DNA of 56,742 nt, filler included, from Basidioascus undulatus (Eukaryota): assembly GCA_000826855.1 (NCBI GenBank). It is 4 parts of 4 records of this genome, joined end to end, with 100 filler letters (N's around TTAATTAATTAA, not from the genome) between each part and the next. Parts side by side here need not be neighbours in the genome. Positions count along the whole stretch, not along the records: positions 15,901 to 29,464 come from JTLS01000803.1; 3 more parts are not named here. One strand, written 5' to 3'. Both the position numbers and the translations under genes were made by a program. Within the stretch, counting starts at the first letter, position 1, and each line of letters opens with the position of its first letter. Below the pieces are notes generated by a model. That model searched no databases. It worked only from the letters and a program-made list of their open reading frames with translations, and was not told the origin of the DNA. Positions 1 through 56,742 of the stretch are shown one piece after another.

Positions 1-3000
1 CAGCGCCGCTGAGCCGACGGAGGAGCAGGCAAGAAGGAGCTCGGATTTGGCGAAGTATGAGGAGAGGGAGGACGAGGACTTCGAGGATGTGTTTGGGAAG
101 GCACCGCCGGGTACGTTGGGCGATGGGAAGGTGCAGATGGAGAGGAAAGGGCAGGTACTGATTGGACGCTTTGAGAACAGCAGCGAATGGAATGTCTGGT
201 CAGACGCTCCAGCTGACGACGAGGCTGTCGAACAAGTCTTGGGTACGCTCAGACTGCTCTCGACCCCTTTCAGGCGAATGTATACTCACCCAGAATACTC
301 GCAGCTCGGCGACGACTTCCCGGACGACGAAGATCCCTTCGCGGAGGTACGTCCGCCGAGAATCGCCATATCGGCTTGCGCTTATTCCCTACCTGCCCAC
401 ATCAGATCGAGGACGATTTCGCCGAAGCTGACCTCGAGGCCAACCTGCTGCGCGATCGGCACGCGCGCTTGTGCGCAGCCGTTGTGCAGCACATCGCCGA
501 GCTCGAGCCGGGCGCACCGGACTTTGAGCTCAGTCAGGCGGCAGATAACCTGGTGCGATGCTCTTCTTCACTCGAAGTGCCTGCCGTGGAGAGACTGACT
601 GAACTGCCGGGTCTGCGTTAGATCGCGATCCTGAACGACTACCCCGAGATGATGCAACAGCTCGTTGCGGCGCACGGGATGCTGGCTATTCTGGAGGTGC
701 TCGAGGCGAAACCGGCCAAGGACGTGATTGGGAAGCTGCTGCGGATCGTAAACACGGTGCGATGGTCCTGATTTCGGTCGGTTCTGGGATGCGTGAGCTG
801 ATGCGGTTTTCGCTGAACAGATCGTCGCGGCCGACCCGGCTGTGCTGGAGAGCTTCTGTCTCGTTGGGTACGTCGGGGTGTGCGCGCAGTTGTATGCGCG
901 CGTGGCTGAATCTCGTATGCAGTGGTATCGCGGTGGTCATGGCGTTTGCGTCCAAGCGCTTCTCGCATCAGATCCGCCTCGAGGCGGCGACGTTTGTCGC
1001 GCACGTCTCGCAGACGTCGGTCCTGACGCTGCAGATGTTCATCTCATGCCGGGGGCTCAAGGTGCTCGTCGACCTCCTTGACGAGGAGGCGCAGGACCTG
1101 GTGTTCGAAGCGGTCAACGGCATCGGGAGCGTCTTTGAGCTGCACGTACGTTATGCCGTGCTGCAGAAGATGTTGGGGTTGCTTAGCCGACCGAGTGGTG
1201 GATCACCCTGCAGAGCCCGACTCCCAAGACGGACTTCTGCAGGATCTTCGCACGCGAAGGCCTGCTCGAGCCGCTGTCGAGCGCGCTCGTCAACCTTCTC
1301 CGCGAGCACGCGCCGCAGGCCGAGCAGGCCAAGGCGCAGATCGCACAGATCGTCCTCCTCTTCGCGCAGGTTGCGCAAGGCGACGGCAACGTCCTCCGCG
1401 CGCTGGGAACGAGGAGCATTCTGCGTCGTGCGTCGCTGCCTCTCGCGGAGTGCGCATGAGGTGGCATGCGGGCGTTGACTGACCGGTTTTGTGCGCTACT
1501 CGTGAATAGGCCTCCTCAAGGCTTGCGACAAGCTGGAGAGCGGCTTGCTCGTGACGCTCCTGAAGGCTTTCAAGCACATCGCGACCAGCCCGGCGATGCT
1601 GGAAGTCCTGCAGAACAGGTGCGCGGCTCAGAGCTGAAGCGTGCCTCGATAACAAACGCTGTATTAACGCATACCTATAGCAACGCTATCGACGTTTTCG
1701 TTCGCGTACTGGAGGACCATCAGGATGGCCCGCACGGCACGGTCAGCCTTCCGTTGCAGTTGAGGATCTGCTGTGTCAAAGCTGACGCAGCTTTCTTCAT
1801 CGCATCAGGAAATCTCTTCGCAGATCCTGCAAATCTTTTTTGCCCTCACCCGCCTCTCTCCCGTGCGCCCCTCTCATCCTCTTTCCCCCTTTCCCGGCGC
1901 CCCGCTGACCCTCCGCCGCCACCTGCCAGTCTCGCCAAGAAGAAGCCGCACAAGCGGGTCTCATCCCCCAGCTCGTCCGCATCTACGAGGCGTCCTCGCC
2001 CCTCAAGCAATTCGCCCTTCCCATCCTCTGCGACCTCGCGCACGCCGGCAAGAGCTGCCGCGCGCTGCTGTGGCAGCACTCTGGTCTGCGGCTCTACGTC
2101 TGCTTGCTTGGCGATCCGTACTTCCAGGTCTCGGCCCTCGAGGCGATCCTTGTCTGGTATGCCTCCCCGCGGTATTCGTCTCCCTTCGTCACAGCGGAGT
2201 CTGACGCGCNGGGGGGGGGGGGGGGGTTGCGCAGGCTGCAAGACGAGACGGATCGCGTCGAGGACTTCTTGTTGCAGACGGACTCGCTGGAGGCGCTTCT
2301 CAATCTCTTCATCAGTGCAAAGGTTTGTTATTCTCTTCATCCTAGGCATTCGAAAAACTGATGCTAAGCTGTGGACATCCTTGCCAGGCCAACTCTTTCG
2401 AGTCCGTCCTCGAGCCTCTCATCAAGATCTGTCGTATTTCCACTGGTCCGCCGATTCTTGCTTACATGTCGCAACGCTTCACTCACGTGCGATTGTTTGT
2501 TTACAGGCGTCGCGCTCGGCATCGCCCGCTCCGCGTTCTTCAGACGCCTCATCGATCGACTCGGTCACGGCAAGGCGTTGGTTCGCCTCAACCTCCTTCG
2601 TCTTATGCGCGCCGTCTGCGATGTCCACCCGAACCGCCTTGCGCTGGTTGAGAAATTCGATTTGCGTTCGGTAAGTCACACCTTCATCTTGATTATGCCA
2701 CCTTCCACCCCTGCTCATGGGCTCGTGACTATCAGCACGTCGAGCGCCTTGCAAAGAACGACGCAGCCATCCTCGTGCGCGAGCTCGCCAAGGAAGTGCT
2801 CTCGTCCTTCCCCGCCAAGCCGGGTGGTCTTCCCCTCACTTCCAGCATCAGCCGATCCGTGCTACGGCGGACGGCGTCCGAAACGTCTGTCGGTCCCCCG
2901 CCGCTGCTATCAGGATCGCATCGCCCACGACGCAAGCTCGCGCGGCAACAGATCGTGGACGTCTTCCCAAATCTGGACGGCTTGCCGAGTCCAACAAGGA

Positions 3001-3050
3001 AGGTCTCGGCCGCTGGCTCGGCGCCGTCTGGGACTCGAAGAGATTATTAG
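1..3050 (+). CDS. Cdc15/SepH/Cdc7-like septation-initiation kinase, C-terminal armadillo-like region (5' end and kinase domain outside window)
   Basis: Splicing at GT..AG introns gives EDPFAEIEDDFAEADLEANLLRDRHARLC, TLQMFISCRGLKVLV, RLSPSRQEEAAQAGLIPQL, PLKQFALPILCDLAHAGKSCR, DPYFQVSALEAILVWLQDET and KALVRLNLLRL..AILVRELAKE, which are characteristic of the fungal SepH/Cdc15 C-terminus. Stop TAG at 3048-3050. Confidence 0.88.
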
Positions 3051-6000
3051 GTCTTAGTGCCACCCCGCATCACGAACCGGTCGCGCACTCGTTGCATTTG
3101 CCCCTCTAATACTCGCATCTTTCCGTCACTTGCCTTCCAACCTCTCGTTCATTTCTGTACTCTCTTTCAGTCATACCAGTCGCTACTGCATGCATTCATA
3201 CCCACGTCGACCTGCTGGCTGCTTCGGGCGGGCGACGATCAGGGAATGTGGGCTGGGCCGACAGTAGCGGCGCAGCCCGGTCCAGCGTTCATGCAGGCAG
3301 CACCGACACCGGTGGATATGTGCTGGTGAAAAGTTCGCTTTGCTTCTCGGATACATGCGGACAACTCATCTTACTCGCGCATCGCACACGTCAGTCACAC
3401 AGCCCTAAAAGTCTCGCATGAAGTAAGTGTGAATGGATTTTTGGAGGGTGCCGACCTGTGGATATTATTCTACCGCGTTCAAAGCGCTGAGAGAAATTTA
3501 AACACAGGCTCACCCTGACGGTGCCACACATCGCTTGGGATTGAATTTATGGGTTCCGCCTCTTCAGACGAACAATCTCGAGCTCACCGTCCAACAGATC
3601 CAGCGTAAGATCCTGCAGCACCAGCGGAGTTACTCTTTGCATGTAGAATTTCCCTCCCGACTCCAAAATGATGCGCGCAATGTCGATACCCCACTCGGAC
3701 TTCCATCCCCGTAGCTCCCATCCCGTTAGCTCCCATCCGTGCATGGCGAGCCAGATGTGAGTCCTACTTGCAAAAGTCAGGATCGAACCGCTAAGCAGCA
3801 ATGAGGGGACACTACTGCTGCAGCCAACCTGGATGAAACCCGATGGCAAGTTCCGACGTTGTTTGCCCTTTGTCTTCTCAATGAAATGGCGCAAAGTCAG
3901 CTCATGTCCTTCGAGAAGGAGAAGTTAGGATGGCAATGAATGGACGCACCGTCTTACCCAGACGTCTGTCTCCAGTCTCTCGCAACAAAGACACGAGCTT
4001 GACTGACTGTCGCGCAAGAGCTATCTATTTAGCGTCTCGGGACGCGCTGCTCCCTTCGCCGAGCCTATCAGGAAGGATGCCGCGAGCGACTAGTTGGTCG
4101 TTCTAGGCAACGTACTGCCGGAGCTTGGCGAGTCGATAGCGAGCCCTCGCTTCTGCGCGAAGCAGAGGATCGAACGAAGGCGCAGGGGTTCCAATTATAA
4201 CTCCCATGATGAGCGAGTATCCTGAAGGGTCATCAGACGCATAGAATCACCGCGTTTTTGTACGATCCCTCGGGAATGCGCAATCGGCCCTGCTTTTAAT
4301 CGAGTCGCAACAGAAGGAGTCTGGCAGGGAGACAATACCTCAGTTTTAGAGGTAAGTTCTCTGTCGTTATGGTGAATTCGTCTGCGTGATCGATGGACAC
4401 TGGCCCTTGAGCGGGTTCGGGGCGGGGCGAGCGTGACGCGAACGGGCGCGCCGCCGCCGCGGCCAGAGACGAACTGCGGTTCGAAAAGAGACTCGATCGA
4501 TTGGTGAAGACCGAGGGAAGAGCAACGCGCATGAGGATCTTGGGTTTTGAGGTGAGCGAGAGGCAACGTTATGGATGGTGCGATGGGGAAAGCGCACATG
4601 ATGATGGACCAAAGGCAACCAGCGTGCCAGCGACTCGGAGCGCGCCGAGGCGCCGCGGAGGCCTGCAAGGCCTACAACTTCTCTTGAAAGGAGTAGCGGG
4701 TGCCTGCCCAGCATCACTTGCAGCACCATCTCCAAACTTCCCTCTCATGGCTTATAGGCCCGAGTAGAGAAAATCTGGGTGAATCCAACATAACTCGACT
4801 TGAGCGATAACGTGAAAAACGGCATCCCGAGAGGGCAGGAGCGGGTGTGACCCATGCTACGAGCCAGCGGCCCCTCCCAGTCGCCTGGCGACCCAAAGTG
4901 GCAAAGGAAAAACCGACTCTTTCGATTTATCCTGGGAAACTGTCCAAGGTATGTCGGTGGACCCACGAGTTACACCTCGTACCTGAGGGCAACGGAGCAC
5001 GTGAAATGTGGTGACAGACTGCCAGAGAACAAGAACCTCCGTGTTTTCGAACTGGCACCACCGTGGGAAGAAACAGTCCTGTTGGAACTTGGTGACTGAG
5101 ACTCTTGTTTTGAGGGACTGCAACGTGGGGGAGCCCAAAGAAGTTCAAGAAGGGGTAACTTCAATAATATTTTTTTATTCGCATGTTCAGTCAGCGTCAT
5201 ACGGCATTGAGTACACAGACAGCGGAGAATCTGGAGCTCCTTCCGCCTGGTCTGCTCGTTCGCATACGGCCAAACATCCCGGAGATTCCGAACAGCTTTT
5301 GTGAACATTATTGAGAAGTCTTAGAGTGCCAATTATTGGTCCATCATCATCTACGCTCTGCAGCCTTCCGATTGAGGAAGCGGCGGCATTCAGGCCTGGG
5401 CCATTATCGCAGCGGAAGGACACCGCGTCCGACCCGATCCGACCCTTATATGGGAAGTGTATATACAGTGAACAGTGCACTTAACCAGACATCATTCGGC
5501 CTTTGCCGGACCGACCAGCACCTCGAACAGCAGGAGCCGTTGGAGGGTTAAGATTGCATGTGGACTGTCGATGGATCATTCTTCAATATCTATGCTCATA
5601 CGTACATCAAATGACTTTATAAAAATATTCAGCTATTACTTTCTCAGATCGCCGATCCCCTCACTATCGCTCCCCGTGCGATGAAGCGTCGCCCAAGGCG
5701 GTACCGGCAACTGCACTGAAGCTGGAGGACGTCCACCAGGACTGAGCCATGCAAGACGGGAAGAACCTGTAAGTAATTTCAAAGACTGTTATGAAGTTAT
5801 ATCCTTCCCCAACGGCTTGCGTCCCAACAAACTAGGCAGTGTTGCTGTCAATGAAAGCGTGCAGCCCCACCGCGGCTCACCGCGACCCGGGCCAAGGAGT
5901 TCTAAAGTTCCTCCCTACAGCCTGCGCTACGGCCAATACCCAAAGAATATTAAGCATTGAAATAACCGCTTTCCCTTTGACCTTGCCCGAAAATTATACC

Positions 6001-6569
6001 TCGTCTGGATCACGAGCCAACATTCCCCGACAATGTGCCAGGATCACATCCCTCCGACGACCGCGAACCTTCAGTTCCTCCCAGTGGGTATGGACTGTTT
6101 GTGCTGAAAGAAGCTGCTGATAAGATTTTACAGCAACAAACGACGCAACGAGTTGGACAAGCAGCAGTCCGTATCACCGTGTGTCCCCAACGGTCCCATC
6201 CGGTGGCTACTCAGGTTGGCTCGGACCAGGTTCGCGCTCCCTTCGACGACTCGCTTCGTCTCCAGCATTGATTCTGGCTGAATGTTGCTACCAAACTATT
6301 CATGTTCGGCATCGCATTCGTTGCAGGATCTGTCGGGAACGTTTCATGTTGAGAAAGAACCACGCAGGCAGCCAGGTTGAAGTGCGGGGTGGAGGCCTGG
6401 ACTTTCGTAAGCTGTTCGCGAAACGTGGAATCGCCACGGGCGGCTGGCGGCTAGCCGAAAAATCCTGCGGCCGCGCGCCTTGCTCCTCTTTGCCCTCGAA
6501 CACCCCCTCGTGGTCGCACCCCCTCCTCCTGCCTCTCGTCCCGCCCCCGTTCCCCATCGTCCCCTTCAA

Positions 6570-6768
6570 GTACGTCGCAGGGCGTGCGCTATTGATCCTG
6601 GGATTCAGGAAAGCTGATTGGGAATCTGACTTCCCTCACATCCCCCCCTTCGTCCTACGTCTTCCTCCTCCCTCCGTCTTTGCCACCTCACTGCAACCAC
6701 CATCTTACAACTCGCCGCTCGCCTATTCTCTTTCGATCAAACTCGACCGTTCGGACCCTTAGTAACAG
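6570..6768 (+). other. Probable 5'-UTR intron of eEF2
   Basis: GTACGT donor at 6570 after a pyrimidine-rich leader, CTGAC at 6626-6630, AG acceptors at 6762/6768/6774 immediately before the ATG at 6775. Confidence 0.65.
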
Positions 6769-6774
6769 GTCAAG

Positions 6775-9700
6775 ATGGTGAACTTCACGATCGGTGGGTC
6801 TTGATACGTTTTTCGAGGAGCGGCGGTGGGAAGGGGCGAATCCTCTCCTGGGCCGCCCGATCTCACGCCGCAGCGAGGCTGACGCGGGCCCCCCCTTTGC
6901 AGACGAGCTTCGTGCTCTGATGGACAAGCCTACGAACATTCGTAACATGGTGCGAAGCGCGCGCGGGACAATCTTGTCGGCGGTAGACGCCGCTCTGGCC
7001 ATCTTTTCCTGACACGTTGATTCCCGGGCAGTCCGTCATTGCGCACGTCGACCACGGCAAGTCCACCCTCACGGACTCGCTCGTCTCTAAGGCCGGCATT
7101 ATCGCCTCGGCCAAGGCCGGCGACATGCGTTTCACCGACACGCGTGACGACGAGAAGGAGCGTGGTATCACGATCAAGTCGACCGCCATCTCCATGTTCT
7201 TCCAGGTCGCGAAGGAGGACATGGGCGCGATCAAGCAGAAGACCGACGGTGCGTTATCGTTGGTGGGACGGGAGAAAGCGGGGCAGAGCTGACGCAAGGG
7301 CGGTTTTCAGGCCAGGACTTCCTGATCAACCTCATCGACTCGCCGGGTCACGTCGACTTTTCGTCTGAGGTTACGGCCGCACTCCGTGTCACCGACGGTG
7401 CCCTCGTCGTCGTCGACTGTGTTGAGGGTGTCTGTGTCCAGACCGAGACTGTGCTCCGTCAGTCCCTCATCGAGCGCATCAAGCCCGTCGTCGTCATCAA
7501 CAAGGTCGACCGCGCGCTTCTCGAGCTCCAGGTCTCCAAGGAGGACCTCTACCAGTCCTTCTCGCGTACGATCGAGTCCGTGAACGTCATCATCTCGACC
7601 TACGTGCGTTCATTTTTGCTTTTCCTTCCCTGGCGACGGTGGACGACTGAAATCTCTCCCTGTCTTCAAGAACGACGCCGTTCTCGGCGACTCCCAAGTC
7701 TACCCTGACCAGGGCACCGTCGCGTTCGGCTCCGGTCTCCACGGCTGGGCGTTCACCCTCCGCCAGTTCGCCGGCCGCTACGCCAAGAAGTTCGGTGTGG
7801 ACAAGGACAAGATGATGTCCAAGCTCTGGGGCGACAACTTCTTCAACCCGAAGACGAAGAAGTGGACCACGAAGTCCACTGACGCTGACGGCAAGCAGCT
7901 CGGTAAGATCATTTCGTGACACGACAGCGGCGCATCTCATGTGCTTTGACTGATACTGACGTGACACCCCTCGAACAGAGCGCGCGTTCAACATGTTCGT
8001 CCTCGACCCGATCTTCCGCATCTTCGACTCCGTCATGAACTTCAAGAAGGACCAAGTCGGCCCGATGCTCGAGAAGCTCGAGGTCAACCTCACCTCCGAC
8101 GAGCGCGACCTCGAGGGCAAGGCCCTCCTCAAGGTCATCATGCGCAAGTTCCTCCCCGCCGGCGACGCGCTCCTCGAGATGATTGTCATCAACCTCCCCT
8201 CGCCCGCGACCGCGCAGCGCTACCGTGTCGAGACCCTCTACGAGGGCCCGCTCGACGACGAGTCGGCCGTCGCCATCCGCGACTGTGACCCCAAGGGCCC
8301 GCTCATGCTCTACGTCTCGAAGATGGTCCCGACCTCCGACAAGGGCCGCTTCTACGCTTTCGGCCGTGTCTTCTCCGGCACTGTCTCGTCTGGCCCCAAG
8401 ATCCGCATTCAGGGCCCGAACTACGTCCCCGGCAAGAAGGACGACCTCTTCGTCAAGACGATCCAGCGTACCGTCCTCATGATGGGCCGTTATGTCGAGG
8501 CGATCGAGGACTGCCCGGCCGGTAACCTCGTCGGTCTCGTCGGTGTCGACCAGTTCCTGCTCAAGGTGCGTCCTGTGTCTTCGTCCGCCCGCCGTCGCTC
8601 GCATGCGTTGCTGACTGAACCCTCCGTCTTCCAAACAGTCCGGTACCCTCACCACCTCCGAGACCGCGCACAACATGAAGGTCATGAAGTTCTCCGTCTC
8701 GCCCGTCGTCCAGGTCGCCGTCGAGGTCAAGAACGCGAACGACCTCCCCAAGCTCGTTGAGGGTCTCAAGCGTCTCTCCAAGTCCGACCCGTGTGTCCAG
8801 ACCTGGATCTCCGAGACCGGTGAGCACATCGTCGCCGGTGCCGGTGAGCTCCACCTCGAGATTTGCTTGAAGGTTTGTCGCTCGTCATCTCTTCGTCCGC
8901 CCACGTCTCGCTCACGCTTCTCGGCGTATCATTCTACAGGACCTCGAGGAGGACCACGCCGGTGTCCCGCTCAAGAAGTCCGACCCCGTCGTCGGCTACC
9001 GCGAGACCGTCCAGGCTGAGTCCTCCATGGTCGCGCTCTCCAAGTCGCAGAACAAGCACAACCGTCTCTACGTCAAGGCGCAGCCCCTCGAGGAGGAGCT
9101 CTCGCGCGACATCGAGACCGGCAAGGTCAACCCCCGCGACGACTTCAAGACTCGCGCCCGCTTCCTCGCCGACGAGTACGGCTGGGACGTCACTGACGCC
9201 CGCAAGATCTGGTGCTTCGGTCCCGACACCACCGGCCCTAACCTCCTCGTCGACGTCACCAAGGGTGTCCAGGTACGTCGTTTGCGTCCTCTCTTTCCCC
9301 GTCCCGATGCTGATGCGCCCGCTCGACTCGCAGTACCTCAACGAGATCAAGGACTCTTGTGTTGCAGCGTTCCAGTGGGCGACCAAGGAGGGTGTCTGCG
9401 CGGAGGAGAACATGCGTGGTATCCGCTTCAACATCCTCGACGTTACCGTACGTTGCGCCTCAGCCTTATTACCTAACCGCACGATCGCTTACCTCCCTTT
9501 CCCTGCACAGCTCCACACCGACGCCATCCACCGTGGTGGTGGCCAGCTCATCCCCACTTGCCGTCGCGTCTGCTACGCCGCCGCCCTCCTCGCCAACCCC
9601 GGTCTCCAGGAGCCCGTCTACCAGGGTGCGCCTTCTCCCTTCCGCGACCCGCGGATGCACCGTGCTGATTTCGCTGCTCGTTTCCAGTCGAGATTCAGTG

Positions 9701-10231
9701 CCCTGAGTCCGCCATGGGTGGTATCTACGGTGTCCTCACCCGTCGCCGTGGCCACGTCTTCTCCGAGGAGCAGCGCCCGGGTACCCCCATGTACACCATC
9801 AAGGCGTACCTGCCCGTCATGGAGTCGGTGCGTTGCTCTCGTTGTCTCCTCACATCGCTTGGCGGCGTCCCGCTGACTTGCTCGCCACCTCCCACAGTTC
9901 GGCTTCAACGCGGCGCTCCGTGCGGCGACCGGTGGCCAGGCCTTCCCCCAGTCCGTCTTCGACCACTGGGAGCTCATGAACGGCACGCCAATTGAGAAGG
10001 GCTCGAAGGCAAGTTTTAACGCTATCCACGACTTTTCCCGTCATCTGCCGCTGACTCCTCGCATGCTGTTTAGCTCGAGGCTCTCGTCCAGTCCATCCGG
10101 ACGCGCAAGGGTCTCAAGCCCGAGGTTCCCACTCTCGACCAGTACTGTGCGTCTTGTCCGCCTACGTTGACTATCCAGTCGAGCCGCATCTTGACGCATG
10201 CCTTCCCATATCCGCAGACGACAAGCTCTGA
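6775..10231 (+). CDS. EFT2: Translation elongation factor 2 (eEF2), multi-exon
   Basis: Spliced product [39 protein letters not shown]...RGITIKS...[12 protein letters not shown]...NKVD...[12 protein letters not shown] (diphthamide His)...YYDKL*. Strong C/G-ending codon bias. One GC-AG intron at 10009-10073. Confidence 0.99.
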
Positions 10232-10618
10232 GTGCCGGTGGGTAGCTGGTGACAGGGACGGTTTCCTTTCTCTTTTGTTTGTTCGATCATAGCGTGTACA
10301 CGACTGAGCCATACGACGCATGCGCCCATTTTCTTTTTCTCTCAACCCATCTACGCGTATGCCCGAGTGCGACCGAGTCGGGTCGCTGTGCCGATCCAGC
10401 GAATCGCACCGCATTGAGTTACCCGGGAGAAGCACGGGAAGCAAATAATAAACATGGAAGTTTTGGCAGGCACTGCAAGTCTGGATCACGCAAAATAAGA
10501 ATATCTGATGACATGGTTTGCGGACTACAGGACGGGTATACGGGATTACATGCTATCAACACCACAGGTCGAAACGGGAATCAGGGATACTCTTCGCGTC
10601 CAGCCGACAGTCGTGCGC

Positions 10619-13259
10619 CTACTTCTTGCTGTTGTTGTTTCCCAGCGCCGCTCCGTACGCCACAGCGTATCCTGACGCGACGCTCCCGCCGACGTCCTGC
10701 CCGCCGACAAAGACGGCCTTGTTGCCGTAGGCCTCGATCTTCTTGACCTCGTTACGCTGCGCCTGCATGTGCTGGGCGTGCCCGACGGGAACGCCCTCGT
10801 CGGCGAGTGCGCGCTGAGTAGTGGGAAGTGGAATAAGGTCATCATAATAGCGTTGGAGTGCGTTTGGAGAAAGAGATTGGGCGTACCATGCGGGTAGCCT
10901 CGGCTTCGGCTTTGGCAGCGAGCTCGGTCGCCTCAGCACTGAAGATCGAGCAGCACGTTCAGCGTGTGCCGCAACCAGCCTGTACGAGGAGAAGACTTAC
11001 CGAGCCTTCGCTTCGGCCAGGATGGTGTAGGCAGCGGCATCCGCGCTGTAAACGCGGCAGGCAGGTGAGCCTGACGAACAGGGAAATCAAGGGGAACTCA
11101 AGGCGCTGCGATGTACAGCGTCTTGCGCTGCTCCGCCTCAATCTCGGCGACGCGAAGAGCACCTTGCGCCTTCTTTTGGGCGGTGTTGTTCTGCACAAGG
11201 TCTTTCATCAGCTACCTCTCCCGGAATATCTGACGGTGGACTGCTGTTCAACGCACCTCACGCTCCACGTTCGCGCTCTCCACCTGGGCCTGCAACGCTC
11301 GAGTTGTAAGGTCTGAAAGTGATGGACTGTCAGAGCGGTTATTCATGATGTGAGGGGAAAGATGCTGACTGTTCATCTCCCGCTCGATCTCAGGCTTGAA
11401 GCGGCGGTCGATAACGGCGAGGTCCTTGAGCAGAATGCCGTAGTCGGTAGCGGCCTCGTGCATCCTGTTGAGTGGGAGGGAAGCGGAGTCGGGGAGGTGC
11501 TAGGGAAGTAGAGGAACAGGAAGGAGAATTGAAGAACTCACTCGTCCATCGCACGCGCTTTGAGCGCATCGAGGAAGGGCTCGCTCGAGCTCGCCTCGGG
11601 CGCAGTCTGCAGCCCGTCGGCGATGGTGCGGTGCTGGATCACTTGCGAGTACCTGCGATGAAAAGGTCCATAAGACTGCGCCTTTAGGGTGAAATTATGG
11701 TGATCAACGTACTCGAGGTGGCCGACAATCTGGGTAAGAACCGACTTGGCCTTGTCCTCGAGCGCACGGAAGGGCGAGGTGTAGCCGTGCGTCGTGAGCT
11801 TGAGCGGGTCGAGCAGCTGCCACTTGAGGTAGATCTGTAGGTCCGCGTCCAGTCAGCGTTCTGTTACCTAGAGCTCTGATGGAAATTCGGTAGTCTCGCC
11901 GTCAAGTCGACCGGCACTTGGTCCTTGGTGTACATTCCGCTGTTACAGGTGCGTCAGTCATCACAGGTCAAGGGGAAGTTTAGAGACGAAAAGCCTACGG
12001 AATCTTGAGCTCCGACTGGTCCTCGCCTTCGGACCACAGGAGCGTCAGTATGTGAAAGACTGCGATGTTGGAGATACGTCAACTTACCCAACGTGAAGAA
12101 CGCGCGGAACGTCGTGCCGGCACCCGTGATGACATGCTGCCCGGCGGGGAGGGTGAGGAGCTCGTTACCGCGCTGCAGTATCGCGACGCTCTTGTGCGGG
12201 ATGTCGAAGAACGAGGCTGCGAGGAACGTCGCATTGCCCGTCCGGCCGAACACTTGCTTGCGGAAGCCGAGCAGCTCCTTCGTTTGCGAGTCGTAGATCG
12301 CCGCCTCCGTGCCGAGGTTGATCGTGTCGACGATGTCGATGACCTTTGAAGTGTGAAGGCTTCGTCAGTGCATGTGGTTCGAGGAGAAGGCGGTCCGATA
12401 CTGACCTTGTACGAGCCCCACGAAACGAAGCCGCTGTCCCGAATGACGAACGTCTTGTTGCTCGGGTCTGTTTCCTCCCCAGAGTTCTATGTGAGCTTTG
12501 GATAAACATTAGACTTGATGTCACGCCGACATACCCGCGACGACGGCCGCCTGGGTCTGCGACATCTGAACGATCAACAAGCCGTTGAAGTGGATCTGGG
12601 GAGAGTTGCTGCAGCGCCGCAAGGAGATTGATTAGGGACGACCGGCCATGAAGAATATCCACGGACATACGCTTCGACAGAGGCCGCCCACGTCCGGAAG
12701 ACCCAGTCTCCACCCCACCACCACGAGGGGTACCGGCCGGGCTTGAGCACGACGCGCGGGCTGCCGTTGTGCGAGTAGAGCCCGATCTGACCACTAGTAG
12801 TCGCATCTACGTCAACCTTGGTCCAGAAACGGATGGGGACTGCTGGGGTCGAAGCAGACGTACGGCTTGACCTCTTGCCTGCTCATCGTCCACGAGCTAC
12901 ACTTGCTCACGAGGCGCGTCCCCACAGTTTCCTTGAGCTGCTTGTCCAGCTTCTTCAGCGCGCCAAGGAGACCGCTGCTGCGCTCGATGCCGACGAAGAG
13001 AGGGAGGGTACGCTCGAGCCTGAAAGGGGTCTCCGTCAGATTAAGTCGTTCAGTCGAGATGAGCGTCGCAGCGCACACACTCTGCAATGTCCGCGAGAGC
13101 CTCCTCGAGCGTGGGCGGGTTCGCAGAGCTCGTCGAGCCGGTCGGAGCAAGATACTCGCTGACGCCGCGGCCCTTGCCCTTGCTCGTGGGGAGGAGAGAG
13201 GACTGCTCTTCACCGACGACGGTGGGCGCGTTATCGTAGTCGAAGTGCGTGGAGGACAT
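10619..13259 (-). CDS. SPFH/band-7 domain protein with N-terminal beta-repeats and C-terminal Ala/Glu coiled coil
   Basis: Spliced product contains MYTKDQVPVDLTIYLKWQLLDPLKL, YGILLKDLAVIDRRFK (SPFH core) and the AEAKARAEATELAAKAEAEATRM helix. GC-AG intron at 11835-11899. Confidence 0.85.
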
Positions 13260-15237
13260 GATGAGGGCCGGTGGCAGAGGGGTGATTATGGCTTTCGATG
13301 AACCTATATATCAGGCAATGGGTTGCGAAAATTAGTCGGTGGGGGTTAGTTGAACAGACGAGCAGCCTTCTTATAGGTAGCACACTCCAGCAGCGAAAGA
13401 GGACTCCGACTGGCGGTATGTTGCCGCTCAGCGCCGGAGGCTGTGCCTTCGACATGCCGGATGCAGACGTTTGGAAGAAAGGCGCAATGTCTCTCGGCAC
13501 AAACAAAGGCGGTGGAAGATTACACGCTTTTTGCGATCTGAGTAGGAAGACAACAATCAGCTGGCTTCCGAGACTCGGAGAGGCTGTGTTGCGTGCGAGG
13601 CCGGACAAACCGACAGTTTCGGCAACATGCTGAATCACTGATTGAGGTGCCGCGATAACCATCCGAATCAACGGGCTCTGAAGGATGGAGTGTTCATTCT
13701 GCGTCATTTAGCTATTATCAGGGCGAAACATCGTCGTTCAGATCCTGTATGTTGCGATTCTCGAAGTCATCCTTGTGCCGCCGGGCTGCGTGCAGCCCTG
13801 TTCATGGGTTGCGTGAACTTGATTGGAGGTGGACTTCCTTCTTTCTCCTCAAAAGTACTGCGAGGCCTTCTCAAAAGCATCCCCCGGACGGCCTTTACTG
13901 AATAAGTGCAGTCGGGGAACGCATCGGTCATTTAGTGACAGCAAACCACGGCCACCTCTCGTTCGTATTTTCAATTGATTCGCTAGGGGATTGTCTTCAA
14001 ACTTCCCACTTACCTCCATACTTTCAATTACAACTATAAGTTGCTGTAAATTCCACAGCGCAAAGTGTTCCCGGCGCGATTGTCCGCGATTGTCCGCTTC
14101 ACAATGCGGCTGCCCTAGGTAGGACTCCCCGTTCAGCCTAAGCCTGTCCTTGTGGAATGTGCATTCAAAGAATTCGACAAGAAGTACCCTGAATTAATCT
14201 TGCAAAAAAAAAAGAAGTGTTGCCTGCCTGAAGGCCTGTCCCTTAATTCAGCGGACGGACAGAGTCACGGACTTTGTGACGACTCGCTGCCTCGAATGTC
14301 TCCTTGCCACTAATATCCTTTACAACCTGGTTGTTATGTCCTAGGCATCTTGTAGTCAACTCACGGTATGGCCGCTGCTCGAGGTTGAGCACGGCAATAC
14401 GGTCCGCAATCGGAGGCTCAAATCTTCCCTATTCAAGAAAATAGGACCACGGGAAGCACAGAGTTCTTACTGAGCAGTCTCCTCAACACTCTCTGTTAGG
14501 TTTCTGCCGTCTATAGTGCGGTGCAGCGGGATCCGAAAAAAGCACGGCAGTCGCGCTGCACTGACCTGCTTTCGGCTTGTCGTGAGCCTGCCGTGGCATT
14601 CCGCAACAGCGCTGAAGCCCTCCCTCCCAAAAGACTTGCTTCAGACACAGAAATATACACAAGCCCTGGCATTATGTAACGGAATTGCATACGTAAATTT
14701 GACGACGCCCCGACCCTCCACAGTCAACGCAGGCGCCCGCCGCGACATGAGTTGCAACCTGAAGCTCAGACACGTTTCTCAGCAAACGCTCGTGTGTGCG
14801 TTTGTGGGCATATGAAATAGGTCAGCAGCCAAAAGCGGGGAAAACAGAAAGGGAAAGAAAAAGACTAGGCAATCGGCAAGGGTCTCGGTAGTTGTGCAGT
14901 GTAAGGTAAGGAAAAAGAGAAACGAAGCACGGCGTGTGTGTCTGTGCACGTGTATGCTAGATGAGGAAAGTGCAGTGAGGTGAAGAGAAGGTGAGAATAG
15001 TCCGCGGGCAGATGGAATTGGAACAACAAGTGCGAGAGAGAGTAGAAGGACGTGAAATGAGAGGAGATGGAATGGACGTGGGCGGGAGATGCAATGTATG
15101 TGAGGGAGGGATTGAAGGGAGGGAGGGTGAAATAGGTTGGTGGGAAGGAGGGGAAGTGACGTGAGGTCGAGGGGGCAGTGTAAGGGATGAGTACGCTACG
15201 AGGCGTGTGCTATCAACGAAAGGTCCATCTCCACCGC

Positions 15238-15800
15238 TCAAGCCCGCGCGCTCCGCGCCCGAAGCAGCGCGCCGTCGCCTTCCCTCTTCTCCACCGCTCC
15301 GGCGCCCCCCGTCGAGAGCAGGCGGACGATGTCCATGTCCGCCACCTCCGGCTTGACCGCAAGGGCGTCATTAGTGCCCCACGACCTCGAGCGCGGGCGC
15401 GTCTTGGCCTTCGGACGCGGCGTGGACGTCTTCTCGTCGTCATCATGCTCGGGCTGCGACTCCTCGCTCGTCGCGCTCGGGGTGGGGAGGGCGATCTCCG
15501 CCTTCGGGCTCATTGGCCTGGGGCCCCTGGGGCGTGGGCCGCGCGCCTCGGAGGACGAGCGGGAGACGGTGGAGGCGTGGCGCTCGACTGAGCCGCCGCC
15601 GTGGCCGGCGGAGGAGGAGGATGCCTCGCGCTCGAGGACGACCTTCGAGATCGAGCGCCGGTTCTCGCGCTGCTGCTGCTGCTGCGGCGGCGCGGGGACG
15701 AACGGCGGCGTCGCGGGCGGGGTGAGGGGCAGGTTCTGAAGGCCCGAGGGCGGCTCGGGCGGGGTGAGGAGGGTAGAGGAGGCGGGCGTGGTCGGGGACG
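15238..15800 (-). CDS. C-terminal exon of a truncated Ser/Pro/Arg-rich hypothetical protein
   Basis: Open frame NLPLTPPATPP...RPRSRSWGTND...LLRARSARA* after a CAG acceptor near 15737. Upstream part lost at the contig end. Confidence 0.6.
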
Positions 15801-15900
15801 NNNNNNNNNNNNNNNNNNNNNNNNNNNNNNNNNNNNNNNNNNNNTTAATTAATTAANNNNNNNNNNNNNNNNNNNNNNNNNNNNNNNNNNNNNNNNNNNN
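15801..15900. other. Artificial contig-joining linker (44N-TTAATTAATTAA-44N)
   Basis: Exactly 100 nt, with stop codons in all six frames. Identical to the other two linkers. Confidence 0.97.
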
Positions 15901-16829
15901 TTGCCTGTCCTGTCTGGGTTGAGGTATTTTAGTGGCGGCATGTTGAAGGCATGTTGGTTGGAAGCGAGTGCGGTGGAGAAACGAATGCGTCGAGCAAGTA
16001 CAATCCGAGAATTGTGTAAGCGTGATGAGATGAGGGTGAGCGAGTGAGCGTCGAGTCGGCCCCAGTCCGTCTCCTATCGTCTTTTATATCTTCGGCCAGC
16101 CTGCGCCAAGCAGAGCAACTTGCGTTCGAAATAGGAAAAGGAAGCGGTGCACCTCTTGAGTCCCACAAGTCTTTATGTTGTGCCCAGGTTCCGCAGTACT
16201 CGATCAGATCGCGCTCAGGATGGTTGAGTCCGTGCTGGGTCAGGGCGGTCGGCTGGCGCGACGCGCGCGCCAAGGGACGTTGTTCAAACGCGCCTCCGAC
16301 GCGGCTGTGCGAGCGGCGCGGTCGGCTGTGCTGCTGAGCACCTACGTTCTCGGGATTTTTCAACTTCGATTGCCGTTAACAACCGGTTTGAATTGATTAT
16401 TGAGGACTTAATGAGTCGAAGGAAAGATAGGAAGTGCAGGAATATGCGGAATGAACTTCGCGCGGACCTGGCAAGAGAATGAAGTGCGTTCATGTATAGT
16501 GGACGACCAACCCGTTTATCCAGCACTATAAATAGTATGAAAGGAGAGAACTGTTAAGCACTCACTACATCAAACTACCAGCAAGACGACAAGAGTCATC
16601 CGCTACAACAGCCCAACGTTGCACTTGTGAGGCAGACATCGAATCACAGTGTAGCCTTGACTGGCTGTCGTATATACAGTTTCTTTGTTTAAAGCGGGCA
16701 CTAATAGTTTGGTGGGTACATCAGCGACTCTAAATCAACATGTCGTTGCCCGGTCGCGAGTCCCTGAAGGTACGGCTGCTCACGGCTGGGTTGTACCTTG
16801 GACCACGTCCAGTGCGGAGCGATTGACAC

Positions 16830-18060
16830 GGTCTTTTGGAGTTATTCTTTGTTGGGTTTAGGGAGCACGCCTCCTTCGTAAAGCAGAAGAAATATCGGAG
16901 CGACTCAGTGGGCAGCGCTACAATGCACCACCACTGGCAGCATCGGACTTCGCACCCCACAAGCACCCGCACTGCTCGAATGGGTTTCGTCCCAACTGGT
17001 GATTTTGCGAAAGTAAACAAAAGTCATGGTCGAAATGCTCGTTTTTTTCTTTCTTTTTGGCGCGCTGCCGACTTCGCTTGAAGGATCGACTACACCGAAT
17101 GCCGTTCGGAGGCTTCGGCTGTATTTCCATGCCGCTCAACAACCTGAACAGCGATGTCGTACTTAGCCGCAAAATCAAACAGGTATAGAATGAATAGATA
17201 CCTGACACTCGTCTTGCATAACGAAGCTGGGGCCGTGGGAGTCGGTTCATGAACATCGCGATTCTCCAGTGGCAGTTGCGTGTTAGCAATCACCTCCGCA
17301 TTGGTAAATGCCGTTTATCATTGTAAGATACCTTAGTCCTTATTCCATGAAGAGCAGGAGGCACCCGCGCCAATCCAAAAGAGAAAGGGTCCCCATCAAC
17401 AGGCTGGGCATGATGCGTAGCAGGACATGGCTTGTTCTCAGTGCAAGCTTGCTTAGGCACCCTGAGCCTGATATAAGGTGTTTACTTGTCCAAAGAAGGC
17501 CCTATTCTCCTAGAACATGGGAGGAAATTGAGTGTTCAGGCGTCTTCAGTACTGTTTAACAGCCCGAAAGCATCTAGGGGACCGGCTGGTGTCTGCTTAT
17601 GGTAGAGAAATGCGCCCAGGTGCATGACCGACCATCTAAAGAGCAGTGTGATATCGTTCCATTACCAACTTTACACGACTGCCTCCGAAGCCTATCTTAG
17701 AGCCATTTCACATATTGTCCATCGAATAAAATGAGCAGAACAGGCTCAGTAGTTAGCATGGTGTCTGGAGGTGTAGAAGGACGCTCTGTCCTAATGCTCA
17801 ACGTCTCGACTCCGACAGTATGCACACCCTGCCACTTTTCTCTCCAGGACACTGAGGTTCCTTGTAAGCATACTGTGGCAACCCACACACACATACTCAA
17901 TTTATATACTTAATATTTGTTCCCTCCCTCCGCTATTGCCATGAAGGCCGGGGTCTGTCTCGAAAAAGTCGATGGGGACGAGATGAGTGAGAGCAAAGCG
18001 ATGCGGCTCGCGTCTTTGGGCGTCCAGTGGGGTCAGACCAAAGGGACTGTCCCGAGTAAA
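16830..18060 (+). mobile_element. Degenerate Mutator-like (MULE) transposase relic
   Basis: AT-richer, stop-riddled region. Fragments occur in MULE order: FVP..FAKVNKS..NARFFLSFWRAA (cf. IxPLAFAxVxxExxxxWxWFL), SEASAVFP, a SWIM-like VCTPCHFSLQDTEVPCKHTVA (about 17818-17880), then PPSAIAMKAG. No TIRs identified. Confidence 0.45.
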
Positions 18061-19191
18061 TTAACAGGGTTGTATTCGATAAAAATTCAAGGATCATGCT
18101 GAGCATTGCACATACACGCACTGATTTGGCACGCAGGTTGTGCCACCTTGGAACGCAAGACCACCATATCCATGCATGGATTACTCCTAATTCTATACAG
18201 AATACTTCGACAGAAAAAAGGAAATGCTTTGAAGGCATACCAGCGGAGAGTATTTGATAGTTTCACGGACAGCAGGGGGGGGGGACGTCTGTGGCCCACA
18301 GTCGATACAGGCCGCCGTCGCGGCACCCATTTCCTTGAATGTGGTTCAAAGATCTTGATTAGTATATTTTTGACATTTGTAAAATCGTTTATTAGCAGTC
18401 GGCCAACTGAGCTGCTAGAGCGACCTGCACAAGACCTGCAGTCTTCCCCGTGAGCCGACGAAACCCGTCGGCAACCTGCCTCCCCTGCTCCTCGTGATCC
18501 CGGCGACTGCGCTGCGCTACCGCATGCAAGGTATATCAAAGCACGTGGGCCGAGCGCTCGGTCTTCTCTTCCTCAGTGCTCCGGAAGTGCAGAACATACA
18601 AGCCCTTTCGACTTGCCCTGCCTTATTCGGAAGTCGAAGTGAAAAACTGAAGGTCGAAAGACACCGAAGGATCACATGAAACTGTCACAAATGACGGTCG
18701 TCGTGTCGGATCGCTGTCGATGTTGTACGTTTGTATTCGTTACAGCGGCCTGTACTTCGCGACGCTGGAGGAGTTCGTCGGTTCCCTGGGCAGAAGCCGA
18801 TGGAGCTCTGCGCAGCTTTTGAGGCCTCGACGTCGCCAGTTATATCACTGAGGAGCGTCTGGGGGGCGGAGTGCTCGCCCCCAGGGCCTCACAAAATGTT
18901 CTCGAAGGCGGTACAAAAGTTGTTGGTCCCCCGGCCGGAGTGATGCGTTGCGGAAGGCGGCGGCGATCAGGGCGGAGAAAATGACGTGTGTGTGGCACGA
19001 CAAGTTTAAACCGAGCAGCCGGTACACACTCCAACGCGACGCGGCTGGCAATCCGGCACGCAGATCCAAGCAGAAGGCGCCTCTCTTTTGCTCCTCTTCC
19101 TCTCTCACCATCACCACCACGCCTGAGACCGTGATCTCTATTCTCTAACGCACTCCCCCTCCCATACCGGTAGTCAGGCCGCTATTCACCA

Positions 19192-19269
19192 CACCGTACC
19201 ACCGTACCACCGTACCACCGTACCACCGTACCACCGTACCACCGTACCACCGTACCACCGTACCACCGT
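19192..19269 (+). repeat. Perfect 8-bp tandem repeat (CACCGTAC)x9 plus a partial unit
   Basis: Read directly from the sequence. Ends about 45 nt upstream of the HAD gene ATG. Confidence 0.97.
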
Positions 19270-19314
19270 CCTCACCCCCCCGTTCTCGTTCCCACCCCGA
19301 CCCACACCCACACA

Positions 19315-21062
19315 ATGTCCGACAAGCTCTACGACGACGTTCCCGGCGTCGAGGCCAGGATCAAGGAGCTTCAGAAAAAGGAGGCTCCGCTCCCCAACTT
19401 TGGCCCGGCGTCCTTCGAAATCGACGCGGTCCTCTTCGGTGGGTCCCTGCCTTCCCGCTCCATGTTCTCCTGGCACGGAAGGTCTGACTGGGCTTGCTTT
19501 TGCTTTAAATCCGCGTAGACATGGACGGAACGAGCGTGAAACCCCCTCTTTTTGGTACATTGTTCAAGCGATCGCTTACCTGGACATTCGGCCAACAGGC
19601 TCGTAAATTCGATCGCCGCGGTTGAGGCGGCGTGGGGACAGGTTGCAGAGGAGATTGGGCAGGACCGTGACGAAGTTATCAAGGTATGCTTTCATACGGA
19701 ATGGTTGCAGCCGATCCCGTAAGAGACCCGCTCAACGTCTTCGTTTTCCATCCCTTCAGGCTACGCACGGCCGTCGCGCGTCCGACAACCTGAAGAAGGT
19801 ACGCTCCCCTTTGCTTGCGTTCCCGTAGAGATGACCTGATCGCTGCCAATCGTGTCCTTCCCTCAGTTCAAGCCTTTTCTGAAGGAGCACGAGATCGACA
19901 GGGAGGTGCAGAAGTTCGAGCAGGTGCGCTCCCGTCTCAGTGCCCGCCTTGTGGCGCTGTTCAGCCCCGTTTAACCATTTCCGAATCTCCACAGAGCATT
20001 CTCGACCACGCGGATGCGTATGAGAACAAGCGTCGTTCTCGCTCCAACTCGCGCACCTCCTCCCAAGGGTCCACGCCCGCCTCCTCCCGCCGCGGGTCCG
20101 CCGCGTCCTCGCGCCGCCCCTCCTTCCAGCAGCAGCAGGCCGCGGCGCTCTTCGGATCCTTCACGCCGCTCGACAAGTCAGCCAACTCGTCCAGGGCGAA
20201 CCTCTCGTCGAGCGAGCTGACGCGCGAGCTCGCGCGCGCAAAGCTCACGGCCGCGACGGACGAGGCGGAGATTGGCACGGAGAGCAGCGCGGTCGACTTG
20301 GAGGAAGACGAGGACGACCTGAGCGACCTCGGCGCGGATATGAGCGTCCAGATCTTGCCGGGCGTGCGCAGCCTCATCGACTCGCTGCCTGAGGGCCGGT
20401 ACGCCGTCGCCACGTCCGGCGCCAGGACGTACGCGTATGGCGCGATGGAGCGCGCTGGGATCGTCCCTCCCAAGGTACGTTCCTGCTCTCTTTCTTGCCC
20501 TCCTCCTCTTGTCTCCCCCGTGGACCGATATTACCTCTCGCTTCCCTTCCCTAAGATCACCATCACCGCCGAGGACCCGCGCCTGGGCAACGGCAAGCCG
20601 TACCCGGATCCGTTCGTGCTCGCGGCGCGGGAGCTCGGGTTTGACCCTAAGAACTGCATGGTTGTCGAGGACTCGCCGTCCGGCATCATCGCCGGTGTCG
20701 TCTCGGGCGCGACGACCCTCGCCGTCTGCACGTCCCACACGCAGGACCAGATCGAGCGCTGCGGGCCGCATCATCTCATTCAAAATCTTGAGGCTGTTTG
20801 GTACGTTTTTTGGTTCTTTCTTGCTCTCGGAGTGTCTGAAGGCTGACATCGTGCATGGTTGGGATCCCACAGGGTCGAGGTCCTCCCCTCCGGCAAGCTC
20901 AAGGTCAACATCAACCCGAGCAGGATCACGTCCGAGATCAAGCACGACGCGATGACGGACGTCGGGCCGGACTTCAAGCCGTCCTGGGCTCGGAAGGAGG
21001 ACAAGAAGGAGGCCAAGGCGAAGGCCGAGGCGGAGAAGCAGGCCGCGGAGGCGACGGCGTGA
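19315..21062 (+). CDS. HAD-superfamily phosphatase, glycerol-3-phosphate / 2-deoxyglucose-6-phosphate phosphatase (Gpp/Dog) family
   Basis: Spliced product AVLFDMDGTLVNSIAAVEAAW...THGRR...ILPGVRSLIDSL...YAVATSG...GKPYPDPF...VVEDSPSGIIAG (HAD motifs I-IV). Motif I lies on a 13-nt exon (19519-19531). Confidence 0.93.
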
Positions 21063-21415
21063 ACTAGCACGAACTCGAACTCGACCTTACCCTCTCCTCT
21101 CTTCTCCTCTCCTTCCGCCCCCGCTCCTCCCACTCCCTCTTGAACCTTTACATGTCCCTTCGCCCGCAATCCCACCGCACACCCTTCCCCGCCAATTGAG
21201 GGTCCCTCCCCCCTCCCGTGAACCCTTCCTTTCATGCCCCTGTCCCACCCTGACTGCGTTAGAATTCTGTGGCCCCGGACTGCAGTGTTCCTTTCACTGA
21301 ACTGAATATACCTGACTAGAACCAGACATTTCTGAAACACTCCATGCAACAACACAAGCAATAGACTTTCGTTCACTCAATCCGTCATCATGCATACTCG
21401 CGTCGCGTATCAAGA

Positions 21416-23042
21416 CTACTCCAGCCGGTGGACGACCTTCTGCGCGGAAATCTTGCCCTCACGGAGCAGGCGCATCCCCTCCCAGACGCCGTCCAGACCG
21501 TCCTCGACAAGCCTAGTCCGGTTGGGCCGGACAAGGCCCTGCCCGAGCAGCGCCGGGACCTTCTTGAGGAACGAGGCCTGGTACTCGCGATCGGAAGGGG
21601 ACGCAGGGAAGTGCTGCTTGCCGCCGAAGGTGAACTCCTGCAAGCCAGACAGGATCAGTTAGCAGGCGGTACTGAATAACATGAATCCATCATATGCACC
21701 TTGCCAAGGGACGTGTACAGAAGGGTGAAGATAATCTGCACGTCCGGGCGCTGGGAAGCCGCCTCCTCAGATTGCGCGAGGATGACACACAGCTGAAAAG
21801 CGAAGCGATAAACATCAGAAGACGCGCGGGTATAGAGTCCACTGTACGTACCTTGCCGCCGTTCTTGCCAAAGGCCTTGACGCTGATCGGCTGGCTCGCA
21901 CCCTCCGAGATCGTGTCCATGCCGGACCGAATCGAGTCGTCCGTCACCTTGCGGATGTCCTCGGAGACGGTGGGCGAGCGGTACTGCGTTTTCGCATCGT
22001 CAGGAGATTTCAATGTGGATTGGTTTATTATAGAAACGAGAAAGCCAGCTCGGCACCAAGCGCCTTCACGAGTTCGTGGTTGTGCGGGCTGGCGGTGGTC
22101 ACAACGCGGTAACCGGCGGCCTTAGCTAACTGAATAGCATATTGCCCGACCGACGTGGTTCCGCCGTAGACGAGGACCTGCAGCGCCAGGGATTAATTCA
22201 GTTCGAACAAGCTCAAATGATGCGTCTGTGGCAGAAAGCGTACCCATTCAGGCTTCTCGACCTTTGCGGGCGGCTCAACCAGACCGATGCGGTGGAACAA
22301 GCCCTGTCCGAATCAAGACTGTGAACTAACATACTAGAGATGCAAACGAAACTCCAACATTTCGCGCACCTGAGCAGCAGTCCAGGAACTGCAGCCCATC
22401 GAGGCAGCCTCGGGGAAGTCCAGGTTCTCAGGGACCTTCAACAGCAGGTCGCTGTCGACCTTCGCGTACTCGGCAAAGGCACCCCAGTCGACGTAGTTGC
22501 CGCCGTGGACCTAAGAGAAGTGGAGAAGATCCTACTGTAAGGTTTAACGAGGAACAGCGACATACGAATGCCATGACGCGGTCGCCGACTTTCACGTCGC
22601 CCTTTTGAGGGTCCGGGCCGACCTTCTCGACAACGCCAGCAAGGTCACAGTTGCCAGGCTATCGAAAGGGAAAATATGTCAGAGGATGCCGTGATAAGAT
22701 CCGTTTGCGCATCTTACCTTGCTGAGGTACGCGACGTGCTTCCACTAGCATCCGGACAAGACTCAGTCACGCAGTACAGCGCTGCAATACGGGACGGTAC
22801 GTACGTCGGTCGGGTTCTGTAGACCAAGACGTCAGCTTCCCCTACAATTGAATATTTCTTACTCACCTGCGCAATGCCCTTCACCTTCACCAGAACCTCC
22901 CCCTGGCCCAGCTCGGGAACGGGGACATCCTTCACCTCCACCTTCTGACCCTGTTGACATAGAGGTTGGTCAGGTCTTTACCTTTGAGGACATCCAGGCG
23001 ACTTACTTCGACTACAATAACAGCTTTTATGCTAAGTGGCAT
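21416..23042 (-). CDS. MDR-family zinc-independent enoyl-reductase-like oxidoreductase (LovC/ToxD-like); possibly disrupted
   Basis: MPLSIKAVIV..EVLVKVKGIAQNPTDWKH, VKVGDRV, GAFAEYAKVD, VLVYGGTTSVGQYAIQLAKAAGYRVVTTASPHNHELVKALGA, GKISAQKVV. 12-nt exon NPTD at 22805-22816. One junction (21984-22037) is out of phase. Confidence 0.85.
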
Positions 23043-23635
23043 GCAGTTAATGGGGAAACAAACGCGTATGATGGGTAGAGACCAAGCGACGACCGAACGG
23101 TCTTGACTGTCTTCCCTCACTTGACGTCAGCCTCCACTTGCGATGCGGCGTGTGTGGGCGGCCGCCTGGGTCTCCTCTTCCTTCCAATTTGGACGCGAAG
23201 ATATCAGATCTCAGCAGAAACTGCAGGGTGCGTCCATTCCCTATCATTCATGTCGAACAGCGTTGCAGCGGTGCTATAGGACGAGCGAAAGCGGTACAGT
23301 GCAATAATCGGGCATCAGTTGCCGGACGATTCGCTGTGATCGTGTGTGTCTCTGCGCTTGCACAACCGGCACAAGGACCACTTTGCAAGGATCAGTACAA
23401 GAATTTACGACGGTATAGTACCCATTAAAAACACGTAGGCGTGCGTATGTACGTAGCTTGAGGGGCGAAAGGCGGTCGCGTTATTGTCGGAATTGCTGAG
23501 ACACTGCGCTTTCCGCGTTCGTTCCGAGGAACGGACGCGACTTCAACCTGGCACGATGGCCTGCACCGTGCTGCACCCCTTCCTTCACCTCTCCACGACC
23601 GTCGCATCCTCCATCACACACCTCAATCCCGCATC

Positions 23636-24365
23636 ATGATAGAGTCCGCGCCGGTGCAGCCCGATCAATTCAACCTCAACTTCGCCCAGCTCCCAGTCGA
23701 GCAGCTGGACTCGATTCGGGTCAAGCTCGAGCAGATCACCCACGCGCTGACCGACTTCATGGTGGCTGTGGAGGGCGGGCCCAATGCTGCGAGGGAGATG
23801 CTGTCCTGGTGCGCCTGATACTTCATAGTCTGCTTGCTTGGGCGTCTGAGTGCTGAAGGAAGCTCTACCCAGGCCGGAGACCCTCTCCAAAATGAACCTC
23901 CTTCTCTCCCACACGCACATCCTCACGTCAACCCTCACTGCTTCCCATACCTCCGTCCCAAACCCAAACAATGCGCTACCCCTTCGTGTTCTTCATCCCA
24001 CCTCCGACATCGACGCCGCCCTAGATCACGTCGTCGGCATGCTGATGCGGACCAAAGCCGTCCCGGCAATCGAAGATGCCGAGGCGGAGATCTTGGCCGC
24101 GCAGCCAGAGGACGAGAGCCTACAAAGCGTCGAAGAACGGCGCAGGGTGCACGACTCGCGGGCGGCCAAGGCGGAGGAGATTGTGGACCGGCTGCGGGCA
24201 CAGTATGAGTGGAGGGCGAGGGTCGACGTGGGTGACAACGGGGAGGAGGGCGACGCGATAAAGGTGGATGGTGAGGAGGAGGGTGAGGGTAAGAAGGGCG
24301 CTGGGATCGACGCCCTCGCCAAGTTCATGAGCACGGGGCTGGGTGGAGAGGCCTTCTTGAGATGA
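23636..24365 (+). CDS. MED8: Mediator complex subunit 8
   Basis: LPVEQLDSIRVKLEQI...SWPETLSKMNLLLSHT...VLHP...GMLMRTKAVPAIEDAE...ALAKFMSTG match the fungal Med8 pattern. One intron (about 23809-23872). Confidence 0.8.
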
Positions 24366-24678
24366 ATGGTCACTTATGACGTTCACGAGATGCAAGGTGT
24401 GCATGCCGTTCCCGCACTTTCGATGTGCCTGGTACAACTACGGATCGGAACAGTGTTCTATAAGTACATTGTGAACTTGGGCGAAAGCCTCGAGTGTTGG
24501 GTGCGCCTTATCTTGCCGTGCGTTGTGACAGCTCGAGGCGGTTATGGCGGACATGTTTTGCAGATCAGAATACACTGATTCGCTCGCCATGCAGATAATC
24601 GGAACAAGCTGTCTCATGGTGGATCAAATCAAGCATCAAAGTCCCTTCAAACGTCACAAACACTCTCAAACTCATCGC

Positions 24679-26698
24679 TCAAAGCTTCGCCTTGCTGCTC
24701 GCCACGCCGTGCCTCTGCGCGATCTCATGCGCGAGCTTCTTCACCTGCTGGGCATGCTCGCGCAGCGCGCCTGCGCGCTTGAGCTCGGCCTTGCCGACCT
24801 GGGCGACGTGCACCTCGTCCGGCCCGTCTGCGAGCCGGAGCGTGCGGTTGCCCGCGAAGAGCGCAGCGAGCGGGGTGTCCTGCAGGAAAGGAGAATTGGA
24901 AGACATGGTTGTTAGCCACTGAAACAACGAGCAGAAAAAACGGAGGGAGAGTAAACGGACAGAGGAGAGACCCTCGGCGCCGTGCATCTGCATGGCGCGG
25001 TCGATCACATTGCTAACGGTTTTGGGGACGAAGTACTTGGCGATACCGATTTCCTACAAGGCGTGGAGGTAAGTTGGAAAGTCTAGAAAAGCGGAATGAG
25101 AGCAGGGCGGACCTTCATGGCGCCCTTTGCACGGACACGGTCGATCTGGATGGCAGCAGAAAGCACGAGAAGGCGGCAGGCATCGATCTCCGCGCGGGAG
25201 TGGCCGAGATCAGCGACCACGGAGCCTATTTATCGAAAGAGGAACGTTCAGTTCAAAGGTCTAGGAGAGATCAAGATCGCAAGAAGGCTGAACTTACCGT
25301 GCTCAAACAGCTGCTTGCCAAACGTCTTCCTCTCCGGCGCAGTGACGCGCATGAGCGCGTGCTCCAGCGCGCGCTCGGCGACGCCGATAGCGCGCATGCA
25401 GTGGTGGATACGGCCCGGACCGAGACGGCCCTGGACGACCTCGAAGCCGCGACCCCAACCAGCGACGATGTTGGACTGCGGGACACGCACGTTGTCGTAG
25501 TGGACCTGGTAGTGGCCTTCAGGAGCGTCGTCGTAGCCAAGCCTGTTCGGAAAAGAGCATGCTGTGAGCAAGGCGCCTATCTTATTCACAAGAGCGAGAG
25601 TGAGACGGACACCGTGAGAGGACGGATGAGCTTAACACCGGGGTGGTTCGACGGAATCAGTACGATGGTGTGCGACTTGTGGCGGTCCGCGTTGGGCGAG
25701 AAGTCGTGCTTCCCGATGAGCTGTACACAGAAACAAAGCCCGGGCTCAGTAAAGGGTTAAGAGAGCAGATCGAACGGGAAGACACACGATGTGAATGCCA
25801 TTGCGCGGGTCGCCAGCGCCCGAGATCCACCACTTCATGCCGTTCCTGTAGGCAAAATGTCAGATGAAGGTCTTGAGCGAGGAAGATGATGCGAAAGGTA
25901 CGCACACAATCACATCGTCACCGTCCTTCCTGATCGACGTCTTCAGGTTCGTCGCGTCGGAAGAGGCAACTAGGAAACCAAGTCCCAACAGGTCAGCCTT
26001 TGCTCATCGAACGCACATGCATATCACACAACTCACCTCCATACTCGGTCATCGCGAATGAAGAGCGGATCTTGCCCTCAAGCAGCGGCACGAGCCACTT
26101 CTTCTTCTGCTCATCGGTACCGTAGCGGGCCAGGACCTCCATGTTGCCAGTGTCCCTATCGTGACAAGTTCAGGGCCAGGTCTAGAGTTTGAATCACCAG
26201 TCGGACTCACGGAGCAGAACAATTGCACGCCTCGGGCGCGACGCGAGGTGCGTGGCCCATGACCTCGCACATCACGGCGTACTGCACCGCGTCACAGACT
26301 CAGCTTGCAGATCTAAGCCAGGATACGGAGCACCCACTCACCTCAAGGTTGGTCAGATCCGTCCCAACATCCGGGTAGTGCTGCTTGCTCAGGAAGAGGT
26401 TCCACAGCCCACGCTTCTTTGCCTTGGCCTTGAGCTCCTCCATGACGGCGGGGTACGACTTCCAGCGCTTTGCCGGGTCGGTCGAGACCTGGGCGTGGAA
26501 CGTCTCCTCCGCAGGAATGCACTCATTCTGTCCAAACCCTCTGGATTAAGCTTTCTTATCACACAGCGATGGGAGGGAACGAATGCGGACCAGCACGAAG
26601 TCGATAACCTTGTCCAAGATCTCTCGCGCGTGCGGGCGGTAGTGCGGCTCGATGAGCGCCCAAGCCGCGGGAGAGACGAGTGCAGGAGCGGACGACAT
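24679..26698 (-). CDS. Acyl-CoA dehydrogenase (ACAD10/11-like) with C-terminal PTS1 (AKL)
   Basis: [93 protein letters not shown], ending SSKAKL*. Confidence 0.95.
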
Positions 26699-27370
26699 TT
26701 CGATTTGGGTGGTCGGTTAGGATGGATGAGGGGAATATCGAGAGGGGAAGATGGACGAGCGAAGCATCAAGTATCGACCAGGTCAGCTGGTGGCGAAGGG
26801 AGAGCCGGATGCCGGCCGCGAAGAGCCCGAGCGGTGCGGCGGCCCGAGATCGATCGCAGCTGTTACAGCAGGAGCAGTGATTGACATCTTGCACCTTCGC
26901 AAGTATAAAATCACCCGGTAAAGTGTTTGACCGGTTCTCAATGCTACCAATGCGGGAGGAGCTAGAGGAGAGAGAACTGGTTGGGGGTCGGTGGGAATTG
27001 GGCGCGGGTAGGAGCTCTGTCGGGATCGTTCGCAGATCAGACTGCAGCAATCACATTCAAGTCTCTCATTCAAGAAACACCCATGTAGAGGCGAAGAGTT
27101 TGGAATTCCACATAAGGGAGAGGGTACTAAAGTAATGTTGAAAAGAACTGGACAGAGCGCCAGCGCTCCTGCGCTCCTGTGAGCTTTCTCCGATAGTGCT
27201 TTCAGCAGCGAATAATCCAAATCTTTAAGGCGACCATTGGTGTAAATATTCTTTTAGCCACACCTCAATTTCCATTTCTGTTCAACATACGCATACCTGG
27301 ATGCACTTTTTGTCGAGACAAGGGGCACTCGCACAATGAAAATGTCACAGCTGCAACTGCGCAACCTGGC

Positions 27371-29194
27371 CTATTCCTCCGCCGGTTCCACGCTCTGCGG
27401 AAACCTGAAAACATTCCCCGGATCCAATACCCTCTTCACCTCCCTCAACCGTCCAAGGTTACCCGCAAAGTACACCCGCGGCCATTCCCCAGGCCGGAGA
27501 CGAGGATCGCAGTAGTTGGCGTACGCGGCCTGCAGATGCGGGGTAATGCTCCGCTGCATCCCATCGACGAAAGCGAAGAACTCCTTCTCTGGTATGGTGG
27601 GGTCGGAGTTTGAGGTGTTTGCGTAGAGTTGAAAGCCGAAGAGCACGGAGCGGTGCGGGAAGGCGGTTGAGGTTGACGGGACGGAGTGGATTGCACCGTT
27701 GTACGCTGTAGCGAGAGCGATATCAGCAACTGTCCAAGAGAGTACATTGAGAAACAAAAAGCTGATGTACGGTCTGACATGGCGAACCAGTCGAGTTTGG
27801 TAGACGTCCCCTCTTTGAACAAGTAGGTGAAATAGGACTCGAGCGTTGGCAATGGCAGCGGCGCGTCGATGAAGAGCGACTACGGGCGCGCCAATAATTT
27901 CAGAATTACCCTATGACTCGTCCTTGAATCTCACTCAGTCATCCCGCACCTTGGCATAAAATCGGTCATGCTCCACCGCAGGCTCGAGCGTAGCCTCCAG
28001 CGCCGCGAGCCCCTCATGCCACTCCGAGTGGAAGTCATACCCCTTGGGCAGAGCATCTAGCAGGGGCCGGATGACCGAAATGAGGTCTTCTTGGTCGCCG
28101 TCGAAGTGGTGCCCGTAGATCTGCAGACAGCATGGCAATGTAAGCCGACAGACCGGACACAGAAGACGGTCCTATGGCACCTTCAAATTGACACCACCGT
28201 CGCCGTCGGGAGAAAGTACCACCACCGCGTAGAGGCGTCCGGGTGGATCGGTGTACATAAAGCGCTGGAAGGCGTCGAAGCTGCGAGAAGAGGCGGATGG
28301 CTGGTTAGCGATGCTGCGCAGCCGACAGCACCGCGACGTACGCGGAAACGAGTGTTTCTTTAGGATGAGAATTGAAAAATATGGAGAACGAAATCATCGT
28401 TTCTGGAGCTGGTACAGTGTCGAACGTCCATGCCGTGACGATGCCGAAAGACGGCGCGGCACCTCGCAGCGCCTGCTCATAAGCGTTCAGCGAGGATGGA
28501 TGCCACCCTTGTATGTCAATTCAAGCATACCCAAAAGAGGTCGGAATGCTCTTTCTTGGAAGCGTGGACGATCTCGCCGCTCGCCAGTACGACTTCAGCG
28601 CCGACGATGCGGTCGAGTATGAGGCCGTGCATGCGCGACAGAGGGCCGTATCCTCCGAATGATGCATGTCCGCCTATTCCAACACTTTAAAATAGTACAG
28701 AGTGAGCTTCACAAGGCCAAAGCGGACAAATGGTCGAGAGAGAAGACGCACTGCGGACAAGTCCCCGTCGGCACCGCCCTCCTCCCCCGCTCCCACAGTC
28801 TTCTCACCACGGCGCCCAGACGGTTCCCCGTCCCAACCACCGCCCTCCCCTCCTCCAGAACCTCAATCCCATCGAGTCTTTCCAGCGAAATCACGAGCGC
28901 CCCGTCGGAGAGTCCGTAGCCCGCGTACGAGTGTCCGCCCGAGCGGGCGACGACGGGCACGCCTGCGCGCGCGGCGGCGCGGACGGCAGAGGCGACGCCG
29001 TGGGGTGTGGGGGGGTAGAAGATTGCGAGAGGCTGGGGGGAGAGGAGGAGGTTGTATGGGGATGAGGCGCGGGGGAAGGAGGGCGAGCTGGGGAGGACGA
29101 GCTTGCTCAAAGGTGACGTTAGGCTAGTGGCTGCGAGTGCGGCTGCGAGGGCCTCGGTAGCGTCCGAGTCCGTATTCGACTCTGGCAAGCTCAT
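27371..29194 (-). CDS. FAD-linked oxidoreductase, berberine-bridge-enzyme / oligosaccharide-oxidase (AA7-like) family
   Basis: ARSGGHSYAGYG (covalent FAD His), GTCPQVGIGGH (Cys), DLFWALRGAAPSFGIVT, and the C-terminal BBE motif YANYCD...YFAGNLGRLREVKRVLDPGNVF. Confidence 0.92.
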
Positions 29195-29464
29195 GATTCG
29201 AAGCGCTCGAGATGTGATTGAGGGGTGGAGCAGAAAAGAGGACTGAAGTTCAGAGAGGACGAACAAGGGAAGATGATAACACGGCGATGACGACGTTTGG
29301 AGCACAACGATAGTAGGCTGGGCACGGTTAGCGTCGGCTATAGCGCACGTTCTCTCTGAATCCTTCTGCTGCAGCGTCGAGGATGAACATCGGAGTTCGT
29401 TATTAGGCAGCAGCATACCAAACTTGGGCATAACCCTCATAGTATCTCAAAAGCACTGACTGCC

Positions 29465-29564
29465 NNNNNNNNNNNNNNNNNNNNNNNNNNNNNNNNNNNN
29501 NNNNNNNNTTAATTAATTAANNNNNNNNNNNNNNNNNNNNNNNNNNNNNNNNNNNNNNNNNNNN
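29465..29564. other. Artificial contig-joining linker
   Basis: 44N-TTAATTAATTAA-44N. Confidence 0.97.
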
Positions 29565-29617
29565 CAAACCTACCGCCGTCCCGCCACCCACAAAGCGCGG
29601 TCTCCTCCATCGGACCA

Positions 29618-30947
29618 TCACATCTCCCCACATTCTGATGTATTTGGACCGCACAGACGCCTATGTCAGCTGGGCTCAGAAGAATCCGCAAGGAAGACAA
29701 CTACAAACACACCCGTGATCTTCACTGTCAATTTTGGCCGGTTGTTGGGTCCTGTGGCCAAACGCATGTCGATCATGATGAGCAAACCATACACGAATAG
29801 GAAACGCCAAAGCCGCTACCAAGTAGGAAGAGTGGGGAGCAATGTACCGGTTTGCACGTTCTCGATCTTGCGTAGAGTGAGCATCCCGTCGATGACGCGT
29901 CCGAAGACGGTGTGTTTGCCTGTTGGAGTCCCCTGCCGCCATTCAGCATCATCCAAGGGGGAGAGATCCGTAGAAGATGGTGATTGAGACACGCGGACTG
30001 ACCGTCCAGGAACGGAGTCTCTTTGCAGGTGATGAAAAACTGCACGAATGGTCGCGGTCCGCAGCGCATGCAATTAGCCAAGATGAGGAAGCGTAGGTGA
30101 AGAGCCAGAGGCGCACCTGGCACCCATTCGTATTCGGCCCAGAGTTCGCCATCGACAACAAGCCCGGCCCGTCGTGCTTCATCTCGAAGTTCTCATCCTG
30201 TTCTCCCCGAGCCACGAAGTGTGTCGCGGTGTCAGAGGCGGCACAGTAGGTGCAGAGGGGGGGGAGGGGAAGGGACGAGGATGATCAAGCGCACAGGGAA
30301 CTTCTCGCCGTAGATTGACATGCTCCCCGTCCCGTCGCCCTTGAGGAAGTCCCCGCCCCTGTCGGAGGATGAAGGGTCAGGTGGCAAACGCAAGAAGCGA
30401 GGGGAAGGGAGAGACGAACTGCACCATGAAATCCTTAATTCTGTGTCACAGTAGAAGAATAGGGAGTTCAGCATGAATAGATGCCGACAAGAAGGAGGGC
30501 TGGGAGATGGATGGTCTCAAGTACGCACACACTGTAGAAAGGGGACTGTCAGTGTTAAGTACACTGTTCCCACCGCTACAGACAGGGACGTACCGATGGA
30601 ACGTCGCCCCTTTATATCCCTGCGGTACCGCATTCTTCCTACATCCCCAAAGCCCGACATCAGCTGTGGCTGTCCGTGACGCTCGGCGCGCCAGATCGCG
30701 AAGCATGCGACGCACCTGAGCTCGCCCGTACACAGCTGCCTGAAGTTCTCCGCAGTCCTACACACCGCATACATAGTTCAGCCTTCCTAAACTGTGCCCA
30801 TACGTTTTCCCCGAACCGCGTGCGCCGACCCACGCACTTCGGGGTGATGTCGGAGAAGAGCTCGAACTTGATGCGGCCGAGGGGCGTGTCGCCCATCGCG
30901 ACGTCGAAGAAGACGATCGGGCGCGGTTCCTTGGGCATGGAGGTCAT
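29618..30947 (-). CDS. PPIH: Peptidyl-prolyl cis-trans isomerase H (spliceosomal cyclophilin H)
   Basis: [114 protein letters not shown] and the CGEM ending are typical of CypH. Confidence 0.92.
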
Positions 30948-31347
30948 TGTTGCTTGGCTAGGATGGGATATTCGAGACGAAGAAGATAAAGTGGTAGTGA
31001 GGGTGAAGGAGAAGGGCGCGACGCGGACGCGTACGGCGGCCCTCTACCCCGCTTGGTATGAACTCCACTGGAGCCGATAGACAGGGCCGAAATTTGGGGT
31101 GCACAACACCTTTCTCGGTCTCTTTCACCTTCTCCTTCACCACACTTTCACTTACACATCATTAACTCTCCTAACAAACTGACATATCGAGCGCAATTCA
31201 TTCGAAACGTCTCAAACAACTTCGATATCTTCGTTCACGCCGCCGCGCTGCGACGAACTCAACCTTCCTCTCATCACGAGTCGCGTCGCGTTGCCTCAAC
31301 TTCTCAAATCCCTCGTGTTTGCATCTGATTTCTGATTTCCTCTAAAC

Positions 31348-32203
31348 ATGGAGGTCCGGCTACGATTCCTTGTCAAACAATGTACTTCGTGTCGAATGTC
31401 CCGCTTGAGCCTGACTCCTCGGCCCTCGCGGCTGCTCCTTCCCAGGTCCTCGAACTTCGCGCCGGACACCTCTCCAACCTCGAAGTGCTCTCTCTCCTGG
31501 GGGAGCTCGAGTCTTCTCAGATTGCGGAGGCGCGCGCCGCGCACGAGGCCAAAGTCGGGCCGGACGGACTGCCCTTCCGCAAGGAGGACGGCGAGTGGAT
31601 GCGGGGCGTTTCGGAGAACTTGCGAACGATCGAGTTCGAGGTGCGCTTGGTCTCCGCCACCTTGGACTGAAGGATGACCTGACGCAAGCTCCACCCTGGC
31701 GGCGACTAAACTAGGCGATCAAGTATCTGAGCAACCCGCTGTTGCCCACGACGAGACAATCGCCCGAAGCGGTCCGGACGCTGCTGGAAAGGCTCGATCC
31801 GTACACCACCTTGACCCGCGCCGAGCGGCTCCAAATAGTAAATCTCGCCCCGACAACAGCCATTGAGCTTTACGTCGTACGTGAACCCCCGTCCCCCCCT
31901 CTAAATGATCCTGATCTGTCTCGCTATCGTCACCAGATTGTCGAGGAACTCGAAGACCGTCTATCGGAGGAGGAAATCGAAACGATCCTAGGCGCCGTGG
32001 CGGAGACCGTAGGCGCTGGAGAGGGCGCGGGCGCGGAGGCTGGGGCAGAGGCAGGGATGCCGAGCGCGGAAGAGCCGCTGTTCATGGACGGCGGGGAGGA
32101 GGAAGAGGTCGAGGAGCAGTATGAGGACGAGGAGGAGGACCTGATCGATGGAGACGGGCGGGACGGCGACGAGGATCCTTACCAGGGGATGGACGAGGAT
32201 TGA
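31348..32203 (+). CDS. RPC17: RNA polymerase III subunit Rpc17 (RPC9/CRCP; Rpb4/HRDC-like)
   Basis: ME|VLELRAGHLSNLEVLSLL...ENLRTIEFEAIKYL...LTRAERLQIVNLAPTTAIELYVIVEELEDRL followed by an acidic tail. Confidence 0.88.
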
Positions 32204-33381
32204 TGCTTTTGCTGGCTCCACGCAAGCGCTTCCGAGCGGCCTTTGTTAGCGGTCAGCGAGCTTGCGGAAGACAGCTGAGGATAGCTCGTTCAGCGATCGG
32301 TCTTCCGCGTGAGGGTTCCGAGAAATTGCGGGAAGTCGTGCGCTTTACACTCCTTACACCCAAAACGCATACACACACGTTTCCATACAACTGACCGGCG
32401 CGGGCGTCTCCACTTTCCGTGAAAAGTGCCATGTACACGACACAAGCTCCCTACACTAGAGAGTTAACACCAGTTGGACATTTTATTGCCGCAAAGGAAC
32501 ATGTTGAAAACGTGGACTTGCAGGTGGTTCGATCCGCACTGTGCGTCAATCAAGGCTCTCTCGACCTGGTCTTACTATGGACGGGATGGCCCGGTGGAAT
32601 ATTTCCATTATGTATAACAACTGTTGTGCTTCTGAAGCTAGTTATAGTCTTCTGCAAGGCACACGTCAGGTTATTAGACGCCTTGAACAGCGCCAGAGCT
32701 CGCTGAGCGAAAATGGCGCAGCCCTCTCGCGGGACAGCGCCACGCACGGGAGCACTCGGCCTCTGCCCTCTCGTCGTCTACTGCCGTGCACTGGAAGGTG
32801 AGTGGGATTGCTTCATGGTCAAAGGGATTTTGAGAAGAGAAAGGCCCGGTACCAATTACCCGGGGGTGTACTGGTGCGAGAAGCCATGATATCGCAGATG
32901 TGCGGTCGCTCGACGTCCAGGCAAGGCCGGCCCCATGGCAACGCCTCGCAGTCTTGCTGAAAGCAGGCTGCAGCATAGATTTCGGGTCCTCCTCCCATTC
33001 TTTCTCCCTATCACACTCTTACAGAATGCTAACAGCACTTTACATCTAGCCGCTCAGCCCCCTGCGACCCCATCTCGCACCTCGTCCTCCTACTCCCGCA
33101 AGCGGAACCTCTTGACGATGACTTTCCGAACTTTAGAGTGTGTCGCCCTTCCTCTTCCCTCTCTCTCTCACCTCCCACCATCTCTCTCAACATCTCATCG
33201 CCGTGAAGCGCCAATAATGGTGGCACTTGATTGGCCAGGGCAGCTTTGTTAGTGGATTGGGCGCACGGACACGGCTTGCCAGCACACCATCACCACCGCC
33301 TGCTGCTGGTTTCGCCTCGGTTGGCGAATCAACTCGAGCAATCTCTCTTCGCTCACGACCACAGTTTTTACATTCGACATC

Positions 33382-34483
33382 ATGGACAACGGCTCGATGG
33401 ACCACGGCTCGATGGACATGGGCGGCATGGACATGGGGGGCGGCAGCGACGCGGCGTGCAGGGTCAGCATGCTGTGGAATTGGGTGAGGCCTTCTTCCCT
33501 GCATCTTCAAACCATAAGTTTCTTCCTTCTTACCCACTTGTTATGTAGAACATCCACGATGCCTGCTTTCTGAGGTCAGTACACATTACTGGTCTCGACG
33601 TCTCGGGTCGAAGTCTGCGCACACAAATGAGCCACAGCTGACGCCCAAGTGTCTGCTTTCTTCCGTCACAGTGAACAGTGGCACATCCGCAACACTGGTG
33701 GGTGGCCAGGAATACAATCTCAGGTCGTCTGCTTACAAAGCTTGAACCACAGGTGCTTTCGCCGGAACCGTCATCTCTGTCTTCCTGATCGTCGTATTTA
33801 TCGAATGCGTACGTCGATTCGCCCGGGAGTACGACCGGTCCATCGTTGCAGAGTACGTACGAAAAGCATTTAATGCTTAAGTGCCTTACCGTGCTCATGT
33901 CCCTACTACTTCATCCGACCAGATACCAAGCCAAGCTCGCCGCCGTCCCGGTCGACGCAAAGCTCACCGGGGAGTCGAACGGGTCCGTTCGCACGATGAA
34001 GCCCTTCCGGTGCGCGCTTCAATGCATGCATCGATATGTTGTAGTAGTACTGAGGATCGCTTGGGGGTCCGGGACGGAATAGGCCGACGGTAAAGCAGCA
34101 GTTCATTCGCAGCCTTTTCTACTTCGTCCAGTTCTCGGCAGCTTACATCGTCATGTGCGCCGTTTTTATGCCTCACACGCGGTCTGAAACTGATACTGAC
34201 GGTATGATATTTCAGGCTTCTCGCCATGTACTGTGCGCACCGAAGCCAACGAATTCATTGACCATAGCATGCTGACTTGACGGGTCTCCCGCAGTCAACG
34301 GCTACATCATCTTTGCCATCTTCGTAAGCCAACTCAAGCTTCTTCTCGTACAACTGGTGCTCACTCAGAGTTTACAACCACTATCAGCTCGGGGGCTTCG
34401 CTGGCTTTTTCGTCTCGAGCTGGGACACGTGCGGCGCTGTCGAGGCGGAAGACCAGGCCGCGGGGAATGGGTGCTGCTGTTGA
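33382..34483 (+). CDS. Ctr-family high-affinity copper transporter
   Basis: Met/His-rich N-terminus MDHGSMDMGGMDM, SMLWNWNIHDACFLSEQWHIR, TM2 MxxxM (YIVMLLAMYFNG), TM3 GxxxG (LGGFAGF), C-terminal GCCC*. Confidence 0.93.
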
Positions 34484-35030
34484 GCAACGATGAAGTCGAG
34501 GTTTTCCGCCATTCGCTTCTGAGGTCTCGATCATCTTTGTATACCTTAATCACAGCTCACTTTGACATGCTGTGTGTGTATGAGGTACGCAAGGCTACAC
34601 GTTGAAAGAAGGATCAAGATCTGAGTCGGAGCGCAGCTGCAAGGTCTGAGATCTTACGTCTAGGGTTGATAAGAGAAGCACTCTGTGCGCTGCTTGTTAG
34701 TGTCAGCTTGAATGTTGCTGAAGTCGATTGTCGATGGCATGGCGGCGTAACTTCGGCGTCAGCTAACTTTTCAGCCAACAGAGACCTAAATGTGGGTGAA
34801 AAACAGCACAGCATGTATTGAATGACAGCGACCAAAAGCACAATGGGGAGGCACTTATTGCGAGTGAGCGAAGTTCAATAATCTAAAGAGGACGGCTACG
34901 CCTGCGAAGGCAAGGGTTTGGGCAGGCAAAAGGAAGTGACTGAGGGAGGAGAAGAAAATAGCCTTGACGATAGGGAATCAGGAAGGTGCGGAAACTCGCG
35001 GGATATTTCCTCGCTGGGAACAGTCCGGCC

Positions 35031-37164
35031 CTAGATGAACATCGCGCTCCTCGGTACATCCGCCGTCGCCGCACGCTTGTCACCCCGTGGCGTCGCTGCC
35101 ATCCTGGTCGTGCTCGGCTTCCTCGCCGCGGCCAGCGACGCCTTGCCAACCACGGCCCCGCCCGCTGTCGTCGGCCGAACAGGCGGGACGGGCAGCGGCT
35201 TGAACAGGATGCCCGTCTCCGGCGCGGTCGTTCCAGGACGACTGGACGTCCTGGGTGGGAGGGGCGCGCGGCGGAGAGCGAGGTACGCATCGACCTCGGC
35301 GTTGGTCCGGATCGGCCGGGAGATCTCGAGCTCGCCCGCGGACGGGGCCTTCCAGAGGCACTGCACGCCGTCGGCCGTGTGCGAGCGCCGCGAGGCCGTG
35401 AACTTGCGCGTGAGCGGAGACAACGAGGACGGAGGGGTGGCAACAGAGCGGGAGGGCGAGGAGGCGGGAGTCGAAGTGGGTGTCGAGAGGAGCGAGGGCG
35501 GCTGGAGCTGCTCGGCGGGTAACTTGGGCGTGAGCGTCTTCCGCAGGGAGTGCAGGAACTTGTTCGTCTTGCCGCGCGAGGGGTTCAGCAAGTCGGGGGA
35601 GCACGAGAAGCGCAGCGGGATGATGAGCTGTTTGGCATGCGGCCATGTGTCAGCGCCGGGTGAGCGGACGTGGGAGAGACTCAAGCGAAACGAACCTTCT
35701 CTCCCGCGATAACTAACCCGTCAGGCCGCACACGGTCCTCGACGCGGTAGTCAAACCTCCAGCCGAGTCTGCCCTTGTCCTCAAGACCCTTGACACTGTA
35801 CGCACCCGGGTGCTTGATCGACAGCGACGCTTGGCGAGTGATGAGATCGCGCGAAGGATCGGTGCTGAGAGTGATTCGCCGCAGAGAGGGAGACGCCTCG
35901 AAGGCCTGAGAAAGATGGCAAATCTCGTGAGCTTGCGACCGTTCGGGATGGGATGAGGAGGCTGGACGCACGCTGTGGTGGAACGCCGACGCCTCTTTCT
36001 CGCGCATGACGAACTCCAGCAGGCCAGGGTTGGAGCGGTGGTCTGGCGACGGCGATTGGTCTGCTCCGCCAGAGCGGGAGGACGGCCGAGACGGGGAGGC
36101 GTCATGGATGCGGCTTGTGCGGGAGTAGCGTACGAAGTGCATGAGCGGCTTGATGGCGCGGAAGCCTTCCTGCCCGTCCGCCAAGTCTATATCAGCACCC
36201 GGGCAGAAAGTTGTGGACAGGAGGGAGAAACGCTTACTTGATCGATCCGCAACTGCACCGTCGGCGTCGCCCGCCCCGCCAGAGTCCCAGGCGCCTCGGG
36301 AATGCCGCCGAGGGGGAACTGCTCCGCGCTGCTGTGGCCCGCAAAGAACCCTCCGTCCGAGTACATTCCCTCGCTGAATGGGCCCGGGCTCGTAGGCGAG
36401 GGACCGGGCGTCAGGAACCGTCCCAGAAGCGGGCCGTCGCTCGTCCGAGGTGCCCGTAGCGAGAGCGCGGTCGGCGGCAGCTTGGGTGGCGTCGTGGTCG
36501 TGGTCGTGTGCGCACGGCGACGGCGGGCGGCCGGGACGGGGATGAGGGTCGGCGGGTCACCGGAGGGGTGTCTCGAGAGTCCGGTGAGGGTCGTGGTGAA
36601 TTCGGGCTCGGGGAACGATTGGACGGGGACGGCGCGGGGTCTGTGAGGCGGGCCGGCGAAGTTCGGGGTCGAACGGTACTGCGTGAGCAGGGTCGGCTTC
36701 GTGGAAGAACGAGGAAGGTCATCCGCCGAGGAGAGGTAAGCCGAGATCGTGAACACGGATTCGCGGCGCTCCTTCGCCGTCAGCTCCTCGACCGAAGTAC
36801 CCGCCGTGCTCTTGGAACGCCGGCTGCCGATGCTCCGTCTCCATGCCGAGCAGGCGTCGTCCTCCTCGCCGTCCTCGGCCGTGCTGGTGCTGCTCTCGCT
36901 ATGGTTGCGCTCCATCGCCACGGGAGGAGGCGCCGGCTGAGCGAGAGCGTCGTCCTCCAAGAAGATGGGGATCGATCGGAGGGACCAGCTCGTGTCAAGC
37001 GAGGGGCCGCCGACTGTGTCGTTTGGTAGCTCGGGGCTGCTCTTGACCGATTGAGGGACGAGCGGTGAGGACGGTGGGGTGAAGTGTACGGAGGCTTGCC
37101 GAGCGAAGGCCGACGGATACGCGAGGCGGAGGGTAACGTCGTCGCGAGTGGGGAGGACGTCCAT
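35031..37164 (-). CDS. Ser/Pro-rich hypothetical protein, spliced
   Basis: Three long GC-rich ORFs in tandem with GT..AG boundaries (MDVLPTRDD...; QEGFRAIKPLMHFVRY...WRFDYRVEDR; IIPLRFSCSPDLLNPSRGK...). No recognisable family. Confidence 0.7.
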
Positions 37165-37959
37165 TTTTGAACGTGAATCAATACGACAGGGAGACGTGAA
37201 GCTGGTGAATCGAAAGCAAATCAAGAGAGAGCACAGAATCGAAAGCGTGAGGGCAAGGAGCCCTGTTGAGTGCGTGGGTGTAGAGGGGATGGGCTGGGGC
37301 GTGAGCGGGCAGTTGGTCGAAATCCCACGTCGCCAAGTCCAAAAGGCACGACTAAGGCACAGTATAGCGCATGCCTAACTTCATGGCGTGAGGAGGAAGG
37401 CACTCGCGCTGTGTCGGAAGCGTTGTGTCGGAGGCCGGCGGAAGGTCCGGCGTGTGAGCTCCAGCGTTCCGTAGGCCAGTCAGAGTCAGGGTCAGAGCTC
37501 GTCGAAAGCACCGAAGAATTTACATCGTTAATTGAGAAGGATTTGACAGGGCGGGATCAGCCCCGTTCATACAACTTCCCCTGCGCGGGATGCGGATCAG
37601 GAACAGGCGGCCGCTCTCCTTGCGAGGTTGAGTGGCCGCGAATGCGCAAGTTGAACGCAGTCGACAGCATCGAATAATGGCGAAGAAGAACAATTGAAAT
37701 AGCGCATGCAGTGTGAGCGAATGTCAGCGAATCTGTGGAAAGCGAGTGGAAACGATGGTGGTGGTAGCGGGTTGAGGGCCTATGGACTGCTTGAGCTCTG
37801 CAAGTGCAGCGGCGGCGATGAGCTGGCGTTCTCCCTCGCTGACATTTCGTACAAACTCTGATGTTCTTGCACACACGCAACATCATCTTCATATGAGTTC
37901 GTTTAACATCAGGCAAGTCCCGTCATGCCCCAAAAAAAGTTGGTTCCCAATCGGTCTAA

Positions 37960-38760
37960 TTAGTCCTCGCCCTGGCTGCGCGTCGCCGCGGCCACCGCGG
38001 ATCGCCTTGCCGCTCTCGAAGCCTGGCACTGCCTGTCAGAAGACTTTGCTTGAGAAGATTGTACCGATGCTTGCCTCTTTCTCATCCCGCTCAGCCTTCA
38101 TCTCGTCCACGCGCCGGAGGTTGTCCTTGTGCAGCACGTCCAGCTGCGCGACGTGCTGCTTCTTGATCTAACGTTTGCCCGAATTTCGACCAGGATAAGC
38201 AACGAAAAAAACAAGTGGTTCTCTCTCAGTAGGACGCACATCAAGATCCCTCTGTGCCTTCTCGAGCGCCGCCACGGCCTCGACGTGCTCGAGCTCGGCC
38301 GCAGAGTGCGCTTTCTTCGCCAGGTGCTCGAGGTGCAGGTTCCGAATATGGCTGGCACCGACGTCCACCCCAGCCTTTAGGCGCACAATCCCAGGCATAA
38401 AAATTCAGGACACTCAACTCGTCCATAGCCTTCTCCAGAGCCTTCCCAGTGCTCCCGACCGATTTCTCTTGCTTGTCTACCGTGGACCAGGCGTCCTTGA
38501 GGCGGCGGTCGTCGAGCTTTTGCTCCTTGGCAATAGCCTGAAAGCGGTTTCATGCGGATTTAGGGTGAATAGAGAACCTCAGGAAAGATGAAGACAGATG
38601 TGGCGCACCTTCTCGTGCTCTTTCACGAGCTTCTCTGCTCACACACGACAGTCGAGTCAATTGAGGGTCTCTTTTCGTCGCGCGGAAGACAGCAGGAATC
38701 TATACTCGTCAAATGCTCAGCACATATCACCTCAGGTACGGTGATGAACAAATCAGTCAT
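37960..38760 (-). CDS. Small coiled-coil hypothetical protein (start uncertain)
   Basis: Exons KLVKEHEK|AIAKEQKLDDRRLKDAWSTVDKQEK...ALEKAQRDLD|IKKQHVAQLD...EMKAERDEKE|ASRAARRSAV...ED*. GC-AG intron at 38023-38074. Confidence 0.65.
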
Positions 38761-39128
38761 TTTGGACGTGTGGCTGGGTGTGAGGAGGTGGGAGACCAAG
38801 AACAAGGTTCTGTTCTGTCGACGTTCGACTCCAGCGCTGCACAACACGTTTCAGCAGCGTCATTCTGTTTGTACCTCCGCTACCGTGTGCTAAAAACAAT
38901 TACTCTGGATCTGTCTGCCTTTCTTTGTGCCCGTTGGTTCTGTCGTCGGCTGCTCCCTTGCTTGAATTTACTCAACATTTGTTTCCAAAAGCAGCCATTT
39001 CCGTGAAAACTGGGCTACCATTGCCCACAATCTGTTGTGCTCAAGCAGAACATTGATAGCTGGCTACAACGCATCATTCAGCAAGATACACAACATTTTC
39101 CCACAACGCCCTCCCATTACAACCGGTT

Positions 39129-40076
39129 TCAAGCAGTGCCCGACCGCGCGAGGGCCACCCTGTCTGCCTCCTCGCCCCGCCCGACCGGGTCGCGCAAAGT
39201 GGCTCTTCTGTGTACTCGGTCCCGCTAAATCACACAAATCGTGTCAGATACCATGTCGAATCCGTTCAGGGAAGGACTGCAAAACTCACGTCGCCCTCAA
39301 ACTTGGACCCCATCGCGTCGTCTAGCTTCCTCACCGCGGCGCCCATTTCCTTCTCCCCCCAGGTCAACTTGGCCTGGAGTTCCTGCTCAGCCGGAACCCA
39401 GCAAACAATGAGTCTCCGATTTCATTCCCTCACGAAGCAACTGCCCACGCACGCGAACGAGCTTTGCTGAGTCCTCCGCCTCGCGCGATGCCCTCGCCCG
39501 GTTCGCCGCAGCCTTGTTCAGCGCGCTCTGGGCCTTGATCTCCGCCTTCTGCGCTGATACAAGGCGTTGCATCGCTTTGGAGTCGGACTACTTATCATAC
39601 CTCCCTCCCATGACAGCGCATATCTTGGAGGGAAGAGGATAGCGAGAAACAGGGCGACGCTGCAACGCACCTTTTCAGCCTTCGCCAAAGCCTTCTCGCT
39701 CCTCTCCGCATCCCTCACGGCGCGCTCGACCACCCGCCTGTCCCTCTCCGCCTCTCTCTCCAGGAGCTTCTCATACTTCTCTGACCTCCCGCCGGCCCAC
39801 CACGTATCAGCCCCCATCTCGCAGCCAAGTACAGTAGCGGCATTTAGAAAACGCACCAGTGTCCGAATGACTCGCCATGAGCCGCATGCCCATGATCGTT
39901 GTTCCTCTCCGCTTCAAGGGCGTCGCAGTGCCGCCGCTGAGCTTCCTCTCTGGGAGAGGCGGAGGCGGTCCGGGAGGGGCGACAACAGGCTCGGGCAGGC
40001 CCGGCGAGGTCGGCGATGTCGGCGAAGGCTGCGTGAAAGACGCGCCTTTCGGGTAGCTTGGGGGTGGGGCAGTCAT
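39129..40076 (-). CDS. Coiled-coil hypothetical protein with Pro-rich N-terminus
   Basis: MTAPPPSYP...|EKYEKLLEREAERDRRVVERAVRDAERSEKALAKAEK|...AQKAEIKAQSALNKAAA...|RDRVHRRATLRD...TA*. Canonical splice sites. Confidence 0.7.
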
Positions 40077-40566
40077 CGGGAGATGGGGAGATTGGGTAAA
40101 AGTAAAGCAGGAGGGAGAGGATCAGTACGAGAGAGTGGAAACCGGCAGAGGAGCTCAAATGGCGTGGCCGCGGATGCGAGCGAACGAAACCCTTTAAACG
40201 GCGGCAGCTCATTCGTGTGACGCAGTTTGTTTGTTTCGCCGCTGCCACAGGAGATGCTAGGTAATAGGCAAGCCCACACCAGAATATGTGCCACGAGGGT
40301 CGTCGCTGTGGCTGTTACCATCCACCTTGTCAATAGGCCACAGCGAAGTGCAACAGCCATGACCCCTCAGTTCTCGTCCTGCGTACACGACAGCCAGACA
40401 AGTAAACCCCATGAAATGCAAAAGCGTGTTCTTCAAATCAAATTCAAGGTCAATACAAAGCGCAATATAGACGAGTTCAAGTGGGTATCGATGCAAAGGC
40501 AAGCCTGACAGAAGAGCTAGTCGAAGAAGAAGTACGCGCAACGGGGAATGGACGACAGCCAAAACG

Positions 40567-42451
40567 TCAGTCGGCGCCGAGCGAGGAGCCGTTCACGTCG
40601 TCGTTCGAGTCGAGCAAGCTGGGATGGAGAGAGAATAAGACAGTCGAAGGACTGATTGAGAGGACGAAAATGTGGTGCGCACCTGTACTGCTTCATCAAT
40701 GTGCACTCCCCGCCGTTCTCAAGATCGATCGAGTACGAGTAGAAGTATCCTTCAGACGAGACGACCATGATCTGCGGGAGGGTCCTGCAGCCGCAGCACC
40801 AGTCGTGTCAATTGATCACGCCCTCCGGAAGGGAAACGGGGTAAACGCACGAGCTGATGCCGACGCGGGTCTCGACCCCGCGCTCGGGTAGCTTCGCAAA
40901 TGCAAAGTCGCGCGAGGGCTCCCACATCTCCGTCATCCCCCGCGGCAAATGCTTTGACAGCGAGCCGGCGCCCGAGGTGATTGCGCGGGACAAGCGCAAG
41001 GAGCGTTGGGAGAACGAGCTATGCAGACCACCGAAGAACAAGGTCAGCCAACCACGCGCGGAAAACAGTCGCAGAGGCACGATAACGTACCCGCTTCCCG
41101 ACGACCCCTTTCGGCGCCCGTCCACGAACGCCTCATACCCGCCGACCATGCCGCTCGTGCTCCCCGTCCGCCCCGTCCCCTCGCTGCCCTCGCTCCCATC
41201 CTCGCCCCCTGCGCCGCCCCTGCCCGCGCCCTCGAGCCCCTTGCCCAGCCGGAAGACGTGCACGGTATCCGTCGCGCTGCTCACGGCGAGGAGCGTGCTG
41301 ACCTGGTTGAACGCGAGGCTGTATATCCGCGCGGGGTAGCTGCCGCGGCGGAACTGGTAGAGCTTGTCGGCGGAGGGGAGCGCAAAGACGCGGATCACCG
41401 TGCCCTTGTCTGAGGCGGTCGCGAGCATCGTGGACGTACTGTTGAGCGCGAGGGAAGCGATGGGGGACTTGTGCGCGGAGAGGAGGTTGATCGCTTGTTG
41501 GGTCAGGGTGTCGAACTGCAGAGAAAGCAAGACGTCAGGAGCGCCGGGGGGACGGAGCACCGAGGATTCAGGACCCACGATGATGACGTCTCCTGAGCTC
41601 TGGGCGGGAGTGTGAGGGAGGGGAGGGGAGGATCCGGTGTTGAGGGAGCCGGATGAGGGAGCGGGGGAGGGGTAGACGAGGTAGGAGGGATCGGAAGACG
41701 AGGAAAGGGCGACAATCGCCTCGGGATTGGGCGAAGTGTCTGTGTTCCACAGGAGCTTCATGTTCTGCTCGGCCTCTCCGCGTCAGACCCGCCCTCCAGC
41801 ACTCGGTCCAGAGACCAAAATTGACATACCGAGATGTCGTACATGTAGATCTCCTGCTCAAGCACCACGACTAGGCGTTTCCGGTTCAGCTTCACGCCGA
41901 GGATTTTGGTCGGGAAGAGGAGTTCGCAGATGACACTTTGTCGCTGCAAAGACCCTCAAATTGTGAGCAAAGCCCCGAGACCGTGGACAAATTGGGGGAG
42001 AAGGAAAGGACGGACCTTGGTGTTGACGATCTGCAGCTTCCGCTCCGAGTTGGCCGCCGAGTCCGCCCCGCCCACCAGCGCAACCAACGAGGTGCAGAAC
42101 AGCATCTCTACGAGCGAGATGGATCCCTCATCTGAAAGCAAGTAGATTCCGTCGGCGCTGCGCTTACCCCCTGCACCCCCCACAGCTGCCACGCCGGCTG
42201 CGATCTCGGAGAGTCGCACCCTCGCCGTGCGCCGAGGCAACAGACTTACTTTTGCCATGTACCTTGCCATACGGGTCGCAGTTGGTGATTGCGTAACCTC
42301 TCTTGGTTCCCACCGAGATACAGCTGTCCTCGGCATCCGCCATCCCCAGCACGTCAGTCTCCACGCAGGCCAGGGGCCGAGCTCCGGCTCGGACGCACGT
42401 GTAGTCCTGGTTGAAGGCTACAAAGTTGAGATCGGGCGCGCTCTTGGGCAT
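40567..42451 (-). CDS. ATG18: Autophagy protein Atg18 (PROPPIN/WIPI beta-propeller)
   Basis: [77 protein letters not shown], phosphoinositide-binding FRRG motif, [13 protein letters not shown]. Confidence 0.97.
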
Positions 42452-43105
42452 TCTGAGCGCTCCCTGCGTGTGTCCGGTCTGTGTATTGGTGTAGAGTTGG
42501 CTACGGAGGATGAGAGTGACTGGTTCGGAGGTCGGAGCGCATCCCCAAGTCCACGCGGTATAGTGCCGGTGGCTGCACTATCGGCGCTGGAACTATCTGC
42601 CCCTTGCCGCCCATACTCTTACAGCCGACAGGATTGGTCTTTCCTTCCTTCTCCTGGCTCTCCCTCTTCCTTTCCTCCCGCTCAGCTCGTCTCTTGATTA
42701 AGTTCTTCAATCGTTCGCTATTTGTGAGTCTCTGGTCCGTTCTCTCTGGCCTGGGCGGGAGGGCGTGGGAGGAGAAGAAAGGACACAATGATGCATTCGT
42801 ACAACCACGACGTATGGCTAGTCCCTCCGGGGACGGTGAAGTCAATAATTAACCATCTTTCGGGGCTGAACCGTTGTCTCTTGAGGTTATATGCACGTTA
42901 GCAGATGAAGAAGTGAGCCTGGTCGCTGACATGCACTTGCAACGACCAACAGATATCTGCCTTCGGCAGGTCGAGTTTGTCGTCCGGGTGTACCCCACGA
43001 CACTGCCTCGTCGTTCCCCCTTTTTTTTTTGTACTGCCTCTAATATCCTTCCATTACATGCTTGCCGTGATGTTCTGTGTGCGAGTGACGGTACCACTGT
43101 TAGAT

Positions 43106-43205
43106 NNNNNNNNNNNNNNNNNNNNNNNNNNNNNNNNNNNNNNNNNNNNTTAATTAATTAANNNNNNNNNNNNNNNNNNNNNNNNNNNNNNNNNNNNNNN
43201 NNNNN
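43106..43205. other. Artificial contig-joining linker
   Basis: 44N-TTAATTAATTAA-44N. Confidence 0.97.
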
Positions 43206-44289
43206 CCCCCGCTCCCTCCCCCGCCTCTCCCCACCCGATCCCCTTCCACTCCCCCTCTTCCCTCAAGCCCCTCCACGCCCCGCACCCTCCCCCGGTCTCC
43301 CCCCTCCCGCAGCCCATCGTCGAGCGCCTCGTCATACCCGTCAAAGACCCGCTCGACCACTTTGCGCCTGCTATCTTGCACCGGCCCGGAGATGGGGCGA
43401 AGGGTGGGGGCAGGGCGGTCGTGCTTGTTAGTGGGGCGGGGGGAGGGGTGAGCGGGCCGAGCGGTGAGGACTGCGAAGGGATGTGGGAAGGATGGGGGCT
43501 GATGCTATGGGGAGGTGGGGAAAGGGATGTACCCCTCTATTGCGGACAAGCTCGCTGCGCTGGGGGTGCCGGCCGTTCGGTTGGACTATCGTGAGCCCGC
43601 ACGCACAAAGTGAGTTTCTCCTTACCTTTTCAATATGATCTACCTGCCGAAAACTTCAGAGACTCGTTACTATCTCAGGTACTGCGTCCCCGACCTGCAC
43701 GCCACCCTCGCTTACATGTCCGCGCACTTTGCCTCAACCGCCTTCGTGCTTGTCGGATGGTACCTTACAAACTCGCCATGGTAAAGAGAAGGAATATAAC
43801 TCATTTCACCCCACAAGGTCTTTCGGTTCCGCCCCCATCCTCACCCTCCCCACAACGCACCACCACCACCTGGCGGGGATCATCACGCTCGCGGGCCAAA
43901 CCGCCGAATGCGGCGGGATCCTCTCCCTCCCTCCAGTTCCCGCGCTCCTCATCCACGGCACCGCCGACACGTGCCTCCCGCCCCGGTGCGCGCGGACCCT
44001 CGAACAAATGTACAAGGAAGGCGACCCCCAGGGAAGGGGAGACGTGCGCGTGTGGATGGTCCAGGGCGACGACCACGGCTTTACGAGGGGGGCGGGGGAG
44101 GTGGAGAGGGGTGTGGTGCGGTTTGTGGGGGAGTGCTTTGAGAGGCGGGAGATGCCCGTTGGAAGGGGCGTAGGGGAGGAGGTTAGGGAACGGGTGGAGG
44201 GTGCGGAGGGAGTGCCGGGGGGAGGGGAGGAGAGGGTGCGGGTGATGAGGGAGGGGAGGGATTTGGAGGGTGGGGAGAGGATCGAGTGA
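43206..44289 (+). CDS. Alpha/beta-hydrolase (5' end truncated by contig start)
   Basis: VVLVSGAGGG, AVRLDYR, nucleophile elbow VLVGW|SFG, LLIHGTADT (Asp), DDHGF (His). Three canonical introns. Confidence 0.88.
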
Positions 44290-45533
44290 GGTCTGCAGGA
44301 GAGATTGGTTGAAACTCGCTTAATAAACAGTCGCCGGACAAAGACACGCTTGAGCTGACGATAAGCCTTGGTCCTCGATGGACTTTCGTTCACGCCCGTG
44401 CATCACAGAGAACGGTACTATTTCCCCAAACTTTATGGAGCGTCAAACTTGATGAAATAACTCTGACAAGGGAATCAACTTGTCTTTTGAGTGGACGGCG
44501 CACTGCTGGCCAGAGCACGCAGTTCCGCTTTCACGCTGGAATTTGGCTACCTAGCCAGAGAGCCGCGCGGGCAGGAACAGCAGAGCCCTGAGCGGTAATT
44601 TTTCTATAACTTGAGTCGTTTATTATTCAATTGCTATTGTACTGGGGGGGTCCGTCGGGAGGTCCGTCGGGACACAGCAGTATCCCCATCCCCTCCGAAA
44701 TGCCTATTCAGGCAAGCCCATCCAAGATTGGGGACTGCGCTAAACAGTTTCGCCTGGAATTTCTTACAGAAGACCTTTCATGTGTAAACCATCATTTCAT
44801 TCCCTCGTCCCTGTGAGGCTTTGGACGTGCGGGACCAGCCCCAATAGGACACGTACAATCCGCTCCGACATTGTTGAGAGCAAACCATTAAGCTACTGTC
44901 ATGATAATTCACTGTCTCTTGTAATACAGTAAGCTTGGATGCGCAGGCTCTGGATCTAGAATGAACCCCAAGGCTCTCCAAACTACGGAGTTGTGATTCA
45001 GTGTACAACATCGTGCGTTCTGCTGTCTGTTGTAAGTACCTTCTGGCGAGCATTGAAACTCGGAGGCTTTCCTCGCTACTCGGAACTTAAGAGAGGCCAT
45101 ACCCTTCAGCTTGTTGGGAGACACTCTCCAAGTGATGCGGAAGGAGTTCCGAGGCAGGCGTGAAGGAACTTCGCAGTTGCACCTTCGCGTGTTGACTGGT
45201 GTGTGATACCAATTGATGTGAAGGCCCATGCCTAAACTTTCGGTAATAATATGGGTCCTAAGGGAGTGTCACACTTTCGATAATTTGGAGCAACCACGTC
45301 TCAGGCCGCCGTCCTTTGCTCTCTACCCGCACCATCAACCCTTTCAGCACCAGCCGACCTTCCAACATGTTTGACCAGGATTACCATTCTGTTCTGAATA
45401 GTGTTCCCAAAAGGGTAATCTCCTCCACGTCCTTGCCGTCCCGCGGGAAGCACGTTGGCGCCGACGCTGTCTCCACGCCCCGAACCTCTTCCAGCCCACC
45501 TGGACGCTTGAGGACGATGAGCGCTACAGGAGA

Positions 45534-46045
45534 ATGAGCCACAAGCAGTTTTCCGAAGTGAGCAGTTGGGCTCTATCCGCGCTCGAGAGGCTCACAGCCC
45601 AGCGTGCACCGCGCGCGAACGCTTGGCAGCGTGGCGAGCTCGACGCCCGCTGCAACGAGAAACTTACACGGCTTCTCGAGAACATCGGGTTCATCTGGTC
45701 TATCATGTACAGACGGAACTGGTCGCCTGAGTGCTTCGCTGTTGTGGTCTTCTTTTCACATAGCTTACGCCGATGGGGACGCGGCCAGAACTCTACTTCT
45801 TCGCGAGGCCTTCGCCGCAGAGCAAGCTCGGGAGCGTGGGGTCAGCGAAGAGCAGGCTATGCGGGAGGTCCTGGATGCCCTGCGGAGCGTGAAGATTAAG
45901 TGCGCTCAAGTTGTCAACCCGTCTCCTCACTCAAGTCCTTCCAGACACGAGCTTCGGCTGACGCTGCGTCTCGGTTAGTCCTCACCCCAACCAGCGTCTC
46001 TTCCAACATGCGCCGCCGCCAGGACTGCCGCTCTTCTTGAAATAG
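45534..46045 (+). CDS. Possible small spliced hypothetical gene or gene relic
   Basis: GC-rich exon-like blocks (AYADGDAARTLLLREAFAAEQARERGVSEEQAMREVLDALRSVKI) bounded by GT/AG. I could not make the exon phases consistent. Confidence 0.3.
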
Positions 46046-46217
46046 TCAACTAGAATGTGTTAAGGAGCTCACTGGCAGAGGATGAGGGATATTTCCAGGT
46101 CGCAGGGGTGGACAAGATGAGTGAATTCATGGGTCGATTGGTGTGATGAGAGAAAGTCTCCAGCAACAGGCGCTGCTTTGGTAACCTTCCAGACGGCAAA
46201 ACCTTCCAGACGGCAAA

Positions 46218-47386
46218 CTAAAAAAGAGCTCCCACATATTCAGAGATGGTCCATAAATGAAAGTGAAAGCGGCTACAGCGATGCGCAACCTTCAATGCTG
46301 CCCATACCCGTGTCCGCCCTGTCCGTACAGCGCAGGACTCGGGGCCCAGGGCGTGCCATACGCCTTCCCCTGCCTCTTTGATAGGCTGGTACTGTGAATG
46401 CGCGGGCCGCAAAGTCTGGTACACCAGGGCGAGGACATGCGCCTCCTTGTCCCGCGGCTGGTCCGCATGGTCGTCGTCCAGCTGGTTCTGATAGGCGCGC
46501 GCGACGGACGCCACCCAGATGAGGAGGACGCAGGCGATGATTCCGATCTGTTCGAGCAAGAGAGAGAAGGGTGAGATCGAAGAGAGGGGCTTGGTGCAAC
46601 GAGGACGAACTGCAAGCATGCCGTACTTGCTGACGCTCTACAGAAGGAACAGTCAGCCTCAGGCGGCAGCATAGAACCCTAGCCAAGAGGACAAGTTTAC
46701 CACTGCAAGGTCGCAAACTTCATCCTTGATATCCGCCGCCTTCTTCAGCGCCTCGGTCGCCTTGTCCAAGTGCTCATGGTCCTGCAGCTTCGCCACGGCC
46801 TTGTCGAATTCGCTCTGAATAGCGTTCTCGCTGCAGATCCATCCGGTCCCTCAGAACCTGGGCGCAATGCGAGAATTAGAAGAAAGTGATCCGCAGGACG
46901 CACCAGCGCTTCTCGGTCTCCTCCGACTGCCGGAAGATCTCCACCAGGCTGTAGGTGTCGACGCGATCACGAGAGCGACGAAAATCATTGTCGTCCAGCT
47001 GTAGATGATAATGAGGCGGCGCCCGCGTATCAAGCACCCGATGAAGCCCAACACGCTAGCCACCGCCAACTGTGCGTCCACCCCGCCAACACGACGCGTC
47101 AGAACCGCCAGCCGAGTGCGACACGCAGAAGACGTGCAGCAGCGTAGATGACACCCGCGATGATGTACGCCGCCTTCAAGCTCGTTGGGGAGTCCTTCAG
47201 GCGCTTTGTAAGCGCGAACCCGCCCGCTGCGCCGAGGACCCCGATGATGACGGACAAGAACGAGAACAGGAGAGCCCCCAGCCGGGCGGGCTGCGGGACC
47301 ACTGCTATGTGAGCTCGGACACACAGAAGTTATCCACCGAGCAGGCTCACAAGGCAGCAGCAGAACTTGCGGTCGTTGCGTCCCAT
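46218..47386 (-). pseudogene. Four-TM fungal membrane protein (FCCCLPxRLG type, tetraspanin-like), frameshifted
   Basis: MGRNDRKFCCCL|PARLGALLFSFLSVIIG..., SVLGFIGCLIRGRRLIIIYS, a helical loop with Cys, and a final TM IGIIACVLLIWVASVARAYQNQL. The frame breaks near 46963. 3' end uncertain (46218 or 46292). Confidence 0.6.
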
Positions 47387-48612
47387 TGTGTAGAGCAGTT
47401 GAGGAGGGCAGACGAAGGTGGAAGGGAAGGTAAATGCGGGCTAACGCAACTTGCCTTCCACTCAGCTTTTGGGTTGTCGCAGCGCGGCACTGGAGGCACA
47501 GGAATCAATCTATATGTGCACCCGGAGATGCACGCGATGCGATGATTATTCCTGTGCAGGGCACATAGCCGACGTTACTAGCGGGCGCACTATCCGTAGG
47601 CAGTGTACGCCGTGTAACGGCGACGGTGCAACGCCCCTGCGCCCGTCGCGCTGCCACCGCACCGGCGGCGAGGTGAAGCCGCGAAGGTGGACGTCGACCT
47701 CGACGGCAGTTCTGGTGTCAAAATCACATCAATTTACTGTTAATATAGGAGCAGAATACATTCAATGTAATCTCCAAAGGACCGTTGTACCGCGATGTGG
47801 TACTGTTGTCCACGGCCGCCCGTCAAACGATGCCTCAGTGTATCAGGAGGGTTGGCTTGGGGACGAAATAATCTAATGTAGGTTTTGCATACCCAAACAC
47901 ACACTCCTGATAGGGATGGCTAGCTATGGTGCTTTGCGTTGCGGTATGATAGGTGTGCCAAGGCAGACACACCCATCGCACAAGTTCAAGTTCGGTCGAA
48001 GGACTACCATCGCCAAGGGGTGGATTTTGACCACCTGGTGTCCTTAGTTCTTGCATTTGCGGTCTTCATAGGGAAAGCCAAGCCCATGCTGGGCTTCATC
48101 CTAGGATGCCACTGCGTTTCGAAAGGTGAGACGCAACGCTGCAGAGGCACGGCTTGCGTCTTGCCTTTTTTCTTTCTTTTTCTTTCCGGACTAGATAGTT
48201 TGGAAAATTTTACAGTCTTTGCACATCAAATACCATATGAATACTTACTTTTCTATTGCCCAAGCTTAGTCGTCCTTTCGTCCAGTTCGGTCATCTCATC
48301 AGCCTGTAGTGTTTCAGGAGGGCGGCAGACTCCGCGGAGTTCCCCTTGACATGTGGCAACTCTGTTTGAGCCCGGAAGCTGGAAAGAGGGTCCAGTCCGG
48401 TATCAGGACGACTGTTATGAACCCTTGTTTTATTCAAAATATGTCCACTCTCTCGGCGCAGCTTCAGGTGATCGTCCCAGTCGCACATGTTCTCTCCTCA
48501 TCTTCAACACGTCTCCTTCCTCTAGGCTGGCCCGTATCCCTTATCGCTCAGCTGAGAGCGCTCACCTTCTTCGAAATAACCCACAATCATTTATCTACAC
48601 GTTCTTTATACC

Positions 48613-49653
48613 ATGTTTACTCTTCGGGCGGCGTCCGCTCCTCTTCTTGCCCTCAGCTTCGGGCCCGCGCTCGTCTTCGGGGGCCATACCATCACATTCA
48701 ACAACAACTGCGACCAGTGAGGGACTTGAGCGTCTATCCTAGACAAGGAAGGACTACTCACCTCCCCATCACGCTTTAGGACTGTCCAGCCGATGCTGAC
48801 GAGCATGGGCGGCACGCCGGCAAAGGGCGACGTCCTCTCGAAGGGTGGCGCCTGGTCGTACACCGTTGACGAGAACGTAAGTAAACAAGGGTGCTGAAGA
48901 CCTCTTCCAAGGCTTAAAAAGGATCTTTTCTTTCTAGTGGACCTCCGGTCGCGTGTTCGGCCAGACGGGCGGCTGCGCCGAGCCAGATGGCGGCGGTTGG
49001 TGCGTCTTCAGAGCGATCTTCCGCTCCACTCGTTTACGCTCATGCCTTGCTCGATGGAATTCATTCTTGAAAAGCACTCTCCTCGAATGCGATTTCTCCA
49101 CGAGCACGTGGCGCCAATGCAGTGCGGCATCTGCCCTCTTTCCCCACTTCCCCGGCTCGAGCTGAACTACTTCGCGCCAAACCCGCAGACCTCTCACGCG
49201 TCAGCGGATACAACGTCGCGATGTCTTTCGCCTTCTCGGGCGCGAACAGCACCTGCGGGGGCGTAGGCGCAACCTGGTCCGTCTCATAGCAATAAGCATC
49301 GCGATGAGCAGCGGCTGAGACGCTTTCGGACTTCGTGTAGCGCATCCCACGACTGCTCTTCGAGCGACGCCTGGGTGGCGGATATTGAGAACGGGGACTC
49401 CATCAAGCAGTGCAACGAGTCCGGCATCGGGATCACCGTGGACTTTTGCTCGAGCTCCTCAGGCGGCTTGACTGCCAGCGACTCGTCGTCAACCGTCAGC
49501 GCTTCGCCGACTTCCAACCCGTCGGTGCCGGACACGGCCACGTCGCCCGATGCAACACCCTCTTCTTCGATTGGTCTCGGGAGTGCGGTTCCTTCAAGCA
49601 CCGTATCCTGCCGTGCTCACGGGCGCCGTCGCCGTCTTCGTCTGCGGCACTGA
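48613..49653 (+). CDS. Secreted small thaumatin/osmotin-like protein with Ser/Thr-rich tail
   Basis: Signal peptide MFTLRAASAPLLALSFGPALVFG, then HTITFNNNC, WTSGRVFGQTGGC, CTLLECDF, NLSRVSGYNVAMSF, ITVDFC, an S/T/P linker and CRAHGRRRRLRLRH*. Five canonical introns, all in phase. Confidence 0.8.
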
Positions 49654-50127
49654 AGGCCGGCGGGTTCTGCGGCTGGAACCCCGACTACATACTTTCACGG
49701 CTGGTCCGCTTTTTTTATGTAGCTTTCTCTTGTTGATCAACTTGTCTGTACACATCACCCTCTCCGTCTGGGCCGAAAGATGATAGTGCAGTGTCACGAC
49801 CGGGGATACGTCTAGAGCGCCGTGATTGGTATTGCACATAAGCATCCTCCGAAGGTAGTACTTGGTCCGCAAGAGAGTATGCACTGTCAACACATAGGTG
49901 ATGCACCCGGTGAATGTCCGAGGCGTCATGTTCTCTCGCTTACACCTACGCTCGATTGGATCCGCTGCCTTGCTTTGCCTTTCGCCACACCCCGCTTCAA
50001 GAGTTTTTGCTGGAGCGTGCACCGAATACTTCCTCTCAAAGCCACTCGCTTTGCTGTCAGCCGCGCACCTCTCTCTCACCCCAATGTTGGAGTGGGACCG
50101 CCCCAGAGGGACCGCCCCACGTTCACA

Positions 50128-50680
50128 CTCGACGGCACCGTCCGCTTCCCAGCCACCGAGCTCCTCAACCTCGCGCCCGAGATTCTCGAATATCAATACA
50201 AAGCAGCCGAGGAATATTTCAAAGCTGTGGGATCGAGGATAGTGGATAACGTTACTGACGTCGAGACTATCCTCTACTGCATCGACCCGGTGTACGACAA
50301 GGAGGTATGGCAAAGAGAGCCGCCGCGGCGAGACAACCAAGTAAGTGCCACCACATACAGAAGGGGGGAATTAAACTGGGGGGCAATGTCAATTACCCCT
50401 GGTCCTGCTTCATGCAGATGCTAGCCCGCCCGAGGAATACCGCGAGGAAGAAGTTGCCAACTCCGCCGACCACAGAACGCGCCTCAGCGAGCTCTTGGAG
50501 CTCGGAGACTTTTCCAAGGCGCCTTATGTGGTTCCCAAGGCGGTCTAGCGCCGACGTCGGTCGCAGCCGGCGGACATGAGCCCCGCTGACCGCGCCAGGG
50601 AGGATGGCTTGCTTGATTTTCTTGTCTTCCTGAGCGGGAATCACAATCGGGCGGCCATACTCAAGTTGGTGACTGAATGA
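50128..50680 (+). pseudogene. Copy 1 of a tandem-duplicated unknown gene (premature TAG)
   Basis: LDGTVRFPATELLNLAPEILE..DVETILYCIDPV..RLSELLELGDFSKAPYVVPKAV*..LLDFLVFLSGNHNRA..LVTE*. TAG at 50546-50548 where copy 2 has CAG. Confidence 0.7.
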
Positions 50681-50910
50681 CCACTTGCTCGTAGCTATTT
50701 GTGAACTTGAAAAGGGTGTGTTGTGTTTGCTGAGAGCAATTGCTCAGTGTTGGGCAGAGTGCATCGGAGTTGCGCCTCTGCAAGTACTCGCGCAACTTTT
50801 AGCCGTTTGACGTTCCGCCGTTACACATCGTATTTGTGGTATAAATGCCGCAGGTTAATTGCAATTATGAGGAAAATTTTCAACGAGATATGTGTTCTAG
50901 AAGGTGTAGG

Positions 50911-51442
50911 CTCGACGGGACCGCCCGCTTCCCGCCACTGAGCTTCTTAACCTCGCATCCGAGATCCTCATCGCTCAACACCAAGCAGCTGAGGAGGACG
51001 TGTCAGCTGGTGGCTCGATACATGCCGACGGTGTGAACGACGTGGAGACGATCCTCTGCTGCATTGAGCCGGTGTCCTACAAGGAAGTTTGCAAGGAGGA
51101 CACGGACGACCCGAGTAAGCACCATACTCTTCAAACCCCCGTGGAAGCAATCGGGTCCTTACGTCCATGGTACCTACTCCCGCCTTCGTCACGCAGACGG
51201 AGAGGAAGATCTTTGCTCAAGCCGTCAACCTCAACACGCGCCTCGGCGAGCTGCTGCAGCTTGGATCTTTTTCGAAGGCCCCCTACGTGCTCCCCAAGGC
51301 CGTCCAGCACCATCGCCAATCGCGGCCAGCGGACATGACTGCGGCCGACCGTGCCAAGGAGGATACACTGCTAGACTTGTTGGTTATTCTGAGTGGAAAC
51401 CACCATCGGGCGGACCTCTTCAAATTGGTGACTGAATCATAA
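50911..51442 (+). pseudogene. Copy 2 of a tandem-duplicated unknown gene (1-nt deletion near 50933)
   Basis: LDGTARFP/ATELLNLASEIL..DVETILCCIEPV..RLGELLQLGSFSKAPYVLPKAVQ..LLDLLVILSGNHHRA..LVTES*. Intron donor at the equivalent position (GTAAGC 51115 vs GTAAGT 50341). Confidence 0.65.
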
Positions 51443-54400
51443 CTGGGTAAAAAGTGCATGAACGCCCAAACAATAATGTAACAATGCTGGAAGTGACTGC
51501 AATACGCGGAGCTCGCTCAGGGGCATGGGCGATGCGCCTCTGTGGGTAGTGAAGTTATGTCCCGCCATTTAATTGACGGTCAGCCAATGTCCAGCTGGCC
51601 GGTAGCAAAGGTACCTATGTAGTTTTAAGCACGAAAGTTGGAGATGAGCAACATTGTAGCTGACATGGATGTGAAGGTACATTGGAAGGCCACACGGTGT
51701 TTGGCATCCTTGAAAGTAATAAGCGAGAACACACCTGAGACGCGAACTGAGGCAACCACATTTCTCTACACCTTCTCGCGTGGCAGTTGCACTCTTCCGT
51801 CAGTCTCTGTTGCGTGCTTCTTCCCCAAGCCAAGTGGTTCGCTTCGAGATGGCTTTTGAGTACTTCAAAGTGGCAGGACCAAATGAGACCACACACGTCC
51901 TTGCATCGTCCTTACATTCTGAAGGCTAATAGACATGGCAGGATTTCACCAGGGAACCACCGAGAGAAAGCTGGCTGTTGAGTAAATTGGAACACAGCAT
52001 CTGGTAAATTTTTCAAAGTACAAGCAGCGCATCCTCTACATTACGAAGCAAGCAAACCACCGGTGCAAAGACACAGACTGTACACACACTCATTGGCGGC
52101 AGGACGGTGCTGATGTACTTCTCCTCCTTACTTCCGACGCTCCTCTGCAAAAGGTCGATACTGTAAAACCGTTTCCGCATCTATTGGGCAAGGAATTATG
52201 GAACTAAAGGGGTTTTAAGAGGGTTATAGTCTTCCGGTTAGACAACAGCTAGCGCTTTCCTTCCGTTTGCTGCCCGTTCTCACTGCGCCTTTACCTCCCT
52301 GTTCGGATTCCCTACCCACAACCTCCTGAAGGCCCCCAATTCTCATGAGCTGAACCTAAGCATATGTGGGAGCATTGTAGGAGACCGTGGAACAGAAAAG
52401 GAGTAAGTGAGAAGGAGAGCAGTATTGACGTCCGTCTGTTTCAGCTCACTGTCGGTAGTTCCAATCGCTCTCGTGTGAATCTATCCACCCACACTGAGAC
52501 ATCCTCAACCTGAAATTGAACTTGAACTCCATATGCAGAATGCCTGTAAAGCTTGCCTACCTGGGTCGCCAGCATGGTTACCGAGGTTCTCGCTGGTAGT
52601 GCCCGGACTCACCCGCTTCCCTTGGGAACAGCCACAGTTTTGGGGGGGGTCTACCTTCCTTTAGTCATCCTCAAAGCTCATTCTTTCCCCAGCCTCATTA
52701 CAGGCAGGCTCCAGCACAGGTCTCCATGTCGGCCCTCAGCAGCGGCATCGGAGGGGCCGAAAGCAAGCATAATAAGGACAACAAAGGACAACATGCTGCC
52801 TTGTTGGGTTATTTAGCCTCATCAGATAAACCTTCATTCCCTATGTCCTTTCACATGCAGGAGGCTCCCGCAGGGAGTTCAGTGTGCCAGCCTTTGGGAG
52901 CGAGAGTGCTCCGCAGAAGAGGAATTGTATGATGTATTGGAATTGGAATGTAAACCCGTTGCGTACACTTTCCGGGCAGTTCCCCCTCCGGGCCTACCAC
53001 TCGTATGTAATACCGCAGGGTATCAAGTACGGTACATTGCTCTGCACCGACTACATTAGAGTCCCATCAATCGTGTTTATTGAGTCGTACGGGCTGCCGG
53101 CGAAAGCGCGCCTGGGCATGTGCATGTGCCGCGAGGAAGAGTGGTGGCGGACACGCCGCAGGGACAATCGACGATGCGGGAGCTGGGATTGCCGTGTCGG
53201 AACAAGCTACGGGGGCGGACATATCGGGAGCATCGCAGATCACTGCGTGGAAACGAACAAGCAAATGAGCTCTAATTTCCCGAATATATGTAAAAAGCGA
53301 CGTTCGTAGCTAAACGACGGACCCGGCTCTTTCATCGAATGCTCGCCGTGCCAGCACCCCGTTTCCTGGAGCCGTTCGGCTCGACCATTGCAAAGGTCTG
53401 CCCATATGTGATTACTTCAGCCAAGAGAACTCTCTCCAGCGTGCACTGCAAATGGTTGAGCATGCTCACCCAGTCTCATCTCATACAAGCCGTGATAGAA
53501 GCGGTCGAACCTGTCATTAAACGTGCTGAGCGCCCCCGGGCTGAAGCAAGTCACTTGAGAAGGAAGAGCGGACCATACAGTCCCAAGATGGCTTCCAGGA
53601 GCTCATTCATTCTCCCCCTCTCCCAATCCGCCGAAGCGCGATCACGTTTGGCGCACAGATTCGGCTGTGGCGCCATAGAGCTGATGAAGTGATACAGCTG
53701 TTCATCGCGCTCGGTTCAGACGCCCTGGAACTGGTCATTCGTGCGAACTTGGTTGAAGATAAATTCAGGACTGGTGCCAAGGCGTGCGAGGTGGCTGTCA
53801 AGCGGCGAGTGCCCAGCGAAATCCAAACCCGCACCCGAGACACGCCAGGTGCTCCGATGGCTTTCTGACTTAAAAAACAACAATAATGAGACGGTGTCTA
53901 AAAAAGTGGAAGACTGTTGAGTCCCAAGCGTGTCTACCATCGTTGCGAGCACCTGCTTTGATCCATACACCCCAGTCTACCAGACTCCTAAGAATTACGA
54001 AGGCCTCAGTGGATCCGGCTGGTAGGGAACTCGGTGAACCTCCTGTATGAGGCGCTCTGGCCACTCATCCAAAGCAGCATCTAGGAGCGAGGCTGCGATA
54101 TTCGTACGGCGCTGGCTCGTCTTCGAGTGTTCCTCCGCGGCATTGCATTACAGTAAGGACGGTGTGGGCCTCTTGATGTCGAGGCTGGATGTAATGTGTT
54201 GGAAACTACCATTTCTTCATCTGCTGAGAACCGAACCAGGGTTTGCGTACGCTACGCCACAGCCGGGCTAGCACAACGCTGGCAACCAAGCTGCACGCTT
54301 CGCGGTTTGCGATCGCTGCAAGCTGTATGTGTGTCTGTGTGTGAGGACATCGGACGATGGGCCACGGTTGCCGGACAGGATTGCTTGAGCAGCCATAAGG

Positions 54401-56440
54401 GAGACGTCAGCTCTGTGGTGGCTGAGGTTTTGCTGTGGGTGTGACGAGAGTCACTAAGCTAGATTGTGCACGTCGATTCAGGATATGACATATCCCGAAA
54501 TGACTGCTTCCAACTCGAACGATCCGCCGGCGTCGCGAGCCTGGAGGCACTCGGTCGGCGGATAGCTACTCAGACTCGGAACACCTGACACTCGTTCAGA
54601 GGAACAAGGAGGACGAACGGAGTGATATGTGGACTCTTCAAGGCTCCCCCTGCTGGCTGGATGTGGATCCTCTAACACACCTGACTGTTATGGGATTCAG
54701 GCTTCCCAAGGCTTCCCGACAGACGCACATTCCTCACGGAGTTGTGAACAGCGCACCTGTATCCTCCTCCCGCAGACCCGATGCCGCTAGCGTTGGACCC
54801 GGAATGCTGCGGGGACCCCCCAACGTACACTGCGTAGTCACCCGAACATTGCAGTCGCCCGTCAGCCTCTGGGAGCAGTGGTATTCTGTGCATTGCTGAA
54901 TTTCCTCTTTATCGCGGCTGGCGGGATGATCACAACTTGGAGGAACTGTGCTCCGGAAGGCGGTTGAAATGCTGAGAAGCATCGGTTGAGACGTGCTGTT
55001 GATCACACTGGGGGTCTCATGTTTCGGATAGTTTCTCAAAGAAAATTTGTGGAGCGGGAATTACTAAATCCTTCGTACCAGGTGTAGACAAGGACGTACA
55101 CGGGAGTCCAGTTTCTTAGGTGGCGCTGTACCATCCACTCACCAAGCCACTAAGTCAATGCAGAACTGAAAAGTTTGTTTACGGGTTTACTAATGTTTAG
55201 CTTCACCATATATCGTTTGTGCTACTTGAAAGCCGCTCTTTGCTTGAGTCCAATCACAAACACCAGGATTGCCCGTCCCGATGCCCCGCCAATACCTGAA
55301 ATCAATACTTGTACCGTTACGCCGAGATGTTCGAGCGAAGCAAGGCGGCAAACCTCCGGAATGACGTTCCACCTCTCCGCGTTTTAGGGGAGAGGGGGGG
55401 AGGAGGGGGGCGGACTGACTGGGTTTATGGGTGAGACAGGGAAAGGCGGAAGCCGAAAGGCGGAAGGCGAGGAAGCGGCAAGGGCAGGGCAGGAGAGGGA
55501 GGGCAGTCTGAAACAAGACTGCGAGGCCGTGGGAATGAGATGTCGACGCGCTTCGGGTTGGAAGAGGCTGGCAGGTTCTGAATAGTTTTTTTTAGGTTTC
55601 TTTGAATCAAATCTGTAAAACATAACGAAGTTAAATGGAACAACTGTGCAGAGTAGGTCGGAGGTGCGGGGTGCTTGCCAGGCGGCTGAGCGAGGTGCTC
55701 GATGCGTACCGAACCCGGTTATTCTCCAAACGAAGGTGAAGGGTGTTGTTCTTTCTAATTGTATCTTATGACACCTTCAAAAAGCAAGAGAGTGTCGATA
55801 GGGGAGGCTGTGAACCCTCCATGCGTCTCTGGGACGGGAAGGCTGCCTCGCCCGGACAAGTCTCACTCGAAAGTTGTTCAACTAGGCTCACCTGCGAAGA
55901 AGGGTTAGATGCATTGTATATACACCAGAGGAGTAGAAGGTCAGTGGACGTGCCGGGCGAACCGTTGTTTCTTTCACAATCGACGAGAGCAAGAACGGAC
56001 AGCTCTCTGTTACCGCGAAAAGCCTCACTATATTCAAAGTTCCGTTTTGTGAACTGAACTTGACTGATCAACAAATCTTGTCGTCAAGACGCAATTCGCG
56101 CTGTGGTTCCCAACGCCCGGCTGCGATCTTGCTGCGGAGAACCGCATCGCTGTGAGAACTTACATCGTCCAAACGCATCACGTTTTCCATTGAGTATGGA
56201 GGTATGGAGTTGCCGACACATAGTATGTTCATCCTGAACGCCCTTCCGTATTCATAGTAATCTGCGTGCCCAACGTTCTTCACACACGACTCTCGATCAC
56301 CCTATGCCTTCACCGTGTCTTTCGTTCATCACGACCAATAATCCATTCACGCCTCTTCGTCCATCGACTACCTCCCCCACTCCCCCTCCACCTCCTTTCC
56401 CTCTCCCCCCAGCGCCTCCCCATTCCCATTTACGTCAGTC

Positions 56441-56742
56441 TCAGTCCGATTCACCCCTCCCATTCACCCCCTTCCCTGCTAACCCTGATTCCTCCACTTC
56501 ACCCCCCGCAGCAGAGGCGGCAGCAGCAGGCCGCTTCCGCTCGCGCTGGCGCGCCTTCTTATTCTTGGCTTTTGGCGAGGTGGGGGAGGTGGGTGAGGGA
56601 AGATCAGACGTTTCGGGGACGGGTGCGGGTGCGGGTGCGGGCTCGGGCTCGAGGGAAGGTGAGGGGTAGGAGAGAGTGGACGGGGAGAATGTGAGGAACA
56701 TTGGATGGGTGATTGGAAATGGATGAAGAGAGGGTGTGGAAA
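56441..56742 (-). CDS. Fragment of a Pro/Lys-rich low-complexity hypothetical protein at the contig end
   Basis: EPEPAPAPAPVPETSDLPSPTSPTSPKAKNKKARQRERKR (NLS-like). Exon boundaries unclear. Confidence 0.4.
   Translation of the reverse strand, partial: STPSLHPFPITHPMFLTFSPSTLSYPSPSLEPEPAPAPAPVPETSDLPSPTSPTSPKAKNKKARQRERKRPAAAASAAGGEVEESGLAGKGVNGRGESD

Follow-up and report, generated by a model that had tools for sequence, protein, structure and literature searches.

Gene structure at the locus

The window analysed here is the whole stretch of 56,742 nt (filler letters included) joined from four parts of the Basidioascus undulatus genome (assembly GCA_000826855.1), with positions 15,901–29,464 coming from record JTLS01000803.1. 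Within that part the plus strand carries a gene at 19315–21062 with eight exons, which we joined by script over a reading of 19000–21200: together they make up 1233 nt and code for a protein of 410 aa, starting with the ATG at 19315 and ending with the TGA at 21060–21062. Exon 1 (19315–19438) runs from the ATG to ...CTC TTC G, ends in phase 1, and is followed by intron 1 (19439–19518), which is 80 nt long, has the termini GTGGGT...TAG and contains a CTGAC branch-like motif. Exon 2 (19519–19531) is a microexon of 13 nt, ACATGGACGGAAC, which codes for (D)MDG(T), the nucleophile motif I of HAD enzymes. The intron behind it, intron 2 (19532–19598, 67 nt), runs from GAGCGT to CAACAG and has A for T at position +2 of its donor (19533); a CTTAC motif at 19575–19579 lies 20 nt ahead of its 3′ end. 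Exon 3 (19599–19683) opens with G CTC GTA AAT TCG (LVNSIAAVEAAWG...) and is conserved in orthologs; GCTCGTAAATTCG begins at 19599, directly after the CAACAG that ends at 19598.

Exons 4–8 lie on the same strand at 19760–19798, 19867–19923, 19995–20474, 20556–20800 and 20873–21062, separated by four GT-AG introns; this part of the layout is a model whose junctions are found in RNA contigs of a diverged sister copy of the gene (see below). The six introns other than intron 2 are all of the GT-AG type, 68–81 nt in length, and have the donors GTGGGT, GTATGC, GTACGC, GTGCGC, GTACGT and GTACGT. The sequence-only reading of this DNA had described the rest of the gene as intact, and we agree: the 410-aa frame is open, the six GT-AG introns are good, and intron 2 itself has a normal branch-like motif and acceptor. 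A 13-nt exon is likely to be missed by annotation pipelines, and its position should be useful to annotators.

Intron 6 (20475–20555, 81 nt) is in frame and stop-free, and its retention would add 27 residues with no truncation. At 20030–20330, exon 6 codes for about 100 residues of the cap region in which a Ser/Arg-rich stretch gives way to an acidic insert of low complexity (RRSRSNSRTSS..., EEDEDD); basidiomycete orthologs have an insert similar in kind, and yeast GPP1 is missing it. RRxS-like motifs in the insert suggest that the protein may be subject to phosphoregulation. Upstream of the gene, the plus strand at 19192–19269 is occupied by a tandem repeat of the octamer CACCGTAC (9.8 copies, period 8, 100% matches, 78 bp), which ends 46 nt 5′ of the ATG.

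Protein family and likely function

Family profiles place the product among the HAD-IA phosphatases, in keeping with the HAD phosphatase named in the sequence-only reading. The translation of 19995–20798, that is, exons 6–7 read through the stop-free intron 6, matched PF00702 (1.1e-10; 42.7 bits against a cut-off of 26.4), PF13419 (7.1e-08) and PF13242 (3.2e-05), and TIGR01509 (HAD-SF-IA-v3) scored 48.8 bits against a cut-off of 29.4. Motifs II (S/T), III (K) and IV (acidic pair), encoded by exons 6 and 7, are intact as YAVATSG, GKPYPDP and VEDSPSG and agree with the orthologs by eye. A protein search returned 303 hits among 3363 candidates, none of them above 61% identity over part of the query; those with names are all basidiomycete ‘HAD-like’ proteins, and the best are an unnamed protein (54% identity) and one from Wallemia mellicola (56%). 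Placement in Pucciniomycotina, implied by the sequence-only reading, is at most tentative, the top hit with a name being that of Wallemia.

Nine of the ten orthologs fetched have [F/W]DMDGTL as a contiguous motif. In the tenth, P0001, FDM and DGTLVNS stand 21 residues apart, resembling a translated intron at another place. P0001 is a Wallemia-like gene model in which an apparent 63-nt intron between FDM and DGTLVNS is read through; a further basidiomycete lineage would therefore have this catalytic motif interrupted by an intron as well, at another point.

As for the substrate, the label of glycerol-3-phosphate phosphatase given to this gene earlier holds in part: yeast GPP1 is the nearest characterised relative, and the activity is a putative one, taken from that relationship. 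The solved structure of GPP1, 2qlt, is the top solved match of the Wallemia ortholog P0002 (6e-23, with the next at 2.8e-13), which is why we use ‘GPP-type’ as the nearest label; for exons 6–7 of the window it comes second (3.4e-08), behind a beta-phosphoglucomutase. The nearest NCBIfam model, the ‘sugar phosphatase’ NF008610, scored 125.3 bits, far under its cut-off of 282, and one ortholog is annotated as a 2-deoxyglucose-6-phosphate phosphatase.

The GA donor of intron 2

We paired each of 50 possible donor positions (19525–19574) with the acceptor at 19598, and the sole position that gave contiguous VLFDMDGTLVNS in the 410-aa open frame was 19532. The earlier proposal that FDMDGTLVNS needs an intron starting with GAGCGT at 19532 is therefore exact. 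The GC and GT dinucleotides nearby do cause frameshifts and early stops, as had also been stated: GC at 19534 leads to a stop at codon 48, and GT at 19536 and GT at 19555 both lead to a stop at codon 55. GT at 19562 keeps the frame, but with an intron of only 37 nt and 10 extra residues inside motif I. By our reading of the sequence, skipping of the microexon or retention of intron 2 would also bring in early stops.

The GT at 19536 deserves separate mention, since it was put forward as a competitor of the GA site four nucleotides upstream. This candidate donor (19536–19541, plus strand) reads GTGAAA, shifts the frame and leads to the stop at codon 55; unlike all six GT donors of the gene, it is without G at +5 and without T or C at +6. 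The missing G at +5 makes it a poor competitor. The GA donor itself has AAC on its exon side, i.e. C at −1 and no compensating G, and GCGT at +3 to +6: the site retains the intronic part of the genome’s usual donor, with no help from the exon side.

Three other explanations of the GA terminus were considered and rejected. A U12-type (minor) intron has the donor consensus /RTATCCTT, and the donor here, GAGCGTGA, does not fit it. Editing of the A at +2 would yield inosine, which is read as G, and hence GG rather than GU. Finally, no canonical alternative donor-acceptor pair preserves the frame. A search of the window against Rfam gave no match.

The claim that GTGCGT is a common donor in this genome stands only in so far as it is the top hexamer among the GT hits of our motif scan (17 of 54, with GTACGT next at 12), a crude scan of the window that does not discriminate between true and control donors. 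This motif scan passed 54 of 221 candidates for GT, 52 of 279 for GC, 45 of 287 for GA and 36 of 286 for GG, and a scan for introns that keep an open frame passed 55 of 234 for GT versus 59 of 349 for GA on the plus strand, and 58 of 241 versus 55 of 334 on the minus strand. Both scans fail to separate GT from the control dinucleotides and therefore say nothing on other GA introns or on an excess of GA in the window. As for introns of relatives, a degenerate pattern of microexon, gap and exon 3 had 0 matches in metagenome_contigs, and no relative’s intron was found there; a query with the exon 6 protein, made with the same aim, returned 403 pattern matches, none of which was confirmed.

The A at 19533 is present in genomic DNA

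Four sequencing runs carrying the locus (X1–X4), none of them registered as RNA, were compared over 19000–21300. Run X1 is dated 2014 and may be the source data of the window’s assembly; X2 is dated 2025 and comes from another study, and the two are possibly from one strain. The Logan DNA contigs of X1 (depth 16.8) and X2 (depth 46) each contain 556 letters equal to the window at 19240–19795, with 0 differences and 0 gaps. The A at 19533 is thus confirmed in the DNA of two runs from two studies, and both the GA at the 5′ end and the AG at the 3′ end of intron 2 are present in genomic DNA. If the true base were T, a single change would restore GTGCGT, the commonest donor hexamer in our crude scan; but since contigs built independently from X1 and X2 match the window exactly, we regard a sequencing or assembly error at this base as very unlikely, indeed close to negligible.

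A second, diverged copy of the locus

Runs X1 and X2 also hold a second version of the locus, at an equal DNA depth: 16.8 for the window copy versus 18 for the sister copy in X1, and 46 versus 42.2 in X2. The two copies differ by about 6–12% in the exons, and their introns are unalignable. The sister copy has 16 other letters in 19294–19460 and 25 in 19595–19795; between these, in place of 19461–19594 of the window, a stretch that spans the donor of intron 2, it has 137 letters that are too diverged to align. Further bubbles follow along the gene, with 12 differences in 193 letters. A DNA contig of 4.8 kb carries the sister copy. Its letters differ from the window’s at 19389 and 19629, among others, two positions that splicing brings to about 93 nt from each other, with the microexon between them. 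At 19208–19294, the region of the octamer repeat, the sister copy has 30 unrelated letters for the window’s 85, both in DNA and in a transcript contig of X3, and in the transcript of the sister copy this region is 5′ UTR.

We examined 40 of the 74 differences between the copies. They fall in 37 codons, 29 of which are changed synonymously and 8 non-synonymously, which argues for purifying selection on both copies during most of the time since they separated. The two copies are thus old, and nothing in the sequence marks the window copy as an old pseudogene. They may be alleles, in a diploid that is very heterozygous, homeologs, in a hybrid, or old paralogs. With two versions of the locus at equal DNA depth, the organism would be a diploid or dikaryon of high heterozygosity, a hybrid, or the carrier of an old duplication. 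The contigs of the runs sum to about 34–35 million letters. The presence of two strongly diverged copies matters to anyone annotating this genome or mapping reads to it.

A contig of 247 letters from the soil metagenome X4 covers 20138–20384 and differs from the window at 3 positions, at 2 of which it has the letter of the sister copy. Being nearly equal to the window, it points to a third, near-identical haplotype in the environmental sample.

Transcripts of the two copies

Run X3 comes from the same sample as X2 and bears the tool label ‘DNA?’. We used it here as cDNA-like because its contigs skip all seven introns. An X3 contig of 901 nt with a depth of 808.7 carries the letters of the sister copy (differing from the window at 13 letters of exon 1, 9 of exon 3 and 33 of exon 6) and joins 19438 | ACATGGACGGAAC | 19599, the 13 letters of the microexon being identical to those of the window. 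Intron 1 is absent from it, as is the intron on the other side of the microexon, and introns 3, 4 and 5 are likewise missing, with borders as in our model when shifts of 2–3 bases in the tool’s cut are allowed for. Intron 6 is missing from two further sister-copy contigs, with a summed depth of 683.8, and intron 7 from one with a depth of 789.3. These spliced contigs show that the sister copy does use the 13-nt microexon and each of the seven junctions; the microexon is a very short internal exon whose two junctions are both present in RNA. The exon and intron borders laid down beforehand from the DNA, those of the microexon included, therefore proved right.

In the window protein, motif I (DxDGT) becomes contiguous only through the GA donor join 19531^19599, and the corresponding join is the one seen in RNA of the sister copy. 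For the GA copy itself, the junction 19531^19599 was not seen among the X3 contigs, which drop rare variants, and the same goes for 19535^19599, the junction that use of the GT at 19536 would give. The X3 contigs have no cover over 19462–19538 and none of them contains intron 2 of the window, a hole in the cover that proves nothing.

Three X3 contigs do equal the window copy. One spans 20393–20474 at a depth of 57.6, and its ends are probably unitig branch points, at a difference between the copies and at the end of the exon. The second (20445–20582, depth 16.3) runs unspliced into intron 6. The third, 1694 letters at a depth of 102.6, equals the window from 20883 onwards and covers exon 8 and the 3′ UTR before running on for about 1.3 kb past 21300; transcription may read through here, or the neighbouring gene may have a transcript that overlaps. 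In this one run, the GA copy thus has an RNA depth of 57.6–102.6 versus about 680–810 for the sister copy, at a DNA depth of 1:1. Depth is a crude measure in contigs, and minor variants are lost from them, so that this roughly tenfold lower level is no more than a hint. Decay of mis-spliced RNA would account for it, and so would a weaker promoter or 5′ UTR; the octamer repeat difference may play a part in making the RNA of the two copies unequal.

A probable tolerated splice-site lesion or a possible productive GA-AG intron

We lean, with little confidence to spare, towards the view that the change of T to A at +2 is a lesion that weakens or kills the donor and is buffered by the sister copy. 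On this view, a basidiomycete HAD-IA phosphatase gene is present in two diverged copies, of which the window holds one, with DMDGT on a genuine 13-nt microexon; in the window copy, the donor behind that microexon would have changed from the genome’s usual GTGCGT to GAGCGT and would now be weak or dead. Intron retention, loss of the microexon or splicing at a wrong site would in that case affect most transcripts of the GA copy; each of these outcomes is predicted to lead to an early stop and hence to degradation of the transcript. Enzyme would come from the sister copy, whose splicing follows these borders exactly and which is dominant in the RNA. We infer that the low RNA of the GA copy is caused by the GA donor and that the lesion arose when a second copy was already present. 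Several observations speak against this reading: the copy is otherwise intact, both copies have mostly been under purifying selection since they separated, functional GA donors exist, and the low RNA may instead stem from the promoter or the 5′ UTR, where the 78-bp octamer repeat differs, with the Logan contig depths being crude in any case.

Some of these observations also count in favour of a productive GA-AG intron. Here U1 and U6 would read the GCGT at +3 to +6, the ancestral site would be cut, and an active enzyme would be made, perhaps at a lower yield. The gene is intact apart from +2, and the differences examined between the copies (29 synonymous versus 8 non-synonymous codons) indicate purifying selection. 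RNA of the window copy is present and at least partly spliced at intron 6 (57.6 versus 16.3 unspliced), and functional GA donors are documented for SYMRK of Trema (PMC10668435) and, as cited in PMC7072748, for FGFR. Against it stand the X3 contigs, in which no junction was seen for the GA copy and in which the RNA of this copy is at about one tenth of the sister’s, as well as the poor context of the donor with its C at −1. In addition, GA-AG introns are extremely rare (PMC10668435), and most annotated cases are without RNA support (PMC7072748). The presence of a redundant copy would also make a tolerated lesion the likelier origin of the GA: our own prior is that true GA-AG introns are far rarer than single-base hits on the donors of redundant copies. 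We therefore see a productive intron as a possible but doubtful outcome.

The sequence-only reading had gone further and proposed a switch: the GT at 19536 would be a rival of the weak GA donor, its product would be removed by nonsense-mediated decay, and the output of enzyme would respond to stress. Use of 19536 does bring in a stop at codon 55, upstream of five introns, and the low steady-state RNA of the GA copy is compatible with decay. The competition on which the switch depends is unsupported, however: GTGAAA is without G at +5, and 19535^19599 was not seen in the X3 contigs. Moreover, a switch acting on the GA copy would control little, because a well-expressed second copy supplies the enzyme. 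We consider such a switch highly improbable. On balance, a regulatory or functional role of the GA donor is less likely than a tolerated splice-site lesion.

What is new here is modest: the site either adds one more case to an intron type already known to be rare, or is an ordinary variant. Should the GA copy be mis-spliced, the change is a first-hit splice lesion of the ordinary kind, in a gene copy that is redundant. Should its splicing be correct, fungi would gain a rare case of a functional GA-AG intron, of interest for the recognition of 5′ splice sites: a natural intron of this type lying directly 3′ of a 13-nt microexon in which the HAD nucleophile motif is encoded. The sister copy would then serve as a built-in control, and the pair would form a compact system for studying how the spliceosome accepts A at +2.

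Comparison with known systems

At the protein level, the closest known systems are yeast GPP1/GPP2 and DOG1/DOG2 (2qlt), which share with the window protein the HAD-IA fold family and the DxDGT of motif I. Unlike yeast GPP1/GPP2, the window protein has 410 aa, with the insert of about 100 Ser/Arg- and acid-rich residues that is common to the basidiomycete orthologs.

At the donor, ordinary loss-of-function variants with T>A at +2 have the same base change at the same position; in the window, the alternatives all carry early stops. GA 5′ splice sites in the human FGFR1–3 genes were reportedly described by Brackenridge et al. in 2003, and the ‘dead-end’ in the title of that paper is said to refer to +2 U-to-A donors that stall at or before the second step in model introns. 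The FGFR1–3 sites are like the one described here in belonging to a U2-type GA-AG intron whose exact junction is needed for the reading frame. According to PMC7072748, use of the human FGFR GA donor, which is conserved among the genes, depends among others on a canonical site six nucleotides upstream; the window’s only nearby GT lies four nucleotides downstream.

How rare such introns are was rightly gauged by the sequence-only reading, which had called them very rare: according to PMC10668435, GA-AG makes up about 0.01% of the annotated introns in five plant genomes, and according to PMC7072748, only about 19–23% of annotated GA-AG sites across species have RNA-Seq support. Only two species depart from this picture. 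In Eurytemora affinis as well as Oikopleura dioica, as given in PMC7072748, GA-AG introns are abundant (thousands), the GA is preceded by a conserved AG and followed by an A, and the introns are possibly served by a variant U1. The window shares their GA-AG termini but has a single site, with AAC ahead of the GA.

The nearest analogue of a polymorphic GA donor is found in Trema orientalis, where a single-base GA allele of the donor of SYMRK intron 12 is reported to be fully functional (PMC10668435). A single-base change there makes a GA donor in one allele of a population, and the GA of the window copy may have arisen likewise. The ancestor in Trema was GC and function was established by complementation, whereas the ancestor at the B. 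undulatus locus is presumed to have been GT and its donor is known from the sequence.
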